From sequence record OQ689734.1: 64,000 bases of DNA. One strand, written 5' to 3'. Made by a program: the position numbers and the translations under genes. The stretch comes from Escherichia phage 4E8. Shown piece by piece: positions 1-64,000 of the stretch (positions within the stretch are counted from its first letter, which is position 1; the number at the start of each line of letters is the position of its first letter). A model generated the notes under the pieces. That model did not search any database. It had not been told where the DNA came from and saw only the letters and a program-made list of their open reading frames with translations.

Positions 1-36
1 GGCCTCTCATACCCTCCCAATTAATGAGTGAAATAA

Positions 37-132
37 ACGGGGTGAAAGTAATGGGTACTATATTACACGGGGCATTATTAACACGGGATAGGACACGGGG
101 GAAGGTTAGGACGTTCAGGCATGTTCACGGGG
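37..132. repeat. five dispersed copies of (A)CACGGGG in the non-coding leader
   Basis: copies at about 37, 66, 82, 94 and 126. Confidence 0.5.
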
Positions 133-550
133 AAAGGAGGAAGTGAGGGAATAGCCACAATTTTAATGAGGACTCCCCCTTTTTAGGAAACGCGCGGCGA
201 GCACCTAGCCCCATTCGGTCAAATCAGAATTTTAAACAGATATATACATCTTTATTTTTTATAAATCTGTATTTTAAACTGTTATATATAAGGTTAAGAG
301 AGAACTTAATGAACCTAATTAAAGTATTTAGACGGATGAAATGTAAGCATGATTACTATCTTCTTCGTAAAGCTTACGGGGATGAAAGAATACACGGGTT
401 GTATTTGTCAACATGGAAGTGTAAGGAATGTGGTAAGTTAAAGTTTAGTGAATGGGTGGACAGACCGTAATGGAATGGATATTCTGGTTAGTAATAATCT
501 TCTCCTTATTCATATGCTTCTCTATAGCAAGATGTATCAAATATGACTAA

Positions 551-675
551 GCCTTAACATGATAGGGCCTTTATAGGTATGCCTTAATGTGGGGTAGCCT
601 TTATGAAGTCCCCTTTACTTCAGCGTACATGGGTTTATACATGGGTGGGCCTTTAGATGAGTACGCCTTTATGGG
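551..675. repeat. six copies of GCCTT(T/A)A in the non-coding leader before the first ORF
   Basis: copies at about 551, 567, 581, 597, 649 and 665. Confidence 0.5.
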
Positions 676-708
676 TTGATCACTCTCGTTTATCAGAGGA
701 GAACAAAT

Positions 709-975
709 ATGTTTCTAGACTTTTTATCAGAGGTACTTCCCTACTTCCGCACTGAGACATGTGCATTCAAAGTTGAAGAAGATGGAGACACTGAAGTAAT
801 AACTTGTTTGGGTAGATTAGTAGACCTAGACGATGATGAAGATTTTGATGTTACAATAGATTTGAGTTCATTGGGTTGGTTGTATATGCGTTGCTTTATA
901 ACCTACAAACCTGAGACTTATAAAGATTATCGCTATAGTGATAACGTAAATACTGAAGGAGAGAATGATGAATAA
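709..975 (+). CDS. hypothetical protein; start moved to the ATG at 709, which has a GAGGAG Shine-Dalgarno sequence upstream
   Basis: ORF track 676..975; internal ATG preceded by gaggag; acidic protein, first gene after the repeat-rich leader. Confidence 0.4.
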   Translation: MFLDFLSEVLPYFRTETCAFKVEEDGDTEVITCLGRLVDLDDDEDFDVTIDLSSLGWLYMRCFITYKPETYKDYRYSDNVNTEGENDE

Positions 976-1624
976 CAATATGACAGGAACTAATACACTG
1001 AATGCAATCTATGAGAACATGGGATGTAAAGGCGAGGTTGTTTACAATGGTAATCTCCGACCTTTATCAGAGGATATTCTCTATCTGAATAGTGTTCATG
1101 AAACTACTGGAGGTAAATCTCGAGTTGAGATGGTAAAACAACTGGCTCATGGTTCTGTGTATGGGTATGCTCCTTCAACCCGTGAAATATGGGAAGGTTT
1201 GATTCCTCGTACAGAAGCTAAAGATGTGAAAGACTATTTCACTGTAGCAAAAGAAGTTAAACGTAAGTGTCCATCCAATTTAGAAGTTGTTCCGTATGTA
1301 GCTGACAGACATGCACACCTACCGGACTATGCCCGTGAGATGATTGAGATGATTGAAGAAGCCGAGTATGAAGCTCTGAATAATTATTTAAATTCAAAAG
1401 ATCAATGGTCACGTAATGTAGTAGTTGATGAAGAAGGTAATGAAGTAGTTACGTGGGTGCATGTTAGTGAACAAGCTCTGGACCCCGAGCTTGAAGAATA
1501 CAAAAAATTTTTGGCGTCCTCTTCTTTTGATGTAGAGAATGACAAGTCCGTTCCAGTTGGCTGGGAAGGTGAAACTGTAGCTCTCCAGACTTTGTTCAAC
1601 CTACACGTAGGTGATGTAGATTAA
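965..1624 (+). CDS. hypothetical protein
   Basis: 219 aa ORF with ggagag SD before the ATG; followed by a terminator hairpin. Confidence 0.5.
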   Translation: MMNNNMTGTNTLNAIYENMGCKGEVVYNGNLRPLSEDILYLNSVHETTGGKSRVEMVKQLAHGSVYGYAPSTREIWEGLIPRTEAKDVKDYFTVAKEVKRKCPSNLEVVPYVADRHAHLPDYAREMIEMIEEAEYEALNNYLNSKDQWSRNVVVDEEGNEVVTWVHVSEQALDPELEEYKKFLASSSFDVENDKSVPVGWEGETVALQTLFNLHVGDVD

Positions 1625-1635
1625 TAAAAGGTGTT

Positions 1636-1660
1636 GCCTCCTCTCGTGGGAGGCTTTTTG
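1636..1660 (+). terminator. rho-independent terminator-like hairpin (gcctcc...ggaggc + TTTTT)
   Basis: GC stem followed by a T-tract immediately after the stop of 965..1624. Confidence 0.5.
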
Positions 1661-1689
1661 TTATAACGATAATGTAGAAGGAGTATAAG

Positions 1690-2163
1690 ATGTTTGGAGA
1701 AAAAGGAGAACTCACGCCTGCACAGGTAGCTGAGATTACAGGAAGACTGCCCGGAGTAACGGAAGAACTTGAATCCAAGGGCATGGAACCAAGCACAGGG
1801 AAGTTCACTAAAGGTAATAAATTTGGACGTCCCAAAGGTAGTAGAGGTAAATTGACACAGCTCATGCTCGATCGTGTTGCTGCTAGTCATCTGTCTCCTG
1901 ATGAAGTGTTGATTCAGATTTATGAAGATCCAAATATTCCACCCGATCTTAGATTCAAGGCTGCAAGTAAAGTCGCTGATCTGGTATATCCTAAGGCAGC
2001 TTCTGTTGAGGTTAAGATTGAGGAAGAGAATGTAATCAACGAAGAATCATTGAATGCACAAATCAAGGACTTCTTGACTGGAGCACTTGGTGTCGACGTT
2101 ATGCCTCCAGAAGAAGACAACTCTGAGGACGCTGAAAAGGGGGAGGAAGCGGACGAGAGTTAA
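1690..2163 (+). CDS. putative terminase small subunit (by position and a basic GRPKGS segment)
   Basis: 157 aa ORF directly upstream of the large terminase; basic DNA-binding-like N-terminal part, acidic C-terminus; aaggag SD. Confidence 0.4.
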   Translation: MFGEKGELTPAQVAEITGRLPGVTEELESKGMEPSTGKFTKGNKFGRPKGSRGKLTQLMLDRVAASHLSPDEVLIQIYEDPNIPPDLRFKAASKVADLVYPKAASVEVKIEEENVINEESLNAQIKDFLTGALGVDVMPPEEDNSEDAEKGEEADES

Positions 2164-2324
2164 TTAAAGGAAACAGGGAGCTGTCGAAGATCATCTGATT
2201 AGCAATCTAAGGGTTGTTATAATTTTATTGCCACGATGATCTTTTGCAGTGTACCCTTGTAGTGGAGAGGGGAGGTTCTTTGACGAAGGGACTTTCCCTT
2301 TTCTATTTTTAAACTGGAGGAAGT

Positions 2325-3866
2325 ATGTCATTAGATAAACAAATTTATGAAGCTCTAACTGGTAACAACCTTAGTGTAGACGAAAAGAAAGCACTATTGA
2401 ATATGTTGAAAGAGCGTGACCAATGGAGGAAGTATAATAGGATTTTGTCTTTCAAGGCGTATGACTTCCAAAAGAAATTTTATGCAGCAGGATTGAAGCA
2501 TCGCTTTAGATTCTTGTGTGCAGCGAACCGTGTTGGTAAATCTTATAGCGAGGCATACGAGTTTGCTTGTCATGTCACAGGTCGCTATCCAACTTGGTGG
2601 ACAGGATATAAATTTAAAAGACCTATCCTTGCATGGGCAGTTGGTATTACAGGGGATTCCACAAGGAAAGTATTGCAAAAGGAATTGTTTGGTACACCTA
2701 TCGGAAAGGATACAAATTTATTAGGGACAGGTGTCATTCCTCGTGATGCTATCGTCATTGACACGATAGAGCGAGATGGTAACAAACTTCAAATCGTACA
2801 AATCAAACATCAAAATGAAAGAGGAGAGTTTGACGGTTTAAGTACATTAGAATTCCGTTCAACCCAACAGGGTGAACACACATTGATGGGTGCAACAGTT
2901 GACTACATTTGGTTAGACGAAGAAGATCCATATGAATCTATGGCAATCTTCTCTCAGTGCGTAACACGTACACTTACAACTAAAGGTTTAGTTACTATTA
3001 CAGCTACACCAGAGAACGGTTTAACAGAGCTGGTGGATAAGTTTATGAAAGGTGAAGGAGATGAGAACACAGGTTCTCTGTATTTCCAGAATGCTTCTTG
3101 GTGGGATGCTCATGTAGATTTAGGTGGACATATCACTGACCAAGATATTAAAGACATGACTGAAGGTATCCCAACATGGCAGTTAGAGATGCGTTCAAAA
3201 GGTATGCCGTTGCTTGGTTCTGGTTTAATTTATGATGTATCAGATGACATGATTAAGTGTGATCCCTTTGAGATACCTGATACGTGGAAACGTGTTTGTG
3301 CTATTGATATTGGTATCGATCACCCGACAGCCGCTGTTTGGACAGCATATGATGCTAACACTGATACGATTTATGTTTATGACTGCTATAAAGAAGGTGG
3401 ATTTACTCCGGTGTATCATGCACCAGCTATTAATGGTCGTGGTCAGTGGATTCCAGTTATTCTTCCTCACGATGCCGATAATATTGAGAAGGGAAGTGGT
3501 TCGTCTGTTGCTCAATTCTATAAGAATGCAGGGGTTAATGTACAGAGTGAGACCTTCTACAACAAGATTGGAATGGATGGTAAGAAGAACTTCTTTGTAG
3601 AGCCGGGAATTACTGATATTCGTGAACGTATGATGTCAGGTCGTTTTAAAATCTTTAACATTGCTTCATGTGCTAAACTCTTTGAAGAGAAAGCTCGCTA
3701 TCACCGTAAGGTTGGCAAGATTGTTAAGGAACATGATGACTTGATGGATGCTATGCGATATTCAGCTTGTTCTGTAACACATCGTGGACGTAGTAAGCAT
3801 GATGCTAGTTATGGTAGTTCATCGCTTTATCAAGACAATATTAACAGATGGAATCAGACCTACTAA
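2325..3866 (+). CDS. terL: terminase large subunit
   Basis: 513 aa; Walker A-like FLCAANRVGKSY and Walker B-like IWLDEED in the N-terminal ATPase part; C-terminal nuclease-sized domain; located at the head of the morphogenesis module. Confidence 0.85.
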   Translation: MSLDKQIYEALTGNNLSVDEKKALLNMLKERDQWRKYNRILSFKAYDFQKKFYAAGLKHRFRFLCAANRVGKSYSEAYEFACHVTGRYPTWWTGYKFKRPILAWAVGITGDSTRKVLQKELFGTPIGKDTNLLGTGVIPRDAIVIDTIERDGNKLQIVQIKHQNERGEFDGLSTLEFRSTQQGEHTLMGATVDYIWLDEEDPYESMAIFSQCVTRTLTTKGLVTITATPENGLTELVDKFMKGEGDENTGSLYFQNASWWDAHVDLGGHITDQDIKDMTEGIPTWQLEMRSKGMPLLGSGLIYDVSDDMIKCDPFEIPDTWKRVCAIDIGIDHPTAAVWTAYDANTDTIYVYDCYKEGGFTPVYHAPAINGRGQWIPVILPHDADNIEKGSGSSVAQFYKNAGVNVQSETFYNKIGMDGKKNFFVEPGITDIRERMMSGRFKIFNIASCAKLFEEKARYHRKVGKIVKEHDDLMDAMRYSACSVTHRGRSKHDASYGSSSLYQDNINRWNQTY

Positions 3867-3871
3867 AAATA

Positions 3872-3895
3872 GGGGAGGCTTTATCCTCCCTTTAG
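3872..3895 (+). terminator. weak terminator-like hairpin (gggagg...cctccc + TTT)
   Basis: short GC stem with a short T-run after the terL stop. Confidence 0.3.
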
Positions 3896-3931
3896 TAGTT
3901 CCTTCCAAGCTATCACCGAGGGAGAGATTAG

Positions 3932-6175
3932 ATGGCTAAGAAGAAATTTAGTGAAGATGTTTTGGATGAATTACGCGTTGACCTTCAACGTCGATTCAAT
4001 TATGCTCAAGGTTATGTAGACTTAGCTGTAAAAGGCTATGCTCGTGAGGCTTGGGAATACTTCTATGGGAACCTTCCTGCTCCAGTTACTGCTGGTAGCT
4101 CTAGTTGGGTAGACCGTACGGTATGGGAATCAGTGAATGGTACGCTCCAAGATATCATTAACGTGTTCTGTTCTGGTGACGAAGCGGTAACTTTCGTAGC
4201 CGATAACCAAGAAGACAGTGATGCTGCTGACGTAGCCACTAAACTTGTCAACCAAATTTTGTTACGTGATAATCCGGGATACAATATTATCTCTTCAGCG
4301 GCACAAGAGTGTCTGGTTACACGTAACTCTTTTATTAAATATTATTGGGATGAACAGACTTCTACTCAAACAGAAGAAGCAGAGGGTGTTCCTCCGGAAG
4401 CTTTGGCTGCATATGTCCAAGGTTTAGAAGCTGGTGGGCTTCAAGATTTAGAAATCTTTACCACTGACAACGAAGATGGTACAGTGGATGTTAAAGTAAC
4501 TTACAAACAAACAGTAAAACGCGTTAAAGTAGAATATGTTCCTTCAGAACAGATTTTTGTTGACGAACATGCTACCTCTTTTGCAGATGCTCAGTATTTC
4601 TGTCATCGCACACGTAAATCTAAAGAAGATCTGGTTGCTATGGGCTTCCCTAAAGATGAAATTGAAGCTTTTAATGACTGGACTGATACAATGGACACCA
4701 CTCAATCTACTGTTGCATGGTCACGTACTGACTGGCGTCAGGATATAGATTCAGATATCGGTGTAGACACTGATGATATCGCTTCTATGGTTTGGGTTTA
4801 TGAACATTACATCCGTACTGGTGTACTGGATAAGAATAAAGAAGCAAAACTCTATCAGGTTATTCAAGCAGGCGAGCATATTCTCTCTTGTGAAGAAGTA
4901 ACTAGCATTCCTTTTGTAACATTCTGCCCTTATCCTATTCCGGGTTCATTCTATGGACAGTCGGTTTATGATATTACTAAAGATATTCAGGATTTGCGTA
5001 CCGCTTTGGTTCGTGGTTATATCGATAACGTAAACAATGCTAACTATGGTCGTTATAAGGCTCTTGTAGGTGCTTATGACCGTCGTTCTCTACTGGATAA
5101 CCGTCCGGGTGGTGTAGTAGAAATGGAGCGTCAGGATGCGATTGATCTCTTCCCTTACCACAATCTACCTCAGGGTATTGATGGCTTACTAGGAATGTCA
5201 GATGAGTTGAAAGAGACTCGTACTGGTGTTACTAAACTTGGTATGGGTATTAACCCTGATGTGTTTAAGAATGATAACGCATATGCAACTGTTGGATTGA
5301 TGATGAATGCTGCTCAGAACCGTCTCCGTATGGTCTGTCGTAACATTGCTCACAACGGTATGGTTGAATTGATGCGTGGTATTTATAATTTAGTCCGAGA
5401 AAATGGTGAGGTTCCTTTACAAGTACAAACCCCTCGTGGTATGGTTCAGGTTCATCCTAAACAACTGCCTGCTCGTCACAATCTACAAGTTGTTGTAGCT
5501 ATCTCTCCTAGCGAGAAATCAGAACGTGCACAGAAACTCATTAGTCTGAAGCAATTAATTGCTGCTGATGCTCAGTTAGCACCTCTGTTTACTCTGGAGC
5601 AAGATCGTTACATGACTGCACAGATCTTCGAGTTGATGGGAATTAAAGACACTCACAAATACTTAATGCCTCTGGAACAGTATCAACCGCCAGAACCTTC
5701 TCCGATGGAAATCCTCCAGCTTGAGATGACTAAAGCACAGGTTGAGAACGTACAGGCTTCTTCTCAGAAGATGATTGCTGATGCATTCGACCAGCGTGAA
5801 CGCACTACGTTTGAACAGCAGAAAGCTGCGGACGAGTTCAGCTTACGTCAAGAAGAACTGCAATTTAAGCAAGAGAATGCTGCTGATCAGATGACTTTGG
5901 AGAATCGTAAAGAAGACAACAGTGCTACACTTGAACAGGCTAAGCACAAGTTGGCTCTGCTCCAGCAACAGGTCCGTCAGTATGAATCTGTACTTAAAGA
6001 ATTGCAGATGACTCTTAATCATCAGGTCGATGTTGAGAAAGTTGCAAATCAGGCTAAGATTCAAGATAAGACTTTGGAACTCCAAAAGAAAGAAGCAAAT
6101 GAAACTAAGAAAGAACAGCAGAGTTCAATCAAAGATTCACGGATTCCTAACCGTCGTCTTGGTAGTAGAAAATAA
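3932..6175 (+). CDS. portal protein (positional call)
   Basis: 747 aa ORF immediately after terL, good SD; C-terminal coiled-coil/charged tail; no specific motif recognised. Confidence 0.55.
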   Translation: MAKKKFSEDVLDELRVDLQRRFNYAQGYVDLAVKGYAREAWEYFYGNLPAPVTAGSSSWVDRTVWESVNGTLQDIINVFCSGDEAVTFVADNQEDSDAADVATKLVNQILLRDNPGYNIISSAAQECLVTRNSFIKYYWDEQTSTQTEEAEGVPPEALAAYVQGLEAGGLQDLEIFTTDNEDGTVDVKVTYKQTVKRVKVEYVPSEQIFVDEHATSFADAQYFCHRTRKSKEDLVAMGFPKDEIEAFNDWTDTMDTTQSTVAWSRTDWRQDIDSDIGVDTDDIASMVWVYEHYIRTGVLDKNKEAKLYQVIQAGEHILSCEEVTSIPFVTFCPYPIPGSFYGQSVYDITKDIQDLRTALVRGYIDNVNNANYGRYKALVGAYDRRSLLDNRPGGVVEMERQDAIDLFPYHNLPQGIDGLLGMSDELKETRTGVTKLGMGINPDVFKNDNAYATVGLMMNAAQNRLRMVCRNIAHNGMVELMRGIYNLVRENGEVPLQVQTPRGMVQVHPKQLPARHNLQVVVAISPSEKSERAQKLISLKQLIAADAQLAPLFTLEQDRYMTAQIFELMGIKDTHKYLMPLEQYQPPEPSPMEILQLEMTKAQVENVQASSQKMIADAFDQRERTTFEQQKAADEFSLRQEELQFKQENAADQMTLENRKEDNSATLEQAKHKLALLQQQVRQYESVLKELQMTLNHQVDVEKVANQAKIQDKTLELQKKEANETKKEQQSSIKDSRIPNRRLGSRK

Positions 6176-6184
6176 GGATACTGA

Positions 6185-6421
6185 ATGAATACAAGACAGC
6201 AATTCAATAAAGAGCACGCCGCCGCTTTGGCGGCTCTCAATCACAACGGCATTCTTGACGCAGCATTAGAGGCATTAAAAGAAACCCTCATGAGAGATAT
6301 TGTATTAACCGAGGCTCATGAGAATAAGAAACGCGAAGAGTGTTATCAAAAGTATAAAATGGTTGGTAGCTTAAAAGAGGTCATAAAAGCTGCTATCAAT
6401 AATGCAGGAGATATTTCCTAA
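6185..6421 (+). CDS. hypothetical small protein
   Basis: 78 aa ORF between portal and scaffold, SD aagga. Confidence 0.4.
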   Translation: MNTRQQFNKEHAAALAALNHNGILDAALEALKETLMRDIVLTEAHENKKREECYQKYKMVGSLKEVIKAAINNAGDIS

Positions 6422-7503
6422 TGGCAAATGATTATATTGACCCGAACGATTTTAAATCTTTCCTCCAACTAGACGACTTAAAAGGCTCCTTCAAAGAAGA
6501 GCTTAGTCAATTAGAATCAGAACGTGAACCAGAAGTGAACATTGATGATGAATTCCCAGAACAGTCTGAGACTTTTGATCTTGATGCTTCCGACCTTCTC
6601 GGTGATGACGACACGTTAGCGTTCGAAGATGAAGATGGTTGGGAAGATCGTGAAGAGGAAGGCGAAGAAGAAGAGGAAGAGTCTGAGTTCTCTGATGAAG
6701 ACGATGAAGAAGATGATTCCGGTGAAGCAGATCACGATGAAGCTGCTAACAGTGATGAAGATGGCGAAGAAGGTGAAGTCTTTGACGTAGATTATGAAAC
6801 TGTTATCACCCTTCCTGATGGTCGTGAGATGACTATTGAAGAGTTGTCTAATGGCTATTTGACTGGTGCAGAAATGTCCGAACGTGAGACTACTTTGCAG
6901 CGTCATGTTGAAGCTTTTGAAGAACGTGTTGCTGGCTTGGGGGATGTATTAGAACTAGCTGCCCTAGAAGCAGACCGAGTAATTGAAGATTACAACGGTT
7001 TTGATTGGGACAAACTCGCACAAGAAGATCCTCAAGCTTATGTAGAAAATAAACGTTTCTTAGAAAAATATACAGCTCGTCGCCAACAGCTTGAACAAGC
7101 TCAGCTTAAAATCAAGCAAGAAGCACTAGCAAAAGAACAACAGCTCTTCCAAGCTAAATGTACTGAGTGTGTAAGCGTACTTAAACGTGAGATTCCTAAT
7201 TGGGATGACAACTTGTATCAGAACCTGATGCAGTATGCAATCGACTTAGGTGCTACAGAAGAAGAAGTGCTGAAAGAGAACCGTCCGTCAATCTTCCTAG
7301 CTCTACACAAAGCATACCAGTTTGATAAAGGTAAGCAGCAGGTGATGGCTAAGATTAAACGTCCCGGCTCTCCACGCAAGGTTGTGAAGTCCGATGCTTC
7401 TAAGTCTCGTTCTTCCAATACGCCAGACAACGCTAAGGTTGCCAAGGCATTCTCAGAGGGTCGTATTCGTCACGAAGACGCATTTAAGTATCTCGTAGAT
7501 TAA
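6421..7503 (+). CDS. putative head scaffolding protein
   Basis: 360 aa, extremely acidic D/E-rich N-terminal half and coiled-coil C-terminal half; sits between portal and major capsid. Confidence 0.5.
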   Translation: MANDYIDPNDFKSFLQLDDLKGSFKEELSQLESEREPEVNIDDEFPEQSETFDLDASDLLGDDDTLAFEDEDGWEDREEEGEEEEEESEFSDEDDEEDDSGEADHDEAANSDEDGEEGEVFDVDYETVITLPDGREMTIEELSNGYLTGAEMSERETTLQRHVEAFEERVAGLGDVLELAALEADRVIEDYNGFDWDKLAQEDPQAYVENKRFLEKYTARRQQLEQAQLKIKQEALAKEQQLFQAKCTECVSVLKREIPNWDDNLYQNLMQYAIDLGATEEEVLKENRPSIFLALHKAYQFDKGKQQVMAKIKRPGSPRKVVKSDASKSRSSNTPDNAKVAKAFSEGRIRHEDAFKYLVD

Positions 7504-7543
7504 TCGACAAATTTATTTTTAATAGTATAGGAGCTAATATAAC

Positions 7544-8599
7544 ATGGCAAATCCAACTTTATTTGTATCTTACGACCAGAATGGTAAAAAACTTTCTTTT
7601 GCTAACTGGATTTCTGTCCTGTCTCCGCAAGACACTCCGTTTGTGTCTATGACTGGTAAAGAGTCTATCAATCAGACTATTTTCAGCTGGCAAACCGATG
7701 CTCTGGCGAGCGTAGATGCTAACAACGCCCACGTCGAAGGCTCTCGTGCTGAAGACGGCGAAATGAAACCTACTGTAATCAAGTCCAACGTTACTCAGAT
7801 CCTGCGTAAAGTTGTTCGTGTTTCTGATACTGCTAACACCACCGCTAACTACGGTCGTGGTCGTGAACTGATGTATCAGCTGGAGAAGAAAGGTAAAGAG
7901 ATTAAACGTGACCTCGAGAAAATCCTGCTGTCCGGTCAGGCTCGTACCGATATTCTGGCAGACCAGTATCTGACCAACTCTGCAACTGATCCTGCTGTTG
8001 TAGGTAAGAATGATACATCAGCTGCTCGTAAGACTGGTGCTTTCCAGTTCCTGTGTGCACACAATGGTGTTGCTGGTGGTGTTGTTAAGAAAGAAGATGG
8101 TCCTGCTGACCCGGATACTGGTGCAGTAACTGTTAAAGTTGCACAGAATGCTTCTAACCCGACTACTAACATCGGTTTTGATGAAGCTGATATCTTTGAT
8201 ATGACTCTGCAATTGTATACCGCTGGTTCTGAAGCAGACATCATCATGATTAACCCTGCTCACGCTAGTATCTTTGCTAAGCTTCAGGAAAACTCTGTTG
8301 GTTCTCGTCAGCGTATCTTTGAGAACACCAAACAGTTCATCTATGAAGTTAACAGCATCACTGACCCGCTGGGCCAGAGCTATAAAATCATCGTTAACCG
8401 TTGGATGCCTGCTGATGCAGTTTACTTCTTCCGCAGCTCTGACTGGACTCAGATGGTTCTTCGTGCTCCGAAACGTACTGAACTGGCTAAAGATGGTTCT
8501 TACGAGAAGTGGATGATTGAAATGGAAGTTGGTCTGCGTCACCGCAACCCGTATGCTTCCGGCGTTCTGTTCACTGCTGCGGGAAAGGCGGCGGCGTAA
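7544..8599 (+). CDS. major capsid protein (zero-frame product)
   Basis: 351 aa after scaffold; highly biased, highly-expressed-like codon usage (ctg, cgt, ggt); strong terminator downstream; carries a frameshift site near its 3' end. Confidence 0.6.
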   Translation: MANPTLFVSYDQNGKKLSFANWISVLSPQDTPFVSMTGKESINQTIFSWQTDALASVDANNAHVEGSRAEDGEMKPTVIKSNVTQILRKVVRVSDTANTTANYGRGRELMYQLEKKGKEIKRDLEKILLSGQARTDILADQYLTNSATDPAVVGKNDTSAARKTGAFQFLCAHNGVAGGVVKKEDGPADPDTGAVTVKVAQNASNPTTNIGFDEADIFDMTLQLYTAGSEADIIMINPAHASIFAKLQENSVGSRQRIFENTKQFIYEVNSITDPLGQSYKIIVNRWMPADAVYFFRSSDWTQMVLRAPKRTELAKDGSYEKWMIEMEVGLRHRNPYASGVLFTAAGKAAA

Positions 8600-9123
8600 C
8601 AGTAGACAGTGTGACTGTTAGCCCTGCGTCTTTAGCAAGCCTAGAGACAGGGGCTACTCGGCAGTTCACTGCAAGCGCGGAGAAAAGTGATGGTTCTACC
8701 GAAACAACTGGCTTTACTTGGTCAGTGACAGGAGGTGGTTCTATCACTCAGTCGGGTTTGTATACTGCTCCGAGTGCGTCTCAATCCACTGATGTATCCA
8801 TTACTGCAACTTTAGAAGGTGTTTCTGGTACAGCAACCATTTCTGAAATTGTTGCTCCTGCTCCTACTATTGTAGCTAAGGGTCCAATTACGGGTAAAAC
8901 TGGTGGTTCTTCCACTAACTTCACTACCATGTTTACTGTAACTAATTCTACTGCTGCGGATTACACGTTTGTTGTAACCCCTACAGAAGCTGGTACAGTA
9001 AGCGCCGCTGGTGCGTTAACCTTAGATGCTGCTGCAAGTGGCGAAGTTACTGTTCAAGCAAGTTTGACAGCTGACCCATCCATCAATGCAACATGCACTT
9101 TTACTGGTGTAACACCTGCTTAA
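7544..9123 (+). CDS. predicted frameshift-extended capsid protein with C-terminal Big_2-type Ig-like domain(s), about 526 aa
   Basis: -1 frame after the slip reads GGGVTVDSVTVSPASLASLETGATRQFTAS..., a Big_2-like motif beginning exactly at the junction; the stand-alone ORF 8611..9123 starts with GTG and has no SD. Confidence 0.45.
8581..8587 (+). other. candidate -1 programmed ribosomal frameshift slippery heptamer G_GGA_AAG
   Basis: X_XXY_YYZ heptamer in the capsid zero frame 11 nt before the capsid stop; the -1 frame is open from 8521 to 9123. Confidence 0.5.
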
Positions 9124-9130
9124 AACTAGA

Positions 9131-9156
9131 CCCTGCCTTCGGGCGGGGTTTTTTCG
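9131..9156 (+). terminator. rho-independent terminator (ccctgcc TTCG ggcgggg + TTTTTT)
   Basis: GC stem with UUCG tetraloop and a 6-T run after the capsid/Ig ORF. Confidence 0.6.
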
Positions 9157-9224
9157 TTTTAAGACCTATACAAGCTAGTGTGTAATGTATATTCTTTGTC
9201 TACATACAACTAGGAGGACAATCT

Positions 9225-9971
9225 ATGGCGATGCCAGACGTTCAAAACCCAATTAATACCTACGGATGGCTTAAGAAGGCTGTGTCCCTCTGGGCTGACC
9301 GTGATGACCCTGAATTTGTTAATCAAATTCCAAACTTTATTAACTTTGCAGAAAAGGAAATCTACCGTAATTTACGTATTCCTCCTCTGGAAAAAGAAGT
9401 CTATTTAGATATTAAAGATGGTGTGGCTTTTATTCCACCAGATTACTTAGAAGCTCAGTGGATGATGAGATCTAAAGATGGTTTAATCTTCCGTGTAACC
9501 TCTCTCGAAGAAGTGGATTGGCTCAAACGTAATAACTCAGTCAACCCAACCAATTGGAATCAGGGAGAAGTTGTCTTTGCTCGTTTAGGTAGCCGGTTTA
9601 TTTTCTACCCTGCAATTGAAGCAGATACTCCAGTTTACCCTGATGATGGTAGCCCTGAGATTCCAGCAGAGAACTCAGTTATTCTCAGCTATTATGCTGA
9701 CCCACCGGAATTCTGGGAAGATTCAGATACAAGCGCTATTCTTACTATTGCCCCAGAACTTCTTCTGTACTTCACCCTACGTCATGCTTGTCTCTTTGTT
9801 CAAGATGATAATGGTGTTCAGAAATGGTCAGCATTAGGAAAAGCTATCCTTGATGAAATAGTAGAGCAGAATAAGAAACAAGAGTACTCAGGTTCACCTT
9901 TAGTTATTCCTAACACGATTAGCCGTCTACATAGCTCTCGTGAAGTATATGGGATTCGTCGTTTTAGATAA
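9225..9971 (+). CDS. virion structural protein (possibly head-tail connector or adaptor; positional)
   Basis: 248 aa, strong SD aggagg, between capsid and tail-fibre genes. Confidence 0.4.
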   Translation: MAMPDVQNPINTYGWLKKAVSLWADRDDPEFVNQIPNFINFAEKEIYRNLRIPPLEKEVYLDIKDGVAFIPPDYLEAQWMMRSKDGLIFRVTSLEEVDWLKRNNSVNPTNWNQGEVVFARLGSRFIFYPAIEADTPVYPDDGSPEIPAENSVILSYYADPPEFWEDSDTSAILTIAPELLLYFTLRHACLFVQDDNGVQKWSALGKAILDEIVEQNKKQEYSGSPLVIPNTISRLHSSREVYGIRRFR

Positions 9972-9980
9972 GGAGAGAAT

Positions 9981-12761
9981 ATGATCGTTTATAATAACCA
10001 AGCACCTTCGGCTGTTAACAACGTTGGTCAGTTTGGTGCAACAGAAGGCTCTATCGGAGCCTATAAACAAGCTGCTGAATACGCAGCTGATTCTAAATAT
10101 TGGGCACTTTTAGCTGAGTCTAAATTTGGTACAGTTGATGACTTGATTGCTCAGGTTGAAATTCTGTACAAACAAGGTGTTCTATTAAAAGAAGATATTG
10201 AAGACTTAAAACAAGACTTCATTGCACAAGATGCTCGTTTGATGAATCTTATTGCTCAAACTAACGCAGCTGTAGCTGATGCAAATAATGCAGTTGCTTT
10301 AATCAACCAGAAACTTGTAGAAGTTCAACGCCAGCTGGATATCCTATTAGGTATGACAGTCACTGTTACTACCCTCCCTCCGGGTTCTGAGGCCACAGGT
10401 TCATTTAACAACCAGACTGGTGAAATTAAACTTGGTATCCCTGAAGGTGAGAAAGGTGCAGATGGTTCTGTTACTGACCTATCTACTGCTCCTACCGGTA
10501 CACCAGAGCTGGGGGACATTGGTTTCTATGTTGACAAAGATGATAACACTGTTCACAAAACAACTCTCGAAGATATTGCCAACCTGATCCCATCTGTTCG
10601 TTCTATTTCTGTTAACGGAGGCCCTACCCTTGATGGCGAAGTTGCTCTTACACTCAACAAAGAGACAGTAGGTCTTGGGAACGTCCTCAACGTAGCTCAG
10701 TATAGTCGTCAAGAGATTAATGACAAGTTTGATAAAACAACTAAAACCTATCAGTCAAAAGCTGAAGCTGATGCAGATGCTCAATACCGACAAGTAGGGG
10801 AGAAGGTTTTGGTGTGGGACTCAACGAAGTATGAATTCTATACTGTTGCAGCGAATAAAACCCTTACTCCGGTTAAAACAGAAGGTCGAATTCTTACGGT
10901 TAACTCTCGTGCTCCTGATTCAACTGGTAACATCGACATTACCATTCCAACAGGAAACCCATCTTTATATCTAGGTGAGATAGTGATGTTCCCTTATGAC
11001 CCAGCTAAAACTGTTTCATATCCGGGAGTTCTTCCTGCGGACGGTCGTCTTGTTCCGAAAGCAAACGCAGCAGACCTTGGGCCCTCTTTAGTCAGTGGTC
11101 AATTGCCTGTAGTTTCTGAAACAGAGTGGCAAGCTGGTGCTCGTCAATATTTTTCTTGGGGTAAATTGGCTGATGGTATTACTGATGCTGATTCTTCTAA
11201 TTTTATTAACATAAGACTTCCTGATTGGACAGGTGGTGAGGCTATTCGCTCCCCTGACTCTGATAAAGATGCTAACTACAAAGGTCGTGTTTTGTCTCAG
11301 GTTCCTTATATTGTTACAGTTAACGGTAAAGCTCCTGATGATATTAATGGGAACGTAGTTCTAACAGCAGCTAATGTTGGGGCAGCATCTTCAGGCGCTA
11401 ACTCTGATATCACGTCTCTTAATGGACTGACTACTCCTCTTTCTGTTGCTCAGGGTGGTACAGGTGTCACCGATATTGGCTCGCTTCGTAGAGCGGCGTT
11501 GGTTCAGGGGGTTCTGTGTAATGATCAGGCTGGCCCTCAATCTTATAACAGTTATAGATCTCCTAACGGGGAGTATGCTTTCAAAGTGGATAACTCAGGT
11601 TTGGTTGCTTCGATTAATGCAGGTACTGAGGAAGTTGTACCTTTTGCAGTAGGGTCGGGTGGCACAGGAGCTACTTCTGCTGACCAAGCTAGGGAGAATC
11701 TAGGTGTTGGTGCTATAGGTACTTTTGGTGGATATTCTATGGTACAGTCCCCAAATAAAAACTACCGATTAGTTTTAGGTAATGATGGAACTTTTACATG
11801 GCAAACCTCCTCTGGTATAACGTCTCCTATCTCAATTGCATCCGGAGGAACTGGTGCTACATCTAGTACTGCTGCTAGAGTAAATCTTAGCGTTGATAAG
11901 CTTGTCCAAAGTTCAACTGACACTAAACTTTTAGATGGTTCAGGAGACCACACATTCTTTATAGCTGGGGATGATTGGGGATATTTCGCTAATTCTGATT
12001 CTTCTCGAATTGCTCTTCCGGTAATCAGTGGTGGTACAGGAGGGAAAACACCAGCAGAAGGCTGTGAAAAGTTAGCGGCAATGCATTATCAGTATGGACA
12101 ATCAACTTTTTATGGTAGTGAATATTTGCCAACAGGTATTGGCTTCTACAGTCAAGATGTTTCCCCATTCCCAGGAGGTAACGGAGCACCATACCCCTAT
12201 GCAGAAATCATGACAATATCAGAAGGAGGTCGTGGTGGCAATTGGTCTCAGATTGGTTTCTCTACTATTACCCACCAAGCTCCTCGGTATCGTCAAAGAA
12301 CTAATGACCCAGCTTTGATCACTAACTGGAGAGACTTCTTGGTCAGAGACTTAAACACAACTGTGGATGTTAACGGTTTTGTTAAAATAGCATCCCCTAT
12401 TGTCAAGCTTAAACCAGACGGCTCCTCTGAAGTTAATGATCAAGCACAAGGCGTAATCACAGAAAGATTAGATGTTGGTGTTTATAAGATCTCTGGAGTC
12501 TTAGGTTTTAACTCCGACCCTTCTTGGGGTGGTAATGGGGGTGGATTCTCTATTCCTCAAAACTCTAATGGACTTCCTTTACTGTGGGTGGATTATGAAG
12601 TGGATGAAGAAGGTGATATTACTCTGAAAACTTATCATCGAACTCACGAGGGAGTTCCTTCTTTTGCAAGTAATGTAATAGAAGGTGTGGTGGATGGAGA
12701 ACCTGTTGACATTCCAGAAGGACGTTGGGTAGATCTTCGTGTAGAGATGCCAACCGAGTAA
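9981..12761 (+). CDS. tail fibre protein
   Basis: 926 aa; four copies of the tail-fibre-type repeat xSGGTG(A/V)T..AR.NLG (LSVAQGGTGVT, FAVGSGGTGATSADQARENLG, ISIASGGTGATSSTAARVNL, VISGGTGGKT); N-terminal coiled coil. Confidence 0.6.
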   Translation: MIVYNNQAPSAVNNVGQFGATEGSIGAYKQAAEYAADSKYWALLAESKFGTVDDLIAQVEILYKQGVLLKEDIEDLKQDFIAQDARLMNLIAQTNAAVADANNAVALINQKLVEVQRQLDILLGMTVTVTTLPPGSEATGSFNNQTGEIKLGIPEGEKGADGSVTDLSTAPTGTPELGDIGFYVDKDDNTVHKTTLEDIANLIPSVRSISVNGGPTLDGEVALTLNKETVGLGNVLNVAQYSRQEINDKFDKTTKTYQSKAEADADAQYRQVGEKVLVWDSTKYEFYTVAANKTLTPVKTEGRILTVNSRAPDSTGNIDITIPTGNPSLYLGEIVMFPYDPAKTVSYPGVLPADGRLVPKANAADLGPSLVSGQLPVVSETEWQAGARQYFSWGKLADGITDADSSNFINIRLPDWTGGEAIRSPDSDKDANYKGRVLSQVPYIVTVNGKAPDDINGNVVLTAANVGAASSGANSDITSLNGLTTPLSVAQGGTGVTDIGSLRRAALVQGVLCNDQAGPQSYNSYRSPNGEYAFKVDNSGLVASINAGTEEVVPFAVGSGGTGATSADQARENLGVGAIGTFGGYSMVQSPNKNYRLVLGNDGTFTWQTSSGITSPISIASGGTGATSSTAARVNLSVDKLVQSSTDTKLLDGSGDHTFFIAGDDWGYFANSDSSRIALPVISGGTGGKTPAEGCEKLAAMHYQYGQSTFYGSEYLPTGIGFYSQDVSPFPGGNGAPYPYAEIMTISEGGRGGNWSQIGFSTITHQAPRYRQRTNDPALITNWRDFLVRDLNTTVDVNGFVKIASPIVKLKPDGSSEVNDQAQGVITERLDVGVYKISGVLGFNSDPSWGGNGGGFSIPQNSNGLPLLWVDYEVDEEGDITLKTYHRTHEGVPSFASNVIEGVVDGEPVDIPEGRWVDLRVEMPTE

Positions 12762-12770
12762 ATTAACAAT

Positions 12771-12790
12771 GCTCCCTTCGGGGAGCTTTA
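12771..12790 (+). terminator. terminator-like hairpin (gctccc TTCG gggagc + TTT)
   Basis: GC stem with UUCG loop after the stop. Confidence 0.4.
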
Positions 12791-12801
12791 AGGAGATTTA
12801 A

Positions 12802-14988
12802 ATGTCTAGAGAATTAATGCCCAAATCTGGGATAATGATGCCTCATGTTGTTATTAACCGAGATGCTGCAGTAGTGGGTGTATCTACTGTAGATGGGGCC
12901 GCTGGTGCTATCAACTTAACAGAAAAATACCTTCAGAAGTCTGACGCTGAAGCAACCTATCAAACGAAAGCAGAAGGGGCTACTAAGCAATATGTAACCG
13001 ACGCTATCAACCCCATTATGACAAATGCTCTTTTTAAAGATGACCCCTTTGTTAATAATGACACACCTATTCGCTCTGGCGGTGGTAATGGTGTTGAATC
13101 GGTAGATATGATTAAAGTCACCCCTGAGAACACCATCAAACTAGGGAGCTATGCTTCTTCTGTTCAGGGGGTTGAGATTCATTCTGCTGGTCGTCTTCAG
13201 GTTGTTGATCAGAACGATTCTGGAGTCGAAACTAAATATCCGGTATACTCCAAAAGATATCGCCCAGAAGTTGAGGATTTACCTTTCGCTTCAATTGGCT
13301 CCTATGTTAAAGACTCCAAAGGACGCACAATTGGTGTAACTCGTACTGGTATCAACTCTGATATCAAACAGTTTACGCAGAAGGTAACTTTCCAGCAACC
13401 TGTTACTATTCCTGATGCTGTAGGTGATTATGATGCAGTTACACTAAGACAGCTTCGTAACAGTGGTGGAGGTTCTGGTGGTCCTACCATGAGCGGTATC
13501 TCCAACTTTGGTATTGGTGATTTCCATCTTCGTGATAGTCGTGCTTTTATCCCAGCTTTTGAAGTGTTATCTGACGGTCAGCTTCTAAATCGTGCAGACT
13601 ATCCGGACCTGTGGGCTTATGCTCAACTGCTATCCCCAATAACTGATGAGGATTGGCGCTCTTCTATGTATAATAGAGGTAAATATTCCACTGGTGATGG
13701 TTCTACTACTTTCCGCGTTCCTGACAGGAATGGTATCCAAAGGAGTGGTGTTAATGGTTTTGTTGGGGAAGACTCTCTGGGAGCGCTGTATGGTCGAGGT
13801 GATGGTGGAGCTTCGGCTGCGAACGGTCTGGTATTTGATTCAGCTGCACCAAACATCTACGGCAACATTGGCGGCGTGGTAGCCTATGGGCAGACTGGTG
13901 CTATCGTCAGGGGGCAGGAAGAAATGGCTTTGGCACCACAACCCACAACAGGCAATGGTGTTTTAAGAGTAAGTTTGGATGCGTCAAAAGTAAGCCCAAT
14001 TTATGGTCGGTCAAACAGTGAAATCATGGGTCGTAACTTTGTTGGTGTTTGGACTATTCGCGCTCATGGTGGTTTTACTGCTGCTAATACTTCTTGGTCT
14101 GTTATTGATAGTGACTCGACAGAGCCTGCATCCGGAACAGTTGTCAGGGGCGGTAGTGTCAAATCTGAATACAAGATTGGTACAAGCCCAAAATATCAAG
14201 CATATCTTCAGGCATATGGGAAAATTGGTGGGTTAGCAATTGACCGAGGTGCAGTTCTATCAAACGGGGTACAGGAGTGGTTCTTTAATCAAGATGGGAC
14301 TTTGTATTTCCCAGACGCAGAGACGCAAATTGGTACATTAAGGTCTGATGGCGCGTTACATATTAGCGCATACGTCAGGCCAAAGGATATCGTTGTAAAT
14401 CCATTAAACTCTGTTGGGGTTGCAGCTTCAGAAAGAAACGCCATCAGAATGATCAACTACGCAAATGTACCAGAAGGGGGTTATATTAACTCAGTTGGTG
14501 GCGACTGGTACGACGGAACGTGGACCCTCGGTGGGGTTAGGAGTGGTTCAACCTTATTGGACCGTGCACAGCTTAACGTCTATGATGGGCTTAGTGGCAG
14601 TGCCTCGTATTTATTCGGTTCTGACGGCATAGCAAGGTGTCAGGAATGGCGAAGCACATCTGACGAACGGATTAAAAGCAATATTGAGCGTATCAGTGAT
14701 CCACTCTCCAAGATGAAAAACATCAAGGGGGTTACGTGGGTTCTGGAAACCAACGGCTCGGTAGGGTACGGATTCATCGCACAGGACGTAGAGAAGGATT
14801 TTCCTGAAGCTGTATCAGAAATAAAGGCTTCACCAGTCACTCTGCGAGACGGGTCTGTGTTGGACAATGTAAAGTCAGTTAACACCTCGGGAGTTGCTGC
14901 TGCGTTGCACCATGAAGCTATTCTTGAACTTATGAAGCAGGTTGAAGATCTTAAGAAAGAGGTGTCAGAGCTTAAGTCTAGTAAGTAA
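12802..14988 (+). CDS. tail fibre/tailspike with C-terminal intramolecular chaperone (peptidase S74-like) domain
   Basis: 728 aa; C-terminus SDERIKSNIERI...NIKGVTW...GFIAQDVEKDFPEAV matches the auto-cleaving chaperone domain signature (Ser-Lys dyad SDxRxK, GFIAQ). Confidence 0.65.
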   Translation: MSRELMPKSGIMMPHVVINRDAAVVGVSTVDGAAGAINLTEKYLQKSDAEATYQTKAEGATKQYVTDAINPIMTNALFKDDPFVNNDTPIRSGGGNGVESVDMIKVTPENTIKLGSYASSVQGVEIHSAGRLQVVDQNDSGVETKYPVYSKRYRPEVEDLPFASIGSYVKDSKGRTIGVTRTGINSDIKQFTQKVTFQQPVTIPDAVGDYDAVTLRQLRNSGGGSGGPTMSGISNFGIGDFHLRDSRAFIPAFEVLSDGQLLNRADYPDLWAYAQLLSPITDEDWRSSMYNRGKYSTGDGSTTFRVPDRNGIQRSGVNGFVGEDSLGALYGRGDGGASAANGLVFDSAAPNIYGNIGGVVAYGQTGAIVRGQEEMALAPQPTTGNGVLRVSLDASKVSPIYGRSNSEIMGRNFVGVWTIRAHGGFTAANTSWSVIDSDSTEPASGTVVRGGSVKSEYKIGTSPKYQAYLQAYGKIGGLAIDRGAVLSNGVQEWFFNQDGTLYFPDAETQIGTLRSDGALHISAYVRPKDIVVNPLNSVGVAASERNAIRMINYANVPEGGYINSVGGDWYDGTWTLGGVRSGSTLLDRAQLNVYDGLSGSASYLFGSDGIARCQEWRSTSDERIKSNIERISDPLSKMKNIKGVTWVLETNGSVGYGFIAQDVEKDFPEAVSEIKASPVTLRDGSVLDNVKSVNTSGVAAALHHEAILELMKQVEDLKKEVSELKSSK

Positions 14989-14994
14989 TCTAGT

Positions 14995-15013
14995 AGCCCC
15001 TTCGGGGGCTTTA
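14995..15013 (+). terminator. terminator-like hairpin (agcccc TTCG ggggct + TTT)
   Basis: GC stem with UUCG loop after the stop. Confidence 0.4.
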
Positions 15014-15082
15014 GTAGTAAGTATGTTCAAGAAGTAATGAAACTACTATATCACAAAAGGAATACACATAGGAGATACGAAG

Positions 15083-15301
15083 ATGAAAATGATGAAACAA
15101 ATTAGTTATGGGTTAGCTTGTGTTGCTACCGGTTTTGCTGTGTCAGTGGCTGTCCCTGTTAATGCAGTGCACCCCCTGGTCACGCAACCTGCACCAATCG
15201 AGAAGTTAAGTGCATCTTGTAAGCAGCGTACAATTCAGAATAACCTTGTGGTTATCTGTCCGGACTCTGATTCTAGTGCTCTGAGAAACATGCTTCAGTA
15301 A
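15083..15301 (+). CDS. small protein with N-terminal hydrophobic/signal-like segment (possible membrane or secreted lysis-associated protein)
   Basis: 72 aa; MKMMKQISYGLACVATGFAVSVAVPVNA hydrophobic N-terminus; immediately upstream of the lysozyme. Confidence 0.4.
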   Translation: MKMMKQISYGLACVATGFAVSVAVPVNAVHPLVTQPAPIEKLSASCKQRTIQNNLVVICPDSDSSALRNMLQ

Positions 15302-15331
15302 TTTAGGGCTGACTGGAAAGGGAGGTGAGAA

Positions 15332-15823
15332 ATGGATAATGTCGCATTGCCACCGATACAACTGAGCTTAAGCCCAGACGGGATGGAATTCATCATGAAG
15401 CATGAAGGTATGAGAACTCGTGCTTACCAAGATTCCGCAGGTATCTGGACGATATGTGTTGGGGCTACGCGCGATATGAATGGGTATCCAGTAAGACAAG
15501 GATTAACGTATTCTATAGAGGATTGTCTAGCTCTGCTAGATAGAGACACACAAGACTCTGTTCGTGCTACTCAGAAAAATATAAGAGTTCCTATGTTAGC
15601 TCACGAGTTTGATGCTGTCACTTCTTTCAATTTTAATGTTGGTGGTGGTGCTCTTTCAACCTCAAAACTTAGGAAAGTAATCAACGGGGACGTAAAGGGT
15701 GATGTTTATTCAGAGTTCTTACGTTGGGATAAGATAACTGTTAAGGGTGTAAAACAGCAGAGTCCGGGGCTTCACAATCGTAGGGTTGCAGAAGCAGACC
15801 TATACACCACAGGAAAATATTAA
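15332..15823 (+). CDS. GH24 phage lysozyme (endolysin or virion-associated muramidase)
   Basis: 163 aa; HEGMRTRAYQDSAGIWTICVG matches the E...D...T catalytic region of T4/lambda-type lysozymes. Confidence 0.75.
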   Translation: MDNVALPPIQLSLSPDGMEFIMKHEGMRTRAYQDSAGIWTICVGATRDMNGYPVRQGLTYSIEDCLALLDRDTQDSVRATQKNIRVPMLAHEFDAVTSFNFNVGGGALSTSKLRKVINGDVKGDVYSEFLRWDKITVKGVKQQSPGLHNRRVAEADLYTTGKY

Positions 15824-15835
15824 TGGAGGTGCCTT

Positions 15836-16639
15836 TTGGCTATCGAAACAACTGCGGTAGTTACTACCGATTTAAACCCTCTGTACCCACGGGACAGGGA
15901 TTATCTTTATGAAGGGGCTGCCCAGATACGACTGGTCAAACAAGTATTAATTAACACCTTTCCTAACATCACAGAGCCAGTTCAACTTGACTCAGATTCT
16001 TTCAACATCTTAGCAAACAAGGTTTCCTTTACTGGAGATTCTATGGATGTTGGAGGTTTGACGATCAAAAACTTAACTCCGGGAACTGGTGATAAAGATG
16101 CTGTAACCAAAGGTCAGATGGAAGCTTTCATGTTAAACTGGATGCAGAATAAACTCTATCGTATTGGGGCTTACTATATCACTGAAGAAGATATCAACCC
16201 CGGAGATTCTAGCTCTCTTGGTTTTGGTTCTTGGGCTAAAGTAACTGGTGTTGTTATGGGTACTGGTGTTGTTAACCCTGATGGCTCTGTTCCTAATGCT
16301 CAGCGTGTAGAGTTCCAAGCAGGTGGTACTGGTGGTCGTGTATTTAACACAATTCGTGCTGACAACATGCCTCTGACTACAATCAATGGTTCTAGTTTTC
16401 AAGTTAGTTCTTATTCTCACTCACATAATATCACAATGGGTCGTGGAGATGCTAGTGGTCACAACAGCAGTCCTAATTGGTATAGTCCGGGTGGTGGTTA
16501 TACTCAGGTAACTGACACTAACACCCACTCTCACTCAATTACAGGTTCTGTTAGTTTTGGACGTGATGATGTATCAAGACAACCTATTAACACTTTGCCG
16601 CCTTTCAGAGCAGCGCATATCTGGAGACGTATTAGCTAA
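15836..16639 (+). CDS. tail-associated structural protein (TTG start)
   Basis: 267 aa ORF starting at TTG 7 nt after ggagg; G/S/T-rich, inside the tail gene block. Confidence 0.4.
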   Translation: MAIETTAVVTTDLNPLYPRDRDYLYEGAAQIRLVKQVLINTFPNITEPVQLDSDSFNILANKVSFTGDSMDVGGLTIKNLTPGTGDKDAVTKGQMEAFMLNWMQNKLYRIGAYYITEEDINPGDSSSLGFGSWAKVTGVVMGTGVVNPDGSVPNAQRVEFQAGGTGGRVFNTIRADNMPLTTINGSSFQVSSYSHSHNITMGRGDASGHNSSPNWYSPGGGYTQVTDTNTHSHSITGSVSFGRDDVSRQPINTLPPFRAAHIWRRIS

Positions 16640-16648
16640 GGAGGAACT

Positions 16649-19600
16649 ATGGCGCTTTATCCAATAAAATCTTTAGGGGCTGTAGGGGTTATTGCTGACC
16701 AAGCTCCGACTGATTTAGCACCTAATGCTTTCACTAATGCTATCAATGCCCGCTTTGTAGAGCAAAGAGTTTTTAAGACGGGGGGCAATGCCCCTCTTTC
16801 TTATGTAGAAGAAGATAAAGAGATTACACCACTTTCTTTTATATCAATGCCTTTTGACTACTATAGTGCAGGTAATAGCTTTCTGATTGTTGGTACAGAC
16901 AAAAAGCTATACAAGCTAACAGATGAAAGTTTGACAGATATTAGCCGAAAGGTTGCTACTGTCACAAAAAGAGCTTCCGCTTCTATTAAGATATATCCGG
17001 TTGTTTCTCAGATTGTTCCTAAAGAAACTTCTATTTCAATGAATTTCAATCAAACTAAAACCTTGGAAGTTTCTATTCTTCCTGAAGATGCTAACAACAC
17101 AGCTTTAGTTTGGGAGGTTAGTAATTCTTCTTATGGTAAAGTAGAAGCTGATACCGAGAACCCTAAAACTGCAACCTTGACGTCTTATGAAAAAGAAGGG
17201 AATTTAGTAGTTACTGTATCAACAGCTGATAAATCTATTAGTGCTCAGATTGCAGTAAACATCATAGACGGTGATTCTGGTATCTTCTTAAGTCAGGATA
17301 CAATAACTGTCCGCAAAGGTGGTAACACAACGCTAACTGCTGTTACTGGAAAAACTCCTGTAACTTGGGTCTCTAGTAATGCTTCTGTTGTGTCTGTAAC
17401 ACCTAATGCTAATACACTGACAGCTACTTTGTCTGCTAATGGTGAGGGTACTGTAACAATAACTGCTGATAACGGAACTAAGAGTGCTTCTTGTCAAATT
17501 ACTGTTATACCTCAGATAGACAGTATCACTCTGAGTCAGACAAGCGTTCAAATGAGCAGGGGTACTCAGTATGTTTTAACTGCTACGATTAATCCTTCAG
17601 ATGCTCCCAATAAAAGCATAACTTGGACTTCCTCTAATCCTGCCATTGCCACAGTTTCTGGAAATAGTACAGAAGCGGTAATAACAGGGTTACTAGCTGG
17701 GTTTACTGAAATCACAGCTGTTACTCAAGAGGGTGATAGATCAGCAACCTGTACAGTGAGAGTTGATTTAGCTGGGAGAATGATGCGAACTTCTGCAATG
17801 GCTTTATCAGAACCTGTTGTAGATTCTATACAAGAAGAAGAAACCAATAATACTCCTACCGAATCAGAAGAGGTTTTATATTTTGTTAATGAGCCATCTG
17901 GAGTTGATACCTCAGGAATGTATGAAGGTAACAACTTCTATGATTACTCAAACGTCAATGATATGGAAGGTTTTGCACGAGCTGCACTTATGTCCAGCGA
18001 TACTCCGTTGCAATCTTTATCACTAGATATCATCGATGCCTCTCTTGATGTTGGGGAAGATATTGTAATTACAGCCAATGCTTTGCCTGAGGGAGAGTAT
18101 TTCTATCAGTGGACAGTGGACAAAGCAGGATATGTTTCAACCACATCTACTACCGGGAAATCTCTAAAACTGACAGCTATTCGTAAAGGTGAGATCAAAG
18201 TTACTTGTACTGCTAGTCAAATGACTCAGAAAGATTATGATGCTTTTGACGACTATCCTTGGTATCACACCATAATCTCTAACTGTGCAGTGGCTACCAC
18301 TCACTATGAAACACCACAGGTCAAAGAATTTGAATCTGAGTATTTCGTAGATCTTCCGGGATGGGGTGAGCAAACAGTCGTTGATAATGATGGCAACCCT
18401 TCTGTTAAGAAATTTAACTGGAAGTGTGAGCGTATTCGTGCATTCAACAACAGACTTTTTGCTCTGAATATGAGGGAATCTAATGCATCTGGTGTAACTA
18501 CTCACTACCCTCTAAGACTTCGGTGGTCGAATTTCGCTAACGAAAACAAAGCTCCATCTCTTTGGGATGATTATGCTTATGATCGTTTAACAACTTCAGA
18601 CCTATCAGCAAACATTGTTGGTCAAACTGAGGCTTTGGAAAATGGGTACGCTGGGTATATAGATTTAGCAGATTCTAACGGAAGCTTGATTGATGTACTT
18701 CCTCTGAAAGATTACCTTTTTGTTTACACGGAGTTCGAAACCTACATTGGTTCTCCAACCAATAACACATATCAGCCCCTTATGTTTAAGAAGCTGTTTA
18801 ATGACTCTGGCATACTTGCTCCTGAGTGTGCAGTTGAAGTCGAAGGTGGACACTTCGTAGTAACTCAAAATGATGTGATCTTACATAATGGTGCATCTAA
18901 AAAATCTATAGCATCTAACCGAGTCAAGAATCTTCTCATTAATGAGATCTGTCTAGTAAACCCTCTAGCTACTAGAGTTCACCTACACCAAGACAAGAAA
19001 GAGGTTTGGGTTTTATATGTAGGTCCGGGAGAGCCTAAAGAGAGTTTTGCTTGTAATAAAGCCGCTGTTTGGAATTATGAGTTTGACACTTGGTCTTTCC
19101 GTACAATACCATATGCTCAGTGTATTGGGTTAGTCGATCCACCAGTTCTTGAGAGAGGTCCAATCTGGGCAGATTTTCAAGAGATCACTTGGGATGATCC
19201 CTCTATTAACCAATTAGTCTGGAGAAAGGATGCTAATAACTTCCGTCAAAGGATTACAATAGTTGGCTCTTTCCTGAAGGGATTCTATCAAGTGGATGTT
19301 GGTGCTCTGGACTACATCTATGACAGAACCAATGATAGGATTATAGAAAAACCTTTAGAAATGAGGCTAGAAAGAACTGGTATTGATTTTGATAGTGTCA
19401 CTAACGAGTGGAATCAAAAACATATTAATAGATTTAGACCTCAAGTCACTGGTACGGGTACTTATACTTTTGAAGTCGGTGGAAGTCAATTCTCAAACGA
19501 GTATGGACACAATCACTCAACTAAAGAGTTTAAGGTAGGCTCAGACCGTCATGTATCTGTGAGGCTGAACCATCCATACCTATTCTATAATGTTATAGAT

Positions 19601-19669
19601 AATGATGTTAACAGTAATGCTTCTATGAATGGTTTAACCATAGAGTTTAATGTTGGCGGTCGAAGATAA
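16649..19669 (+). CDS. large tail protein with three Big_2-type Ig-like domains
   Basis: 1006 aa; three repeats of the pattern ...tLtatv.P...tn..vtW.Ssn..vAtV...g.vta...G.a.ita... between about residues 120 and 370. Confidence 0.6.
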   Translation: MALYPIKSLGAVGVIADQAPTDLAPNAFTNAINARFVEQRVFKTGGNAPLSYVEEDKEITPLSFISMPFDYYSAGNSFLIVGTDKKLYKLTDESLTDISRKVATVTKRASASIKIYPVVSQIVPKETSISMNFNQTKTLEVSILPEDANNTALVWEVSNSSYGKVEADTENPKTATLTSYEKEGNLVVTVSTADKSISAQIAVNIIDGDSGIFLSQDTITVRKGGNTTLTAVTGKTPVTWVSSNASVVSVTPNANTLTATLSANGEGTVTITADNGTKSASCQITVIPQIDSITLSQTSVQMSRGTQYVLTATINPSDAPNKSITWTSSNPAIATVSGNSTEAVITGLLAGFTEITAVTQEGDRSATCTVRVDLAGRMMRTSAMALSEPVVDSIQEEETNNTPTESEEVLYFVNEPSGVDTSGMYEGNNFYDYSNVNDMEGFARAALMSSDTPLQSLSLDIIDASLDVGEDIVITANALPEGEYFYQWTVDKAGYVSTTSTTGKSLKLTAIRKGEIKVTCTASQMTQKDYDAFDDYPWYHTIISNCAVATTHYETPQVKEFESEYFVDLPGWGEQTVVDNDGNPSVKKFNWKCERIRAFNNRLFALNMRESNASGVTTHYPLRLRWSNFANENKAPSLWDDYAYDRLTTSDLSANIVGQTEALENGYAGYIDLADSNGSLIDVLPLKDYLFVYTEFETYIGSPTNNTYQPLMFKKLFNDSGILAPECAVEVEGGHFVVTQNDVILHNGASKKSIASNRVKNLLINEICLVNPLATRVHLHQDKKEVWVLYVGPGEPKESFACNKAAVWNYEFDTWSFRTIPYAQCIGLVDPPVLERGPIWADFQEITWDDPSINQLVWRKDANNFRQRITIVGSFLKGFYQVDVGALDYIYDRTNDRIIEKPLEMRLERTGIDFDSVTNEWNQKHINRFRPQVTGTGTYTFEVGGSQFSNEYGHNHSTKEFKVGSDRHVSVRLNHPYLFYNVIDNDVNSNASMNGLTIEFNVGGRR

Positions 19670-19675
19670 CAAATA

Positions 19676-19705
19676 GGGGCTTCGGCCCCTTTTATTGTTT
19701 TTTTT
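19676..19705 (+). terminator. rho-independent terminator (ggggc TTCG gcccc + long T-run)
   Basis: perfect 5-bp GC stem, UUCG loop, ttttattgtttttttt. Confidence 0.6.
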
Positions 19706-19719
19706 AATTGGAGGTACTT

Positions 19720-20688
19720 ATGGGTGCTGGAGGTTTTCGAAAGAATACTGGTAGAAACAACACCACACTTCCGTACAATGTTGGTTTTCTAAACAATGTG
19801 CAGGATACAGAAACTTACAACGTTGCTGTCTATGATGAACTACAAAAAGTTAGTACAGCAACCAATCAAATGTTTCAAGCCATTGATGAAATACATGAAG
19901 AAATTGATGTTAGGATTAAAGCTCTTAATGCGATGAATCTTCAATTTGATGAACTTGAAAATAGAATTACTACAGAGATCGAAACAGCTATTGCTGATAT
20001 TCAAACACAGATGGGTAACCTATCCACTGAAGATATTTGGGATAATTCAGTACAACCGCCAGTTAAGCTAGAAAGTTCTATGGCAGGATTTAAGACCTCT
20101 ATAGAAGGTAATGAGGTTAAGATACAATCTGTTGAGGGAATCGTAAACCAGCAGGGAGAGGAAATTGGCTTAGTTCAAACAGAGATCTCTAATATCAACA
20201 GCAGCCTATCTTCTTATATGAAGCTATCTGACTACGAGGCTACGTGGGGGGTTAACTCAAATGTCAACGGTAGGTATGCTGGTGTCAAACTAACTAACAA
20301 TGGCACGAATAGTCAATTCCAAGTAACAGCTAACAAGTTTATTGTCGGTGATGGTAACTCTGGTAACACTCCTTTTGTTTTTGAAGGTGGTAGAGCTAGA
20401 ATGGAATTCGCTGATATCAAGAATGTCAACATTACAACTGCTCAGATTGCTAATGCTCGAATCCAATTTGCTCAGATTGATAACGTGTGGATTCAAGATG
20501 GACAGATTGCTAACCTTACTGCTAACAAGATTACTGCTGGCTCTATGTCCGGTTCTAACTGGAGACTTACAGTAGGTGGAGATTTTGTAATGGGTGGTAC
20601 AGGCGGTTCTCAGTTGTGGATGAACGGTAATAGAATAGATTTTTATGATGGGAGTGGAACTCTTCGCATAAGAATAGGGAGTTGGTAA
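19720..20688 (+). CDS. virion/tail protein; start moved to the ATG at 19720
   Basis: ORF track 19708..20688; ATG at 19720 has a ggagg SD; coiled-coil N-terminus, repeat-like C-terminus (IANARIQFAQIDNVWIQDGQIANLTANKI). Confidence 0.45.
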   Translation: MGAGGFRKNTGRNNTTLPYNVGFLNNVQDTETYNVAVYDELQKVSTATNQMFQAIDEIHEEIDVRIKALNAMNLQFDELENRITTEIETAIADIQTQMGNLSTEDIWDNSVQPPVKLESSMAGFKTSIEGNEVKIQSVEGIVNQQGEEIGLVQTEISNINSSLSSYMKLSDYEATWGVNSNVNGRYAGVKLTNNGTNSQFQVTANKFIVGDGNSGNTPFVFEGGRARMEFADIKNVNITTAQIANARIQFAQIDNVWIQDGQIANLTANKITAGSMSGSNWRLTVGGDFVMGGTGGSQLWMNGNRIDFYDGSGTLRIRIGSW

Positions 20689-20689
20689 T

Positions 20690-21724
20690 ATGGCATATGG
20701 AATATGGACAAGACCTGTTGGTCCGGGTCCGGCGGCACCTGCTGACATTTACATCGATAGTGGTAGCACGTTTCCTCAACTCAAGAATAGAGTTAGCGGT
20801 AACTTTGCATTTAGTGGAAACATTTGTGACCTCCCTATAAACGGGTGGGATGGAAGTGGTCAAATAGTTATTGTCCCAACAGGCTCTGTGGTATGGGAAA
20901 GATATATACCGCCTAATGTGACCTCTGACGTATACTGGATAAATAACATCTCAGTTATTAATAACTCTACTTTTCGAGTTACTATGGATTATAATGTTAA
21001 TGGGTGGATATTTGATATGGCTTTTAATGTGTATCAGATATGGCCTAGAGCTAATAGAAACTACGGAATTACTTTTTCTAACACAGCTGATTACTTCTCT
21101 ATTTCTGACTCTGGTACTGTTGGTCAGTGTATCTGGGCTTGGGAAGGTGACATAAACGGCTCTCTTCAGATACCAGATATTGGAGGTTTTGATATGAGCC
21201 GGGCAACTGTTTATGCAAACTGGAGTCACGGAGGGGCTGGGTTGTTATATAACCCGTCTAACAGGGTTGTTTATGTGTACCAAAACAGGTCTCACGATAA
21301 CAGTAACACAAACCAAACAGGCTATATTGGTGGTGTTAGGATTGCTGTTTTCTGCGATGGTTCTGGGGTACCAACTCACAACGGTGGCCTAAATATCTTT
21401 TCCCCAAATGGGTCTCAGTGCGTATTCTCTACCTACAGAACCCCTTTTAGTGTTGAGGGGTTTATGCCTATGAGTGGAGGTAATACATCTCTGGCCTATC
21501 CAATGATACCACTGTCTTATGGGGCTGGGGCTATACGAGGAAGTGCTAGTGGTTGGTACTTTCAACACACAAGATCTCATATGATGAATGGATCTTCTTT
21601 TGGGACAGGGTATGGAAGAATGATATACTCTTGGTCAAATCGGTATGATCTCGGTGGTGGGGGTGCTCTAGGATTAAGTATTCCGGTATTAGACGCCAAG
21701 AAGATTTTTAGAAGCATACAATAA
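20690..21724 (+). CDS. hypothetical virion protein
   Basis: 344 aa ORF, translationally coupled to the upstream gene. Confidence 0.4.
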   Translation: MAYGIWTRPVGPGPAAPADIYIDSGSTFPQLKNRVSGNFAFSGNICDLPINGWDGSGQIVIVPTGSVVWERYIPPNVTSDVYWINNISVINNSTFRVTMDYNVNGWIFDMAFNVYQIWPRANRNYGITFSNTADYFSISDSGTVGQCIWAWEGDINGSLQIPDIGGFDMSRATVYANWSHGGAGLLYNPSNRVVYVYQNRSHDNSNTNQTGYIGGVRIAVFCDGSGVPTHNGGLNIFSPNGSQCVFSTYRTPFSVEGFMPMSGGNTSLAYPMIPLSYGAGAIRGSASGWYFQHTRSHMMNGSSFGTGYGRMIYSWSNRYDLGGGGALGLSIPVLDAKKIFRSIQ

Positions 21725-21733
21725 GGAGAGGAT

Positions 21734-22531
21734 ATGGATAGGATTTTAGGAGTTTCAGAACTAGACCCACTGGTTCAACAAGCTGCTAAGAAGTATGGTA
21801 TTCCTGCTGCTCTTGTTCATGCGGTGATTCAGAGGGAGTCTAGTGGTAAACCCTCTGCCGCTTCAGGAACAGGGCCAGTAGGATTGATGCAGATTAGTAA
21901 AGGCTTGGCTAAAGATTATGGATATAAACTTGAAGATAGGTTAGACCCTGCAAAGAATATTGACATGGGTGCTAGATATTTAAGAGATAACCTGAAAGCT
22001 TTTGACGGCGATGTGAGGAAGGCTTTGGTGGGGTATTCAGAAGGGACTGGTGGTGCTAAGCAAATGTTTGCTGGTAAGAAAGGGTTTACACCTCAAGCTT
22101 TAGATTCAATGAATAATAAGCTGTTCCTACCATTCTTTGATAAGAATACAGCAGCGGCACAAGTGGCTAATCCTGTAGGTGCTTTGAAAGCAGTACAGCC
22201 TGTGGACCAGTTTGATTCTAATACGCTGACTAGAGAAGGTGCTGCAAACGCTCCTACTCAAGCAGAGATAGCTGCAAGCAAGGCTGGAGCTTTAGGTGGT
22301 CGTCCTGTAGAGTTTTACTCTGATGAACAATCTACTGGGGAAAATCAAAAACCTCAACAGAACTTTGGAAATGCTGTATTGGCAGCTGCTTCTATGCTTG
22401 CAGGAAAACAGCCTAACTCTCAAACCGTACAGAGAGCACATGCCCCTACTCAAGCAGGTTCTCGATACAGTCCACAAACACAAGCCGTGCTGAGACGTTT
22501 GTCTAGCATAGGTACTGATATTTACAGATAA
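21734..22531 (+). CDS. lytic transglycosylase (SLT domain) protein, probably a virion-internal peptidoglycan hydrolase
   Basis: 265 aa; HAVIQRESSGKPSAASGTGPVGLMQI matches the SLT catalytic motif (ES...GxxGLMQ). Confidence 0.7.
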   Translation: MDRILGVSELDPLVQQAAKKYGIPAALVHAVIQRESSGKPSAASGTGPVGLMQISKGLAKDYGYKLEDRLDPAKNIDMGARYLRDNLKAFDGDVRKALVGYSEGTGGAKQMFAGKKGFTPQALDSMNNKLFLPFFDKNTAAAQVANPVGALKAVQPVDQFDSNTLTREGAANAPTQAEIAASKAGALGGRPVEFYSDEQSTGENQKPQQNFGNAVLAAASMLAGKQPNSQTVQRAHAPTQAGSRYSPQTQAVLRRLSSIGTDIYR

Positions 22532-22540
22532 GGAGGACGT

Positions 22541-23593
22541 ATGTCTCTTTTCGGTTCTGCTCCTAAATCTAAGACTACGGTAGCTCCGTCTTCTCAGGTT
22601 GATGCTCTTCTGAAACAGATTGTAGCAAATGCTCAGGCTATGAATCAAAACGATCAAGGTTTTATTGGTCGTAACGTAGCGGGTTTTAATGAAAACCAAA
22701 CAGCAGCTCTTTCTAATTTAGCAAATTCTAACACACTCAACCAACTCAGTCAGATGTACACCCCTAGAACTCAACAAGGGTTGGACCAGATGAATGAGTT
22801 GGCTCAGAAATATCAAAACCTAGTTAATAAAGGTGGTATCACTGCTCAGGATGTTAATAATTTTAGCTCTGGATTGAATAGCTCTGCTTTAGCTAAGTCT
22901 ACAGGTAAAGCTGCTGCTAATGTATCTCTTGGTAATGGTTCTGATTCAGGTTCTCTTAGACGTGCTGCTGCTCAAGGTGCTGCTCTCTCTTCAGCGAATA
23001 CAAACCTTTCTCGTTCTATTCAAGGTAAAAACATGGGTGTTAGCAATCTTATGAATAACAACTCCTATCAGCAAGGTTTGCTCAATGCTCAATCGGGTCT
23101 AGCAAATCAGAATCTGAATCTAGGAGCTGCTGGGGTACAAGCTGGTCAACAGGCAATACAGAATCAGCTCACTGCTGGGAATCTTCAACAACAGCAAGAT
23201 CAACTCCAATCTAACAACAATTGGGAGAATGCTATTGGCAATCAGCAGTATGGTTGGAATCGGCTTAACAACCAGCTTAATGTATTAAACTCAGTAAGCC
23301 CAATGGCTGGGTACACCATTACTAACAAAGGTGCTGCCCCTAATGTTTCACAACAAATCCTTGGTGCTGGGGTTACTGGTCTTGGTATTGCTGGACGTCT
23401 AGGTGCTTTTACCCCTAATCAGCAAACTACTAATGCTTGGAACTCATACAATGCTTCTGGAGGTCAAGCTGGGATGGCTGGTCCTATGATTGGTGGCTCA
23501 AACCTGTCTCAACAGAATGGTCAGAGCAACTGGTTATCTACCGCAGGAAGTAATATCTTAGGTGGTGTTCTAGGAGCCTTTGGAGCAAATTAA
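22541..23593 (+). CDS. Q/N/G-rich internal virion protein (paralog 1)
   Basis: 350 aa low-complexity protein; N-terminus MSLFGSAP..KTT...NQNDQGFIGRNVAGFNENQTAALSNL is similar to the next gene. Confidence 0.4.
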   Translation: MSLFGSAPKSKTTVAPSSQVDALLKQIVANAQAMNQNDQGFIGRNVAGFNENQTAALSNLANSNTLNQLSQMYTPRTQQGLDQMNELAQKYQNLVNKGGITAQDVNNFSSGLNSSALAKSTGKAAANVSLGNGSDSGSLRRAAAQGAALSSANTNLSRSIQGKNMGVSNLMNNNSYQQGLLNAQSGLANQNLNLGAAGVQAGQQAIQNQLTAGNLQQQQDQLQSNNNWENAIGNQQYGWNRLNNQLNVLNSVSPMAGYTITNKGAAPNVSQQILGAGVTGLGIAGRLGAFTPNQQTTNAWNSYNASGGQAGMAGPMIGGSNLSQQNGQSNWLSTAGSNILGGVLGAFGAN

Positions 23594-23602
23594 GGAGGAG
23601 CT

Positions 23603-24571
23603 ATGGCTTTATTCGGTGGTGGGAGTAGCAAGACTACTTCTAAAATGACAAGACCTGACTACATTCAGTCCTATATTGATCAGTTGGTCAATCAGGTTAA
23701 TAACACTAGTTCAGGCGATTATGTGTATCGAGAAAATGTTGGACTTAATCAAAACCAGCAAGAAGCTCTGAACAATCTATCACAATCTGGTGCATTAGGT
23801 GCACTTTCTTCTCAGTATATGGATGCTGCTCAATCTGGCTTAGGTTATCTAGATAACGCATACTCTGGATATAACAACCTATCTAACTCTGGTCAAATCA
23901 CTGGAGAACAGATTGGTGCTCTTGCAGGCCAGCTCTATGACGACGAGGCTGTGCAAGCAGCTATTGCAGCGAATAATGAACAAACCCAACAGAGTTTGGC
24001 TAGGAATGCACTTCCTCAAATCTCTCAGCAGTTTGCTGGTCAGCAAGGTTCTGGTGCACGTATGGCTAAATCTTTTGCTCAGGGTGATGCTCTGAACCAG
24101 ATGCAGAACACAGCAACTAATATTACTAATAGTGCCTATGACTCCGCTCTAACCCAAGCACAGAACATTCTTTCTGGTAATAGACAAACACAAGCATCTG
24201 CTTTAGGTGGTTTATCTAACATTGGCTCCAATCTTGCTAATCTAGGAAACCAAGCTGGTCAGTTATCACAACAGCAAATGATGAATCAGTGGAATGCAGG
24301 ACTGCAACAGCAGCAACAACAGCAATCTGATTTGAACAATGCTTATGAGAATGCTCAGAATGCTGCTAATTGGGGTTGGCAGGATATTAACAATCAACTA
24401 GGTGCTGCCGGGGTTCTTAATGGGGCTTTAGGGACAACCACAACTACTAAAACATCTGGTGGTAGTGGAGGCTTCCTAGGTGGTGCTGCGAGTGGTGCTG
24501 CTGCTGGTTCAGCTTTTGGCCCTTGGGGTGCTTTAGCTGGCGGTGTTATCGGTGGATTAGCTAGCTCTTAA
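23603..24571 (+). CDS. Q/N/G-rich internal virion protein (paralog 2)
   Basis: 322 aa; N-terminus MALFGGGSSKTT...NVGLNQNQQEALNNL parallels the preceding gene. Confidence 0.4.
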   Translation: MALFGGGSSKTTSKMTRPDYIQSYIDQLVNQVNNTSSGDYVYRENVGLNQNQQEALNNLSQSGALGALSSQYMDAAQSGLGYLDNAYSGYNNLSNSGQITGEQIGALAGQLYDDEAVQAAIAANNEQTQQSLARNALPQISQQFAGQQGSGARMAKSFAQGDALNQMQNTATNITNSAYDSALTQAQNILSGNRQTQASALGGLSNIGSNLANLGNQAGQLSQQQMMNQWNAGLQQQQQQQSDLNNAYENAQNAANWGWQDINNQLGAAGVLNGALGTTTTTKTSGGSGGFLGGAASGAAAGSAFGPWGALAGGVIGGLASS

Positions 24572-24585
24572 TTAGGAGAATAATT

Positions 24586-26253
24586 ATGCAACAAACTTCT
24601 TATGCGTATCTTCGCAGTCAAGACCCAAGAAATCAGATTTATGGTGTTAAACAAGGGGCCGCTTCGGCCTCTCCATACATGGCAAGACCTGCTTATCCAG
24701 CTGCTGATGTTTCTATGTATAACCGGAGACCTCCTGCTTCTCCTGTAGGTTTGTCTTCTCTTGTTGCCAATGCTCAAGAAGACCAAGAAGCTATGTTAAA
24801 TCCGGGATTTAGACAGCGCCTTATGGAAGCAGAGAATCAAGGAACTCCTACAAGCCTTCAGGGTATTGATATTGGTGAACCAGCTCCTGCTATGAATAAC
24901 CCAGATCTATCCTCTGATGAGGGTCTACAAGCTGCTGGGTTGATGCCTAGTGACCCACTTCCTGTTACTCCTCCTCGTAAACCTCTGGAAGAAACAGATA
25001 AAGAGTTCTCTCCAGTTCAAGTGGAACAGGCTCAGAATGTTATTAACACTTTAGCTAATAGTAATCCAGCTCCTGAAGGTATGGCTGGTGCAACTCGTGC
25101 TAAAGACCAAGAACGTATTAATAATGATATTATGGAAGTAGCTAAAGCTAAAGACCCAGCACAAGCTTGGAATGAGCTTCAGAAGCAACCGTTCTATCAG
25201 AAGTCTAGTTTCTACACTGGCTTAATGGGTGTTGGTCTTTCTATCATGTCAGGTAAATCCCCTATTGAAGCTTTCCAGATTGGTTCTGGCTTAGCTGCTC
25301 AGGATGAAACTAAACAACAACTAGAAGCCAATCGCGATGCTCTGTTAGAACAAGGCTACTCTCAAGATTCAGTTGCTGCTGCAATTGCTTCGGGAGATCC
25401 TTCTCTTCTCAAGATGCGTCAGATGAGTCCTCAGGAGAAAATGGCTCTTGCTGCTCAGGATGAAGAACGTGCCAATCGTGAGTGGGATAGACGTCAACAG
25501 ATTCAAGAGAATTCGATGCGGGAACGTGCTGCTGAAACTCGTCGTGCTGCTGAAGAACGTGCTAATGCTCAGTTCGAGAAACAGAAAGAACTTATTGGAT
25601 ATCGTGATCAAGTTAAAGCAGAGCGTGCAGAGAAAGCTGCTCAGAGCTTTACTTTCAACCCTAAAGAAGTTCGTCTGGCTCAGAATACAGCAGAAGGTAC
25701 TGTTGCTAAACAGTGGGCAGAAAAAGCAGGTCTGTTTAATCAGTCTCACAAAGACTTGGATTTAGCTGACAAAGCTATTAAAGATAAGGATTATCAAACT
25801 GCTCGTTCTGCTTACATGCAGGCTATCATGAACTCCGCAAGGGCAGAAATTGGTGCTAACCGCTCTCTCCAAGCTGATGACTTGGCTCACTTTGCAGAAG
25901 ACCCGTCAATCTTTGTTAAGGTTGGTAATACTTGGTCCCTTAAAGCAGGTTATCGTCCTTCTGATGCTGCTCTATCATACGCTCGTAAGCAGGCAACTGT
26001 TGGTGCTACTTCCGCTGAGAAAGGTGTGAAGGATGCTAAGAAAGCAACGATCGAAGCGTATATCGGCTCTGGTATGGATAAGAAACGAGCGACAGCTCTT
26101 GTCAACCGTGCTATTCCTTCTGCTGGTTTCTATGACCCATTCGGTACGTTTGAGAGTGAAGCTGAAGCAGCTGTTGGTGGAGATGCTACAAATCCTCGAC
26201 TAACAGGTGCTCTTTCTTCTTCAGCGGCAGATACGAGTTGGATGTTCCAGTAA
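24586..26253 (+). CDS. internal virion protein (hypothetical)
   Basis: 555 aa, coiled-coil/charged central region, in the block between the SLT protein and the giant protein. Confidence 0.4.
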   Translation: MQQTSYAYLRSQDPRNQIYGVKQGAASASPYMARPAYPAADVSMYNRRPPASPVGLSSLVANAQEDQEAMLNPGFRQRLMEAENQGTPTSLQGIDIGEPAPAMNNPDLSSDEGLQAAGLMPSDPLPVTPPRKPLEETDKEFSPVQVEQAQNVINTLANSNPAPEGMAGATRAKDQERINNDIMEVAKAKDPAQAWNELQKQPFYQKSSFYTGLMGVGLSIMSGKSPIEAFQIGSGLAAQDETKQQLEANRDALLEQGYSQDSVAAAIASGDPSLLKMRQMSPQEKMALAAQDEERANREWDRRQQIQENSMRERAAETRRAAEERANAQFEKQKELIGYRDQVKAERAEKAAQSFTFNPKEVRLAQNTAEGTVAKQWAEKAGLFNQSHKDLDLADKAIKDKDYQTARSAYMQAIMNSARAEIGANRSLQADDLAHFAEDPSIFVKVGNTWSLKAGYRPSDAALSYARKQATVGATSAEKGVKDAKKATIEAYIGSGMDKKRATALVNRAIPSAGFYDPFGTFESEAEAAVGGDATNPRLTGALSSSAADTSWMFQ

Positions 26254-26323
26254 TCTAAGACCTAAGTCCTATCTCTTATAATGTATATAGGAGGTAGGAC
26301 ATTTTTATTTATAAGGAGACGTT

Positions 26324-29300
26324 ATGGCTAATTTAAAATCGTGGGAAGAAGCTTCCAAAGCTCCTGCGTATCTGAATGCCTCTCCAGAGCAACAGGCTCA
26401 AATGAGAGAACAATACAAGGCAGCAGGGGGCACTATTCCTGAGACTCAACCACAAGAGCAACCACAACAAGAAGAACGAGGTGTTATTGGGGAGTTTGCT
26501 CAAGGTGTGTCTAACGCTCTTCAATCAGGTGGTGCTAACATTGCAGCTAGTGCTGCTAAAGGTTTAGGTGGGCTGGTAGAGATTGGTGAAAACCTAACTG
26601 GTTCGGAAACAAGCTATGGTAAGCGCATTCAAGAGAACTCTAAGCAATTGCTGGAAGAACGCTTATCCAAGATAGAAGATGGTTTTGGTAAAACAGCTGG
26701 CCAGTATGCTGGTGTTGCTGCTGATATTGGTTTGACAGTTGCAAACCCTGCTGTTGCTGCTGCTGTTATCGCAGCTCGTGAAACAGGTCGTGCTTATGCT
26801 GATCAAACTCCTAAAGAAGATGAAGATAAGTCAATCTTAGATGCTGCTCTTGTTGGTGGTGCTAACTACGCTGCTCAGAAGATACTTCCGGGCATGACTG
26901 GTACAGCTTCTACTACTCTAGGTCGTGTAGGACAAAGCGTAGCCTCTAACGCGGTTGCTGGTGCTAAGGGTGGTGCTATTGTTGGTGCTGCTGAAGCTCA
27001 GAACAAATATGGAGATGATACTACTCTAGCTAATGTCTTGGAAGGGGCTATTGAAGAAGGTGCACTCGGTGCCGCTTATGGTGGGGCGATTGGTGGGGTT
27101 CATGGGTTAATAAGTCGTCCTAGTCCTCAAGTGTTTGATCGTACTCCTGAGCATGTTAAGACTGACATTGCTGCTGAAGATGAGGCTATTCGTAAAGCTG
27201 CTAACGCTGATGAACTTCGTGAAGCCTATGCTAAAGCTGAGAATGCTAATGCTGCCTCTGCTTTAAACCTTCTGGATGAAAATGGTTTCCGAATCACAGA
27301 TGCAGTTGCTATGGACTCTCCTGCTGTTCAGCGTATCTTAAATACAGACCAAAGTCGTGCAGAGAAGGCTGCTACGGTTCAGAAAGATAGCTCTAACGTT
27401 CCCGGTCTTAATCCTTTAGCTTCTCCTAAGAAGACTCAAGGTAAAGCTTTTGCTGACAATGAATACAACCAGAAACAAGCTGTGGCAATGAAAGATGCAA
27501 TGGCTGACTACACTAAAGATAACACCAAAGCCCTTACTGATGTTCTAGACAATCTAGACCGAGAGTTAGTAGCTCTGAGAGCAAGTGGTGATTTTACTGG
27601 TAGTGCTATTGACATTAAAAACCGTACTCAAGCTGATCGTGATTTTATTGATGCTTATAAAACTTTTTACAGTGAAGCTAATCGTTTCAAAGCTCGTGAT
27701 GGTGAAGACCTAAACAACTTCATTGATAAAGCTACTCAGTTGCAGAAGCTCTCTGAAAATGTTTCTCCAGAAATGAAGAAGGCCATTGGTGGATTAAAGA
27801 AACTAAAAGGTATGCCTGAAGGTTTTAACCCTATCCAAGATGCTTTCACTCTGAATAATACAGCTAAGTTCATGAGTAACCAAGACCGTGGTTGGACCTC
27901 TCTGACTGATGACGGTTTTCGTGAAGCTCCGGCTCCTGTGTTAGTTAAGAATCCTCTCGGTGCAGCCAAGTATGTACTTAACCGCTTTACTTCCGATCGT
28001 GCTCGTGCTCAACGTGAGAAGCAACAGTCAGCTAATAGTGAAGCTATCCGCTCTTTGGCTAGGGCTGATTTAGAAGTACAACGAGCTAGGACTCAGGCTG
28101 AAGAAGCAAGAGCAAAAATGGAAGAAGAACCAACCACAGAAGACATCAAATTCCGTACTCAAAATGATGCACCTTCCGAACCGGTTCGTGAGGAGCCTTC
28201 TGCTACTACTGTGACGGAAGAAATTCCTTCCTCTCCAGCTCCAACTGAAACACCTCTTACTGCGAGGGATTTGGTTGCTCAAAGACGTGCTCTCCAACAA
28301 GCAGAGCTTAGACGTCAAGAAGCTGAAGCTGCTCAGGCTCAAGAAAGTGCTACACCAGAACCTGAACCACAGCAAGAAGCTCTTACAGCTAGAGAATTAG
28401 TAGCTCAGCGTAGGGCTGTAGCAGAGGCTAAGAAACGTCAAGAGGCAGAAGAAGCAGAACGTGCTAAAGAAGCTCCTGAGGAAGCCGTAGAAGAGCCTAA
28501 AGAGAAACCTGAGCCATTACCTGCTCGTGCTCCTAAAGCTCCTGAGAAGGCTCCTGAGCCTGTTAAACCGTCACTTGGTGTAGAGCGTCTAGCTTCTATG
28601 TCAACTGCTGCTCGTCAAGCAACGAAAGACCGTGCTGATCGATTTGCTCGTTCTTTGTATTCGGCTGCTGCTAAAGCTAAAGCCACTGCGGAAAACTTCC
28701 TTTCTTACAAAGGAGATCCTAAAGAGCTTATGCGTCGTATCCGTCAGGAAGACCAAGCAAACAACACACAGCGTCATGAAGAGATGGCTAGAAATCAACT
28801 AGCTTCTCAGCAAGGCATTGCTTCTGCTAAATCTCAACATGTTCGTGCTTCTTTTGCTGATTGGGTGAAAGAACGTGGGTTGCCTTCTGATATCGCTACT
28901 AAAGCCTTACGGGCTGAAGAGAAAGGTTTAGGTGGGAACGTCACAAGTCTAGATTCACTGAAGCGAAGAGCTGAGCGTTTATATCAGAAACAAAGAGATG
29001 ATGAGTTTGACCGCCTCTATCGAGAGGCTCTGGAAGAGAATAAAGCTTTTGATAAGAGAGATGCTCCTAAACTGGTAGACCAGAAGAAAGAGCTTCAGGA
29101 TGAAATTGGTGCGTTGCTTGATGCTGAACCGTTACGTCCTGCTCAGAAAGATGCTATGCGTAGGATTATGGAAGACTTCGTGGAGAGTAAGTTTAAATCT
29201 TCAGAGAGAGCTGGAAGGGTTGAGGCTTTGGAAGTTGGTCAGATGAAGGATGTGTGGGATGGGTTTATTAATACCTATAACCGAGAAGTTAACATGTTCA

Positions 29301-30769
29301 ACAAGGCTAACAAGAATTCTCAATACGAAGCAGCAGCTAAACACTTGCAAGCACGTCAAGAACGTCTTGAGACGCTCCGTAACAGAGCTAAAGCTCGCAG
29401 TGATGCTAAGGCAGCCATGGAGGCTGAGAAGCAGTCCTTGGAGGCTATAGCGGCTCAGAAATCAGAGATAGAGAAGATGTTCAAAGAATTGCCTGAAAGT
29501 GTCAGAGAGGCTCAGGAAGGGCGTACTTTGAAACAGCTTGCTGCTCACCATGATAAGAACTCTCCAGTACCACCAGAGCGTTTCCGTAGTATCATTGAAC
29601 GTATTCACAACGCTGAGAGTGATTACCTCGATCGCAAACGTCGTTTGACCGAAGCAGAGGAAGATGCTCGTGAAGCTAAGTGGAATAGGATGTATGAACA
29701 GGCTGAGGAAATGAACCGTAAGTTTGATATCGACTCTAGAGTGAAGAGAGATAAGGCTCTGAAGGAAGCTCAAGAACGAGAGAATGACTTAATGGCAGTT
29801 CAACGTCAGCGTGATGACATTCATAAGCGTTTAGTCAATACTCTGGAAGAGAAGGGAGTTTCTAGGGAAGATGCTGAAGCGTATGCTGGGTCTTACATGG
29901 ATAATCGGTATGCTTTGTTAGAGAAACCAATGACTCCAGTGGAACATCAGAATGCTCGTGCTCGTATTGAATCTGACGTAGAGAAGTTTGTTAAGAAATA
30001 CGAAACAGCTACTCCAATCGAAAGAGAGATTGCTAAAGCAACTGGTGATGCAGATGGAAAACCTTCTGACTTAGATGCAGAAACATTAAAAGCTATTGAA
30101 GATGCTCGTAAAGTTGATTCCGATTTTAAGAAACTCTTAGATGAAGAGAAGGAAATGGAGAAGATTCGTTCAGCTCTACCTGAAGATGAAAGATCTCAGG
30201 CGAACTCTGATATTCTGGAAAGTATTAAGAAACAGGAAGATGATTTTGCTAGCAAAGCAGAGAAAGCTTTTATTGAAGGGAAAGATTTGCAGGAGTTAGC
30301 AAGTGTTGCAGAAGTTCTAGATAGGGTTCATGGTGCAGACAAGGCTGGTAACAACCGTCGATTTGTACGTGCTCTACAGACTGCTGCCGAGAACAAGAAA
30401 CGTTATGGGGATAATCCAGTGGCTTGGTTTAGTGCTGATGATTACTCTGCTATTGCGAAACTTGGTGCTGCTTCGGCAGGTGGTAACAAATCTCGAGCAC
30501 TTGAGAAAATCTTTGGTTCTACAGCAGAACAAGCTAAAGGGAAACTTTTAGGGCGGGATGATGTAGCTAAGATTAGACGTGTGATTGAAGCGAATCCCAA
30601 TGTTAAGATTCCTTCTTACAAGACAACTACTCGACAAGAGTACATGCAGTTCTTGGAGAAGTATAATGACGAGGGAGAGTTGAAAGTCAAACGTGGTTCT
30701 CTGTCTGACAAGTTGGAGAGAGGTAAGCGTCAAGCTAAACTCCGTGTTAGAGTTCGAGCTAAGGAGTAA
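26324..30769 (+). CDS. giant internal virion/ejection protein (tape-measure-like)
   Basis: 1481 aa, largely alpha-helical/coiled-coil, internal near-duplicate segment (LTARDLVAQRRALQQAE / LTARELVAQRRAVAEAK); last gene of the plus-strand block. Confidence 0.5.
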   Translation: MANLKSWEEASKAPAYLNASPEQQAQMREQYKAAGGTIPETQPQEQPQQEERGVIGEFAQGVSNALQSGGANIAASAAKGLGGLVEIGENLTGSETSYGKRIQENSKQLLEERLSKIEDGFGKTAGQYAGVAADIGLTVANPAVAAAVIAARETGRAYADQTPKEDEDKSILDAALVGGANYAAQKILPGMTGTASTTLGRVGQSVASNAVAGAKGGAIVGAAEAQNKYGDDTTLANVLEGAIEEGALGAAYGGAIGGVHGLISRPSPQVFDRTPEHVKTDIAAEDEAIRKAANADELREAYAKAENANAASALNLLDENGFRITDAVAMDSPAVQRILNTDQSRAEKAATVQKDSSNVPGLNPLASPKKTQGKAFADNEYNQKQAVAMKDAMADYTKDNTKALTDVLDNLDRELVALRASGDFTGSAIDIKNRTQADRDFIDAYKTFYSEANRFKARDGEDLNNFIDKATQLQKLSENVSPEMKKAIGGLKKLKGMPEGFNPIQDAFTLNNTAKFMSNQDRGWTSLTDDGFREAPAPVLVKNPLGAAKYVLNRFTSDRARAQREKQQSANSEAIRSLARADLEVQRARTQAEEARAKMEEEPTTEDIKFRTQNDAPSEPVREEPSATTVTEEIPSSPAPTETPLTARDLVAQRRALQQAELRRQEAEAAQAQESATPEPEPQQEALTARELVAQRRAVAEAKKRQEAEEAERAKEAPEEAVEEPKEKPEPLPARAPKAPEKAPEPVKPSLGVERLASMSTAARQATKDRADRFARSLYSAAAKAKATAENFLSYKGDPKELMRRIRQEDQANNTQRHEEMARNQLASQQGIASAKSQHVRASFADWVKERGLPSDIATKALRAEEKGLGGNVTSLDSLKRRAERLYQKQRDDEFDRLYREALEENKAFDKRDAPKLVDQKKELQDEIGALLDAEPLRPAQKDAMRRIMEDFVESKFKSSERAGRVEALEVGQMKDVWDGFINTYNREVNMFNKANKNSQYEAAAKHLQARQERLETLRNRAKARSDAKAAMEAEKQSLEAIAAQKSEIEKMFKELPESVREAQEGRTLKQLAAHHDKNSPVPPERFRSIIERIHNAESDYLDRKRRLTEAEEDAREAKWNRMYEQAEEMNRKFDIDSRVKRDKALKEAQERENDLMAVQRQRDDIHKRLVNTLEEKGVSREDAEAYAGSYMDNRYALLEKPMTPVEHQNARARIESDVEKFVKKYETATPIEREIAKATGDADGKPSDLDAETLKAIEDARKVDSDFKKLLDEEKEMEKIRSALPEDERSQANSDILESIKKQEDDFASKAEKAFIEGKDLQELASVAEVLDRVHGADKAGNNRRFVRALQTAAENKKRYGDNPVAWFSADDYSAIAKLGAASAGGNKSRALEKIFGSTAEQAKGKLLGRDDVAKIRRVIEANPNVKIPSYKTTTRQEYMQFLEKYNDEGELKVKRGSLSDKLERGKRQAKLRVRVRAKE

Positions 30770-30775
30770 ACAAGA

Positions 30776-30817
30776 GAAGCCCCCTTCCTGTAAAAAGGAA
30801 GGGGGCTTCTTTATTTC
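30776..30817. terminator. bidirectional terminator between the convergent gene blocks
   Basis: 13-bp perfect inverted repeat gaagcccccttcc...ggaagggggcttc followed by tttattt; flanked by T-rich sequence on the other strand. Confidence 0.6.
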
Positions 30818-30886
30818 TAGATGTTAGAATCCATCAAATTCATCATACATCCCAATTTTCTTCTTCAAAGTCAATCATAAAACCTC

Positions 30887-31246
30887 CTAGATTAAATCGT
30901 AATACTTAATAATATCAGAGAGCTTAAACTCTCTAATGTCATTCTTGTCATTATCCCAAGCGGTCATTATCCAACAAGGTTTGCCCCCATTATGATAACG
31001 GGAAGAAGCAACTGAGGTTCGTATAGGAATAACGGAGCGGTCTGCAATCTCGCCTCTCCAGTTACGATAGCTAAAGCGAAGAGTTTGTTTCGTAGATACT
31101 TGATCATTTGTGCTTTCCTTGTTCATGGATTCAAAGACTTCCTTTTCTTCAGGAGTCTCTAGATTTTTTAAATTCGCGTCTTGCATCGTTTTCTTCCTTA
31201 GTTTTAATCTTATGGCAGGGTTCTTTACACAAGACTTGAAAGCCAT
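30887..31246 (-). CDS. hypothetical protein
   Basis: 119 aa ORF, last gene of the minus-strand block. Confidence 0.4.
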   Translation of the reverse strand: MAFKSCVKNPAIRLKLRKKTMQDANLKNLETPEEKEVFESMNKESTNDQVSTKQTLRFSYRNWRGEIADRSVIPIRTSVASSRYHNGGKPCWIMTAWDNDKNDIREFKLSDIIKYYDLI

Positions 31247-31553
31247 CTACTTCAACCAAAGCTCTTTCGATGATTTCATCCCAAGATGCTTCATGGTCCA
31301 CTGGAACAATGGGATTGATGTGGTCAACAGCTACTTCCTTAAGAGGGTAGTCATTACCACACATGGCACACTTATAGTGCATTGCCAGCTTACCAGTCTT
31401 AGGGTTGATCTTGCGTTCTGTCTGAGCTTCTTTAAGAGAGTCAAACATAGGCTTCCACTTTCTAGTCAGAGAACGAATCCCTGACTTGATGAAGGAATTG
31501 TAACGTGCTTCAGTCCATGTCCCAGAGCACCTAGTCTTCTCAGCCTTCGCCAT
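31149..31553 (-). CDS. HNH endonuclease (free-standing, homing-endonuclease-like); start set to internal Met (MAKAEK)
   Basis: C-terminal CAMCGNDYPLKEVAVDHINPIVPVDH...LCKEPCH: Cys pairs plus the DH...N...H core; the N-terminal 56 aa of the track ORF look non-coding. Confidence 0.6.
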   Translation of the reverse strand: MAKAEKTRCSGTWTEARYNSFIKSGIRSLTRKWKPMFDSLKEAQTERKINPKTGKLAMHYKCAMCGNDYPLKEVAVDHINPIVPVDHEASWDEIIERALVEVDGFQVLCKEPCHKIKTKEENDARREFKKSRDS

Positions 31554-31731
31554 AACCAACATCCATATCAGCATCTTCCCAAATACGTTTGTTAATACGA
31601 TGTGATTCTTTTTCAGCACGAGGGATACGTCCAGTACGACGATCAAATGCTTGATGTTTAATCTTCTGGTCTTTGCGAGACTCACGATTAGAGGAATTTT
31701 CATCATACGAACGATAATCAAACTTACCCAT
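31540..31731 (-). CDS. small basic hypothetical protein
   Basis: 63 aa charged ORF with protein-like composition. Confidence 0.3.
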   Translation of the reverse strand: MGKFDYRSYDENSSNRESRKDQKIKHQAFDRRTGRIPRAEKESHRINKRIWEDADMDVGYGEG

Positions 31732-32261
31732 TATTCAGTTCCTTCTGTTTTTAAGTAATCACGATCCATATAGTAGGTTTTAACGGAATCTTGAGATGGT
31801 GTTGGGTCAAAAACTACCAACATACTCCCTTTTGTGTTTCCGTTAACAGGGACTCTAGTATCAGCTCTTACAAAACTAATACGTCCTCCTGTTATAAACA
31901 TTATACTATTAGCATTTATCCTACACTTATCAAACCATCGAACTGAAGTATCCGCTGGAATAAGTAGAACTGTTCCAACATTGTGGTCCTGTTGATTTCT
32001 AATTGCCAAGTCAACCCACGGTCCAATATCTGAATATGGTGGATTACACCAAACATAACTACCTCTAAACACTTCAAAGTCATAAGTCAGAGCATTATCT
32101 TCCTCTGATATGAAAGTGCTAACTAGGTGATTGTCTTGACTTGCTGCAATATCACATACGAAGTGTTTATTCTTATTAACATAATTAAACAACCACTGAG
32201 GTGTTTGCCACAAATCTCTTATATCTACCGGAGTGTGTGAGCTTCTATAATCTGTTACCAT
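31731..32261 (-). CDS. DNA N6-adenine methyltransferase (phage Dam-like)
   Basis: 176 aa; WCNPPYS catalytic motif (NPPY) typical of N6-adenine methyltransferases. Confidence 0.65.
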   Translation of the reverse strand: MVTDYRSSHTPVDIRDLWQTPQWLFNYVNKNKHFVCDIAASQDNHLVSTFISEEDNALTYDFEVFRGSYVWCNPPYSDIGPWVDLAIRNQQDHNVGTVLLIPADTSVRWFDKCRINANSIMFITGGRISFVRADTRVPVNGNTKGSMLVVFDPTPSQDSVKTYYMDRDYLKTEGTE

Positions 32262-33100
32262 GTTTTATCCAACCAAGTCCATTCGAATAAGTCACCTTCA
32301 GCTTGTCCAACGAATAGCAATCGAGCATTTTCTAACATCTTAGCTTCTGCTTCTTCCTCGAACCTCTTATAGTATTCCATTCGTATAATATGATAAAGAG
32401 TCCACTTATCGAATACCTTCTCAATAAGTTTGATAGCAGCTTTGCTACCAATACCCTTACGACGCATAACTAAATTACCGCCCCACATCATTTCAACTTT
32501 CTCACCACACCCGGGGATGTTATCTGTACTATCCCCAATCAACATCTGATAGAAGAAGTTCTGCCATGCTACTTCCTCTGATACATAATGAGGGGGTACT
32601 TCTTTCTGTCGTTCACCACAAGCCCAGCGATAATGCCATCCGGGAGTGATTAACAAATCCTTATCACGAGTACAGATGATTGTGTTCTTTTCTATACGCT
32701 GTCGTTCAGCGAGTGCATCATCTGCTTCTCTGCCAAACACTTCAACATACTGGTAATGTTCTTTGATATAATCACTAACGTTCTGCCAGTGATGAGGTCT
32801 TTCTCCCGGTGGTCGATTAGCTTTATAACCTTGCTGCTTAGCAATATCAAACCGAAAATTACCACCTTCGCTGAAATAGAAGACAGTTTTCTCACAACCT
32901 GACCTTGCAATGATTACGTCAATTTTGTGTTGAAGGCGTTCGATCAAGAATCCATAATCAACTGGAACACGACCTGTGTCTAGGAAAGGATGCTCTTGTG
33001 TAAGAGCACCAACCTCATACCGTAGAACATCTGCATCCACAATTGCTACTTCAGGATAGATTACATCAGACATAGAGATCTCTCCGTGTCCTTTCAACAA
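32255..33100 (-). CDS. 5'-3' exonuclease / flap endonuclease
   Basis: 281 aa; acidic metal-binding clusters (DADVLRYEVG, EADD) and a helix-hairpin-helix-like GDSTDNIPGCGEKV...GIGSKAA segment. Confidence 0.7.
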   Translation of the reverse strand: MLKGHGEISMSDVIYPEVAIVDADVLRYEVGALTQEHPFLDTGRVPVDYGFLIERLQHKIDVIIARSGCEKTVFYFSEGGNFRFDIAKQQGYKANRPPGERPHHWQNVSDYIKEHYQYVEVFGREADDALAERQRIEKNTIICTRDKDLLITPGWHYRWACGERQKEVPPHYVSEEVAWQNFFYQMLIGDSTDNIPGCGEKVEMMWGGNLVMRRKGIGSKAAIKLIEKVFDKWTLYHIIRMEYYKRFEEEAEAKMLENARLLFVGQAEGDLFEWTWLDKTW

Positions 33101-33662
33101 TCCAATTTAAATAATCTACTGCATCTTCTACGGTAGAGTCGTTTACTAAATAGTATGTGTTTCTCTGACTGCCTTCGATGTAAGAACGAGAGTCTCCTTC
33201 AAATGAGCAGTCATCACGAAGAATCTGAACTACCTGAACATGGAAATGCTCTTCCAGTTCTGAAACCTCTGCTTTGAATCCACCGTCAGAGAAGACGATA
33301 ACATCTTTCTGCCCTAACAACTGTTGCTTGATACTACTAACAGCCAACTTACCCATACAGGTATCACCAAACATTGGCTTCAAGTAGCTCTCACTAGTTG
33401 CAATCATCAAATCTCGAACTGACTTACCGCCCCACTCAGGACGGCTTCGTTCTTTCCATTCTCGGTCGTTGTACAGCTCCATGAACCCATAAAGAGGGAG
33501 ACCTAATGCAGCAGCAGCCACTCGATACATAGGCTCCTTAAAAGCCTTTACATGCGGTCTAAACTCATCATTACCAGTGGTCTTCTCTAACCAAGCATTA
33601 GCGATTGTATCTTTACCACAACCCGGAGGTCCATTCAGAATTACTACTAATGGTTTACTCAT
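33066..33662 (-). CDS. P-loop nucleotide kinase (dNMP kinase-like)
   Basis: 198 aa; Walker A VILNGPPGCGKDT at the N-terminus. Confidence 0.55.
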   Translation of the reverse strand: MSKPLVVILNGPPGCGKDTIANAWLEKTTGNDEFRPHVKAFKEPMYRVAAAALGLPLYGFMELYNDREWKERSRPEWGGKSVRDLMIATSESYLKPMFGDTCMGKLAVSSIKQQLLGQKDVIVFSDGGFKAEVSELEEHFHVQVVQILRDDCSFEGDSRSYIEGSQRNTYYLVNDSTVEDAVDYLNWIVERTRRDLYV

Positions 33663-34312
33663 TATTGAATCATCCCTTGAAGATCTTCTTTATCAAAGTG
33701 CTTCTCTACTACAGCTTCATACAGATCACGATTCTCTGCATAACGGCGATAGAAGGTTCCGTGTGAAATTCCCAGCTCCTGCTGGATGTGATCATGTGGG
33801 ATACCGAGAAAGAGCATTGAGAACATGCTTGCCATCTTACGGTTTTCCATAATATCACTCAAGTCTTGGAAGAAGAAAAAGATTCTAGATTCCAAGAACG
33901 GGTCTCCAGTAGAATCATGCTTATCCATCGCAATCTCTAAAGGACTTTCCCATGAATTCATCTCAGGAGGTCTAAACATATCAGCCTCTGGAATAGAGTA
34001 GATACGTCGGTCTCCAACTGTCTGACGATTAGAACGAATCGACCAGATGATATTCTTGACACGATAAGTCATGTGCTCAATATCTTTTTCATCAGTGAGC
34101 AGAAGTTCTTCTTGCTTTGCAAATACAAAACGCCAAGCGTTCAGTAACACTTCCTGAGCAACATCCTCTGCCTCGTGATAATCTTTAATGTCATACATAA
34201 AATACTTATGCACAACTTTCCAGTTCTCTCGATAAAATTCATCGAAGGTTGGATAATACTTAATAGGAATGCCATGAATACGATAGCGTGTAGGTGTTGT
34301 CTTTTTCTTCAT
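33662..34312 (-). CDS. putative phage sigma factor (ECF-like sigma-70 family)
   Basis: 216 aa; region-2-like [19 protein letters not shown] and C-terminal HTH-like [16 protein letters not shown]; no phage RNAP gene in the window. Confidence 0.5.
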
Positions 34313-34336
34313 AAGTCATCCTTAACTTACTTTACA

Positions 34337-34561
34337 TTAAACTACACAGAACAAATACATTGCTGTGTCAGGACAAGGGATGTGATCACTAGGTTGCCTA
34401 ATTCTATCCCATTCATCATCTTCTGCTATATAATAAGCCCAATAAGACTCACCATCGTTGATGAAGAATTTGAATGTTCGTCCCCAAATCTGATTATTAT
34501 GTTCCCATACTGCATGAAACTGAGTAACACCTTCTGGTATTGTAAGTTCCGCTCTGATCAT
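34337..34561 (-). CDS. hypothetical small protein
   Basis: 74 aa ORF. Confidence 0.3.
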   Translation of the reverse strand: MIRAELTIPEGVTQFHAVWEHNNQIWGRTFKFFINDGESYWAYYIAEDDEWDRIRQPSDHIPCPDTAMYLFCVV

Positions 34562-34818
34562 TGTATCCCTCTCTCCTTGAGAGCTTTAAGCAAACCATTG
34601 TGGTTAGCGGCACAGGTTGTATAATTATCCTGATACCACTCAAGTGTTGTTGCAAATGCCACTCCCTGTGCACTCTGAAGTAAAGGGAGGTCTACATCAC
34701 ACTCAGCTTTTAGGTTTGTTGGTAAGGGCACTAGCTGCCTGCTGTTGTCGCTCATTGAACAAGCTGACATACTCATCGCTAGCACACACATTGTAAAAAA
34801 CTGGCTTAGTCTTTTCAT
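34558..34818 (-). CDS. outer-membrane spanin lipoprotein (Rz1-like o-spanin)
   Basis: 86 aa; signal peptide with lipobox MSAC; gene overlaps the 3' part of the upstream i-spanin-like gene in another frame. Confidence 0.55.
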   Translation of the reverse strand: MKRLSQFFTMCVLAMSMSACSMSDNSRQLVPLPTNLKAECDVDLPLLQSAQGVAFATTLEWYQDNYTTCAANHNGLLKALKERGIQ

Positions 34819-35050
34819 AATGCATCTCTTTGTAAACAGTTTCCGTGTTCTTCTTCCAGTTTGATAAACCAGTTAGAACTTTCTGAGCCACTTCATCAGC
34901 AGCCTTAGCTCTCTCAATCTCAATCTCTTGCTGTTTCTTCTCTTGGTCAAGAGCATTGCTGTCATTTCGATATTGCTCAAACTTGACACCACCAAAGAAA
35001 ACCAGAGCTGTGAAGATTAAAAAACCTATATTGTTTTGAAGCTTTTCCAT
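34703..35050 (-). CDS. inner-membrane spanin (Rz-like i-spanin); start set to MEKLQNN with GGAG SD
   Basis: N-terminal TM segment IGFLIFTALVFFGGV followed by a charged coiled coil; the o-spanin gene is embedded at its 3' end. Confidence 0.5.
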   Translation of the reverse strand: MEKLQNNIGFLIFTALVFFGGVKFEQYRNDSNALDQEKKQQEIEIERAKAADEVAQKVLTGLSNWKKNTETVYKEMHYEKTKPVFYNVCASDEYVSLFNERQQQAASALTNKPKS

Positions 35051-35061
35051 TTTAACTCCAA

Positions 35062-35086
35062 CGAAAAAAGCCACCCGAAGGTGGCT
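35062..35086 (-). terminator. minus-strand terminator (agccacc UUCG ggtggc + U-run)
   Basis: inverted repeat gccacc cgaa ggtggc preceded on the plus strand by AAAAAA; downstream of the 35109..35849 gene. Confidence 0.5.
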
Positions 35087-35108
35087 AAGCTATTACAAGG
35101 AGAGATTC

Positions 35109-35849
35109 TTAGAATGGGCTATCATCTTCTTCAAAGGTTGATTGCGGCTCTTCATTAATGGTAGGGATGCTTGGAGTAGCATCTTTCTGTTCAGTATCAG
35201 AAGCTTTAGTAACTTCACGACCAGCCAGAGGGATATTCTTAGCATCGTTAGCTTGAGTCAAGAGGTTACGTTGGAATGGGAAGATTGCTTGATAAGCAGC
35301 TAAGTTAGCATCAGTCTCAGCATACGGTTCGAAGAAGATCAACTCACTACGAGGAGCACCTACCGCGTCACGATATTTAGTCGGGATTGGAGTGATGCTT
35401 TTAATGGAGTTTTTCTTCTCACCAGCTTTATTGGTGTAAGAGTTAACCAGAATGTTAACAGGCTGACCTAACAGCATATCTTTAAACCAACCCAAATCAC
35501 CTTTCAGTGCTTGAACACTTGGGTCGATCATTTTAATCAGATTTAGAATACCAGAGTTCTTAGCTCGTGGGTTTACATCGAAAGATTTAAACTGGCAAGC
35601 AGGACGAGGGTCCAGAGATTTGCCTTCATTATCAGTCCCTGTTGCATCTACGCCAATCAGCTCAAAAGCTAAGTCCATACGGAAAGCTGGGTTCTTAGGG
35701 GTAACTGCTTTGGTCTTAGGGTCAATCCAAGGGTCACGATTGTGAACACCTAAACCTACAACACGAACAATACGTGCTTCGTACTCACCATCAGGGATTA
35801 CATCGTAGTTGGATTTACGGGATACAGACAGTTCAGGGATCATAGACAT
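35109..35849 (-). CDS. putative single-stranded DNA-binding protein
   Basis: 246 aa; acidic C-terminal tail ending ...FEEDDSPF, like the acidic C-terminal Phe tails of bacterial and T7-type SSBs; sits in the replication region. Confidence 0.45.
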   Translation of the reverse strand: MSMIPELSVSRKSNYDVIPDGEYEARIVRVVGLGVHNRDPWIDPKTKAVTPKNPAFRMDLAFELIGVDATGTDNEGKSLDPRPACQFKSFDVNPRAKNSGILNLIKMIDPSVQALKGDLGWFKDMLLGQPVNILVNSYTNKAGEKKNSIKSITPIPTKYRDAVGAPRSELIFFEPYAETDANLAAYQAIFPFQRNLLTQANDAKNIPLAGREVTKASDTEQKDATPSIPTINEEPQSTFEEDDSPF

Positions 35850-36394
35850 ATTAATATTTCCTTATATAAATTTAAGATTGTTGCTCTCTTTGAGCGGTTT
35901 GTATACTATATACATTACACTTATACAGATAAGGTTCTATTATACTATAACCTTTTTGGTAGTAGATAATAACAAATAGTAATGTATATATGGTATAGCT
36001 AGTAAAGCTATTGCAGGCTTGTATATTGGGCAATTCATAGAATCCCTTGCAAGTACCGAAGGGCAGGAGCCACCTGCGAGATAAAAATAGAGAATTAAGG
36101 AATCCTTGATTTAGGTTGTAGGGACTCCTAGGGACTTTGATTCTCTATTTAAAAGAATATTAATTACTTACTACCTAAATAATTAACTAACTTACTTAAA
36201 CCAAATTCAAGAATAATAGATAAAAAGATTATTCCTAAGAAAGCTAAAAAGTAAAGGATATAAGTTACCATTCAAGTAAACCTTTAAAGTTAGTTTGTTC
36301 TACTATCCTCTGATAACGAAGATTAGAATCAGCTTGTTTCTTTAACATCTCATTATATTTATCTCTGATAGAGTCTTTATAAACTACAGGTTCT

Positions 36395-36898
36395 TTAAAT
36401 AACGAGATCTTGTTCTTTTCTTCTTTCATCGAAAACCTTCCTAATCTCTTGCAGAGAAACAGCTTTATAATTAATTTGCTCCATTGATGTACAGAAATAT
36501 CTCCAATCATCAATTACATGATTATGGGTATGAGCATAAATATTAAACTTCCCTCTCATTTCATCAGTGTGAATAGGAATATGAGTTACCCAAAACTCTT
36601 TGTACTTATAATCACCACTGATGTGTCTAAAGACTTTCATCATATCAGGGAGAAGTTCTAATCTGTCATGATTTCCTAAGACAAGATGTTTCTCTCCTTT
36701 TACTTCAGCGATAATATCAAGTGCATATTTCTCAAACACCCAATCACCTGTAAAGAAAGTTTTATCACGTTTAGTAACATGATCAAACGCTGCTAAGATA
36801 GCTTTGTCGTGTTCTTCAATACTACTAAACTTCTTCCTAAAGTTACAGATGTTACGATGGCCTAGGTGACCATCACCTGCAAAATAAACTTCAGCCAT
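36395..36898 (-). CDS. calcineurin-like metallophosphoesterase
   Basis: motifs FAGDGHLGH, FFTGDWV, LGNHDR, AHTHNH match the metallophosphatase signature (GDxHG ... GDxxDRG ... GNH[DE]). Confidence 0.6.
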   Translation of the reverse strand: MAEVYFAGDGHLGHRNICNFRKKFSSIEEHDKAILAAFDHVTKRDKTFFTGDWVFEKYALDIIAEVKGEKHLVLGNHDRLELLPDMMKVFRHISGDYKYKEFWVTHIPIHTDEMRGKFNIYAHTHNHVIDDWRYFCTSMEQINYKAVSLQEIRKVFDERRKEQDLVI

Positions 36899-37041
36899 TC
36901 TCGTATGTATCCTCATAATATGAGTAGTTGAAGGATTCAGCTTTCGTTTCAGCCTCCTCCATGTCGTCTGTTTCCAGAATCACTTTCCAGCCAGAACCAT
37001 CAGGATACTCAGCTCCTTCGTCTAGCCAGACTTTATATCGT

Positions 37042-37245
37042 TTAGATAGTGCAACCATCGCAGATGTAATCTCCGCTTAGAGACTCTTGCAAGAGCCGGG
37101 ATTGTTCATCTGATACTAACTTGTCAACCTCTTCTTTCAGAGCCATAAGGTCAACAAAGGTTAGTAGCTCGTGTCGGTCAGCAATCACTTGGTATTTGTA
37201 GTCATTAATATGTGGTGCGCTTTGTACGACGTAAATATTAGACAT
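37042..37245 (-). CDS. hypothetical small protein
   Basis: 67 aa ORF in an operon-like tight array. Confidence 0.3.
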   Translation of the reverse strand: MSNIYVVQSAPHINDYKYQVIADRHELLTFVDLMALKEEVDKLVSDEQSRLLQESLSGDYICDGCTI

Positions 37246-37469
37246 TATAAGATCTCCCTTTGTTTAGCGTTAATGACTGACATTGCTGTGATTGGGTTGT
37301 TTGTTCCAAGATACTCTAGAACAGGTGGACTACTAACTGGTTTACCAGCCTCCACGTAATTCTTAACCTTTCCACCAAGAACTGCTAGAGAAGCCTGAGC
37401 TTCTGCTTCATCAGTATGAACTCGGTCAACTACTTTCTTTCCAATCTTATAAGTGTGAACCCAAATCAT
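37245..37469 (-). CDS. hypothetical small protein
   Basis: 74 aa ORF, start/stop overlaps with neighbours. Confidence 0.3.
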   Translation of the reverse strand: MIWVHTYKIGKKVVDRVHTDEAEAQASLAVLGGKVKNYVEAGKPVSSPPVLEYLGTNNPITAMSVINAKQREIL

Positions 37470-37702
37470 TTAACTTCCTCAATATCAACTAATTCAAAAC
37501 TCCCTATTTCTTCACGCTGGATAATCTCTTTAACCTTCTCAACAGCTTTAATAGGGTTCTCTTCTTCTACAACTTTACACCCCGATACGACGAGACTTCC
37601 TTGCCCACGGAGAAGCATTCTTAACTTATAAATCACTTTGTAATATTTCACCTTGATAAAACCCTTCCCCATTCCTTGATGTAACAGCGACCATCGACCC
37701 AC
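37466..37702 (-). CDS. hypothetical small protein
   Basis: 78 aa ORF, 4-nt overlap with the downstream gene. Confidence 0.3.
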   Translation of the reverse strand: MGRWSLLHQGMGKGFIKVKYYKVIYKLRMLLRGQGSLVVSGCKVVEEENPIKAVEKVKEIIQREEIGSFELVDIEEVK

Positions 37703-37823
37703 TTGGTCTCTGATTTAAACTCTTGAGAGATTCTTGTTTCACAGTCTTCTTTGCTAGCATCCCCAAGAGCATCCATCACCCAAAGAAACAGAGCAATTAC
37801 AATAGACCAGATTAGAAACTTCT

Positions 37824-38216
37824 TCATCGTATCACCAGAGGCTCTTCAGAGTACACAGGAGAGGCTATTTCTACCGGAGGTGCTGCTCTAAGGTCATTAA
37901 GCCTTACGCCCTTCAGCATACCATCTAGGTGGTCCATTTTAGGGATACCTACAGGGAAGTCATCAATCCAAACATCCACAAAGAAACCCAAGCTCTGAGT
38001 GACGGAATCCTTCTGAACACCATTGCAAAAGATAACAGGAATATCTAGACTTGCTGCATCTGCTAGAAGCTCCTCATTTGAATACCCATTAGGTTGAGCA
38101 AAACGATAGGTGACAATACGAACATCATGTCCACGAGATTTCATAAGACCTACAATGTGGGTCCACATCTCTTTGTCCACTGTAAAAGTATCATCATAAT
38201 CTAAACCAATATTCAT
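37824..38216 (-). CDS. putative HAD-superfamily phosphatase-like protein
   Basis: N-terminal GLDYDDT (DxDxT-type motif); 130 aa; aagagg SD. Confidence 0.4.
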   Translation of the reverse strand: MNIGLDYDDTFTVDKEMWTHIVGLMKSRGHDVRIVTYRFAQPNGYSNEELLADAASLDIPVIFCNGVQKDSVTQSLGFFVDVWIDDFPVGIPKMDHLDGMLKGVRLNDLRAAPPVEIASPVYSEEPLVIR

Positions 38217-38232
38217 ATTAGCCTCTTAGACA

Positions 38233-38256
38233 AGAAAAGCCACCCGAAGGTAGCTT
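38233..38256 (-). terminator. minus-strand terminator-like hairpin (agctacc UUCG ggtggct + U-run)
   Basis: same hairpin family as 35062..35086, with one wobble pair. Confidence 0.4.
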
Positions 38257-38500
38257 ATTTATCCTGTGTTTCCAGTTCGCTGATACGAACTTTCAAACCA
38301 TTAATCTCAGCCTGAGCAGCTTCTAGTTTAATTAGAGCTTCTTCAGCGTCAGCTTCTGTTTGAAGAACCGCAGTGGTTAGTTCGTATAAAGCTTGGCGGA
38401 GAGAATCTTTGCCCATAGCATGAATCTGTGCAACAAAGAATTGCTTACCTTCCGTGGTTTCCAAAGTCTCTTTTAATTCTTTAGATGTTAAAGTCATCAT
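38255..38500 (-). CDS. hypothetical coiled-coil protein
   Basis: 81 aa ORF. Confidence 0.35.
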   Translation of the reverse strand: MMTLTSKELKETLETTEGKQFFVAQIHAMGKDSLRQALYELTTAVLQTEADAEEALIKLEAAQAEINGLKVRISELETQDK

Positions 38501-38855
38501 TACTCCCTTTCATAAATTTTAAGAACTGTACCGCCATCTGCTTCAATCTGAGCAACTACTTCATCGCGCTCTTCATCAGAATAAACCAGTTGGTTGTGAA
38601 ATTTGCCTGTACTATCTTGGAAATATACATTCCATTTTGGAGCAGGTTTACGAATCAAATCCATCATTGATCTTTCTCCTCTCGTTCAACCCATGTACGG
38701 AAAAGCTCCCCATACACTTTGGCATCATCAAAACGTCCTTCTTCCTGTGCGAGTTTTTGTTGCTTCAAGCACCATTCAGAACTTTTTACTTCTTCCACTT
38801 CCTTGTCTCCTTAAAAAGAACTAATCAATAAGACTAGTTCATTTCGTAATACGAT

Positions 38856-39047
38856 TCAGCTCTTCCACGGGAGGTTGATGGTTAAATTCTTAATGGAGAA
38901 ATCTTTATCAGGAAACTCTTCCATTAACTCAGCCGCTTCTTGAATAGCTTTTCTTTCTGTGTTATAGATGCAGAAATGTCCATTACAGCAAACAATTGCA
39001 TCTTTTGCTCCCGTAATGGCCCATGTTTCATGTACATGTCTAGTCAT
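38856..39047 (-). CDS. hypothetical small protein
   Basis: 63 aa ORF immediately downstream of the polymerase gene. Confidence 0.3.
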   Translation of the reverse strand: MTRHVHETWAITGAKDAIVCCNGHFCIYNTERKAIQEAAELMEEFPDKDFSIKNLTINLPWKS

Positions 39048-39064
39048 TATTCCTCCACTACAAA

Positions 39065-40912
39065 TTAGTGAGTGTGATTCCAGTTTAACCCAATCTTACA
39101 GTCAGATGCCAGAGGGCATTCCATTTTGAGATACTCACCTGCTTTACGAACACACTCTTCAGTGAGGGTACGAAGTTTGTTAACATCGTCACGATGTACA
39201 GTGAACTGGCCTTCATCATGCATGTCAATAACCTTCGCACAACGAACACCATCACGCTCAATCCATTTATTGAGGAATAGCATTGCATACTTCATAACAA
39301 TCGCCCCAGCGCTCTGTAAGAGTGTATTTAAGGCTTTATGGACCATAACCTTTCCAGTTGCATCTCTTCTCATTGTAATACGACGTCCATCCACACCGTA
39401 GATATATCCACTTTGTGCTTTCTCTGTCATACGTTCAATAAGGATTGCAATACAAGGATTCTCTGCTAAGAATCTTGCTCTCATGATAGCCCCTTCGTCA
39501 GAGCCTCCACCAACGATAGAACCGAGCTTAGCATCACCTGCACCATAGTTAAAGGCATATATAAACGTCTTAGCGTTATCACGAGTAGGAAGACCAGCAA
39601 GTTTTTGGTTATGTGAGTGAATGTCTCCTTCTAAAAGAATATCTCTGTACATAACAGCAGAAGCTAGACCGCGTTCAGCTTCTCGTTTCTTAGCTGGGTT
39701 GTTTTCTCGCTCTGCTTCAGCGAGCATCTCACGACATTCTTTAATAAGGTAGTGAGCTAGCATCCTCAGCTCAAGACCAGAGCCATCGTAACCTAAGAAG
39801 ATTTCACGACCAGCAGGTACATAGAACTTATAGGCACCTACAGGTTTGTCTTTCTTGCCCGGTTTTCCCACTTCGTAGATAATGTTAGTACCTTTTCGTA
39901 CGTAACACCCATCAGGGATATGGTTGGTAATGATGAAAGGATGGTTATGACTGTCGTCTGAGGAATAGTCAGATTGAAAAAGACTGCGGCACTCGTGACC
40001 AAACAAACCGCGAGAAGGAATATTAACAACAATGCGATGTTTAAAACGAAATGTCGGAGTAGCGCAGCTATTAGCTTCGGCGGACAACTTACCATCTTTA
40101 CGTTCCTTGTCGATAAGCCCGCTAATCAAACCTAGCCTGTGAGCCGCTACAACACGTCTCTTAAGCAAGCTTCCTACACCCCCTAGCTCACCCCCAAGCC
40201 CCTCTTCAAGAGTCTCCTCAAGGTTTGTAGGGGCTGTGGGCCACTTGTTTGATGTAGCCAAAGCTTTTTTGATTTCATCAAAGGTTACAGGTTTCTTCCT
40301 ATTCGGATTAAGACCTAAACCACTGACGTAGGCTTTCATGTAGTTGACAGTGTGATAACGGAAATGTTTATCCAAAAATCTTCGGATATCAGCATCTATC
40401 ATCTCCGCTATCTGTTTCTCTTTAGCATTACCTCGAATCCAAGCAGAATACCATGCAGAGTATGTACCATACTTCTTCATAGCTTTACGAATTTCAAAAG
40501 TATTCCAAGGTTTCTTAGAATAATTCCACTCTGGAGGTATAAAACCTTCATCCATCAAGGCTTCTTTAATACGTGCATCTTTTGATGGGTCAAAATCTAC
40601 ATACTCAACGCAAGTAAACGCCCCACCGATATCTTCTCTTTTAAGACCAACCCTATCGCAATAGAGCTGAGGCCACTTCTGTAAAGCACCTGATTTCTTA
40701 AAAGGCTTAGCATAAGTTGAACCGTCCACCCGCATTTTGGGGAGGAGAGGAATCAGTTCTTTATCAATATTGACAATAATCTCTTTGAGAAGGTGAACAA
40801 ACCACCGAGCGTTTCTTCTGTTGAAGTTGACTCCATGCTTCGCCTGTTTTGAGATTATATCAGCGACTGTCATCTCCGTTATGAAAGGTAACTTATCAGG
40901 GTTATCCATCAC
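39065..40912 (-). CDS. DNA polymerase, family A, polymerase domain only
   Basis: 615 aa; motif A FLGYDGSGLELR, motif B RDNAKTFIYAFNYGAGDAKLG (RxxxKxxxFxxxYG), motif C MHDEGQF; no 3'-5' exonuclease motifs in this ORF. Confidence 0.85.
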   Translation of the reverse strand: MMDNPDKLPFITEMTVADIISKQAKHGVNFNRRNARWFVHLLKEIIVNIDKELIPLLPKMRVDGSTYAKPFKKSGALQKWPQLYCDRVGLKREDIGGAFTCVEYVDFDPSKDARIKEALMDEGFIPPEWNYSKKPWNTFEIRKAMKKYGTYSAWYSAWIRGNAKEKQIAEMIDADIRRFLDKHFRYHTVNYMKAYVSGLGLNPNRKKPVTFDEIKKALATSNKWPTAPTNLEETLEEGLGGELGGVGSLLKRRVVAAHRLGLISGLIDKERKDGKLSAEANSCATPTFRFKHRIVVNIPSRGLFGHECRSLFQSDYSSDDSHNHPFIITNHIPDGCYVRKGTNIIYEVGKPGKKDKPVGAYKFYVPAGREIFLGYDGSGLELRMLAHYLIKECREMLAEAERENNPAKKREAERGLASAVMYRDILLEGDIHSHNQKLAGLPTRDNAKTFIYAFNYGAGDAKLGSIVGGGSDEGAIMRARFLAENPCIAILIERMTEKAQSGYIYGVDGRRITMRRDATGKVMVHKALNTLLQSAGAIVMKYAMLFLNKWIERDGVRCAKVIDMHDEGQFTVHRDDVNKLRTLTEECVRKAGEYLKMECPLASDCKIGLNWNHTH

Positions 40913-40925
40913 CCACTCCTTATAA

Positions 40926-41279
40926 TTATTGGTATATTAAATCTGTGAATGCTTGGTTGTCTTCAACAATATCTAAAGCTTCATATGAATCAGCCAATTC
41001 ATCCACATAAAAGACTGCTGGAACATCTTCTGCTCGCTGTCTACGAGCTTCTCTCCGTTCGTTGCTGTTTCTCTGAACCTGTGCAAGTTTCATACCCCAC
41101 ACCTGCTCATATAACTCTGGATACTTGTCACTAACCACTACATAGTTTCGAGCTGGTTGGTTTCTATTAATCTTCGCTGTCAACTCAATAAACTGGCGAA
41201 ACTCTTGAATAGAGAGGTTATCATGAATATTATCCCACTTGAGAACGCAGTGACGTTCTAGGCGTTGAGGTACTGGCAT
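40926..41279 (-). CDS. hypothetical protein
   Basis: 117 aa ORF. Confidence 0.4.
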   Translation of the reverse strand: MPVPQRLERHCVLKWDNIHDNLSIQEFRQFIELTAKINRNQPARNYVVVSDKYPELYEQVWGMKLAQVQRNSNERREARRQRAEDVPAVFYVDELADSYEALDIVEDNQAFTDLIYQ

Positions 41280-41282
41280 AAC

Positions 41283-41552
41283 TTACTCCAATGTAGGGAA
41301 TGGTTTTAGGTTGTTCATGGCTGTACGAACATCAGCACAGATTTCAGGGTCACGATAAGAGAGGAATTTACCATCCTTACCACGAATCATTACATTAGTC
41401 CGTGCTGTTTTATTAGGCAATAAAGAAATCCCTCCAATAAGATGGTTGGTAGGGTGTTGTCCTTGATTAACTTTGTAATCATGAGTCTGAGCGTCACCGT
41501 TAAAGAGATGATCACGAATTTGGATTAAACTAATCTTCATATTATGCACCAA
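41283..41552 (-). CDS. small hypothetical protein (member of a tandem paralog pair)
   Basis: 89 aa; C-terminal TNVMIRGKDGKFLSYRD...NLKPFP matches the neighbour. Confidence 0.4.
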   Translation of the reverse strand: MVHNMKISLIQIRDHLFNGDAQTHDYKVNQGQHPTNHLIGGISLLPNKTARTNVMIRGKDGKFLSYRDPEICADVRTAMNNLKPFPTLE

Positions 41553-41793
41553 AGTTAGGGAAAGGTTTCAGGTTTTCAATAGACTTAGCAATACGCTTAG
41601 GAACACTGCTATCACGGAAGGAGATAAACTTTCCATCAGCACCACGAAGAGCTACGTTAGTGCGAGCTGATGTTTGGTTAAACTGAATCATCTCAACAGC
41701 ACCTGTAACGTTTTCTACAGGGAAGGTGTAGCTTTCGGTTGCATTCTGAGAGGGGAGAAAATCAGTTACAGTGATATAAGTTACTTTAGACAT
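41542..41793 (-). CDS. small hypothetical protein (member of a tandem paralog pair)
   Basis: 83 aa; C-terminal TNVALRGADGKFISFRD...NLKPFP. Confidence 0.4.
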   Translation of the reverse strand: MSKVTYITVTDFLPSQNATESYTFPVENVTGAVEMIQFNQTSARTNVALRGADGKFISFRDSSVPKRIAKSIENLKPFPNFGA

Positions 41794-41811
41794 ATTTATT
41801 ACCTTAGGTTA

Positions 41812-41846
41812 TATAAAAGAAAAGGCCACCCGAAATGGGTAGCCTT
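41812..41846 (-). terminator. minus-strand terminator (ggctaccc auuuc gggtggcc + U-run)
   Basis: 8-bp stem with one wobble followed by a T-rich run in transcript sense; directly after the HNH gene. Confidence 0.5.
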
Positions 41847-41849
41847 ATA

Positions 41850-42344
41850 TTAACTTGAGCTTAAAGCGTGTCTGATAGCTGTATGGCTTACACCAAACAT
41901 TCTACCTAAAGCTCTTGTTCCAAACTGAGCAGAACCTTTGACATAAAGATTTTTAACTCTTTTAACATCCTCTGTATTAAGTTTCATTCTAGGGTTTATG
42001 TTCCTGTGATGGCCTACATTAAGACCTGTATCAAAAGAATGTTGAACATTCTCAGAAGCATCTGCCCACTCTAGATTCTCAATACGATTATCACTTTTTA
42101 CACCATTCTTATGATTTATCTGAGGTTTGTTTTCAGGGTTAGGTATGAAAAAGGTTGCTATCAACCTATGAGCTTTCCATGACCTCCCTTCAAAATAAAC
42201 CCTAATATAACCTTTAGTGTCTAAGTGGCCAGCCTCTTTACCCGGATGGCTCTTATTCCACTTAAGACCTTTTGAAGACGACTCTGTGTAAAACAGACGA
42301 CCAGAATCTCTATCATAAGAGAGGTAGTCGGATATAGGAATCAC
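41850..42344 (-). CDS. HNH endonuclease (homing-endonuclease-like) with C-terminal HTH
   Basis: 164 aa; HRLIATFF...INHKNGVKSDNRIENLEW...ASEN matches the HNH_3 core (H...N...N), C-terminal helix-turn-helix-like segment. Confidence 0.6.
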   Translation of the reverse strand: MIPISDYLSYDRDSGRLFYTESSSKGLKWNKSHPGKEAGHLDTKGYIRVYFEGRSWKAHRLIATFFIPNPENKPQINHKNGVKSDNRIENLEWADASENVQHSFDTGLNVGHHRNINPRMKLNTEDVKRVKNLYVKGSAQFGTRALGRMFGVSHTAIRHALSSS

Positions 42345-42655
42345 TGACTCAGCGCCCCCTTCCTTCCACCATTTGATTTTCCAGCACGATCTCCACTTTT
42401 GCCGCCGTTCGAGCGATTTCGAGAGACTGATTCAACACGTAAGTTACTTGACGCATTAGAACCTCCCGACTTGATTGATCGTTTGTGTCCAACATCTTTA
42501 CCTCGGACAGCAGCTTTTCCATCGCGCTTTTCAACGATGCGACGTGCACGGTGGCGCTGAGCATCTCCGCTCTTGCTACCAACACCTGTCTCACCCCTTG
42601 CGATTGCAGTTCTTCGTTCTTGTGCATAATCACGTTTCGCCTTATCGGTCATCAT
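42341..42655 (-). CDS. small basic protein with a possible HNH-like motif (frame choice uncertain)
   Basis: 104 aa; VGHKRSIKSGGSNASSNL...RNRSNGGK resembles H..GG..N..N spacing; an alternative 94-aa ORF (42349..42633) overlaps in another frame. Confidence 0.3.
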   Translation of the reverse strand: MMTDKAKRDYAQERRTAIARGETGVGSKSGDAQRHRARRIVEKRDGKAAVRGKDVGHKRSIKSGGSNASSNLRVESVSRNRSNGGKSGDRAGKSNGGRKGALSQ

Positions 42656-42699
42656 AACTCCTTAATATATCAGTGTACACTAAGGAGTATACATTATAT

Positions 42700-43437
42700 T
42701 TATGATTTTTCAGATTCCATTGCTTTAACAATAGCTTTACAGAAACCTGAACGAACAATATCATCCGATTCGCCATCTACTAGAGCGGCAAATTCAAATA
42801 ACTGGTGACGGTAGATGAAATCAGTAGCCCAATCAAGACCGCTCTCACCACGCATGTCGTGCTGGTTAGTGTCCCCCATGCAGAACATCTGAGAGGTTTC
42901 ACCAAGACGTGTCATGATTGAATATGCTTCATCAGGAGTAGTGTTCTGGAACTCATCAACAATCACGATAGCATCGTTGAACGAGCGACCACGTAGATAT
43001 TCCAGAGGTACGAACTCAATATTACCATTACCTACTTGACATTCGTAGAAACCTTTACCGTAGCGCTGAGTAATAACATCAACGATTGGCATTAGGTATG
43101 GTTCAAACTTCTCACGAAGCCCACCGGGAAGTAATCCAAGACTATTACCCATACCAACAGCAGGTCGGCTTAGGATAATCTTCTCAATCTTCCCACTCTT
43201 CAGAGCATCAATCACTGTAGAAGTGATTACGAAGGTCTTACCACAACCAGCAGGAGCATCTGTGAATACAACCTGTTTGGTTTTAATTGCATCAAGCAGC
43301 TCACTCTGGAATTGGTTCTGAGGTACTACCGGCTTAGCAAGAACTACTTCTTCAAATTCCCGCTTTCCTTTCTTGGTGACGAGAGCTTCACGACGTAATT
43401 CTCTCCGTGATGCTTTCCGAGATTCTCTACGACTCAT
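42700..43437 (-). CDS. phoH: PhoH-like ATPase
   Basis: 245 aa; Walker A DAPAGCGKTFVITS and overall PhoH-like arrangement. Confidence 0.75.
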   Translation of the reverse strand: MSRRESRKASRRELRREALVTKKGKREFEEVVLAKPVVPQNQFQSELLDAIKTKQVVFTDAPAGCGKTFVITSTVIDALKSGKIEKIILSRPAVGMGNSLGLLPGGLREKFEPYLMPIVDVITQRYGKGFYECQVGNGNIEFVPLEYLRGRSFNDAIVIVDEFQNTTPDEAYSIMTRLGETSQMFCMGDTNQHDMRGESGLDWATDFIYRHQLFEFAALVDGESDDIVRSGFCKAIVKAMESEKS

Positions 43438-43615
43438 TTCCTACCTCCGTGTTCTTCATATAAGAAGCTACAGGATTTACACTCTGAGCAATGGATACCT
43501 ATAACCTTAATTTCGACAAACTTCTTATTCTTCCCTTTAGTCGGGGAGCCTTTGGCAAGCTCCCGTATTACTTTCGAGTCCAAATGGAGAAGAGTTGATT
43601 CACATTTAAAACATT

Positions 43616-43936
43616 TCAGATTGATTTGTCCTTATGTAAACGGTATACTTCAGTAGCCATACAAGCTATACGCTCGTCATGTGGGAGATGCATACCAGTA
43701 GAGCCGTTCCATCCTTCGAACTCTGAATCAAAGAATCCAATAGGCTCGGGATACATCTCTTGCAAGGTGGTTAAGTCATCAGCCACTTGTTGCCACTTAT
43801 CGTCAGACCAGATTGGGTCATCCAACCAATAATACAAATAGGAGTGGATAAGCATCTGTGTTCTATGTCGTTTAATCACTTCAGCAGGACTAATCTCGTT
43901 TCCGTTACCAGTCCTAAATGTATTATCATTGATCAT
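43616..43936 (-). CDS. small protein resembling the N-terminal domain Ia of NAD-dependent DNA ligase
   Basis: 106 aa; IHSYLYYWLDDPIWSDDKWQQVADDLTTLQEMYPE parallels the LigA Ia signature (YxYYxxDxPxxSDxxYDxLxxxLxxLExxxPE). Confidence 0.4.
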   Translation of the reverse strand: MINDNTFRTGNGNEISPAEVIKRHRTQMLIHSYLYYWLDDPIWSDDKWQQVADDLTTLQEMYPEPIGFFDSEFEGWNGSTGMHLPHDERIACMATEVYRLHKDKSI

Positions 43937-44146
43937 TTATTTAACCTCAACAATCCCAAGTTTCCAAACATATCCGGGAGCAGAGTCCTGTACGGCTCCA
44001 TATTGAAGAACAGTATCACAAGCATCACTATCTATACCATCAAGCATCAGCTGACCACGAGTAGGACGTTCTTTGTAATAGGTTACTTTGACTTCTGTGT
44101 CATGAGTCCGTTCACTAAAGCATAGACTTAATTTGTAGATTCTCAT
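43937..44146 (-). CDS. hypothetical small protein
   Basis: 69 aa ORF. Confidence 0.35.
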   Translation of the reverse strand: MRIYKLSLCFSERTHDTEVKVTYYKERPTRGQLMLDGIDSDACDTVLQYGAVQDSAPGYVWKLGIVEVK

Positions 44147-44622
44147 TCTAAAACCCTTTCCTCTAAATCATAAAAGATTTGATTTGTCCCATTGTTTTCA
44201 ACAAGCACTGTCCCGTTATCTAACAGGGTAGTAACTTGTGAATAAGGAATGTTCTTTAACATCAGAGCATTGATGGTTGGCTTATTTTTGAAGTAAGCGA
44301 CCGGCTCAACGTAGAAGGAAATCCCACGACTTCCTTTGATTGGTGTGCTTGAAGACAGAACCCAAATCGTTTCTGGCTTGTCTACTTCCTTTTCAACACC
44401 AACCTCAACAAGCGAGTCAGCAGCGAAACCTACAGGACGACTAGAAGAGCCAAGCGCCCGAATAAATCCCGGTAATTTCGACATATTAGACCAACTACCA
44501 GTGTTTTCATTAAACACAGGTCTTACATCACCATATGCCCAAACCAGATTATCACAGTCACGGGCTATGTATTTGGTCCAATCAGGAACATCATACTCTC
44601 TTCCTTCAAAAATAGCTTTCAT
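44143..44622 (-). CDS. hypothetical protein
   Basis: 159 aa ORF. Confidence 0.4.
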   Translation of the reverse strand: MKAIFEGREYDVPDWTKYIARDCDNLVWAYGDVRPVFNENTGSWSNMSKLPGFIRALGSSSRPVGFAADSLVEVGVEKEVDKPETIWVLSSSTPIKGSRGISFYVEPVAYFKNKPTINALMLKNIPYSQVTTLLDNGTVLVENNGTNQIFYDLEERVLE

Positions 44623-44931
44623 TTAGATAACCTTGTGCTTGTAGATGCTAGGGTTGAAGTAATGCAACCAGTTTATGTATTGTTTCTGTTCAAGGTAGTG
44701 TCTGCAATCATGACAAAAAGCATGACCCAAACCTGTTTCCTCGTTCAGCTTGAAGTTGATAAGAAGCTTCTGCTTTTGACAGAAGCTACATGCTTTAGTG
44801 GGCTTCACGTAGTGCATCCCATGAGATTGGGAAAAGTTTACGAAGCTCTTCATCAACAGTTGATGCGAACACTCGTACTTCATACTGAGCATGGTCGGAC
44901 AGTCGCTGACGACATAACTCTGACCAGCCAT
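44623..44931 (-). CDS. hypothetical Cys-rich (zinc-binding-like) protein
   Basis: 102 aa; CSFCQK...CHDCRH; 5' end overlaps the thyX 3' end in another frame. Confidence 0.35.
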   Translation of the reverse strand: MAGQSYVVSDCPTMLSMKYECSHQLLMKSFVNFSQSHGMHYVKPTKACSFCQKQKLLINFKLNEETGLGHAFCHDCRHYLEQKQYINWLHYFNPSIYKHKVI

Positions 44932-45445
44932 ATAAAGAACCTGTCCACACCCACTCAGTGATCATACCTTGAGGTAGAACGAATCGGGCTTGCTCTGGAG
45001 CAATAAACTTAATCAACTCATCATATGACTCAAGAGCTGTTTCATATGCCCGATTAATCAGAACTAGTGCAGAGTTTTGCGCTCCTGTGGTGAGGAGATT
45101 CCCCGCACCTGCATGGAGGTCCGAAGGTCTTTCAAAAATCTCTTTAGGGATGAAGAGTTCAACTGCTCCATCTTTATACCGCCGGGACATTTCGTTCCAC
45201 GAGAATCCAACTTGATGCTTGCCCAGCTGTCTCGCAATTGCGATTGGCGCTTTGCATCGGAAGCTAATTGTCGGATGGCGGAATGGTGTGACATGCTTTT
45301 CTCTGGCAAGGAACTTGATAAGGCGTTCATCTCGTTCATTTAACTCTCCTTCACGAGTAACCCCAAAGGAAACTCGAGCTGCATTAACAACAGATTTATC
45401 AGAACCCATTGCTTCAATTAGTGTTGCTTGTAATTGTTCGTTCAT
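44795..45445 (-). CDS. thyX: flavin-dependent thymidylate synthase (ThyX) homolog with divergent signature motif
   Basis: 216 aa; AARVSFGV...HVTPFRHPTISFRCKAPIAIARQL...FSWNEMSRRY and SDHAQYEV are ThyX-like, but the canonical RHR of the RHRx7S motif reads KHQ. Confidence 0.7.
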   Translation of the reverse strand: MNEQLQATLIEAMGSDKSVVNAARVSFGVTREGELNERDERLIKFLAREKHVTPFRHPTISFRCKAPIAIARQLGKHQVGFSWNEMSRRYKDGAVELFIPKEIFERPSDLHAGAGNLLTTGAQNSALVLINRAYETALESYDELIKFIAPEQARFVLPQGMITEWVWTGSLYGWSELCRQRLSDHAQYEVRVFASTVDEELRKLFPISWDALREAH

Positions 45446-45459
45446 CCTTGAATTCTTCC

Positions 45460-45675
45460 TTAGTAATGAATCTTTTTATAAACCATGTTGCTTCCACTTT
45501 CTGTTTCAATCCCTTTCTGGATTGTAATCTTAGAAGCACCAGTGTTAACAATTTTTAAAGCTCGCTTAAAGCGGCGAGCCTCTTTCCGTGTGGAGTATGT
45601 TGAGAAGCTAGGGATTGTGCTATCAAAATTAAACCACTTAACTACCCAAAAAGTAATCCAAGGTTTCTTTTCCAT
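45460..45675 (-). CDS. small protein, member of a 4-copy paralog family
   Basis: 71 aa; shares W..V...TRKEAR..K..LK and C-terminal ...HY with 47542..48163 genes. Confidence 0.4.
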   Translation of the reverse strand: MEKKPWITFWVVKWFNFDSTIPSFSTYSTRKEARRFKRALKIVNTGASKITIQKGIETESGSNMVYKKIHY

Positions 45676-45676
45676 A

Positions 45677-45949
45677 TTAAATACCTTTCAGAGCCGTGTC
45701 TAAAAATGCACGGAGATTAGATTCAGTTTGCATACCTGATAAACTATAATGAGCACCACTATTCTTATCAGGTACGACAAAGGCTGGGATACTGCGAACA
45801 CCATATTCAATGGCTCGCTCTCGACCATCACCTTCAGAGATATTTACTTCTTCAACTTCTACACTGTAGTCAGCCACAACCTTCTTAAACACAGGAGCCA
45901 TAGCTGCACATGGAGCACAGGAATTACTATAAAACTTAATTACTTTACT
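45677..45949 (-). CDS. thioredoxin/glutaredoxin-like protein (CxxC); start set to MSKVIKFY
   Basis: FYSNSCAPCAAMAPVFKKV resembles the thioredoxin WCGPC active-site region. Confidence 0.55.
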   Translation of the reverse strand, partial: SKVIKFYSNSCAPCAAMAPVFKKVVADYSVEVEEVNISEGDGRERAIEYGVRSIPAFVVPDKNSGAHYSLSGMQTESNLRAFLDTALKGI

Positions 45950-46142
45950 CATTCTATTCCTTGTTAATAAACAGATTGATATGACGCTGGGTAGCAGGAA
46001 CAACAATAAAAGATTTATACTGACCTTTTGCTAAGTCATGAGCAATCTTCTTTGTCTGACCAAGACCCATCACACAGCCACTAACGATAATGGCATGTGC
46101 TTGTAATTCTTCAGGTAGGTTTAGTTTCACTCTTTGGGTTCC

Positions 46143-46328
46143 TTATAGCATACAAAGAATAATAACAAGAGGTAGTGTTATAGCAAAATGTACCAGAACA
46201 ACACTACCAAGCTTGATAGCTTTAACATCCTCTTCTGCTGGGTTTTCTTTAATTGCTAAATTTCGAGCTTTATATATAACAGTACCAACTATTAATGACC
46301 ACACGGCCCACACAATCAGTGAAATCAT
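46143..46328 (-). CDS. small two-TM membrane protein (paralog 1)
   Basis: 61 aa; two hydrophobic segments; similar to the upstream gene (AIVWSVWAILVGGIVY / LIVWAVWSLIVGTVIY, KENP). Confidence 0.4.
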   Translation of the reverse strand: MISLIVWAVWSLIVGTVIYKARNLAIKENPAEEDVKAIKLGSVVLVHFAITLPLVIILCML

Positions 46329-46337
46329 ATCAAACCC

Positions 46338-46559
46338 TTATGCAGTCAACAGGTGGAGAAGGAAAGGAATGACAACAGAGAAAACTACCAGAGCAATGCT
46401 ACCATGTTTAATAGGTTTAGCATCATTCGGATTCTCTTTAAGCATCTGTTTCTGAGCCAGATAAACGATACCACCAACAAGAATTGCCCACACAGACCAT
46501 ACGATTGCTGAAAACATATTCATATCCTTATAAAGAAGTTCGCCCCACCTCTTAAACAA
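46338..46559 (-). CDS. small two-TM membrane protein (paralog 2)
   Basis: 73 aa; see paralog 1. Confidence 0.4.
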   Translation of the reverse strand: MFKRWGELLYKDMNMFSAIVWSVWAILVGGIVYLAQKQMLKENPNDAKPIKHGSIALVVFSVVIPFLLHLLTA

Positions 46560-46580
46560 AGAGACAGGGCGGAGGTTTGA

Positions 46581-47156
46581 TTAGTAAGACACATCACCAC
46601 TGGAGTGGGACATGTTGCTCTTGACGAAGTAACAGAACTTGCCAAGACCTTCATTGATTTCTTGAAGCATACTCTGATCAACTGGATAGGTGCACAAGTC
46701 TGAATCAAACTCGTCCATCTTCTCAATGATACACATAAGAGTCATGCACATGTCGGAAAGCATGCCGTCCATGTCGAGATCAGCGTTACCTTCTCGGAAC
46801 CAAGCATGACCTAAATAATTACTAGCAGTAGCATCCACTTTAACACAATGAAAGCGCATACGCTCTGCTATTCGGTCGCCTGCCTCACGAGCATAATCTT
46901 CTAGTTCATCGAACATACCATGAACACCTTGGAAACCAGCTCCAGAGACGTTCCAGTGGTAGTTCTTTGCTTTGATGTGTAGAAGTTCAAGATTAGCTTG
47001 CACACCACACAAGATGTGTTCTAAGCTGTTACCGCTAATCAGTTTATTCATTCCCTCAAGACGAGAGATAGAAGAGTCAGCAGTAGAGAATGGGTTGCTA
47101 GAACCCACTCGTGTTAGTTCTGGTAAGTCGAAGACATTATTATGCATTAGGTGCAT
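46581..47156 (-). CDS. Dps/ferritin-like protein
   Basis: 191 aa; YHWNVSGAGFQGVHGMFDELEDYAREAGDRIAERM closely parallels the Dps ferroxidase-site region (HWN..G..F...H......D..AER). Confidence 0.65.
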   Translation of the reverse strand: MHLMHNNVFDLPELTRVGSSNPFSTADSSISRLEGMNKLISGNSLEHILCGVQANLELLHIKAKNYHWNVSGAGFQGVHGMFDELEDYAREAGDRIAERMRFHCVKVDATASNYLGHAWFREGNADLDMDGMLSDMCMTLMCIIEKMDEFDSDLCTYPVDQSMLQEINEGLGKFCYFVKSNMSHSSGDVSY

Positions 47157-47469
47157 CCCCTTCTAAGTTAGTTGAATTAGCTACATTACGAGCAATGTTA
47201 TCCATGACCTGTTGTGTGATAACAATGCAATTCTGAGGGTCTACTGATTTAGAACGCCCCATTTCAGGGTCATAGACTTTGACTCGCTTGGCTGTTGAGC
47301 CAGTAACTTGCAACACTTTGAGAAGATAACCTTGATTTCCAATAGACCATGCAACAACATCACGATTCTTGATATAACGACCAAGCATATCACGATGATA
47401 GAACTGCTGCATAACTTTAGCTTTGCTAATCTCTTCGGCTGGCGGAGCCACTTTACTCAAATCTAACAT
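47140..47469 (-). CDS. hypothetical protein
   Basis: 109 aa ORF. Confidence 0.4.
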   Translation of the reverse strand: MLDLSKVAPPAEEISKAKVMQQFYHRDMLGRYIKNRDVVAWSIGNQGYLLKVLQVTGSTAKRVKVYDPEMGRSKSVDPQNCIVITQQVMDNIARNVANSTNLEGDAPNA

Positions 47470-47541
47470 TTCACTCTCTCCTGTTCAATACAATATTCTT
47501 ATACTGTATATACATTTGAGAGTGATCATATCTACTACCAA

Positions 47542-47751
47542 TCAGTAGTAAATTACTTTAGACATAAAAGAACCAGTGTTAGGGTCTTCATACCAGCGAT
47601 GTATGTCAGCGCTTTTTACTATTGTGCCCAGAATCTTCAACTGTTTCTTAGCAATACGAGCCTCTTTGCGAGTGTCAAACAATTTGATGCTATCTTTTCT
47701 CGTGTGTTGATCAAGATCCCAAACAACACGAATCGCCCACATCTTTTTCAT
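47542..47751 (-). CDS. small protein, paralog family member
   Basis: 69 aa; W.IRVVW...TRKEARIAKKQLK...YY. Confidence 0.4.
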   Translation of the reverse strand: MKKMWAIRVVWDLDQHTRKDSIKLFDTRKEARIAKKQLKILGTIVKSADIHRWYEDPNTGSFMSKVIYY

Positions 47752-47966
47752 TAGTAGTGCACCTTTCCGCTGATATAAATACGGCCTGAGGTATACTCAT
47801 AGCCCTTGAGAATCTTAACAGAGGTAGTGGAGCCATCGTTTAGTGCACAGATTGACTTCTTAAGATTGCGTGCATCTTCTCGTGTCTTCTGGTAGGTCAT
47901 GGTCACACCCCCACTCTTCCACTCTGTTTTAACTAACCAAACTATTTTCATAAGACCTGCTCTCAT
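47751..47966 (-). CDS. small protein, paralog family member
   Basis: 71 aa; IVWLVK...TREDARNLKK...HY; 1-nt stop/start overlap with neighbours. Confidence 0.4.
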   Translation of the reverse strand: MRAGLMKIVWLVKTEWKSGGVTMTYQKTREDARNLKKSICALNDGSTTSVKILKGYEYTSGRIYISGKVHY

Positions 47967-48163
47967 TAGTAGTACACCTTGCTTCCAGCCATGAACGCCC
48001 CTGTCGAGCTTATCATGGCTTTGCTGATAGTAACTTTCTTACACCGTAAACATACCTTCCAATTCTTTTTACAGATTCGAGCTTCTTGTCGAGTGTTACA
48101 AAAAATAGCCGAAGATATTTCTTGAGTGTTGTTGTCATAAACACGAACACACCACTTTTTCAT
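47966..48163 (-). CDS. small protein, paralog family member
   Basis: 65 aa; W.VRVY...TRQEARICKK...YY. Confidence 0.4.
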   Translation of the reverse strand: MKKWCVRVYDNNTQEISSAIFCNTRQEARICKKNWKVCLRCKKVTISKAMISSTGAFMAGSKVYY

Positions 48164-48366
48164 TTTACTAAACCCTTCATGTAATCGTAGAGGTTGTTAG
48201 AAGCTTTGCCCCATTCGACATGCTTCTTATCCATGTAATCCTTAAAGATTTCTCTATTATTTTCGACACACGTATCATACTGCTGACACGCTCTGCCAAA
48301 TGTCATAGCTGTTAACTGAACCTCAGTAGTTAAACCTTTAAGTTCTTGAAACTCTTCTTCAGTCAT
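48160..48366 (-). CDS. hypothetical small protein
   Basis: 68 aa ORF. Confidence 0.35.
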   Translation of the reverse strand: MTEEEFQELKGLTTEVQLTAMTFGRACQQYDTCVENNREIFKDYMDKKHVEWGKASNNLYDYMKGLVK

Positions 48367-48900
48367 TTAGACACCCTTAGAAGCAACTACACCCTCGCTA
48401 CCATTATAGCGACCCTTAACTGCATAGGAATGTTCACCGGCATGTGAATGCTCAAACATTACCATCTGACCGACACGCATACCAGCACGAACACGTAAGC
48501 TGTGGTGCTTGGTTACGTTGTGGAATTCGAACGTCAGCTTGCTATTATTAAACCCAGCGTCTGCCCACCCGGCGTGAAGGTGGTTCAAGCCACAACGAGC
48601 CATTGAGGAGCGGAGTACAAACAGACTTGAGAGGTTATCTGGAAGGTTAAATTCTTCCATTGAGTGAGCTAAGAAGAACTGTCCCGGAGTGATGACAATA
48701 CCATCTTCAGGGATTTTCACCTCTTTCCACTTGAGGTTTTCTTTAGCATCAATATCAACAATGCCGTCAGCCTGTTCTTCAACAAGGATAGTATCACCAA
48801 TACGGATATCCACACTAGCAGCGTTAACATATTTATGCTCCGCATCTAAAAAGCCATTATCAATAACGCTGTGTAATTCTTGAGAACCTAAAAGACTCAT
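48367..48900 (-). CDS. dCTP deaminase family (Dcd/dUTPase-fold) protein
   Basis: 177 aa; AASVDIRIG, LRSSMARCGL, HAGWADAG and GRYNGSEGVVASKG parallel conserved Dcd segments. Confidence 0.65.
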   Translation of the reverse strand: MSLLGSQELHSVIDNGFLDAEHKYVNAASVDIRIGDTILVEEQADGIVDIDAKENLKWKEVKIPEDGIVITPGQFFLAHSMEEFNLPDNLSSLFVLRSSMARCGLNHLHAGWADAGFNNSKLTFEFHNVTKHHSLRVRAGMRVGQMVMFEHSHAGEHSYAVKGRYNGSEGVVASKGV

Positions 48901-50315
48901 GAGTTTCTGTTTCCTTGTACAGATGATGCCAAATTGTTAATCATGTTACGAGCTGTTTCACGAGACAGTGTAACACCTGCTAAGTTACTATCAAGTTCAC
49001 CAACCATTTCACGAGCAGCAGATCGTAGTTCTGCACCAAGTGCAGTATTAGAGTGAGCCAAACCATTACGACGACTATAAGGGCGAGGGGCTTCGTTAGC
49101 GTCATTAGCTAAAGATGCAAAGCCAGTACGAGCAGCTTCACGAGCCGCTATCGCTGCTACTTGATCTTCCATATGGGTTGGCACATCACCAACTTCTACA
49201 CGTTCTATATCACTAGCACGTAGACCCTGAACAACAGAGCTTACTGTTTCCCATGAACGACGAGAACGCTGTAAATCTCCCATTGACGGAGAAGAAGCAG
49301 GACGAATAGTTACCCCACCTGTGTCATGAGTTACATGCCATGTATGGTTGTGGGTGTCCGTCCCAGAAGATCGTGCACTACCAAAACTGCCAGTGAAAGT
49401 GTCACGTCTGTTAGTTCCTGGAGTCCAAGGTTGTGTGATTGCTTCAGCACCGATAGTAACTAACCCACTAGACCATTCTGTCTGTAGGTTAACTTCTTCA
49501 TCCAGATAAATATGACCTACTTCCGGAGGAATATTTAATGCAACCTCCATCATCTTCAAGGTATAATGACGACGTTGATTCTGATACAAGTTTACACCAG
49601 CCATAGGTCCAACTAGATCACTGATAAGATGAACTTCTGGCTCACCAAAAGCACCCATCGCAAGGTGCATGTATTCAGTAGAACTGCTATAAACTGCAAC
49701 AGTTGCTTCAGGCCACTTTTTGTGAACATATTTCATTTCACGACTTGATACTACAGGAATGTCACGAGTATACGACATTGCAAACAAACCTTCATCTGAC
49801 ACATACATGTCATCAAGAGTCATGAAACCCTGACAGATCATAGGGAAGCGACCACATAGAGTGTTCATATCCAGAGGAAGGTTAATCATCATCTGAATCT
49901 TCACTTCATCAATCTCAATTTCCAGAATCTCTTGGAAAATGAAAAGTGCATCAGCGTAAGTTGCTCCGGTGATAGGCTGAGCTAAGCGAGATGTAACTTG
50001 AAGCCCCTTACTCTCTGTCCAAGACAAGAAGTTGTCAAGGAACAGTGCAGCATTACTTACGTTAGCAGGGCTGTTTTCCTGACGAGTGTTCCAACGTAAT
50101 CCTCCTTGAACTAGGAAGATATCAACATCATTCGGAGTTCGGTTTTGGAAGAACGTATCACGAATAGCACCACCTGCAATAACAGGGTAGATACCATCAG
50201 GAACTACGTTGTCTCTGATCAGATTGCGAATCAGATCAAGCCCTACGCTGAGGGCTTCTCCTTCTTGAAGGTTTAATTCAGACAATGGAATCTTAATCAT
50301 TTCTACATTTTCCAA
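48897..50315 (-). CDS. nucleotidyltransferase (Pol-beta superfamily) domain protein with long C-terminal extension
   Basis: 472 aa; [23 protein letters not shown] fits hG[GS]x(9-13)DxD of minimal nucleotidyltransferases (CCA-adding/poly(A) polymerase head); C-terminal ~250 aa unassigned. Confidence 0.45.
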
Positions 50316-50851
50316 TTTAGAGATGGGGGATTCTTATAATCAAATCCAGCCATTTGACAAAGACACATGTAAACTTTAACTGTCAAGTTAACGTCTTGCT
50401 CACAATAGGTGAACATGTCTTCAGTGAATGCGTCCCATGCCTCCTCCTGTTCTCCATAATCTCCTTTCAGCTCCCCAAGAAACTCGCCCCATTGTCTGAG
50501 GCCGTGACCACGAGGGCCATGTCTAGGGTCGCCTTTGGGGTATTCTGGACTATCACCAATACGGTCAGGCTTGAGATATCTACTCAGGCACAAAGTATCG
50601 AAGACGTTAAAGCGAAAAGGTATCACATGAGAATAAAACTTAAACAAAGCAGGAAGGTCAAAATCAATAATATTGTGACCTATTACTACATCAGCCTCTT
50701 TCAGTTTGTGTAGTGCTTCTTCAATTTGGTGAGGGCGATACCCCCACCGCTCTCCAGATAATACATCAAATATCCAGATACACCAGACATTCTGAATACC
50801 ATCATAGAGATTATCCCCCTCAATATCAAACGCATACAGTTTCTTTACCAC
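50303..50851 (-). CDS. DnaQ-like 3'-5' exonuclease (stand-alone)
   Basis: 182 aa; Exo [12 protein letters not shown], Exo II-like [14 protein letters not shown]; overlaps the primase-helicase stop. Confidence 0.65.
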
Positions 50852-52635
50852 GGACGTGCCTCCCCTTCTTGTGCAAGTAAGGAAGCTGCATCCTCTCCAT
50901 TGGTAACGGTAAAAGGATGCTCTTCATCAACTTCATGATCTTCTCGTTCTACAAGACGACCTGTTTCATTGATGTATTTGGTATAGCAAACCCCTGTCTG
51001 TCCATAGTTACGCTCTTTGAGCAGTCGTATGATTGACAAGTTTTTACCTAACCCATCCGCTTGTTTGTTACGTTCAAAACCAATAATACACTGACACCAG
51101 CGCATCAATGAACGTGAACCAGTAAACTGTACTTCTTTAACCTGACCACCTTCTTCGTGAGGTGCACCACCTGCCGGAGCGTTCAAGTGAGATAATACAA
51201 AAGCAGTGAAGTCTAATTCCTTACACATACCAGCAAGCTCTGAAGCAATCTTGCTGATTTCTGTGTTTACCTCAGATGGGGTTAAGTGAGATACCAATGC
51301 AGTGATGTTATCAAGAATGATAAATTTACACTGATTCTCAACTACCCAAAAGCGAATACACTGCTTAATGTCTTCCCACTCGTTCTGCCCAAAATTGTCA
51401 TACAAGAAAAACTTATCAGCGTATCGAAGTGCTTCATCTCGTAGCTGGCTTTCTTCGTACTCAACATCTGGTCGGTGGAATGGAATAGATGCAGATTTAC
51501 CTGCAATGTTCTTAACAGACATGCCTACCTTCTCTTCCAAGAAGAAGCCACCACCATTAAAACCATGCTCAAGGCAAAGCCATGCTACTAGTTCGTGTGC
51601 GATTAAGGTTTTACCTGAACCAACACCACCGCCGATTGCAACCATCTCTCCCCAACGAATACCAAAGGTCATGTCGTTAAGAGTTTTCCACGGATAAGGA
51701 ATACCCCATTCCGCTTTCTTCAGAGCATCTTCGAGGCAATCAAAAACTGTAACAGCGCCGGCAGGAGATTCCCGCTTAGCTGAATATTTCAGATTGTTGA
51801 AAAGCTCTTGACCTCTCCCTGCAAGTAACATGTCGTTTGCATCTTTGATTTCCTTTTCTTGTCCGTTATAAGTGAACGTACCTTTTGGAATCCTTGCAAA
51901 CTTAACATGCGGGTACAGAGAACGACCCTTAGTTAAAGCAATCTCACCTGCATCATCATTGTCCATGCAGAGTACAATCTCCTCGAAACCATTAATAAAA
52001 TCACGGTTTCTTGATAATACAGAAGAGATTGAACCTGCACCGAACGGAAGAGAGACGCAAGCAGGTTTGATGTTAGTTGCGTTTGTAAACGCGGTAAGTA
52101 CGTGGAACCCAGACATACAAGAGAGAGGATCTTCAAAGATGAAGAGTTTCTTGTTGTATACGTCACCACGTTGTGCTTGAGCCATACCAAACAAGTCGGC
52201 TTCTTTCACATTACCTACATAATAGAACTTCTTGCTGTCTAGAAGTTTTACTTCATATCCAACAATGTTCCCATCACGTTCACGAGGGAAGAAGTAGCTG
52301 TCAGGAGTTTGACCATCTGTTTGGCTTAAACCGATACGGCATCCATAACGTTCAGATACAGCTTTAGGAATTAAGCGACGAGTCAACTCTCCCTGAGGAA
52401 GCTCTAAGCAATCGTCTAAGACTTCTCGGAGTTCTTCAGGGGACAGCTCTTTCTTTTCATTAGGAGTGGGCGTCGTTCCTTTCTCGAAGATTTCATACGC
52501 ACCACATCTGTTACATGAACCCCACTCCTCACCGGACTCTTCATTTCGGAAGAGAATCATGTGATTGCGGGTCTTATCACGACCATGAGAGATACACTCT
52601 TTACAGCCTGTGTCTCCCAAAATGATCTTTGACAT
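50845..52635 (-). CDS. primase-helicase (T7 gp4-like architecture)
   Basis: 596 aa; N-terminal Cys4 zinc-binding element (CKEC...CNRC), central TOPRIM-like region, C-terminal helicase with Walker [10 protein letters not shown]. Confidence 0.8.
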
Positions 52636-52670
52636 GCTCTATCCTCCTTGGAATTCCTTGAGCAATCTTC

Positions 52671-52877
52671 TTAGTAAAACGATCGTATTTCTTCCCACAC
52701 ATCATCTTGCAAGTTTCTAAAACCCTGCAAGGTTTGCTTTGTTCTGTGAATAAATTCTTCAGAGTGCTTGTCGGGTGTGAGCATACTGACAAACTTTTCA
52801 TAGCGATTAATCTTCCACCGCATCTTCAAGTAGTCAGATTCCAGCTTTCTTAACTTCTGCCTGTCAGTTACTGTCAT
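52671..52877 (-). CDS. hypothetical small protein
   Basis: internal Met of ORF 52671..52973 chosen to limit overlap with the upstream gene. Confidence 0.3.
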   Translation of the reverse strand: MTVTDRQKLRKLESDYLKMRWKINRYEKFVSMLTPDKHSEEFIHRTKQTLQGFRNLQDDVWEEIRSFY

Positions 52878-53295
52878 CCTTCTCACCTGCCAGATATGCT
52901 GTCCAGTCACCAGATTCAACCAGAACATCTTGTTCTTCGTCGATGTGATAAATCCACGCTTCCACAGTTTCACCGCTGTCCAATAATACTGGAATCAGTG
53001 TACGCTTGTAAAAGGTGTATGGGTTATCATTACCACGATGACCTTCCAGACCGTCATACGGACCTTCCAGACCAGCTTGGGTTGTTTCAAAGACTTCTAC
53101 ACGAACAGGCTTACCATTGCTGTCATGCTCCAAAGATACACTTGGGAAGTATGCTGTGCAATACTGATACAGGTTACAGTTGTTTACTGTCCACCCTTCA
53201 CCAATAGACACACCACCTGCACGAGCATTGATAGCGTGGTTGTGTTGACCTTTACGAAGAGAACCATACGTTGCAACTAATACTTTATCAGACAT
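52864..53295 (-). CDS. gamma-glutamyl cyclotransferase-like (GGCT/AIG2 fold) protein
   Basis: 143 aa; N-terminal VATYGSLRKG (YGSL motif) and VRVEVFETT...LEGPYDGLEG resembling the GGCT catalytic-Glu region. Confidence 0.6.
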   Translation of the reverse strand: MSDKVLVATYGSLRKGQHNHAINARAGGVSIGEGWTVNNCNLYQYCTAYFPSVSLEHDSNGKPVRVEVFETTQAGLEGPYDGLEGHRGNDNPYTFYKRTLIPVLLDSGETVEAWIYHIDEEQDVLVESGDWTAYLAGEKDDSN

Positions 53296-53299
53296 TACA

Positions 53300-53497
53300 T
53301 TACCTTTTGTTTAAAATTTCTTTTGTACAAGAAGTCCCGTTACACACGAGAACTGTTTGAGTTATAGAATCGACAACTGTTACATGGCTGCCGCATTGAG
53401 TTATGATTTGACCTCTCCCTGAATCTTTAGAGATGCATTCATCAGCGGCGATCGCTGACACACTGAATAAGGAGAGGAAAAATAGAATCTTTTTCAT
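53300..53497 (-). CDS. small secreted Cys-rich protein
   Basis: 65 aa; signal peptide MKKILFFLSLFSVSAIAA, four Cys in the mature part. Confidence 0.4.
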   Translation of the reverse strand: MKKILFFLSLFSVSAIAADECISKDSGRGQIITQCGSHVTVVDSITQTVLVCNGTSCTKEILNKR

Positions 53498-53503
53498 GGC
53501 TGC

Positions 53504-53920
53504 TTACCAATCATGTTGGAAACCAGAATATCCAGAGAAGATGATTGATCGGATTGGCTTTTCAGGGAATTCTTCAAAACATCCCTTAATGGCTTTCTTG
53601 GTTTCATCAGAAATTGACTCTTTTTCACCAAACCAGTATTCTTCAAAAATATCAGAGAAGATATAAGTTCGGTATCTTTCCAAGTCATAAAAACCTTCCA
53701 CTGCACTTGTAACAGCTCTACTAATTACACTTGAAGCTACAGGAAATAAGTCACCGTGTTCCAGAAACAAGCACCAACGATCAAAGAGAGGAATCTCTTC
53801 ATCTTTCAGAAGACTTTCTAACTCTTCCTTTGCCTCTTTCTTGTGCTTATCAAAGAGGTTTTTGGAATACTCTACATCTAAGATACGACTTTTAAACATA
53901 TCCAGTTTATTATTAACCAT
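53504..53920 (-). CDS. hypothetical protein
   Basis: 138 aa ORF inside the accessory cluster. Confidence 0.4.
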   Translation of the reverse strand: MVNNKLDMFKSRILDVEYSKNLFDKHKKEAKEELESLLKDEEIPLFDRWCLFLEHGDLFPVASSVISRAVTSAVEGFYDLERYRTYIFSDIFEEYWFGEKESISDETKKAIKGCFEEFPEKPIRSIIFSGYSGFQHDW

Positions 53921-53977
53921 TTTACAACCTCTAGTTAAATTCGAACTAGCCTCCTCTTTCGAAGAGGCTAAAGCAAA

Positions 53978-54163
53978 TTATTCTACTTCGAAGTGTTTGA
54001 TCACACCAGTCAGTACATCAGATTGGAACGTACCTACTAGCTCTGTGCCTCGGAAAAAGTTAACACTTGTTCCAAGTGATTCAAAGCGATCTGCTTGAAT
54101 GTCCAGAGATTGAATATTTCCTTCTGCTGACATTGTACGAAACATGATTGTGTATTTATTCAC
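53978..54163 (-). CDS. hypothetical small protein
   Basis: 61 aa ORF. Confidence 0.3.
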   Translation of the reverse strand: MNKYTIMFRTMSAEGNIQSLDIQADRFESLGTSVNFFRGTELVGTFQSDVLTGVIKHFEVE

Positions 54164-54402
54164 AGACTTGTTACTCCCTTATCTGCTTGTGCAATTGCGA
54201 TGATACGCTCAGCACATTCCATTGAATATTTATCACCTCGTTTGAGGAAGGTGATGATTGCAGAGAACTGATTACCAATCATTCTCTTATTTGTGATACC
54301 AAACTCTTCACAGAGTTGGTTGATAGCTTTACGAGAGCCTACAATCAGAGGCTCTTTTTCTTCGGTCATTCCACGGCTGATCAAATCTTCGATAGACAAC
54401 AT
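54160..54402 (-). CDS. hypothetical small protein
   Basis: 80 aa ORF, 4-nt overlap with the downstream gene. Confidence 0.3.
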   Translation of the reverse strand: MLSIEDLISRGMTEEKEPLIVGSRKAINQLCEEFGITNKRMIGNQFSAIITFLKRGDKYSMECAERIIAIAQADKGVTSL

Positions 54403-54428
54403 TACAAATTCCTTTTTGTTTAATTTAA

Positions 54429-55664
54429 TTACAGAGTTACTGCTACTTCGCTACCTTCAACACTGACAGACTCTAACTTGCGAGGGTTATGAATCTGGAC
54501 TGGATTGACCGGAACGTTCCAACCACTGCGGTAGAAGTTACGACCATCACAGAACAGGATGACATTGGCAGACATTGCATTCGGTTGCAGGTTGTTGTGG
54601 ACATGACGGATATTTGCAATCCAGTAGCCACGAGACAAAGTGTAGCCAGTAGGTGCATTACGAATAGTTTGAGTATTCATCTGACCTTCCAGTTGCATTT
54701 CTTCAGGAACCACATCAACTGAATCAATCGGCTGTGCTACTTGTCCTTCCAGTGCAAAGTTTTCATCATCAGCACTTTCAATATCATCCACCAACTCACC
54801 GTCTCCATCTTCAATCGGAGTCTGGTAAACCACTTTATACTGAGGAGTATAGAGAGGGTTCTGAGCTTTAACAAACTCAAGAATGTTATGACGGTAGGTA
54901 TCCAGAGTTGTACCAGTCAGGCCCGGTGCTGTATTAACTTCCAGTACCCACGCTTCTTGACCTTTGGTGATAATATCAACTGCACCGAAATCCAGACCCA
55001 TTGATTCAACAGCTTTCACCGCATTGATCAGAGAGGCGTCATTCGGAGCATCTGTGAAGGAGCTTGAGTAAACCCAGCCAGTGTGGTGATTACGAATATC
55101 TTCACGATAGTTAGGGTCTTCTCGATAACCGTTGCGACGAATCTTCTTCTGAACATAGGTGATTACACCTTTGAACACATGGACACGCCACTCACGACGT
55201 GGGCCTTGAATGCCTTTAGTGTACAGTTCAGCTCGACCAAGACCATCACCCGGTTCTACAACAACAATGCCCGAACCAGAGTGACCAGTCAGCTCATGGC
55301 GCTCATACACAATATTACCAGTGTTTGACCACTCTTGAGCAGTCTCTTGAACATCTGTGTATTCCACAGTTTTAACACCTGCTTGGTCCATCACGCTGAA
55401 AGCACGACGTTTGTTCGCTGCCATATGTAAGGCTGCGGTACGGTTAAGGACGGTTGCAGAACCAAAGAATGATTCAGGATAGCGACGGTTCCCGTAGTTA
55501 ACAACCACATCACCTTCACGAGAACGCCAGCGGCTATTCTCTGAAAGAAGACCCATCACGTTAGCATTGATGCGTTCATCACGGATAGTATCACTGATAG
55601 CAGATACTAGAGCGTTAACAGAATCAGACGGGCCATACGGAAGAACACGGATACGAGTAGTCAT
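54429..55664 (-). CDS. ATP-grasp family ligase
   Basis: 411 aa; MGLDFGAVDIITKGQEAWVLEVNTAPGL matches the C-terminal ATP-grasp signature (D....g...vlEvN..Pg) of RimK/glutathione-synthetase-type enzymes. Confidence 0.55.
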   Translation of the reverse strand: MTTRIRVLPYGPSDSVNALVSAISDTIRDERINANVMGLLSENSRWRSREGDVVVNYGNRRYPESFFGSATVLNRTAALHMAANKRRAFSVMDQAGVKTVEYTDVQETAQEWSNTGNIVYERHELTGHSGSGIVVVEPGDGLGRAELYTKGIQGPRREWRVHVFKGVITYVQKKIRRNGYREDPNYREDIRNHHTGWVYSSSFTDAPNDASLINAVKAVESMGLDFGAVDIITKGQEAWVLEVNTAPGLTGTTLDTYRHNILEFVKAQNPLYTPQYKVVYQTPIEDGDGELVDDIESADDENFALEGQVAQPIDSVDVVPEEMQLEGQMNTQTIRNAPTGYTLSRGYWIANIRHVHNNLQPNAMSANVILFCDGRNFYRSGWNVPVNPVQIHNPRKLESVSVEGSEVAVTL

Positions 55665-55666
55665 TT

Positions 55667-55897
55667 TTAGATACCTTTTAGTTTAAGGATTTCGTTACGA
55701 CAGGATTGAATTTTAGCTTCGATTGCCCAATACTCAGCGAACATTTCGTCTTCTTGGGCATCGCTTGGAGAGTCGATTAAGTTAAAAGCAAACGGATACA
55801 GCTTTCGCTGCTCCGTTACCAGTTGTTGAAGTCGGAGTTGTTGATACTCCAGCATTGTCAGGTGAGGCTTAGCTCCCTTGCTTGACATGAGGCTCAA
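55667..55897 (-). CDS. hypothetical small protein
   Basis: 76 aa ORF. Confidence 0.3.
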   Translation of the reverse strand: MSLMSSKGAKPHLTMLEYQQLRLQQLVTEQRKLYPFAFNLIDSPSDAQEDEMFAEYWAIEAKIQSCRNEILKLKGI

Positions 55898-56102
55898 CTT
55901 TAATCCCCTTCATTTTAACATAGTCAGCCAACACGTTATTGATAACGGTTGGAAAAGGGATTTCTACTGGAGAGTCAACCAGCTTCCCAATACCTTCTTG
56001 CATCCACTTCTGGATTGCTCGGAGGTTATCACATCCTGTGCTTGTCATCGGAATACGGCGGGTAGTTACCACGTTATCCAACATCAGTTTACGAACTTCC
56101 AT
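55869..56102 (-). CDS. hypothetical small protein
   Basis: 77 aa ORF. Confidence 0.3.
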   Translation of the reverse strand: MEVRKLMLDNVVTTRRIPMTSTGCDNLRAIQKWMQEGIGKLVDSPVEIPFPTVINNVLADYVKMKGIKVEPHVKQGS

Positions 56103-56113
56103 AACTATACCTC

Positions 56114-58147
56114 TTAGTGTTTACCTTTACAGTAATCTGAATTACAGATCACCCTGTTTTCTTTGTTCAGTGAGCAAGTTTCTGCATCACGCCACGGAAT
56201 TTGTTTATAACAGACTGCACAAAACCCAATTGAAGTCCAGAGGGCTTTTGTAAACTCAGCTGTTCGTTGTCCATCGTAACTGACAACTGTTTTTCGGAGA
56301 GAGGTTGACTTTTCTGGAAATGTCTCCGCTTTCTCAGCGGGTACCTCCTTTGGGGCATTCTTTGGACCATAAACAGAGATGGCATAAGTATCACCACCAC
56401 GTTTTTCCAAATACGAATTAGGAACATCTGCAAGTGTGATGTCCCCTGAACGTTTTGCTGAGCTGACCATTACAATCATACGGCTAAGCATACGTTCATC
56501 AACACGAACAGCTACTTCAGGACGACGTGGGTTGGTTGTGTCTACTGCTTTAGTCCAAATATAACCTTCAGATAGAGTAACATTCTTTACTTTATCTTTG
56601 ATTTCTTTGGAGCAGATATAACAAACGTCTTCACCACGAAGTTTACTCATTTCATTGTCAAACTCGAAATCAGTCTTGACTTCACCACAGATAGCACATA
56701 CACCCAAAGGCACATCTTCTTCCTCTTCAGAGGTTTTAGATAACGCTTCGAAGCATTCTGGATGCCAGTATGCCTGATAAGCAAACACAGCCTTACGAGC
56801 ATCTTTCCAGTCAATGTGCTTATCACAACCACCACAGTCACCATGAGAGTGAGATTCCCAGAACTTACGAGTGACTTCTACACCATTCTTAGTGATGAAG
56901 GAGTCCTCTGCATCAAAAGGGATATCATCATCAAAATCAGCAGTAGTGCTTTGAGGCTCCTTATCTGTAGCATCAACAAACAGCCCTGAAGTTAGTACGA
57001 GGCGAATCATACTGTCCACTTCGGAGATACAAGCAATCGTCCCGCGATATACTACCTTTGGGTTTTCAAGAGCCTTAAGATATTCATCTTTGGCTACGTT
57101 GTGAACATCCCCTTCGACATACTCTTGAGCTTTATCATCGTAGATGTAACCAACCATCTTACCACGATCTGTGTTGTTATAAGCATGGAACTCGTGAGGA
57201 ATAATATCCACACGACCATCACGACGATAAGGAAGACCACGATCGGCAGCCAGTTTGTTCTGGTCTTCAATCGCTTTACGACGACGAATGTCTCCGCTTG
57301 TCACGCCGGGCTTGTCGTCTTTGTTTCCGTAAATGTCGCTTGTGCTGCTGCTTGATTTGTTTGTCTGTTGGTTCTGATAAAGAGAGGAGTTCGAGTAATA
57401 GCCGCCCCAGCGACTCGTTACCGTAAAAACCGGAAGCGTGTGCTCCACCTCTTGAACCAGAGTCATACGACTGTTAGACACATCAAAGATATACTCAGTT
57501 CCCACTTTACATTCGAAGTGGTCATTGATACGGTTCTTATGGGACTTAGAACGCTCTAAAATCCACATAAGCATAGCTTCTTCAGAAGCTCCAAACCAAT
57601 CCAAACCACAGCGGGCTAGGTGGAAAGGACGCTCATCATTACGGATAATGTGAAGTGTGTTGTCTTTAGCATCATGCCAAATCAAAGTGAATGCACCATC
57701 CAGTTTTTGGATAGTCTCTGCTGCTCCAATGGTGTTAATTGAGTGGCAGATGTTTTCACTATCAACTTCGAAACGCTTACTGTCAGGAAGGAGATCTTGA
57801 TCTAACAGGGTTCCATTATGAACCAGAGTAATATCCCCGTAAGTAAATGGGTGAGCATTTCGAGCATTGACAGCCCCACGAGTGGCATGTCGGCTGTGAC
57901 CAACAATCCACGAAGGAGGAACTACGTAGTTCGTAAGCCCTTTGGTAATATTTGTATATTCTGTCTGGAGCATAAAAGCATAAGAAGGAAGAGCTTCTTT
58001 ATAAGAGAAGACTTGCTTTTCACCTTTACGCTGACCAAACACACCAGTTGAGTGCTGTCCACGGAAAACACCAGCATACAGAAGTTGGTTGAAAATGTCC
58101 AAATCTGCTGAGGTCATGTTGCCGCCAGCTAATACGATACCACAAAT
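56114..58147 (-). CDS. class-II (Ntn) glutamine amidotransferase domain protein with Cys-rich C-terminal region; predicted AUU start
   Basis: reading upstream of the annotated ATG gives K-I-C-G-I-V-L-A-G-G-N-M...FRGQHSTGVF, the PurF/GlmS-type N-terminus (CGIVG...RGQDxxG) plus GHSRHATRG...NAHPF; ATT at 58145..58147 lies 8 nt after AGGTGG. Confidence 0.65.
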   Translation of the reverse strand: MCGIVLAGGNMTSADLDIFNQLLYAGVFRGQHSTGVFGQRKGEKQVFSYKEALPSYAFMLQTEYTNITKGLTNYVVPPSWIVGHSRHATRGAVNARNAHPFTYGDITLVHNGTLLDQDLLPDSKRFEVDSENICHSINTIGAAETIQKLDGAFTLIWHDAKDNTLHIIRNDERPFHLARCGLDWFGASEEAMLMWILERSKSHKNRINDHFECKVGTEYIFDVSNSRMTLVQEVEHTLPVFTVTSRWGGYYSNSSLYQNQQTNKSSSSTSDIYGNKDDKPGVTSGDIRRRKAIEDQNKLAADRGLPYRRDGRVDIIPHEFHAYNNTDRGKMVGYIYDDKAQEYVEGDVHNVAKDEYLKALENPKVVYRGTIACISEVDSMIRLVLTSGLFVDATDKEPQSTTADFDDDIPFDAEDSFITKNGVEVTRKFWESHSHGDCGGCDKHIDWKDARKAVFAYQAYWHPECFEALSKTSEEEEDVPLGVCAICGEVKTDFEFDNEMSKLRGEDVCYICSKEIKDKVKNVTLSEGYIWTKAVDTTNPRRPEVAVRVDERMLSRMIVMVSSAKRSGDITLADVPNSYLEKRGGDTYAISVYGPKNAPKEVPAEKAETFPEKSTSLRKTVVSYDGQRTAEFTKALWTSIGFCAVCYKQIPWRDAETCSLNKENRVICNSDYCKGKH

Positions 58148-58224
58148 TTTCTAATCCACCTGAAGGGTAAACCCTTTCATCTAATTAACCTTTAAATGCG
58201 CCCTGTATAAGAGCGCCCGTTGTG

Positions 58225-59325
58225 TTACAGCAGTCGTTCTAATTGCATTTCCAGATGGTCTGGAATATAACCAGTGACGTTATCATCACTGCTACCTGAT
58301 TCACGCATCAATGCAAACATGTGACGAATTTCACGAACCGTTGCGATTCGAGTGCTTTCAATCTGAGGGGTGTAGTAGGTCATGATCTCTTCGTAGACAC
58401 TGTTGGCATTACCGCGCACATATCCCAAGAAACCATAGAAGTCATTCATATCACGTAAGTTGATAAGGACTTCACCATCAGGGCCAGTCTGTTGCACACG
58501 AACACGACCAACCAAAGTTACAGATTGCTCACGACAGAAGAGAATATCACGAGCAAGACGATACCCTTCAGTGAGATCACTGTCTCTTGGAGTATAGTCT
58601 AGGGGTAGATGTTGAATCATAGGAGCGAAGCGCAGCTCATTCAACTTCTCAACATAAGCTTCATTGTCTAAATCTGCATATTCAACAGCCAGTTTCTTGA
58701 GAACCAAGAAGCGGTTGACCAGATTCAGAAGTTGGCTCTTTTTCCACTTCGGCTCTGAGATACGGAACTCAACAGAACCAAATTGAGATAGAGGCAAAAG
58801 ATTAAGGGAGGTATATTTATCCCAGCTATTAACAAGAGAGTGGAAGAAAGCTTCCCCGTCTCGGTTGAACGCTGACGAAGCATTCATAACTTGTGCTTGA
58901 ACGACAGCAAAAGCTGGACAGAAGTTGCTACGATAGCGATGGTATCCAGAACATTTGAACATCATCTTTTCATAGAACGTCCATCCAAGAATAACTTTCT
59001 TAAGGATATTACTATCAGCGTCACGCATATCCATATGAACGTGAGTGGAGCAGCGCCAAGTTCCCTCGGCTCCAGAATCCTGTACTGCTTCACTCAGATT
59101 GTTAATAGCACGAAGTAATTCTTCACCGTTGTAAGGTCGTGCACATACTAATTCACAACCATCACGAAGAGAGCCATCTTCAGTACAAACCCACATATCA
59201 GCGTCAATGTCAGTTGTACCTTCGACTTCTAACTCAATACCAACACCACACTGAAAAGCAATACTTGGATGCGGTTCAGATAAGCGAGGGTTACGGTATC
59301 CAAAAACTTGTGCTACGGTTGTCAT
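58225..59325 (-). CDS. amidoligase-like (glutamine-synthetase-fold carboxylate-amine ligase) protein
   Basis: 366 aa; GIELEVEG, EDGSLRDGCELV and CSTHVHMD resemble conserved E-x-E / DGS / HxH elements of GS-like amidoligases. Confidence 0.45.
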   Translation of the reverse strand: MTTVAQVFGYRNPRLSEPHPSIAFQCGVGIELEVEGTTDIDADMWVCTEDGSLRDGCELVCARPYNGEELLRAINNLSEAVQDSGAEGTWRCSTHVHMDMRDADSNILKKVILGWTFYEKMMFKCSGYHRYRSNFCPAFAVVQAQVMNASSAFNRDGEAFFHSLVNSWDKYTSLNLLPLSQFGSVEFRISEPKWKKSQLLNLVNRFLVLKKLAVEYADLDNEAYVEKLNELRFAPMIQHLPLDYTPRDSDLTEGYRLARDILFCREQSVTLVGRVRVQQTGPDGEVLINLRDMNDFYGFLGYVRGNANSVYEEIMTYYTPQIESTRIATVREIRHMFALMRESGSSDDNVTGYIPDHLEMQLERLL

Positions 59326-59948
59326 AATGATTCCACCAACTCTACATTATATGATGACAGGTCTGAAGAAATATGCTTGAACTTCTCCAGAAGGTTTAAA
59401 GATTGACGACCATTGTCGCCATAACCAGCTTCAAGAAGCACGTTTCCAACGTAAGCCCCTTTGTAATAAACTTTTCCATCGACAGGATTGATATAGATGA
59501 AACGAGTAACCAACCCTTCAAACTCTGGATTAAACAGGTTGTACACCAAATCACCCGGAATCGAACGTCCGAGAGAAGGTGGAGTACCACGAAGTTTATT
59601 CCCCATCAAGCCTTTAGCTCGCTGACGAACAGGGTTGATATGGGTCCAGCTCACCATGTTATTGCCATGCTGAAGGTATCCTACATCTGGAGACTCCAGA
59701 ATGAGGCTGTGATCAAACACTGGGATATTACTAACAATCTGACGTTCAAACTGACCTTCGGAGTTTTTAGTCCAGCGCTCCGCCTCAAACACTAAAGACA
59801 TTTCAGCGTCGTGTGAGTAGTCGTCGATATCAAAGTTACCTTGCTGACGAACATCAAGCACATATAGAGGGAGGTTTTTACCATCAGGTGATCGCTGAGC
59901 AATCCATGTTCCACAATAATAGTGTTGAAAATCTCTTAACAAGCTCAC
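59322..59948 (-). CDS. hypothetical protein
   Basis: 208 aa ORF, 4-nt overlap with the downstream gene. Confidence 0.4.
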   Translation of the reverse strand: MSLLRDFQHYYCGTWIAQRSPDGKNLPLYVLDVRQQGNFDIDDYSHDAEMSLVFEAERWTKNSEGQFERQIVSNIPVFDHSLILESPDVGYLQHGNNMVSWTHINPVRQRAKGLMGNKLRGTPPSLGRSIPGDLVYNLFNPEFEGLVTRFIYINPVDGKVYYKGAYVGNVLLEAGYGDNGRQSLNLLEKFKHISSDLSSYNVELVESL

Positions 59949-59957
59949 AATATCACC

Positions 59958-60764
59958 TTATACAATCTGGAGTTTAGAGGAGAATTTATCCGCTTCTTTA
60001 ACATCGTTACTGTTGATGATGTTGTGAAGCTTTTCAATTGGAAGGCGAGAGTGAAGTGACATCAATACTTCCATATCACAGCCTTGAACAACCTTATCAA
60101 CTTGCTCATAAACAAACTTGCGGGTTGACTTCTCGCCAATCCAGAAGTTAGAAAGAGAACGATATTCAATACCGTAATCTTTGTAGCGAATGGCAGAAGC
60201 CTTTCCGTACAACTCTTTACGACGAGTGTCTTTATCCATGATCACAGCTGGCAAGGACAGGAAGTAATCACACAACACACCCAACATCATTTGAGTCTGA
60301 CGACTAATTTCCAGCGTACCAGTGACGCCAAGGTGAACATGACCGCCAGCAGTACGCAGACCTTTGTCTGTCGCTACTGGTGAAGGGTTCTTTTGTCCAG
60401 TGAAGGCATTGAAATCAGGAGTACAACCAAATACAAAGGCTGACGGATGGAAAGATTCCAGCTCTTCTGAAGTGAACACATGAGAGCTAATCCCAAGTGC
60501 TGCCTCCATGCCACGTTCATTGAGAACTTTGTTAGTCAGATCAATACCGCGCTGAATGTTATCATCAAACGCTTCAAACCCTTTCTGTGGGTTAATATCA
60601 AACTCGGCCAGAACGTTATCTTCTTGAAGACGAACATCAGGAGCCAGATCAATTTTATTATCTTTAGAACAGCCCAGCTTACCAGCCACAGAGGTGATAA
60701 TACCGGAAGCAGTACGAACAAACATTTCAGGGTCAGAGCCAATAAGGAAAGCGCGCTTAGTCAT
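59958..60764 (-). CDS. hypothetical protein, possibly a second amidoligase-like enzyme
   Basis: start set to MTKRAFLIGSDPEMF; contains GSDPEMFV, QEDNVLAEF and AGGHVHLGV (weak E/HxH-type resemblance). Confidence 0.3.
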   Translation of the reverse strand: MTKRAFLIGSDPEMFVRTASGIITSVAGKLGCSKDNKIDLAPDVRLQEDNVLAEFDINPQKGFEAFDDNIQRGIDLTNKVLNERGMEAALGISSHVFTSEELESFHPSAFVFGCTPDFNAFTGQKNPSPVATDKGLRTAGGHVHLGVTGTLEISRQTQMMLGVLCDYFLSLPAVIMDKDTRRKELYGKASAIRYKDYGIEYRSLSNFWIGEKSTRKFVYEQVDKVVQGCDMEVLMSLHSRLPIEKLHNIINSNDVKEADKFSSKLQIV

Positions 60765-61707
60765 TGTAATACTCCACGAGTTCATCAAAAAGGGAAACAA
60801 CACGAGCACCAGCTTCTTCTGGTGTCATTGAGGAAGGTACTGCTTGCATCAGACGTTCGATAAAACTTCGAACAGTAATCCTGTCCATACGCTGATCTAA
60901 TACTTCTCGCTTGTGACCTGCACAAGTTGACCAGAGACGTAACCACTCACTCATACTCTCATAATGGTCAGGGTCTTGGTCACGACGACGTGCCATACGA
61001 CGGAGAACTCCATCATTATGGTTTCGTACATAACCATCTCGGTTGTCATCAACACCGAATACATTCTGAACCCATACGTTTTCAGAAAATTCATCAGTGG
61101 TGCAAATTAATGGCAGAAATGCAATTGCACTCATGTCGCCATCAAAATAAGTCGCTGCTGACTCATCGGTTGAGTCTACGTCATTACTATAACACCAGCG
61201 ACCAAAGAAGTTACGACTTAAACCAGCTAAGCGTAGAGCTAAACCGATTCGTTGTCGCTTAAGCAACTCTTCCTTGTCTTGTACGCCTTCCTGAAGGAAC
61301 TCCATTCCATTAAAATCACCATCCAAATAGCTACGGATGGTCATTAGTCCAGTAAACACCTTGTCTGCTGGATGGTTTCGAAGGTTCACGGCAATGGAGT
61401 TCACCGAAGTGACAGAGAACATATCTTTATAGCAAGACATTGAGTTAAAAATGTCTGTTGCTTCAACTAAAGCTCTTTCGATATCTTTAGCTGGCACGCC
61501 ATAAAAATTGTGAGGCCAGAAGTTAATAACTTCAATTTCTGAAGTTCTATCACGAAGGTTTGTTCGGTTACGACTTTCACCGTTAATGTCTGTAACAGAG
61601 TACATGTGCATACAGTTAAAAGTACCAAAGCAAGCTCTTCCTTTGAACACTGACTCACCGAAATCCTCTGCCGGTGTTACCGGAGCAATCGATGCGGAGA
61701 TTGACAT
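60757..61707 (-). CDS. hypothetical protein
   Basis: 316 aa ORF in the accessory cluster. Confidence 0.4.
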   Translation of the reverse strand: MSISASIAPVTPAEDFGESVFKGRACFGTFNCMHMYSVTDINGESRNRTNLRDRTSEIEVINFWPHNFYGVPAKDIERALVEATDIFNSMSCYKDMFSVTSVNSIAVNLRNHPADKVFTGLMTIRSYLDGDFNGMEFLQEGVQDKEELLKRQRIGLALRLAGLSRNFFGRWCYSNDVDSTDESAATYFDGDMSAIAFLPLICTTDEFSENVWVQNVFGVDDNRDGYVRNHNDGVLRRMARRRDQDPDHYESMSEWLRLWSTCAGHKREVLDQRMDRITVRSFIERLMQAVPSSMTPEEAGARVVSLFDELVEYYND

Positions 61708-61715
61708 ATTCGCCT

Positions 61716-62933
61716 CTATTTATTAAAGAATAATTTTTCCATAATGGTTTCCCACTCTTCTGAGGGGAGAGTTGAGAACCCGTTTCCGTGAAGCCTGTTT
61801 GTCATGCAACTAATAATATTGTACATGTTGTAGCTTCGGGTGGATTCTGTTCCATTGTTCCAATTATAACCGAAAACAATTTTATCAAAGGAGGTTTTAT
61901 CCGTAGTTACTTCTCGGATGAATTCTACTAACAGAGATTTCTCCGTAATAATCGGACGTTCCCCATCTGGCAGATTGCAATACTGAGGAAGAAGAATTGG
62001 CAAGAACATCGAATTATTCACTCGACAATCACGAACACCTTCACTGCGATAGATTAGGCTTGAGAAGTCTTCATCACGCAGGTGTCCTTCACCTTCAGTG
62101 TATTCACACTGTCGCCACTTGGTCTGGCGAGGCTCAATCATTGTACTACCAACGCCTACTGTATACAGAGACGCTTGGAAAATACATGAATCGTAATCAT
62201 TCCCTGTTAAAGCAACTTGCTCGTTGCCGAACACATCCACTGAAGAGTTAATCAGTCGGCTGAATGCAAGAGAGGCTAAAGGGGACCAACCTTTCTTATA
62301 CATCTTGTTCAACATTTCATACACAGCAGATTTTTCATCATCTGTATAGAATGTACGATTCAGCATCAGATAGAACAGAGCGCGATCAGCAGGACAACCA
62401 TCAGTACAAACACCCATGAATCCTACTTCATGCCATACCAGACATGAGTCAGAATCCTTATCCATGAATGCTTCAAAGGCTTCCATTACAGCCCTGTCAG
62501 TAACATCAGGACGGTTGTTTTCTTCTGCCCATGTTTCTACATGAGAAGGAGGACGAGGGTCTCCATTCTCCACCCCTTCGCGGAAATATTGAGTGGTAAT
62601 AGGCTTTTTATCACCATAACGTTTTACACCATAAGCGGGAAGGTGTGTACCAGAGTTCCAGATGTACTTAATTTCGGACATAGGCATCATGTTTTCGAGA
62701 ACGTTCTCTTCAGCAGTGCCTTGACGAACCATCATATTTTCACTCCACACCTTAATGCGGATATTCCAGCCGTAGTTGCTGTCATACGTGTTATAATAAT
62801 CAGGATCACCATCTTCATCTTCATCATAATCACCACCCTGATAGTAACCTGCTTTCAGGAAACCATAACAAGGAGGCCAGACGGTTACAACATCATCTGA
62901 TTCTTTCCAGCTTTGAAGTGTTACAGGGAACAT
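61716..62933 (-). CDS. hypothetical protein
   Basis: 405 aa ORF, first large gene of the accessory cluster. Confidence 0.4.
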   Translation of the reverse strand: MFPVTLQSWKESDDVVTVWPPCYGFLKAGYYQGGDYDEDEDGDPDYYNTYDSNYGWNIRIKVWSENMMVRQGTAEENVLENMMPMSEIKYIWNSGTHLPAYGVKRYGDKKPITTQYFREGVENGDPRPPSHVETWAEENNRPDVTDRAVMEAFEAFMDKDSDSCLVWHEVGFMGVCTDGCPADRALFYLMLNRTFYTDDEKSAVYEMLNKMYKKGWSPLASLAFSRLINSSVDVFGNEQVALTGNDYDSCIFQASLYTVGVGSTMIEPRQTKWRQCEYTEGEGHLRDEDFSSLIYRSEGVRDCRVNNSMFLPILLPQYCNLPDGERPIITEKSLLVEFIREVTTDKTSFDKIVFGYNWNNGTESTRSYNMYNIISCMTNRLHGNGFSTLPSEEWETIMEKLFFNK

Positions 62934-62944
62934 CTTTTACCTCT

Positions 62945-63307
62945 TTACTCTGCTACCAAAAGGCTCAGAGATTTGCGAATGTAGTCAATACTACGGAAGT
63001 TTCGATAATTCTCTTGGAAGCGCATCTTTTCAAACTCTGCTTCCTGAAGCTCTACCTCTGCTGCTTTATATCCTGATAAAGCTAAACTTACCACATCCTG
63101 AGGTAAGGTATTACGGCGGCGAATAAGATATTTATTCGCTTTTAGTTTACCTTGTGCACGAGCCATTTTGGCCTTTGCCGCCTTGATACCATGAGAAATC
63201 CAAAGCAGTTGCTGTTTCAGATCTTCCTCATCCATACCGCCTAAATCATTTGCTACTTTATGAAGCGTAGACAGGTTCACATGGCCTTTAATGGGGCGTA
63301 GGTTCAT
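62945..63307 (-). CDS. hypothetical protein
   Basis: 120 aa ORF downstream of a 400-bp intergenic region. Confidence 0.4.
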   Translation of the reverse strand: MNLRPIKGHVNLSTLHKVANDLGGMDEEDLKQQLLWISHGIKAAKAKMARAQGKLKANKYLIRRRNTLPQDVVSLALSGYKAAEVELQEAEFEKMRFQENYRNFRSIDYIRKSLSLLVAE

Positions 63308-63712
63308 AACTTCTCCTGTTTGTCACATTGATTGGTTAGCCAGTTGTAAGACCCTCTGTTATTCTTGCTTAACTCGCAAGATGCAAAAGAGTACATCCTG
63401 ACAAACCCCACAGTGGCTAAGCAAATAAAGATTGCTGCCAATAAGAATTTAGCTTTCAACTTATTATCCATACAACCTCTTCTTTGAACTTAAAAAAGGA
63501 CTCTCATAAGAGAGCCAAGCTTTAAGGCCAATTAAATAGATATCACCCAATATCTGTGGATAACCTGCTCTTAAAATATTCTATCCGACGGATGTTCGAG
63601 GATTATTCCTCTCCCTAGCATCGGCCCCATACGGGAAATATTAAATTAAGATTAGGTTAGTTGAGCCAGAATAGCTCACATAGCCCTCTGATACTCACGA
63701 GGGCTATAGATG

Positions 63713-63964
63713 TTACTCTGTGTCTCCGTCGAAGCGGAGGATTGCTGTCGGAACAGGAATAGCTGCCATGTCAAGCTCTAAACGGAAGAGATGACCTGTG
63801 CTCAACTGAACTGCTGTTACCGGCTTAGTGACACCATCAATAGAGGCAGAAGGGATTCGGATAAAGAATTCCCCCGGATATTCAACCGAACGAAACACAT
63901 CTCCCGGTGTCATATCTTTTACTTGAACAGTAGGCTCAGGAGGTGTTTTATTGGAAATTTGCAT
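63713..63964 (-). CDS. hypothetical small protein
   Basis: 83 aa ORF near the window edge. Confidence 0.35.
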   Translation of the reverse strand: MQISNKTPPEPTVQVKDMTPGDVFRSVEYPGEFFIRIPSASIDGVTKPVTAVQLSTGHLFRLELDMAAIPVPTAILRFDGDTE

Positions 63965-64000
63965 TACAAACCTTTCTTAGCACGATCTTTGGCAGTCTTG

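Follow-up and report, generated by a model that had tools for sequence, protein, structure and literature searches.

Tandem two-helix membrane proteins of the phiEco32 gp66 family in Escherichia phage 4E8: paralogues of a putative middle operon that are most likely not the lysis holin

Introduction

The Kuravirus-like phages of E. coli are common, have a broad host range and feature in studies of therapy and biocontrol. They divide their genes by strand, late genes being separated from middle and early ones, as described for the phiEco32 group (PMC9965538). [quoted passage not shown] P68 is explicitly a middle and P26 a late promoter in a third paper (PMC12276001), and the same three sources make P68, with its AATGTA core, a middle promoter dependent on the gp36 sigma factor and gp79 (PMC12276001, PMC4331800, PMC8948821); the temporal class of the phiEco32 promoters is taken here from such later papers citing the primary work. 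Gene 66 of phiEco32 belongs to a protein family which is already catalogued (PHROG 9296) but uncharacterised, a state of affairs that is nothing unusual for a phage.

Among small phage membrane proteins of described function, T4 Imm and HK97 gp15 are inner-membrane exclusion proteins that bind the membrane-inserting, channel-forming protein of the incoming phage (bioRxiv 10.64898/2026.03.06.709160). Identifying small lysis or exclusion membrane proteins in the Kuravirus-like phages would aid annotation, phage engineering and cocktail design, the last because exclusion between related phages affects co-infection. In this study, we consider two adjacent members of the gp66 family, genes A and B, and ask how far their sequence, genomic position and distribution bear on a role in lysis, in exclusion or elsewhere in the inner membrane.

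The window and its features

The window, by which we mean the whole stretch of 64,000 nucleotides analysed here (Escherichia phage 4E8, record OQ689734.1), derives from a phiEco32-like (Kuravirus/Gordonclarkvirinae) E. coli podophage and has the layout of the phiEco32 group, with the late structural and lysis genes on the plus strand and the middle and early genes on the minus strand. The 5-kb stretch around A and B is 92-95% identical to Bas88, vB_EcoP-101114UKE3, IME267 and ECBP2 of the phiEco32 group, and ~83% identical to NJ01, MN05 and WFI101126. The features discussed below are collected in Table 1.

Table 1. Features of the window considered in the text, with coordinates, strand and basis of assignment.
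Feature	Coordinates	Strand	Basis or remark
P68-type promoter element AAATGTATA	47509..47517	-	Pattern search; heads the operon with B and A
Gene 68 homologue, 109 aa, first in the P68 operon	47140..47469	-	PHROG 10984
Dps/ferritin-like 'DNA-binding protein', phiEco32 gp67 homologue, immediately upstream of B	46581..47156	-	PHROG 3636, Pfam Ferritin
Conserved 13-bp RNA stem-loop, terminator-like, between the Dps-like gene and B	46541..46571	-	Terminator-like scan
Gene B, 59-aa two-helix membrane hairpin, phiEco32 gp66 orthologue, core	46338..46517	-	Family alignment, Shine-Dalgarno spacing, PHROG 9296
Gene A, 61-aa two-helix membrane hairpin, accessory paralogue	46143..46328	-	ORF, Shine-Dalgarno, PHROG 9296, AlphaFold2
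58-aa soluble ORF directly downstream of A	45954..46130	-	PHROG 19504 match
72-aa ORF, conventional holin candidate of Kuraviruses	15083..15301	+	PHROG 11161 'holin', E 1.8e-46
Soluble phage-lysozyme endolysin	15332..15823	+	Pfam Phage_lysozyme, 6.4e-31
i-spanin	34703..35074	-	Overlapped by the o-spanin gene
o-spanin	34558..34818	-	Lipobox-like ...LAMSMSAC; overlaps the i-spanin gene

Family, fold and topology of A and B

Judged by sequence similarity, A and B are paralogues well above chance, being 45% identical over 58 residues (E 3e-17 in BLASTP with compositional adjustment), and both match PHROG 9296, a family of 59 positions labelled 'unknown function', over 1-59 (A, E 2.3e-30; B, E 3.9e-32). 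Common to the two are the motifs IVW.VW...VG..IY and K.ENP, followed by a second hydrophobic stretch. The first-pass annotation had described the pair as tandem paralogous small two-TM membrane proteins, and in this respect BLASTP, PHROG 9296, hydropathy and AlphaFold2 agree with it; the sequence pattern it quoted, including K..ENP and the second hydrophobic segment, is present in both proteins. The TM prediction that it had suggested as a check likewise bears out the description: Kyte-Doolittle hydropathy finds two hydrophobic stretches of ~20 residues in each protein, and in the AlphaFold2 model, computed from an 11-sequence alignment (mean pLDDT 89), the chain turns tightly at the invariant E-x-P between helix 2-28 and helix 32-60 to form a hairpin.

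In the family alignment TM1 is rich in Gly (VGG/IGGG) and TM2 has a conserved Pro; in A and B this second helix contains no acidic residue. The C-terminal ends (...VIILCML and ...LLHLLTA) stop within or right after TM2, such that neither protein has a C-terminal tail. The positive-inside rule is an established principle for orienting membrane proteins and, because every Lys and Arg of A and B sits in the inter-helix loop, it would make this loop cytoplasmic and the two short termini periplasmic. PHROGs, Pfam, NCBIfam and PADLOC assign no function to either protein; the NCBIfam and PADLOC scans gave zero matches, a Pfam match to TMEM70 (E 0.2) did not reach the cut-off and was rejected, and the only PDB structures retrieved by Foldseek were generic helical hairpins (c subunits, HtrII), none at a significant E-value.

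As for the gene boundaries, A starts at an ATG with an AAGGG Shine-Dalgarno sequence 6 nt upstream. The reading frame of B spans 46338..46559 and, read from the TTG at 46559, yields 73 aa; this was the size given in the first-pass annotation, together with 61 aa for A, and of the two values that for A stands and that for B has to be corrected to 59 aa. We regard the longer version as an over-extension because the TTG falls within the conserved stem-loop upstream, because the homologues start later, all other family members beginning where the second Met of the 'MNMF' of B stands, and because this ATG (46517..46515) has an AAGGA Shine-Dalgarno sequence 7 nt upstream, from which the first ATG of 'MNMF' is separated by 1 nt. 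The 59-aa version is also the annotation in Bas88 and phiEco32. A longer ORF on the plus strand over the same DNA (46090..46455) was rejected as an antisense shadow of A and B.

The P68 operon

The intergenic region holding AAATGTATA is nearly identical to the sequence upstream of phiEco32 gene 68, and for this reason we place P68 at the head of a gene order running through gene 68, the Dps-like gene, the stem-loop, B, A, the 58-aa ORF and thioredoxin on to ThyX. Little space separates the genes of the operon, and B and A each end in a stop codon that runs into the next Shine-Dalgarno sequence (TAAGGG, TAAGGA). By analogy with its phiEco32 counterpart, the promoter would make the A/B operon middle-class.

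The stem-loop between the Dps-like gene and B has a minimum free energy of -20.1 kcal/mol (z -2.06) and is followed by a weak U-tract. Seven Kuravirus-like loci retain it, and in the divergent L014 two of its base pairs have changed in a compensatory manner; it is probably a leaky or partial terminator or an mRNA-stability element of the P68 operon.

Downstream, A and the 58-aa ORF (together 45954..46328) are ~99% identical in nucleotide sequence between the window and MN05, amid flanks of 62% (B), 77% (Dps) and 75% (Trx) identity. The 58-aa ORF occurs at an identity of at least 95% in 50 records, which include all the A-bearing records listed, and in the latter it lies immediately beyond A. 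It is on account of this high identity between divergent flanks, and of the adjacency, that we take the two to be a small cassette exchanged between lineages, and A itself is best explained as an older paralogue that is optional in Kuravirus-like phages. The vicinity contains a further patch of this kind, a 69-aa ORF (47542..47751, minus strand) which is 97.6% identical to MN05 in a neighbourhood of genes at 60-86%. To judge from these identity levels, the mosaic patches at 45954..46328 and 47542..47751 (-) indicate recent recombination between Kuravirus lineages.

The latter ORF is one of four paralogous soluble ORFs of 65-71 aa on the minus strand (47966..48163, 47751..47966, 47542..47751 and 45460..45675), three of them in tandem just upstream of P68. 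Common to all four are the motif T(R/K)(K/Q)EAR..KK and, at the C terminus, (V/I)(H/Y)Y; a homologue is found in the Grimontviridae phage PKM.Hi.22.6 (L022, 2094..2303).

Distribution among phages

By tblastn the B locus is found in 97 phage records, all of them Kuravirus-like, and B falls into two subtypes: that of the window, at an identity of at least 80%, in 23 of the 97, and that of phiEco32 gp66, at ~51%, in the other 74. The neighbouring Dps-like gene splits the records in a similar manner, 24 at 95% identity or above and 73 at 80-90%. At the protein level, B stands at 51% identity to phiEco32 gp66, and the adjoining Dps-like and gene-68 proteins stand at 84-92%; many small ORFs of the region diverge as much as B. 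Since other small ORFs are equally divergent and the Dps-like gene gives much the same subtype counts, we make no claim that B is unusually divergent or carries an arms-race signal, and in our reading of these comparisons the split would reflect ordinary lineage divergence.

Gene A is present at an identity of at least 80% in about 44 of the 97 Kuravirus-like records, with a protein that is 100% identical in 34. It co-occurs with either B subtype and is absent from members of both. B is thus a core gene and A an accessory one.

Beyond these phages, 5.8 billion proteins were searched by word index and 1.84 billion representatives with a full HMMER profile, and neither approach returned a relative outside the Kuravirus-like group other than P0021. 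The profile search gave three subtypes, one truncated copy and P0021, a protein of 56 aa with less than 40% identity which shares the ...IPFLIHL... second helix and is encoded on metagenomic contigs in identical synteny (Ferritin, 2-TM, Thioredoxin, ThyX). A match to P0020 (1106 aa, with low-complexity repeats) was dismissed as spurious.

In the window, Bas88, E20-1, phiEco32, ShigP1, EP335, MN05 and L014, the gp66-family gene is positioned between the Dps-like gene and thioredoxin/ThyX, and in every family-bearing locus examined the Dps-like gene is its neighbour. More distant phages with Dps, Trx and ThyX, namely SE131, 3H10_20, GAP52 and PKM.Hi.22.6 of the Grimontviridae and the Lahexavirus LAh_8, have neither a homologue nor a neighbouring 2-TM ORF. 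The proteomics supplement for SU10 does not list the gp66 homologue.

A scan of IMG/VR brought up a membrane protein of 81 aa, encoded on a contig of 232 kb (L013, 4001..4246). It resembles A and B in the first helix only and is missing from the profile search, and we do not count it as a homologue. From its translation we take it to be of the GlsB/YeaQ/YmgE type, its flanking ORFs being presumably a dCMP deaminase and a ribonucleotide reductase, likewise by reading of their translations.

Lysis genes of the window

The first-pass annotation had held that no holin is recognisable next to the lysozyme, a premise that is contradicted by the 72-aa ORF with a PHROG 11161 'holin' match, which lies 31 nt upstream of the endolysin gene. 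This ORF is core in 98 records. Its phiEco32 homologue, gene 16, bears the annotation holin, as do the homologues of SU10 and YF01, and the one in phage Paul is labelled 'holin class III' (PMC4281155, PMC7881722, PMC9965538). The assignment is positional and marks an unproven candidate. The protein has one weakly hydrophobic N-terminal segment, rich in Gly, Ala, Ser, Thr and Val, and a V-N-A that may be a cleavage site; its 43-aa C-terminal part contains two Cys. Its homologue in the Kuravirus ZCEC16 is described as having a signal peptide only and no TMD (PMC13417854, 2026). The ORF might encode a holin of class III, but equally a protein of SAR type or one that is secreted, and we regard the annotated holin of the Kuravirus-like phages as questionable.

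The endolysin contains no N-terminal hydrophobic segment, the maximum 17-residue hydropathy (KD17) being 0.57 in the first 60 aa; lacking both a signal and a SAR segment, it therefore needs a canonical holin. The spanin pair (34558..35074, minus strand) lies behind an exact TAATGTATA at 35909..35917. The o-spanin matches phrog_2425, and it is because this PHROG is labelled 'unknown function' that automated annotation missed it.

Small membrane or secreted proteins are not scarce in these genomes. The relative Bas88 encodes ~10 of them, among which are two further 2-TMD proteins of the early region, and A and B are not the sole alternatives; the pair, uncharacterised like the rest, is one of ~10 in each genome and comes as no surprise. 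In the window, a single N-terminal hydrophobic segment is seen in three minus-strand ORFs (36164..36271, 53300..53497 and 63304..63471; 35, 65 and 55 aa), which are possible membrane or secreted proteins.

Possible roles of A and B

The mechanism that we propose, as a tentative possibility only, is that A and B have an Imm-like role in exclusion or immunity at the level of the membrane. Members of the phiEco32 gp66 family of 59-61 residues, they would be expressed as inner-membrane helical hairpins, each with two TM helices joined by a charged helical tip of ~20 residues and a tight turn at E-N/T-P, the tip being cytoplasmic and the very short termini periplasmic. Co-transcribed from P68 with the Dps-like, thioredoxin and ThyX genes, behind a conserved hairpin that would probably attenuate their expression, they would be made from mid-infection on and might, inside the inner membrane, interfere with a partner specific to the lineage, most plausibly the membrane-inserting ejection proteins of secondary infecting relatives. 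Superinfection exclusion would result, and the possession of two paralogues could broaden or alter its specificity.

Any such role presupposes that the ORFs are genes. They are very short, no function is annotated for them, and many genomes do without A, as might be expected of chance ORFs or decaying remnants. This reading is nevertheless very improbable in view of the purifying selection acting on them (dN/dS of 0.07-0.32 within subtypes of the family; dN 0.06 and dS 0.2-0.27 for A in comparison with NJ01), their good Shine-Dalgarno sites and tight operon spacing, the confident predicted fold, and a full-length conservation extending through 97 records to one relative of less than 40% identity; by these measures A and B are evidently real genes. 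That they could be a holin/antiholin pair was the first suggestion of the first-pass annotation, of which the two-TM structure has been upheld and the lysis argument has not, its premise being wrong and most of the features of a holin being absent. On this reading, B would make the lethal inner-membrane holes that free the endolysin and A would modulate the timing. A and B are indeed small integral membrane proteins with two TMDs, and B is core; to this may be added the endolysin's dependence on a canonical holin, the weak hydrophobicity of the conventional candidate and the bare signal peptide of its ZCEC16 homologue (PMC13417854), and the fact that the spanins too are on the minus strand behind a gp36-type promoter, which extends the lysis genes beyond the late cluster. 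Against this, A and B end at TM2 with no hydrophilic, highly charged C-terminal domain, the N-out/C-out orientation predicted for them differs from the topology of class II holins, and Pfam, PHROGs and NCBIfam offer no holin family for them even at permissive E-values. Nor do they cluster with lysis genes, for they stand among nucleotide-metabolism genes, at a distance of 31 kb to the endolysin and of 11 kb to the spanins, in an operon whose P68-type promoter would assign it to the middle rather than the late class. The M-N-M of B, which might recall a dual-start motif, adds no charge, is absent from other members and has a first ATG poorly spaced from its Shine-Dalgarno sequence; fewer than half of the genomes carry A; and in the Paul record it is the gene-16 homologue that is designated 'holin class III', the gp66 homologue being merely a hypothetical protein. 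A and B are thus most likely not the lysis holin, and we keep the suggestion at the level of an unlikely one because the conventional holin is itself doubtful. A specific version of it, in which B would be the true holin of the Kuravirus-like phages, of a new tail-less N-out/C-out type under a middle promoter, with A an optional modulator of timing and the 72-aa 'holin' a periplasmic protein, either secreted or of SAR type, such as an antiholin-like regulator, is quite unlikely.

The exclusion mechanism is suggested by the lineage restriction of the family, by the accessory and mobile nature of the paralogue A and by the precedent of T4 Imm and HK97 gp15, small phage-encoded inner-membrane proteins such as A and B also appear to be from hydropathy and AlphaFold2. 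Superinfection exclusion was also the alternative offered by the first-pass annotation, and the data are compatible with it. It is nonetheless speculative: PHROGs, Pfam, NCBIfam and PADLOC give no similarity to Imm, gp15 or another exclusion family, and what argues against it is that A and B, as modelled, would expose almost nothing to the periplasm, that their expression class would be middle and not early, and that mosaic patches are common in the region and its small ORFs equally divergent. Alternatively, A and B might serve some other host-takeover or housekeeping function in the inner membrane during the replication phase, for instance by modulating a host protease, transporter, divisome or respiratory component, by countering a membrane-acting defence, or by tethering phage replication or nucleotide-metabolism proteins. 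With such a function would accord the invariant place of the family between the Dps-like gene and thioredoxin/ThyX, even in the divergent L014, the Gly-rich TM1 and the conserved Pro of TM2, which suggest helix packing with a partner, the conservation of the charged cytoplasmic tip, and the report that Gordonclarkvirinae are unusually resistant to tested defence systems (PMC11990801). Yet collinearity by itself would lead one to expect such synteny in close relatives, the Grimontviridae and Lahexavirus keep Dps, Trx and ThyX with no homologue or analogous 2-TM ORF, PADLOC and the annotated families provide no match, and no specific partner can be named. Taken as a whole, this broad class of functions falls a little short of an even chance, and collectively the 'other membrane partner' possibilities are as likely as exclusion, or more likely.

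Comparison with known systems

In size and number of helices, A and B recall the class II holins and pinholins such as phage 21 S68, which likewise comprise ~60-70 residues and two TMDs, and a Gly-containing TMD could in both cases support oligomerisation. The class II holins, however, are N-in/C-in proteins with a charged cytoplasmic C-terminal tail and a dual start, expressed late from genes adjacent to the endolysin, and none of these properties is found in A and B. The hairpin geometry with its predicted cytoplasmic polar loop is also that of the F-type ATP synthase c subunit, which gives the best Foldseek match (TM-score ~0.78); with a Foldseek E-value of at least 0.5, and with no membrane-embedded carboxylate in A and B, the likeness does not amount to homology.

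T4 Imm and HK97 gp15, the models for the exclusion mechanism, resemble A and B in being small, phage-encoded, inner-membrane proteins confined to one phage lineage, and are without sequence similarity to them. The imm gene of T4 is an early gene, whereas A and B would be middle-class. Furthermore, Imm is modelled with four helices (bioRxiv 10.64898/2026.03.06.709160), compared with the bare hairpin of A and B.

The closest described relative remains phiEco32 gp66, to which B is orthologous: the two proteins are of equal length and 51% identical, and occupy the same slot between gp67 (Dps-like) and gp65 (thioredoxin). The same family, PHROG 9296, also holds A, as a paralogue, such that where phiEco32 has a single gp66 copy the window has two copies and the 58-aa ORF.

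Follow-up and report, generated by a model that had tools for sequence, protein, structure and literature searches.

Gene content and organisation of the locus

The window analysed here is the whole 64,000-nt stretch of Escherichia phage 4E8 DNA (OQ689734.1), which represents a phiEco32/SU7-like prolate (C3 morphotype) E. coli podophage of the Gordonclarkvirinae, with Suseptimavirus SU7, HC-25922, 101114UKE3 and IME267 as its closest relatives; the phage origin of the gene under study was thereby borne out. The ORF list of the window contained a 191-aa reading frame on the minus strand at 46581..47156, exactly where the first-pass annotation had placed a gene for a phage-encoded Dps/ferritin-like protein. 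The gene, its upstream partner and the associated elements are given below, with residues numbered from the first codon of the 191-aa frame.

47525..47552, minus strand: sigma-70-like promoter candidate, TTTACT-16-TATGAT, a consensus match upstream of the two-gene unit.
47140..47469, minus strand: upstream partner gene (phrog_10984; phiEco32 gp68 orthologue), 109 aa, basic with a pI of 9.1, its stop overlapping the Dps ATG.
47182..47188, minus strand: TAATGTA motif, the core of the phage-sigma consensus tAATGTAt, 35 nt upstream of the Dps ATG and inside the partner ORF.
46581..47147, minus strand: predicted CDS of the Dps-family mini-ferritin, 188 aa from M4, orthologue of phiEco32 gp67 and SU10 CDS67.
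47019..47147, minus strand: clade-specific N-terminal extension, residues 4-46, non-basic, with a conserved MHNN(V/P)F(D/N)LP tip.
46860..46958, minus strand: ferroxidase-centre segment, residues 67-99, at the end of helix A and along helix B, with H67, W68, H79, D83, D94 and E98.
46541..46571, minus strand: 13-bp GC-rich hairpin that starts 10 nt after the Dps stop (dG -18.6 kcal/mol, z -2.6).
45677..45952, minus strand: thioredoxin with a CAPC active site, 91 aa from an internal Met, in the same middle-gene module and conserved across the lineage.

The true start of the Dps gene is most likely M4 at 47147, giving a protein of 188 aa, because the homologues all start with MHNN, the SU7 annotation has the same start, a GAAGGGG Shine-Dalgarno sequence lies 9 nt 5' of the ATG, and this ATG shares nucleotides with the preceding gene's stop codon (ATGCATAA). 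The partner gene and the Dps gene are a conserved pair, and their translation is predicted to be coupled. A partner homologue was located immediately upstream of Dps in Privateer and in Aeromonas BUCT695 and ~1.3 kb away from it in 7-11, and the partner gene was present in 130 phage records with the same host genera as Dps and a nearly identical distribution. The partner protein had no match in Pfam, NCBIfam or PADLOC, and neither it nor the Dps protein matched any PADLOC defence family. The AlphaFold2 model of the partner (pLDDT 66) consisted of an N-terminal helix and a small five-stranded β-barrel, for which the fold search returned weak, generic Tudor/KOW/SH3 matches, none of them at E 1e-3 or better.

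After the sigma-70-like candidate we found AAATGTAT, which resembles the phage-sigma consensus (AATGTAT element). The candidate site at 47525..47552 was ~90% conserved to phiEco32, and a promoter is annotated at the corresponding position in SU7. The tAATGTAt consensus of phage-sigma promoters has been reported for SU10 and phiEco32 (PMC4281155). The second copy, TAATGTA at 47182..47188, is a possible internal promoter; it may also be kept for coding reasons, because the same letters encode a conserved Asn-Val of the partner protein. In the window as a whole, TAATGTA was observed 19 times against 9.9 expected, and its strand mostly followed gene orientation: plus-strand copies prevail in the late structural half and minus-strand copies in the replication half (for example 1414, 9183 and 22918 on the plus strand, and 34333, 42690, 47182 and 59343 on the minus strand). 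At the other end of the unit, the hairpin was identical in SU7, and in phiEco32 the stem was kept while the loop had diverged. Its T-tract is weak, and it is likely to act as a terminator or an mRNA-stabilising element that closes the two-gene unit.

The gene had been described as lying among nucleotide-metabolism genes, and this context was confirmed by a dCTP deaminase gene (48367..48900) and ThyX (44795..45445), which flank the region. It had also been placed next to a thioredoxin-like gene; a thioredoxin does lie nearby, at 45677..45952, but three small ORFs (~570 bp) separate the two. Between Dps and thioredoxin, the ORFs at 46143-46328 and 46338-46517 (both minus strand) were tandem paralogues with 45% identity, encoding hydrophobic proteins of 59-61 aa (phrog_9296) with two putative membrane-spanning segments. 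Four further paralogous ORFs of 65-71 aa (47542-47751, 47751-47966, 47966-48163 and 45460-45675, all on the minus strand; 25-35% identity to the first) had in common a TR(K/Q/E)(E/D)AR..KK motif and a C-terminal (Y/H)Y. Three of these four form a tandem array close to the upstream end of the Dps unit, in the same place as phiEco32 gp69-71, and the region of small paralogues is where the window departs most from its closest relatives. Farther upstream, between the genes for the Pol-exo subunit and the dCTP deaminase, a 472-aa ORF (48897-50315, minus strand) had a match to the phrog_12715 'nucleotidyltransferase' family only (E 5e-151), no Pfam domain, and an apparently low-complexity C-terminal half.

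Family membership, ferroxidase centre and predicted fold

The profile search that had been proposed as a check on the first-pass assignment matched both Pfam PF00210 (Ferritin-like), at 32.9 bits relative to a gathering cut-off of 24.5 (E 7e-8), and phrog_3636, the latter over the full length of the protein (E 1e-52). The PF00210 alignment covered residues 59-102 only, which correspond to helices A-B. When the protein was compared with the PDB by phmmer, ~50 solved Dps chains were matched, the best of them M. smegmatis Dps2 (E ~1e-9), and the four matches among the 60 listed that were not Dps each had E > 0.3. Because of the PF00210, phrog_3636 and phmmer results, we judged the similarity of the ORF to Dps to be far beyond chance. 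The NCBIfam Dps equivalog NF006975 was not reached, with 34.7 bits against a cut-off of 114.

The segment from residue 67 to 99 (46860-46958 of the window) reads HWNVSGAGFQGVHGMFDELEDYAREAGDRIAER. Every residue named in the motif string of the first-pass annotation was present here, but the spacing given was slightly off and the string had no regular-expression match as written: it placed six residues between the last two Asp, where the actual gap from D83 to D94 is ten residues with D87 in between, so that four residues were missing. The ligands H67, W68, H79, D83, D94 and E98 aligned with H51, W52, H63, D67, D78 and E82 of E. coli Dps at identical spacing, and H67, H79, D83, D94 and E98 mapped exactly onto H31, H43, D47, D58 and E62 of L. 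innocua Dps. We take the E. coli and L. innocua Dps sequences used as references to be correct; in both, the ligand numbers coincide with residues of the expected kind. Across 186 aligned relatives, which extend to distant cellular Dps at ~26% identity, H67, H79 and D94 were invariant (186/186), W68 and E98 were found in 184 and 183 of the 186 sequences, and position 83 was D or E in 157/186. The near-invariance of the ferroxidase ligands argues for selection on the metal site. Absence of the ferroxidase residues had been named as grounds for doubting the assignment; all five ligands and W68 were present on alignment.

The AlphaFold2 model, a monomer built on a 27-sequence family alignment, had a mean pLDDT of 82.7, with the core from residue 45 to 181 mostly above 90. 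It contained helices A (45-69), B (75-102), C (129-154) and D (158-181) and a short BC helix (111-116). This is the Dps topology: a four-helix bundle of the ferritin-like type whose long B-C loop carries a short helix and which has no fifth (E) helix. A non-ferritin fold had likewise been raised as an argument against the assignment, and what the model predicted was a four-helix bundle of the Dps type. The best 50 Foldseek matches listed from the PDB were all Dps chains, with no ferritin or bacterioferritin among them, and the model superposed on MsDps2 and B. anthracis Dlp-2 with an RMSD of 1.2 Å over ~134 columns. A classical ferritin or bacterioferritin (24-mer) was considered and rejected, given ligands in the Dps pattern and four main helices with a short BC helix. 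Taken together, PF00210 above its cut-off, the intact ferroxidase ligands and the Dps fold upheld the original Dps/ferritin-like identification.

Among solved structures, M. smegmatis Dps2 (2z90, 8hwz) and B. anthracis Dlp-2 (1jig) were the best matches (E ~1e-9), with identical ligands and the short BC helix; however, their identity to the phage protein was just 24-26%, sequence similarity was confined to helices A-B, and the tails and pore residues differed. Similarly, E. coli Dps belongs to the same family and has the same ferroxidase spacing, but its Lys-rich N-terminal tail is absent from the phage protein. In E. coli Dps this tail is used for DNA binding. The phage protein is acidic (pI 4.86), and neither of its tails is rich in Lys or Arg: the N-terminal 46 residues contain one K, two R, two D and three E, or three basic against five acidic residues, and there is no K or R in the C-terminal tail. 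With this pI and no basic tail, the label "DNA-binding protein" is without support from the sequence and is inherited from the family name, and the DNA protection through binding that the first-pass annotation had implied is likewise unsupported at this level.

The proteins of the Kuravirus/Suseptimavirus clade have an N-terminal extension of ~43 aa, a C-terminal tail with a conserved terminal Tyr, and a Cys/Met-rich helix C, all of which are missing in the ~145-aa orthologues of Grimontviridae. Within the N-terminal extension, the model placed a low-confidence helix at residues 29-41. In the Grimontviridae orthologues (7-11 and Privateer types) the N-terminus is instead mildly basic, for example MLTARPKRN. 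We considered whether the N-terminal peptide could be a T4-like capsid-targeting or cleavage (LxE) motif or a clamp-binding motif; the Glu is not conserved among the homologues. The pore Asp residues of L. innocua Dps corresponded to D153 (D121), P158 (D126) and S162 (D130) in the phage protein. Because only one of the three is positionally kept, the route of iron entry may differ from that of L. innocua Dps. In the phage Dps family the pore positions carry a P-V-(D/T)-Q-N motif, and acidic residues (D148, E149, D151, D153 and D160) are clustered around the C-D loop. We also considered the conserved cysteines C50, C104, C137, C142, C155 and C175 as an extra metal or redox site linked to the nearby thioredoxin and found no support for this: they are lost piecemeal within the clade, and C137 and C175 are probably core substitutions and not a metal site, as cellular Dps has hydrophobic core residues there (L/V/I and A/I/L).

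Relatives, origin and published annotation

The Dps gene was found in 134 of 50,697 phage records, distributed across Gordonclarkvirinae and Grimontviridae and nearly all from one prolate podophage lineage, so that the statement that such proteins are uncommon in phages holds for this phage Dps family. Identity was 99.5% to the SU7 and HC-25922 proteins, ~82-84% to those of Kuravirus proper, and 33-43% to the shorter orthologues of Salmonella 7-11, Proteus Privateer and the Cronobacter and Aeromonas prolate podophages (Grimontviridae). A HMMER scan of 1.84 billion cluster representatives returned two matches at E <= 1e-30 and 12 at E <= 1e-10. Similarity to the Dps of the E. coli host was limited to 39% identity over 41 residues; this figure, the low NF006975 score (34.7 against 114 bits) and the 12 matches in 1.84 billion at E 1e-10 led us to reject a recent capture of host dps. 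Based on these comparisons, we concluded that the gene belongs to a small, isolated and old viral branch of Dps.

The nearest orthologues, phiEco32 gp67 (ABY52868), SU10 CDS67 and, both labelled 'DNA-binding protein', SU7_66 and the HC-25922 protein, have the same length and terminal extensions, and their position after gp68 and their downstream hairpin agree with the window. Relative to these SU7/phiEco32-type orthologues there was essentially no difference, and the window contains the same gene in another isolate; what has been published on it as annotation goes no further than a DPS domain. The Grimontviridae Dps proteins (Privateer gp068/QIN94861, Salmonella 7-11, Cronobacter vB_CsaP_009, and Aeromonas BUCT695 and the LAh phages) are members of the same viral branch and have in common with the window Dps the ferroxidase residues and the PV(T/D)QN and YF(V/I)(K/R)S motifs. 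The replication-module context is also common to both, but the Dps gene of Grimontviridae is immediately followed by nrdD, unlike that of the window. In both phage families the order is primase/helicase, Pol exonuclease subunit, (nucleotidyltransferase-like), dCTP deaminase, small ORFs, gp68-like and Dps, followed downstream by ThyX in Gordonclarkvirinae and by NrdD (anaerobic ribonucleotide reductase) in Grimontviridae, with thioredoxin nearby. This synteny, conserved in both families, makes for a robust link between Dps and the synthesis of DNA and nucleotides. At the Grimontviridae loci compared (L002, 4398-4694; L003, 4471-6564), BUCT695 has a full-length nrdD and a GrcA-like gene, and Privateer just a 98-aa fragment annotated as ribonucleotide reductase.

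The gene has already been annotated and published as a conserved gene of phiEco32-like phages, and its identification here is an ordinary one that is not new. The phiEco32 record (EU330206) lists gp67 as "DNA-binding protein; member of the Dps family", and the Dps family is also named in the papers on SU10 (PMC4281155) and Privateer (PMC7881722). The SU10 study described CDS67 as a middle gene containing a DPS domain and common to all five C3 phages sequenced by then, and detected its product by mass spectrometry with 6 peptides and 35.8% coverage (PMC4281155). Our full-text literature search turned up neither biochemical nor genetic work on a phage Dps. What the present analysis adds is the isolated viral branch, the acidic protein without a basic tail, and the two-gene unit between a promoter-like site and a hairpin.

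Proposed function and alternative readings

The reading that we favour, with a probability of roughly 0.6, is that the gene product is a dodecameric ferroxidase, expressed as a middle protein, which clears Fe2+ and H2O2 while phage DNA and nucleotides are being synthesised. The gene would be expressed from the middle block of replication and nucleotide-metabolism genes, and by homology its product would assemble into a hollow dodecamer, as suggested by the fold and by a metal site that requires a two-fold partner. Its ferroxidase centres would lie between subunits, with H67 and H79 (together with D83) contributed by one subunit and D94 and E98 by the other, and would oxidise Fe2+ with H2O2 as the preferred oxidant, the Fe3+ being deposited inside the cage. 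Both Fenton reactants would in this way be removed while the phage DNA is replicated and the dNTPs are made. The family, the metal site, the fold, the conservation and the gene organisation come from the present analysis, and the expression of the protein from the SU10 mass spectrometry (PMC4281155). Because the phage protein is acidic and has no basic tail, it probably serves to detoxify iron and peroxide, in the manner of Listeria Dps or Bacillus Dlp, and not to coat DNA as E. coli Dps does. Its best functional analogue is L. innocua Dps, which is also acidic, has no basic tail and has ligands that map exactly, but which carries D126 and D130 at the pore where the phage protein has P158 and S162. 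The function may also have drifted from that of cellular Dps, because PF00210 covers helices A-B only and the NCBIfam score is far below its cut-off. Furthermore, a simple detoxifier role does not account for the clade-specific N- and C-terminal extensions, for the Cys/Met-rich helix C or for the conserved partner.

A DNA-binding or DNA-condensing protein that coats replicating phage or host DNA, possibly with the basic partner as a DNA-contacting adaptor, is in our view unlikely. DNA binding is known for some members of the Dps family, mildly basic N-termini occur in the short-clade orthologues (7-11 and Privateer types), and the Dps-partner pair, conserved across two phage families, includes a basic protein (pI 9.1) with a small Tudor/KOW/SH3-like β-barrel, a fold that often binds nucleic acids. 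The charge of the phage Dps itself (pI 4.86, with three basic and five acidic residues in the N-terminal 46 and no basic residue in the C-terminal tail) speaks against this reading. It also counts against it that several characterised Dps proteins that have no basic tail, among them L. innocua Dps and B. anthracis Dlp, lack DNA binding. In addition, the partner model has a pLDDT of 66 with no fold match at E 1e-3, and a contact between Dps and the partner is putative. We consider it very improbable that the protein is a remnant without catalytic relevance or a scaffold put to another use, such as an inhibitor or decoy that contacts a host factor by means of the conserved N-terminal MHNNxFDLP peptide, with the ferritin fold serving only as a multimerisation platform. 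The conserved short linear motif at the terminus of a disordered linker, the conserved C-terminal Tyr, the diverged pore residues and the isolation of the branch from cellular Dps would all fit such a scaffold, but the five ligands and W68 are near-invariant over deep divergence, including in the short clade that has no extensions, and a scaffold role is hard to sustain because this invariance implies selection on the metal site. The PADLOC search, which matched no defence-related family, weighs against it as well.

Whether the protein is packaged was among the checks suggested by the first-pass annotation, and the published proteomics point both ways. For Privateer, the Dps-family protein was found by LC-MS/MS in virions purified on step and equilibrium CsCl gradients, alongside ten structural proteins, and its function was called unverified by the authors (PMC7881722); this detection in purified virions hints at a role beyond the infected cytoplasm. 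The SU10 sample, on the other hand, was a PEG-precipitated lysate and not CsCl-purified, and the DNA polymerase and thioredoxin were also in the precipitate (PMC4281155), so that we rejected the SU10 detection as evidence of packaging and took it as evidence of expression only. A true virion component, in which a Dps cage in or on the prolate head would guard the packaged or incoming genome or deliver iron to the next cell, would agree with the Privateer result and with a gene that is core in, and restricted to, the prolate C3 podophage lineage, but we regard it as quite unlikely. The gene lies in the middle replication block and not in the late structural block, and the cryo-EM and mass-spectrometry study of SU10, in which only major gel bands were analysed, named gp20-24 as the head-internal ejection proteins and did not mention Dps (PMC9509320). 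A dense, iron-loaded cage could also co-band with phage in CsCl, and a cage of ~250 kDa and 9 nm would be too large for the tail channel.

A further proposal, which we hold to be unlikely, is that the viral Dps branch is more than a plain cytoplasmic detoxifier: the Dps protein would form a two-component unit with its basic, gp68-like β-barrel partner, or a virion-associated iron-loaded nanocage that travels with the prolate head, and the Kuravirus-type N-terminal MHNNxFDLP peptide would be a docking motif. If true, a ferritin cage would here be put to a phage-specific use that is so far undescribed. Under the favoured detoxifier reading, a Dps cage is a core gene product of a whole, strictly lytic lineage of prolate podophages, and among the reports found in our literature search none tests what use a virus with so brief an infection cycle has for a scavenger of iron and peroxide. 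Should burst size under oxidative or iron stress depend on the gene, this would provide a clean example of phage-managed Fenton chemistry during genome replication. It would be relevant to applications, since phiEco32-like phages are under development for therapy of ExPEC, APEC and ETEC in inflamed settings that are rich in ROS and limited in iron.

The analysis also yields small practical corrections to existing records, one of them to the "DNA-binding protein" label discussed above and the other to the label "integrase", which is attached to the Dps orthologue in many GenBank entries, including those of IME267, 101114UKE3, MLP3, ES17 and EcoN5. An integrase was rejected as a candidate, as no recombinase family was matched in Pfam, PHROGs or NCBIfam and the only matches were to Ferritin/Dps; judged by these profiles, the label is an annotation error. 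Left in place, it could flag strictly lytic phages that are candidates for therapy as temperate and disqualify them needlessly.

Follow-up and report, generated by a model that had tools for sequence, protein, structure and literature searches.

The phiEco32-Type Phage Amidoligase Cassette in a Suseptimavirus Genome

The cassette considered here is already known: it was first noticed computationally, in phage phiEco32 in 2009 (Iyer et al. 2009), is a subject of at least five papers, and carries the name “peptidoglycan modification cassette” in the later literature. Pfam family PF14395 takes its name from the phiEco32-type cassette, and the early gene products that mass spectrometry detected in preparations of phage SU10 include its ATP-grasp enzyme, GATase, and YtfP-like GGACT. 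We found no experiment on the cassette and no experimentally defined function for it in the literature searched, in agreement with the original prediction, which had been made from the sequence alone and had also correctly pointed to an earlier computational notice of such phage neighborhoods. Here, we studied a window of 64,000 nucleotides from Escherichia phage 4E8 (OQ689734.1), a Suseptimavirus with 99.3% identity to E. coli phage IME267, in which an intact and real copy of this cassette, whose enzymes form and trim amide bonds of the glutamate type, occupies positions 52,864–62,933 of the minus strand.

Composition of the cassette

Based on the open reading frame (ORF) list and on Pfam and PHROG profile searches, the enzyme families predicted for this region were confirmed, with five enzymes in all: a GGACT, a RimK-like ATP-grasp enzyme, a class-II GATase, an Amidoligase_2, and a COOH-NH2_lig. 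The GGACT, ATP-grasp, GATase, and amidoligase calls of the original prediction were all correct in place and strand (every feature below is on the minus strand). Alignments across phages show that each of the five enzymes keeps the conserved residues typical of its family.

The GGACT/AIG2-type gamma-glutamyl(amine) cyclotransferase (143 aa; 52,864–53,295; PF06094, 8.9e-16; phrog_2520, 4e-41) had been described as a GGCT-like protein with a YGSL motif, and that motif (Y10-G11-S-L13) is invariant in six phage lineages, along with D81, L83-E84-G85, Y96, and R98. Two accessory ORFs follow. The first, the small secreted Cys-rich protein of the original prediction, does exist as an ORF (65 aa, a signal-peptide-like N terminus and four Cys; 53,300–53,497), but it lies outside the conserved cassette, has no Pfam or PHROG match, is unannotated in IME267, and falls in a region missing from sister phage SU7. 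The other, a DUF7020 protein (138 aa; 53,504–53,920; PF22885, 1e-19), is missing from SU7 but again adjoins GGACT in a metagenomic locus, L011. Proteins of 61 aa (phrog_8591; 53,978–54,163) and 80 aa (phrog_8339; 54,160–54,402) are kept in SU7, IME267, and MN03.

The ATP-grasp ligase (411 aa; 54,429–55,664; phrog_2599, 7.7e-171) consists of a catalytic part, approximately residues 1–265, and a C-terminal extension of ∼140 aa, with G130/G132, E158, R160, D230, and E242-x-N244 invariant. It matches RimK, MptN, CofF, and Ddl weakly, each under its cut-off (19.6 bits for Pfam RimK, cut-off 21), and by these sub-cut-off matches it is nearer to the RimK/MptN alpha-L-glutamate ligases than to Ddl. 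A 76-aa protein (phrog_13464; 55,667–55,897) keeps its position in MN03, A24, L010, and L011. Directly downstream from the GATase gene is a conserved cassette member, DUF7195 (77 aa; 55,869–56,102; PF23825, 3.3e-19), with homologs at the same position in these four loci, in the LUZ24-like Ab22, and in Bjorn. The C termini of both small proteins are variable.

As given in the ORF list and in GenBank (56,114–58,117), the class-II (Ntn) GATase is without its catalytic Cys, and this residue is cut off in every GenBank annotation checked. Start codon analysis places the true start at a conserved ATT at 58,147, giving Met-Cys-Gly-Ile-Val and a gene of 677 codons (56,114–58,147; PF13522, 1.5e-14; phrog_4736, 2.8e-178); with this start, catalytic Cys1 is encoded. 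Across 15 loci, the codon before the Cys is ATG, TTG (all six Leu cases), ATT, or ATC, and in each a Shine–Dalgarno (SD)-like run precedes it. In the intergenic leader (58,148–58,224), the Amidoligase_2 stop codon is followed by a stem-loop; the leader also holds a short hairpin (AAGGG-TTTA-CCCTT) and, at 58,160–58,155, the SD-like run GGTGGA; the ∼50 nt upstream of the start are the same in the Kuravirus MN03, the L011 hairpin has a compensatory stem change (AAGAG/CTCTT), and no Rfam family matches the leader. The enzyme comprises a glutaminase domain (residues 1–240), a linker, a beta-domain (312–391), and three CxxC...CxxC Zn modules, which confirms an Ntn GATase with a Cys-rich C-terminal extension, here a Zn-ribbon/beta-barrel tail. 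In Foldseek, its AlphaFold model (pLDDT 84.5) matches GlmS, AsnS, PurF, and EgtC, all of them solely across the N-terminal domain. R29, H84, R86, T89, N111-G112, D129, and the Cys pairs are invariant; R86 and D129 presumably correspond to GlmS Arg73 and Asp123, the residues that hold glutamine by its alpha-carboxylate and alpha-amino groups, and the full glutamine/gamma-glutamyl binding site appears to be kept.

Where one or two glutamine-synthetase (GS)-fold amidoligases had been predicted, the fold was right and the number is two, because the PF12224/phrog_7469 and PF14395/phrog_3815 matches are on separate ORFs. Amidoligase_2, a GS/GCS-fold carboxylate-amine ligase (366 aa; 58,225–59,325; PF12224, 3.1e-8; phrog_7469, 4e-142), has E31/E33/E35, D50-G-S-L-R54, R91, H95/H97, and E186-x-R188 invariant in 27 sequences. 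The phiEco32-type COOH-NH2 ligase, of the GCS superfamily (268 aa; 59,958–60,764; PF14395, 3e-8; phrog_3815, 7.7e-112), is listed as an ORF of 59,958–60,809 but probably starts at the ATG at 60,764, given a PHROG match from residue 16 and the IME267 annotation; D26, E28, H157/H159, R197, and E215-x-R217 are invariant. Between the two lies a conserved, non-enzymatic-looking protein, phrog_4877 (208 aa; 59,322–59,948), made of tandem small beta-barrels of SH3/Tudor-like type. Upstream, a 316-aa protein (60,757–61,707) matches phrog_13102 and belongs to a very diverged paralogous family, of which related cassettes have two to three copies in tandem upstream of COOH-NH2_lig, and a 405-aa protein (61,716–62,933) matches phrog_13063 and has weak links to that family.

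Distribution, gene order, and gamma-glutamyl release

Among 50,697 phage records, each of the four large enzymes matches 287–317, and the taxa matched are nearly the same for all four, so that their co-occurrence, near 1:1 in ∼300 phage records, is far above chance. Gene order is identical in the five loci read, from Gordonclarkvirinae, Grimontviridae, Bruynoghevirus, and Bjornvirus; in Zobellviridae the genes are rearranged, yet clustered. In all loci, the cassette adjoins the primase/helicase of the replication module, and in the window it shares the direction of transcription of the replication genes. Co-occurrence and synteny across phages thus bear out the proposal of one dedicated amide/gamma-glutamyl-bond module, and they extend the conserved set by phrog_4877 and DUF7195.

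GGACT is found nowhere in the genome of phage O4, where a Peptidase_C26 gamma-glutamyl hydrolase (9.7e-17) adjoins the cassette. Peptidase_C26 is encoded in 59 phage records, most of them Zobellviridae-type and from groups that also match the cassette enzymes; in many Zobellviridae-type phages it is next to the cassette, and in CW02 and Phriendly it is directly beside the GAT-II gene. The two are not strictly exclusive, as Rhizobium phages, for example, are in both match lists. Because these unrelated enzymes both release gamma-glutamyl from an amine, the swap in O4 suggests that the intermediate is a gamma-glutamyl amine whose alpha-amino group is free.

Possible pathways and acceptors

The reading that we favor, at a probability of roughly 0.45, is that this co-inherited module performs a few ATP-dependent carboxylate-amine ligations in succession on an acceptor other than DNA (a small amine, a peptide-like metabolite, or a peptide), with L-glutamate/L-glutamine chemistry central and gamma-glutamyl as a temporary handle; we infer the order of steps and every substrate. 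COOH-NH2_lig or Amidoligase_2 would turn a carboxylate into an acyl phosphate and couple it to an amine; if, as is most likely, free Glu reacts here through its gamma-carboxyl, the product is gamma-Glu-NH-R. More amide bonds could then come from the other GS-fold ligase and from the RimK-like enzyme; attachment of L-Glu to a terminal carboxylate is typical of the RimK family. The Ntn GATase may be the source of ammonia for the amidation of one acyl phosphate, or it may hydrolyze a gamma-glutamyl amide as EgtC does. Finally, GGACT would cleave gamma-glutamyl off as 5-oxoproline and free the amine, and in other phages Peptidase_C26, instead or in addition, would achieve the same release by hydrolysis. 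The GATase tail, phrog_4877, and DUF7195 probably serve in binding or regulation and not in catalysis. Similar handle logic operates in the PuuA/PuuD, EgtA/EgtC, and BtrJ/BtrG pathways. Several observations count against a gamma-glutamyl handle: three ligases plus a removal step exceed the needs of a simple protecting-group scheme; GGACT and Peptidase_C26 overlap in some phages; the SH3/Tudor-like barrels, Zn ribbons, and beta-domains resemble modules that bind macromolecules more than components of a small-molecule pathway; and RimK, the nearest characterized relative of the ATP-grasp enzyme, modifies a protein.

These domains and the kinship with RimK-family protein/cofactor glutamate ligases lend some weight to a different proposal, in our view unlikely, that a host or phage protein is tagged with glutamate or short peptides, by RimK-like C-terminal glutamylation or lysine isopeptide formation, with the glutaminase and GGACT editing or reversing the tags and host function taken over or protected. 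A GS-fold ligase tags proteins in pupylation (PafA), and the broad resistance of Gordonclarkvirinae to the defense systems tested would fit host-protein inactivation. However, no conserved small cassette protein has a conserved C-terminal Glu/Gln that would let it serve as a tag, and the substrates of GGACT and Peptidase_C26 are free gamma-glutamyl groups, not peptide-embedded ones. Somewhat less probable still is the cell wall as target, a special case of the handle pathway with a defined acceptor. Peptidoglycan does contain gamma-linked D-Glu and amidated carboxylates, and its amidation elsewhere relies on GATase-coupled ligases (MurT/GatD) and AsnB/LtsA-type class-II GATases; GGACT, however, requires L-gamma-glutamyl with a free alpha-amine, and peptidoglycan iso-Glu is D and N-acylated. 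In the published hypothesis, cytoplasmic precursors are the site where the ligases make or change linkages like those of the stem peptide (gamma-glutamyl, amidated carboxylates, D-Ala-D-Ala-type), turnover is the part of GGACT and GATase, and superinfecting phages would be kept out by the changed envelope (Iyer et al. 2009; Hardies 2013; Duhaime 2017). The weak match of the ATP-grasp enzyme to D-Ala-D-Ala ligase fits, although its RimK/MptN matches are nearer; the cassette is without Mur-ligase, transpeptidase, or lipid-II-related domains, neither a signal peptide nor a membrane segment is obvious in its core enzymes when their sequences are read by eye, and it is retained, always beside the replication module, across hosts that differ in envelope type.

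Least probable, and by our estimate quite improbable, is the addition of an amino-acid-derived amide to a base, in DNA or in a nucleotide, which would explain the restriction-modification (RM) resistance of Gordonclarkvirinae. That resistance is not due to site avoidance, because the window has 16 EcoRI, 24 EcoRV, 7 EcoKI, and 107 EcoP1 sites, and metagenomic contigs carry amidoligase and amidotransferase together with thymidine-hypermodification genes. However, RsaI, HpaI, EcoRV, SmaI, and HaeIII all cut the DNA of phage tf, LUZ24-like and with the same cassette, and this DNA has also been ligated and sequenced by the Sanger method, which makes bulk hypermodification unlikely. The genes that the original prediction had linked to decoration lend it no support: ThyX, there called “divergent”, matches Thy1 at 1.1e-42 and is canonical, the Dcd-family protein is indeed a dCTP deaminase but a standard one, and the candidates for the “P-loop kinase” are PhoH and a weak kinase-like ORF. 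A scan of ∼30 ORFs at 31–63 kb against the Pfam families had no match to a kinase or pyrophosphorylase family and none pointing to a 5-HMUDK-type kinase, aGPT-Pplase, TET/JBP, or DpdA-type enzyme, and no nucleic-acid-enzyme domain was detected in any cassette protein. Other candidate causes of the resistance are the dCTP deaminase and nucleotidyltransferase proposed by the BASEL authors and the Dam methylase that the phage also encodes. We retain a small probability for a nucleic-acid target in view of the constant position of the cassette beside replication genes and of the RM resistance of Gordonclarkvirinae.

To a cassette already described, the present analysis adds its co-occurrence in ∼300 records, the membership of phrog_4877 and DUF7195, the link to Peptidase_C26, and the ATT start of the GATase.

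The phiEco32-type amidoligase cassette

The 10-kb minus-strand region at 52864-62933 aligns end to end with Escherichia phage IME267 at 99.3% identity and is 89-99% identical to some twenty further E. coli podophages of the subfamily Gordonclarkvirinae (phiEco32-like, C3-morphotype). Its closest checked relatives, IME267 and SU7, belong to the genus Suseptimavirus, and Kuravirus phages (SU10, KBNP1711) are ~74% identical to it. All of the enzyme families named in the original prediction were recovered with Pfam or PHROG profiles: a GGACT/AIG2-type cyclotransferase at the downstream end of the cluster (PF06094, 8.9e-16; 52864-53295); an ATP-grasp ligase (phrog_2599, 7.7e-171) and a class-II glutamine amidotransferase, or GATase, whose long tail is rich in Cys (PF13522, 1.5e-14), these two lying on the minus strand within 54429-58147; Amidoligase_2 (PF12224, 3.1e-8, 34.2 bits against a cut-off of 22); and COOH-NH2_lig (PF14395, 3e-8, 33.7 bits against a cut-off of 25), a family that Pfam titles "Phage phiEco32-like COOH.NH2 ligase-type 2". 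A single gene separates the two last-named ligases, encoding the tandem small beta-barrel protein phrog_4877 (59322-59948, minus strand). Downstream of the region in the direction of transcription lie primase/helicase, a split DNA polymerase exonuclease subunit, a nucleotidyltransferase, and dCTP deaminase.

The cassette is syntenic with those of phiEco32-like and LUZ24-like phages, which likewise adjoin primase/helicase. Gene families, gene order, and position beside primase/helicase all agree with the phiEco32-type amidoligase cassette, of which the window's cassette is a member with no essential difference; the phage itself is a close relative of phiEco32, both being Gordonclarkvirinae. The cassette was first described by Iyer, Abhiman, Burroughs and Aravind (2009, Mol Biosyst), who, according to papers citing that work, proposed cell-wall modification or secondary-metabolite synthesis. 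Hardies (2013) and Duhaime (2017) named it a "peptidoglycan modification cassette", and it has come up again for RIO-1, HP1, LUZ24-like, PA11-like, and OM43 phages. The full-text literature searched contained genome descriptions and the 2009 prediction and no biochemical or genetic study of the cassette's substrate or product, and the locus is therefore a correct rediscovery of a known, unsolved module. What can be added to the known cassette is the recognition of phrog_4877 and DUF7195 as conserved members, an ATT start for the GATase, and a Peptidase_C26 alternative in Zobellviridae-type phages.

The comparison took in four loci from Gordonclarkvirinae (those of the window, IME267, SU7, and MN03), together with the loci of Grimontviridae phage A24, Bruynoghevirus Ab22, Bjornvirus Bjorn, and the Zobellviridae phages HP1 and O4, and a number of metagenomic contigs. 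The conserved genes are, in order, COOH-NH2_lig, phrog_4877, Amidoligase_2, the class-II GATase, DUF7195, ATP-grasp, and GGACT; most of the lineages compared keep this order with primase/helicase at the end, and the same gene order is found in UFV-P2 and other LUZ24-like phages. The four large enzymes matched 317, 309, 287, and 311 of 50,697 phage records in tblastn searches, with almost identical taxon breakdowns (~120 Pseudomonas and 93 Escherichia, then Vibrio, Aeromonas, Proteus, Salmonella, and Cronobacter); thus the module is inherited as a unit, in ~0.6% of sequenced phages. Bacterial homologs of phrog_4877 and Amidoligase_2 with informative neighbors were sought, and essentially every match lay on a phage-sized contig.

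The edges of the cassette are more variable. At its upstream end are p316 (316 aa; 60757-61707) and p405 (405 aa; 61716-62933), two minus-strand products from a very diverged family, members of which stand two or three in tandem at this position in relatives. They do not appear to be recent paralogs, as they share no direct similarity and can be linked solely by a series of weak matches through metagenomic relatives. The secreted 65-aa ORF is accessory, as is DUF7020: both are missing in SU7, and DUF7020 again adjoins GGACT in one metagenomic relative. In some relatives, an ATP-grasp enzyme of 769 aa or an Amidoligase_2 of 506-586 aa carries large extra domains (comparison loci L011, 10852-13161; L004, 6426-7946; L008, 5222-6982), and these domains might be a pointer to the acceptor.

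Start and leader of the amidotransferase gene

As called by the ORF finder and in the annotations of IME267 and SU7, the GATase begins MTSADL and lacks the N-terminal Cys of Ntn amidotransferases; in Kuravirus MN03 the annotated start is 114 codons further downstream. The in-frame DNA upstream of the listed start reads TAG AAA ATT TGT GGT ATC GTA, that is, x-Cys-Gly-Ile-Val, in agreement with the MCGIV start seen in 90 of the 120 GATase homologs retrieved. Across 15 loci, the codon preceding this Cys is ATG (four), TTG (six), ATT (four), or ATC (one, phage O4), with TTG used in all six loci in which the residue would read Leu, and a purine-rich, Shine-Dalgarno-like run lies 6-9 nt upstream of it in every one (GGTGGA in the window; start region 58117-58180, minus strand). 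Therefore the true product begins Met-Cys-Gly, from an ATT start at 58147 (gene 56114-58147, minus strand); only from this start, and not in the GenBank ORF, is Cys the first residue after the initiator Met. The GenBank starts in IME267, SU7, and MN03 are all too far downstream, so that catalytic Cys1 is lost because the real start is ATT or TTG; a clone of the deposited ORF would accordingly yield inactive enzyme.

Some metagenomic homologs have been called with an N-terminal extension, MKGFTLQVDYKI, ahead of the Cys, for which reason a propeptide or readthrough of the TAG was considered. The conserved "MKGFTLQVD" was rejected as a leader peptide or PurF-like propeptide with TAG readthrough: the codon before the Cys is always start-capable and has its own Shine-Dalgarno-like run, the TAG (or TAT) falls in the spacer between that run and the start, and the conserved sequence forms a hairpin with a compensatory change. 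The in-frame upstream ATG...TAG mini-ORF is an artifact of the 5' UTR.

This hairpin, AAGGG-TTTA-CCCTT, lies in the GATase leader (58148-58224, minus strand); in a comparison that also took in loci L009, L010, L011, and L018, its GGG/CCC pairing changes to GAG/CTC in the metagenomic locus L011. Suseptimavirus and Kuravirus have the same ~50 nt ahead of the start, although the proteins are only 68% identical. A second stem-loop follows the Amidoligase_2 stop codon, and in MN03 its structure is kept while its sequence is not. The leader folds no better than shuffled controls (z = -0.55), and no riboswitch or other known RNA in the cassette was matched in Rfam. The leader may be a translational or transcriptional control point, and the glutaminase would presumably be translated weakly by design, separately from the ligases. 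The conserved motif upstream of the GATase was also considered as a phage-sigma promoter and rejected; it is unique in the window. The published phi32_gp36 consensus, the promoter element of the phiEco32 phage sigma factor, is TAATGTATA; it has five exact copies elsewhere in the window (at 9183, 26279, 35909, 35980, and 42688). The only cassette copy with at most one mismatch (59341-59349) is inside a coding sequence and not in the GATase leader, which suggests that the cassette is transcribed from upstream promoters.

Conserved residues and a proposed gamma-glutamyl chemistry

Missing catalytic residues would have spoken against the enzyme assignments; in alignments with relatives (up to 42 sequences) the family-typical residues are kept, and the assignments therefore stand on this point. 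In the GATase, R86, N111-G112, and D129 are invariant in 42 sequences, and we take them to correspond to the glutamine-site residues of GlmS, with Arg at the alpha-carboxylate, Asn-Gly in the oxyanion hole, and Asp at the alpha-amine. Its structural model (pLDDT 84.5) consists of a glutaminase domain (1-240), a disordered linker, a beta-domain (312-391) that is the part of the tail common to LUZ24-like phages, and then three CxxC...CxxC modules and a further beta-domain. Only the glutaminase domain has Foldseek matches, to GlmS, asparagine synthetase, PurF, and the stand-alone hydrolase EgtC (E-values 8e-13 to 1e-9). A search of 1.84 billion representative proteins found relatives of the tail in its own phage family only, and neither the model, Foldseek, nor sequence searching revealed any resemblance of the C-terminal 394 aa to a known synthase domain. 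The phage enzyme thus shares N-terminal fold, Cys1, Arg, Asn-Gly, and Asp with GlmS, PurF, AsnB, and EgtC, whereas its C-terminal part is made of beta-domains and three Zn modules. One of the ligases is a possible ammonia-accepting partner in trans.

Y10-G11-S12-L13 and E84 (in D-x-L-E-G) of GGACT are invariant in six lineages, E84 presumably being the catalytic Glu by analogy with human GGACT/GGCT. Amidoligase_2 and COOH-NH2_lig both keep the acidic first strand and the H-x-H and E-x-R motifs; PDB sequence searches with these two GS-fold ligases returned nothing. The best characterized relatives of the ATP-grasp enzyme are the alpha-L-glutamate ligases MptN, RimK, and CofF, with which it shares the Mg/ATP-binding E-x-N site and the flexible Gly loop, but from which it differs in an extra C-terminal extension of ~140 aa. 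Its scores fall below the curated cut-offs throughout (Pfam RimK, 19.6 against 21; TIGR00768, 27.8 against 143; MptN, 36.7 against 350; RimK equivalog, 22 against 331), and the 411-aa ligase is an ATP-grasp enzyme resembling RimK, not a RimK. The strand-helix-helix pattern of DUF7195 is read as putatively ribbon-helix-helix-like. PADLOC detected no similarity to defense proteins. The ATP-grasp enzyme, the GATase, and the YtfP-like GGACT have been detected by mass spectrometry of SU10.

Phage O4, a Paundecimvirus that carries the cassette, has no GGACT anywhere in its genome, and just upstream of its cassette is a Peptidase_C26 gene (6591-7211 of the O4 locus, L006). Peptidase_C26 is the family of PuuD and the gamma-glutamyl hydrolases. 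Such a gene occurs in 59 phage records, nearly all of them Zobellviridae-type podophages of cassette-matching groups, and in Salinivibrio phage CW02 and Vibrio phage Phriendly it directly adjoins the GATase gene. With GGACT altogether missing from O4, Peptidase_C26 looks like its non-orthologous replacement. The only activity common to this cyclotransferase and this hydrolase, whose folds are unrelated, is the release of a gamma-glutamyl group from an amine, which argues for a pathway intermediate or product that is a gamma-glutamyl-amine with a free alpha-amino group; the glutamine-site residues of the GATase fit a ligand of this type.

In the likeliest pathway, the three ATP-dependent carboxylate-amine ligases would form amide bonds around glutamate, the Ntn enzyme would donate ammonia to one activated carboxylate or hydrolyze a gamma-glutamyl amide, and the gamma-glutamyl handle would then be taken off by GGACT or Peptidase_C26. 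The order of these steps, like the acceptor, is what we infer, as distinct from the observed families, conserved residues, gene linkage, and protein detection. The same handle logic operates in putrescine catabolism (PuuA/PuuD), ergothioneine synthesis (EgtA/EgtC), and butirosin synthesis (BtrJ/BtrG), in each of which an ATP-dependent ligase of GS/GCS or ATP-grasp fold makes a gamma-glutamyl amide and a C26 hydrolase, an Ntn GATase-like hydrolase, or a GGCT-type cyclotransferase later removes it. All three types of remover occur in the phage cassettes. However, there is no sequence-level orthology with these pathways, every match is superfamily-level and lies far below its curated cut-off, and the phage cassette has three ligases and lacks oxidase, PLP, methyltransferase, and carrier-protein partners.

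Candidate targets and significance

Three kinds of target have been or can be suggested. The published proposal, modification of peptidoglycan-type peptides that blocks superinfection, is possible, but the gene content of the cassette shows no tie to the envelope. The non-catalytic parts, which look macromolecule-binding, and the resemblance of the ATP-grasp enzyme to RimK speak for a protein target; against this, the small cassette proteins have no conserved tag-like C-terminus. Decoration of DNA has some support in the BASEL study, where Gordonclarkvirinae were remarkably resistant to restriction-modification with no known modification pathway; EcoRI, EcoRV, EcoKI, and EcoP1 sites are plentiful in the window, and site avoidance is ruled out as the cause of resistance for these four systems. 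Yet DNA of phage tf, which carries the same cassette, was ligated, Sanger-sequenced, and digested with five restriction enzymes that differ in their recognition sequence. In thymidine hypermodification, amidoligase or amidotransferase domains are sometimes adjacent to the 5-HMUDK and aGPT-Pplase genes on metagenomic contigs (Lee et al. 2018, 2021), whereas a Pfam scan of ~30 ORFs between 31 and 63 kb of the window brought up no family suggestive of 5-HMUDK, aGPT-Pplase, dUMP hydroxymethylase, or TET/JBP, the enzymes that define known hypermodification pathways. The families it did find were ThyX, Dcd, PhoH, thioredoxin, Dam, exonuclease, polymerase, and the like, and several ORFs matched no Pfam family. 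The hints of DNA decoration that the original prediction drew from ThyX, Dcd, and a P-loop kinase are not supported, the first two being unremarkable enzymes and the "kinase" either PhoH or an ORF with weak kinase-like features.

It seems to us rather unlikely, although worth stating, that the cassette places a covalent glutamate-derived mark on a macromolecule and thereby gives Gordonclarkvirinae their broad resistance to restriction-modification and other defenses. Such a mark might be carried by phage DNA, in an amount or at a position to which common restriction enzymes are blind, or by a host defense or replication protein, and the targeting modules would be the SH3/Tudor-like phrog_4877 and the Zn-ribbon tail of the GATase.

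Six-base-pair GC-rich palindromes are strongly depleted over the whole window, eight of them having zero copies against 6-11 expected from base composition, a depletion that partly reflects rare shorter words (Markov expectations are lower). CGCG, GCGC, and GGCC are under-represented 3-5 fold, and EcoRI and EcoRV sites occur at expected levels. A Dam-family N6-adenine DNA methyltransferase is encoded at 31731-32261 (minus strand; PF05869, 1.2e-49). GATC occurs 128 times in the window, roughly half as often as base composition predicts, and Dcm sites (CCWGG) just three times. Adjoining the dCTP deaminase gene is that of a 472-aa "nucleotidyltransferase" (phrog_12715, with no Pfam match; 48897-50315, minus strand), whose C-terminal half looks low-complexity and disordered; the BASEL authors named this pair as a possible source of DNA modification. 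A stand-alone 106-aa protein (43616-43936, minus strand) corresponds to the NAD+-binding Ia domain of NAD-dependent DNA ligase (PF22745, 8e-34), the N-terminal part of the ligase only, with no catalytic domain.

The interest of the locus lies in its function and not in structural novelty. There is also a practical consequence, in that anyone expressing the GATase needs the corrected start, the GenBank entry being mis-annotated. The module is found in marine Pseudoalteromonas phages as well as in E. coli and Pseudomonas phages considered for therapy, and ~0.6% of sequenced phage genomes, themselves small (45-90 kb), devote 6-10 kb to it. Its conserved residues have stayed intact over very deep divergence. 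The function of the module is directly testable in the BASEL phages Bas86-94, which have the cassette, can be plated on engineered E. coli K-12, and belong to a group whose resistance to restriction-modification is unexplained.

Follow-up and report, generated by a model that had tools for sequence, protein, structure and literature searches.

Probable initiation at an AUU codon in the class-II glutamine amidotransferase gene of a phiEco32-like coliphage

The amidotransferase locus and its leader

The window analyzed here (the whole 64,000-nt stretch of Escherichia phage 4E8, sequence record OQ689734.1) derives from a phiEco32-like coliphage (Suseptimavirus) and is 99.9% identical to published isolates. 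Its minus strand carries a full glutamine amidotransferase coding sequence at 56114..58147, running from an ATT codon to the stop (677 codons plus stop); the length equals that of the Bas87 CDS (2754-4787, 2034 nt), and the counterpart in phiEco32 is the phi32_83 CDS, which has the same ATT start. The gene is located in a phiEco32-type cluster of amidoligase, COOH-NH2 ligase and ATP-grasp genes. The upstream amidoligase gene (Pfam Amidoligase_2; 58225..59325, minus strand) belongs to the same early-operon enzyme cluster and is read in a different frame from the amidotransferase. A hairpin lies just past the amidoligase stop (58198..58216, minus strand), with arms GCGCTCT/AGGGCGC in the window and GTGCCTC/GGGGCAC in relatives, such that the stem varies in sequence between sub-clades with pairing retained. 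A consensus scan of the amidoligase–amidotransferase spacer for promoters and terminators returned nothing relevant, and Table S2 of the SU10 study has no promoter or terminator entry between the two genes.

Read along the minus strand, the start region comprises an in-frame TAG stop (58153-58151), an AAA codon (58150-58148), the ATT proposed as initiation codon (58145..58147) and, directly adjoining it, the TGT codon of the putative nucleophile Cys1 (58142..58144). The codons GGT ATC GTA TTA GCT GGC GGC AAC follow, ending at 58118 (58118..58147 thus holds 10 codons, ATT through AAC), and lead to an internal ATG at 58115..58117, encoding Met10 when Cys is counted as residue 1, which is the start used in automated annotation and in the program-made ORF list. 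Direct re-reading of the letters reproduces exactly the translation given in a preliminary description of this DNA (stop-K-I-C-G-I-V-L-A-G-G-N-M-T-S), along with its observation that ATG, GTG and TTG are missing between TAG and the Cys codon, an interval that holds AAA and ATT only. The lack of a canonical start in so short a stretch is trivial on its own, and goes beyond chance because ATT-TGT and the leader ahead of it are conserved.

The Shine-Dalgarno-like AGGTGG that the same description placed 8 nt upstream of ATT is likewise present, at 58156..58161 (minus strand), separated from ATT by the 8-nt spacer ATTAGAAA. The match is imperfect (aligned spacing is 11 if AGGUG pairs with CACCU, and 8 if AGGNGG is taken), and the corresponding element of Aeromonas phage BUCT695 is AGGCGG, making the consensus effectively AGGNGG.

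This element is part of a 47-nt leader (58148..58194, minus strand) in which we found 0 variable sites among the phiEco32-like phages sampled. BUCT695, a phage of another family (Grimontviridae), shares the leader with the Gordonclarkvirinae coliphages. Within the leader lies a mini-ORF of 9 codons, ATG AAA GGG TTT ACC CTT CAG GTG GAT TAG (predicted peptide MKGFTLQVD; 58151..58180, minus strand), which is in frame with the amidotransferase, places its UAG 3 nt ahead of the AUU and is identical in all coliphage copies. Inside the mini-ORF, flush with the 5′ side of the Shine-Dalgarno element, is a small hairpin, UGAA(A)GGG-UUUA-CCCUUCA (58161..58179, minus strand); a 32-nt window containing it folds at -6.1 kcal/mol, and the sole BUCT695 change within it falls in the loop. 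Folding of the leader as a whole, at lengths of 136, 66 and 41 nt, revealed no unusual stability (z-scores near 0), and only this local hairpin stands out. An Rfam scan of 57950-58350 for known RNA families yielded sub-threshold chance matches only, and no second copy of the leader blocks turned up in the window when up to 3 mismatches were allowed. Scanned by pattern for further leader variants, IMG/VR and a metagenome collection yielded nothing but identical copies and 3 chance matches.

Enzyme identity and conservation of the start region

The preliminary description had assigned the N-terminus to the class-II (Ntn) amidotransferases, an assignment borne out by Pfam GATase_6 and GATase_7, by GlmS/PurF motifs and by invariant catalytic residues. 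The protein consists of an N-terminal class-II glutaminase domain of ~240 aa followed by a long C-terminal part with many CxxC motifs. Comparison with PurF, GlmS and AsnB, which had been proposed as a check, aligned the motifs: residues C1, G2, R28, R85, N110, G111 and D128 are invariant in a family alignment of 51 homologues, and GlmS residues Arg26, Arg73, Asn98-Gly99 and Asp123 correspond to R28, R85, N110-G111 and D128 here, so that the glutamine-binding and oxyanion residues are all present. A phmmer alignment to 1xff spans GHSRHATRG, HNG and DSE. The AlphaFold model (pLDDT 93, pTM 0.91) confidently predicts a GlmS-like, four-layer alpha-beta-beta-alpha Ntn domain, in which the first strand (E2-7) begins at Cys1. 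Foldseek searches of the PDB with this model place the GlmS glutaminase domain on top (E 3e-14, TM 0.69-0.71), followed by PurF, AsnB and EgtC (E range for the four, 1e-14 to 1e-10). For this Cys to head the mature protein, translation would have to start at ATT and Met would have to be removed.

Comparison with relatives strongly supports the ATT start at the sequence level. ATT is kept in all relatives read, and ATT-TGT together with the leader is retained in 96 coliphage records (97-100% identity to a 75-nt query), in each of the 11 genomes inspected at single-base level, as well as in 5 contigs from IMG/VR and 6 from metagenomes; ATT-TGT is also present in BUCT695. The downstream ATG is not conserved. 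It is absent in Kuravirus and Nieuwekanaalvirus relatives, having been lost in three genera, and its position reads CTG in phiEco32 and Bas90 and CTC in KBNP1711 and EP335. Codons 2-9 show synonymous changes only among coliphages, with third-position variation from codon 3 on, and 81/100 third positions in codons 2-101 are variable among the phiEco32-like genomes compared. By this pattern of substitution, the codons upstream of the ATG are under protein-level selection, which upholds the earlier claim that the annotated ATG is internal.

Across the wider family, the initiator is as a rule followed immediately by Cys, as had been expected from class-II enzymes: the start reads ATG-TGT at 70/80 IMG/VR loci, and Met directly precedes Cys in ~88% of the family. 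The closest outgroup (L020) likewise has ATG TGT. ATT or ATC occupies the start position in at least six scattered lineages, where the Shine-Dalgarno element is GGAGG, AGGAGG, AGGAG or GAGG and its aligned spacing 7-8 nt; examples are L026 (GGAGG-8 nt-ATT TGC), L061 (AGGAGG-8-ATT TGT) and L021 (GAGG-8-ATT, with an in-frame TTG seven codons upstream of ATT). L019 reads GTG ACT AAA ATT TGT. L026, L061 and L075 have no in-frame start upstream of ATT, and thus resemble the phage gene in having AUU at the start position, a suitably spaced Shine-Dalgarno element and no canonical start in frame farther upstream. A new lead from this comparison is the association of ATT/ATC starts with a small hairpin immediately 5′ of the Shine-Dalgarno element.

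The start at L075 is ATT and that at its sister locus L094, which has one distant in-frame ATG, is ATC; such a pair in sisters would also be expected from a conserved Ile codon, a point that counts against reading the two as starts. Two further candidates for non-canonical starts were discarded, P0056 being an ordinary ATG TGT missed by the caller and P0034 an ATG TGT followed by a frameshift (contig coverage 1.96x).

As predicted from the window, automated callers truncate the gene: the SU7, HC-25922, UKE3 RefSeq, ECBP2, KBNP1711 and EP335 annotations all start downstream, the truncated form appears in ~49/56 annotated records among the matches listed, and it is the form annotated in the closest records to the window (UKE3, IME267, MLP3, SU7, HC-25922). 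The ATT start is not new as an annotation, having been used as CDS start for phiEco32 (EU330206, 2008), in SU10 RefSeq and in the BASEL records. Our literature search found no experiment on, or discussion of, the amidotransferase start codon (the SU10, SU7, 7-11 and BASEL papers are silent on it). Most public genomes of the phiEco32-like group hence carry an amidotransferase model that lacks the catalytic cysteine, for which ATT would be the correct start; because this residue is missing, function prediction or structure modelling from truncated records begins with a dead enzyme.

Initiation at AUU and competing readings

We consider it very probable, from the sequence comparisons above, that 56114..58147 (minus strand) is a class-II glutamine amidotransferase gene of a phiEco32-like coliphage translated from AUU at 58147-58145. 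AGGTGG would position the 30S subunit, the initiator tRNA would decode AUU as fMet, and deformylase followed by methionine aminopeptidase would take off the fMet, exposing Cys1 as the catalytic nucleophile. Removal of Met is expected from the small size of Cys as second residue, and the mature N-terminal peptide predicted for the AUU start is CGIVLAGGNMTSADLDIFNQLLYAGVFR. For the decoding and removal steps we draw on what is established for the AUU starts of infC and pcnB and for Ntn amidotransferases. To our knowledge, infC and pcnB are the only E. coli genes with experimentally confirmed AUU starts. Given the weakness of AUU as a start codon, synthesis of the enzyme is probably kept low and under control. 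In the two E. coli genes, AUU initiation runs at ~1-15% of AUG (10.1101/063800; PMC3592434).

Some of the ribosomes initiating at AUU may do so by restarting there after translation of the 9-codon mini-ORF. That termination and reinitiation after the mini-ORF (58180-58151) is the main route to AUU, as at thrS-infC, with mini-ORF and hairpin forming a control module, is a tentative proposal that we think somewhat unlikely, and one that refines rather than replaces the AUU-start explanation. All coliphage copies and BUCT695 preserve the ATG, frame and TAG of the mini-ORF, the geometry equals the UAA-GGU-AUU junction of infC (stop, 3 nt, AUU), where about half of translation proceeds via reinitiation (PMC3592434), and at two other loci a genuine upstream amidoligase gene ends 1 nt (L021) or 15 nt (L026) before ATT. 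Yet the third codon positions of the mini-ORF are as invariant as the rest of it, and so carry no coding signal; both changes in BUCT695 (to MKGLTLQAD) alter the peptide; the mini-ORF's own Shine-Dalgarno element (AAAGG) is lost in that phage, which weakens the proposal; and its AUG is buried in the stem of the small hairpin. L019, moreover, lacks the stop of a sizeable upstream ORF within ~50 nt of ATT, and L061 and L094 have only short putative ORFs, ending 4 nt upstream.

The same conserved, in-frame mini-ORF could instead provide the start itself, with read-through of UAG generating a precursor (MKGFTLQVD-X-KI-CGIV...) whose 12-residue propeptide is removed autocatalytically to expose Cys1. 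Class-II amidotransferases with a processed propeptide exist (Bacillus subtilis PurF, GltB), and the GTG ACT AAA ATT TGT of L019 would fit a 4-residue propeptide; UAG read-through, on the other hand, is normally very inefficient, and the ATT lineages L026, L061 and L075 lack any in-frame upstream start from which a precursor could be made. Given also that ~88% of the family has Met directly before Cys, we judge this route very improbable. Phage-encoded amber suppression is unsupported, as ARAGORN found no tRNA gene, hence no suppressor, in the 64-kb window. An ordinary propeptide is excluded because of the in-frame stop two codons upstream of ATT. Initiation at the ATG at 58117 or further downstream, leaving an Ntn domain without Cys1 as an inactive remnant for binding only, has in its favor that most annotation pipelines pick this codon, the sole canonical start; it is nonetheless highly improbable when set against the absence of this ATG from phiEco32, Bas90, KBNP1711 and EP335, the selection on the nine codons ahead of it and the invariance of all catalytic residues across the family. 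ATT is one base from ATG, and the ATG TGT of the closest outgroup might suggest that the ATT arose by sequencing error, or that a recent ATG-to-ATT change inactivated the gene and left a pseudogene. The conservation data effectively refute this last reading: the same ATT occurs in ~100 independently sequenced genomes and contigs, and the reading frame, under purifying selection, runs uninterrupted for 677 codons. The SU10 ortholog, gp85, was moreover detected by mass spectrometry with 9 peptides, so that the protein is made in infection (PMC4281155); the SU10 supplements contain no peptide list.

Returning to initiation at AUU, the invariance of the leader exceeds the needs of a Shine-Dalgarno element and a start codon, and for this reason something else appears to act in it. 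We entertain, as a joint proposal that may well prove wrong, that the 47-nt leader (mini-ORF plus hairpin) is a module devoted to translational control and centered on an AUU that is weak by design, that this module has been kept or exchanged between the Gordonclarkvirinae coliphages and Grimontviridae phage BUCT695, and that in phage class-II amidotransferase genes AUG has repeatedly given way to AUU/AUC, together with acquisition of a hairpin on the 5′ side of the Shine-Dalgarno element. Were this true, selection would have arrived repeatedly at the same means of throttling or timing a glutaminase that could do harm. Whatever the role of the leader, the phage gene offers a well-supported natural AUU case (sequenced in ~100 copies, paralleled independently at least six times in related phage enzymes and preceded by a leader whose architecture can be tested) and a convenient system for the use and tuning of weak start codons during infection, with knowledge of initiation itself unchanged.

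Relation to known systems

The nearest counterparts are the orthologues phiEco32 gp83 (phi32_83), SU10 gp85 and BASEL Bas86-94, which are 81-99.7% identical, have the same leader and carry a CDS annotated from the same ATT. With the class-II domains of GlmS, PurF and AsnB the phage protein shares the fold, Cys1 and the glutamine-site residues, but only ~20% identity, and its C-terminal partner is the CxxC-rich region rather than a sugar isomerase, PRTase or synthetase. Propeptide-bearing B. subtilis PurF and GltB resemble the phage enzyme in that an N-terminal Cys must become exposed post-translationally; they differ in that the phage gene has a conserved in-frame TAG two codons before ATT, and Met aminopeptidase is the expected route.

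For the start itself, the closest parallel is infC. There the upstream frame is a full gene (thrS-infC), whereas in the phage it is a 9-codon mini-ORF, and the IF3-dependent autoregulation of infC has no evident rationale for a phage amidotransferase. The junctions nevertheless agree, the stop of the upstream frame lying exactly 3 nt before AUU in both (UAA-GGU-AUU in infC, UAG-AAA-AUU in the phage), and the phage gene has in common with infC and pcnB an AUU start behind an upstream Shine-Dalgarno element, from which weak initiation would be expected.

A class-II domain directly after the proposed start

Read directly on the minus strand, to which all window positions below refer, the glutamine amidotransferase gene (56114-58147) opens as stop-K-I-C-G-I-V-L-A-G-G-N-M, the same frame as in the preliminary description: an in-frame TAG (58153-58151) and AAA precede the proposed ATT start (58147-58145), the TGT Cys codon (58144-58142), GGT ATC GTA TTA GCT GGC GGC AAC and the downstream ATG (58117-58115). 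The interval 58118-58147 singled out there holds exactly ten codons, ATT through AAC, and a Shine-Dalgarno-like AGGTGG is indeed seen at 58161-58156, 8 nt 5' of the ATT. The mechanical ORF list gives a 667-aa ORF whose first codon is the downstream ATG. Out-of-frame UUG and GUG triplets lie 2 and 4 nt past the AUU within AUUUGUGG (58139-58147); ATG-type relatives carry AUGUGUGG here, an AUGUG motif, for which one study reports dual-frame initiation in E. coli (PMC9841429).

Sequence comparison and structure prediction both identify the N-terminus as a real class-II amidotransferase domain, the identity initially proposed. It matches Pfam GATase_6 (E 1.5e-14) and GATase_7; phmmer aligns GHSRHATRG, HNG and DSE with the GlmS glutaminase domain; and C1, G2, R28, G29, H83, R85, N110, G111 and D128, which show no variation when 50 distant homologues are aligned, include the equivalents of GlmS Cys1, Arg26, Arg73, Asn98-Gly99 and Asp123. 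In the AlphaFold model (pLDDT 93, pTM 0.91) strand 1 starts at Cys1, and Foldseek ranks the GlmS glutaminase domain best (E 3e-14, TM 0.69-0.71), followed by PurF, AsnB and EgtC, so that all three families named for comparison in the preliminary description (PurF, GlmS and AsnB) are matched. The protein is produced during infection, because nine peptides of gp85 from phage SU10 have been detected (PMC4281155).

At 677 aa the protein exceeds most homologues (about 370-430 aa). Its C-terminal part (56114-57400) holds many CxxC pairs with a weak LIM-like Pfam match (E 0.008), suggestive of candidate zinc-ribbon modules, and the homologue consensus likewise terminates in CxxC...CxxC.

Comparative evidence for ATT and its annotation

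Five lines of comparative evidence make ATT a well-supported start codon, in agreement with the AUU reading put forward originally. MCG forms the N-terminus in about 60 of 75 database homologues, and ATG directly precedes the Cys codon at 70 of 80 IMG/VR loci. (One more IMG/VR locus, L063, reads ATG TGC TGT GGA at about 1195-1206, i.e., Met-Cys-Cys-Gly, with one additional Cys preceding the conserved Cys-Gly.) ATT-TGT is kept in every phiEco32-like copy read (ECBP2, KBNP1711, EP335, Bas90, phiEco32, five IMG/VR contigs and six metagenome contigs), and a 75-nt leader-plus-start query finds 97-100% identity in 96 records. The downstream ATG, by contrast, is replaced by CTG in phiEco32 and Bas90 and by CTC in KBNP1711 and EP335; its absence forced the annotators of the latter two 40-60 codons inward. 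The intervening codons are under protein-level selection: coliphages differ there only synonymously (GGT/GGC, GCT/GCA, GGC/GGG/GGT, GGC/GGT/GGA), Aeromonas phage BUCT695 adds GTA/GTC, TTA/TTG and one Gly-to-Ser change at codon 9, and over codons 2-101 in 11 genomes 81 third, 26 first and 17 second positions vary. The fifth line, the same layout in independent lineages, is taken up below.

The ATT start is already known as an annotation, including in the type phage, and is widely mis-annotated elsewhere. The CDS begins at this ATT in the phiEco32 record (EU330206, 2008; position 2549 of the extracted locus), in the SU10 RefSeq record and, as read, in BASEL phages Bas87 and Bas90, and a CDS covers the start in Bas88, Bas92 and Bas94; BASEL annotations were refined by hand through whole-genome alignments to related phages (PMC11990801). 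Among the matches listed, the first codons fall inside a CDS in 7 of 60 records, four have no annotation at all, and 49, among them those of the phages closest to the window along with the RefSeq counterparts, place no CDS over them, which bears out the expected truncation by automated callers. In the literature covered, among it the SU10, SU7, 7-11 and BASEL papers, we found no mention or test of this start codon.

An invariant leader within a typical gene cluster

Escherichia phages vB_EcoP-101114UKE3, IME267 and MLP3 share 99.9% identity with the region, which matches 96 phiEco32-like podophage records (Gordonclarkvirinae; 77-100% identity). The cluster—COOH-NH2 ligase, hypothetical protein, amidoligase, amidotransferase, two small genes and ATP-grasp enzyme—is an enzyme set typical of these phages. 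For phage SU10, Table S2 has neither a promoter nor a terminator in the gap from the amidoligase gene to the amidotransferase gene, so the 47-nt leader directly 5' of the ATT (58194-58148) is probably an intercistronic stretch of an early transcript.

This leader shows no change in 11 genomes, where 81% of coding third positions vary, and is the same in every metagenome copy. It contains a mini-ORF in frame with the amidotransferase (ATG AAA GGG TTT ACC CTT CAG GTG GAT TAG, 58180-58151), whose TAG is the stop recorded in the preliminary description, 3 nt 5' of the AUU, and a hairpin adjoining the Shine-Dalgarno sequence (UGAA(A)GGG-UUUA-CCCUUCA, 58179-58161). BUCT695, of another family (Grimontviridae), carries the leader (4003-4049 of its locus) with two changes, both within the mini-ORF, of which one falls in the hairpin loop and the other in mid-Shine-Dalgarno, though its protein clusters with ATG-type relatives in a rough NJ tree; this suggests a very old, tightly constrained block or one exchanged horizontally between phages. 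Folding of the whole leader gave no unusual stability, an Rfam scan no family match, and a search of the window no second copy of the motif.

ATTAGA occurs twice (58150-58155 and 58181-58186), on both sides of a 25-nt block, TGAAAGGGTTTACCCTTCAGGTGG; ATG-start relatives L032-L037 (~82-92 kb contigs) read TTAAATGTAAATTAGAGGA...ATG without it. The block with the hairpin and the Shine-Dalgarno sequence may have arisen by insertion or by duplication. Some 20-30 nt 5' of the start, TTTAAATGTAA is common to these contigs and BUCT695. It is similar to tAATGTAtA, the consensus for promoters dependent on the phiEco32 sigma factor gp36 (PMC8948821); at this place the window reads TTTAAAGGTTAA. Directly past the amidoligase stop, a further hairpin (58198-58216) has stem GCGCTCT/AGGGCGC or GTGCCTC/GGGGCAC by sub-clade, pairing being retained in both; since only ATTT follows, it is no classical terminator, and it may act in RNA stability or processing. 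The COOH-NH2 ligase (59958-60809) is a 283-aa mechanical ORF from GTG, while related records give 268-269 aa (807-810 nt), fitting an internal ATG (MTKRAF...), an ordinary start-site ambiguity.

Recurrent ATT/ATC starts and known AUU genes

ATT/ATC lineages are scattered among ATG relatives in the rough NJ tree, with at least six occurrences. L026 reads TAA CTG GAGGATACCCCT ATT TGC; L061 and L075 place ATT TGT 8 nt after AGGAGG and TAGGAG, respectively; in L094, sister of L075, ATC follows the same leader; L021 has GAGG, 8 nt, ATT TGT, the amidoligase stop lying 1 nt ahead of the ATT and an in-frame TTG seven codons 5' of it; and L019 (GTG ACT AAA ATT TGT) is ambiguous. Aligned Shine-Dalgarno spacing is 7-8 nt throughout these loci, and 8 nt in the window if AGGTGG (AGGCGG in BUCT695) is taken as AGGNGG. 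ATT and ATC, the only non-canonical starts seen, are near-cognates whose activity in E. coli is about 1-2% that of AUG (10.1101/063800); another reporter system put AUU 6-8-fold below AUG (PMC3592434).

Across the 32 nt 5' of the Shine-Dalgarno sequence, a window picked post hoc, eight ATT/ATC loci fold much better than 56 canonical-start loci, many of them related marine contigs (median MFE -5.95 versus -0.75 kcal/mol; composition-corrected z -1.53 versus +0.44; one-sided Mann-Whitney p 2e-5, or 1e-4 on six dereplicated lineages). A small hairpin sits flush 5' of the Shine-Dalgarno sequence in L026, L061, L075, L094, L019, L027, BUCT695 and the window, and the sisters L075 and L094 differ in hairpin sequence at the same position. 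We hypothesize that an ATT/ATC start is tied to such a hairpin.

Initiation at the downstream ATG is ruled out, that codon not being conserved and the preceding codons being under protein-level selection, as is a sequencing error or pseudogene, since the gene occurs in ~100 independent copies, is under purifying selection and has a protein product seen by proteomics. Translation from the mini-ORF with UAG read-through and later propeptide removal would use the shared frame and equally expose the Cys; it is unlikely, as no tRNA genes were found in the window and hence no suppressor there, other ATT lineages are missing the upstream in-frame start, and Met-Cys is the family norm.

With initiation at the AUU, judging from infC and pcnB, both established AUU-start genes, initiator tRNA would decode this codon, and fMet removal, expected from methionine aminopeptidase specificity, would expose Cys1. 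The invariant leader, its stop-3 nt-AUU arrangement and the recurrent AUU/AUC starts with hairpins are modestly interesting and easily tested. The thrS-infC junction, UAA-GGU-AUU, has the same geometry as the window, and reinitiation accounts for about half of the translation of infC (PMC3592434); by analogy, reinitiation after the mini-ORF could plausibly contribute to AUU use here. Comparative evidence supports well an AUU-initiated phage gene, an exception of a previously known sort.
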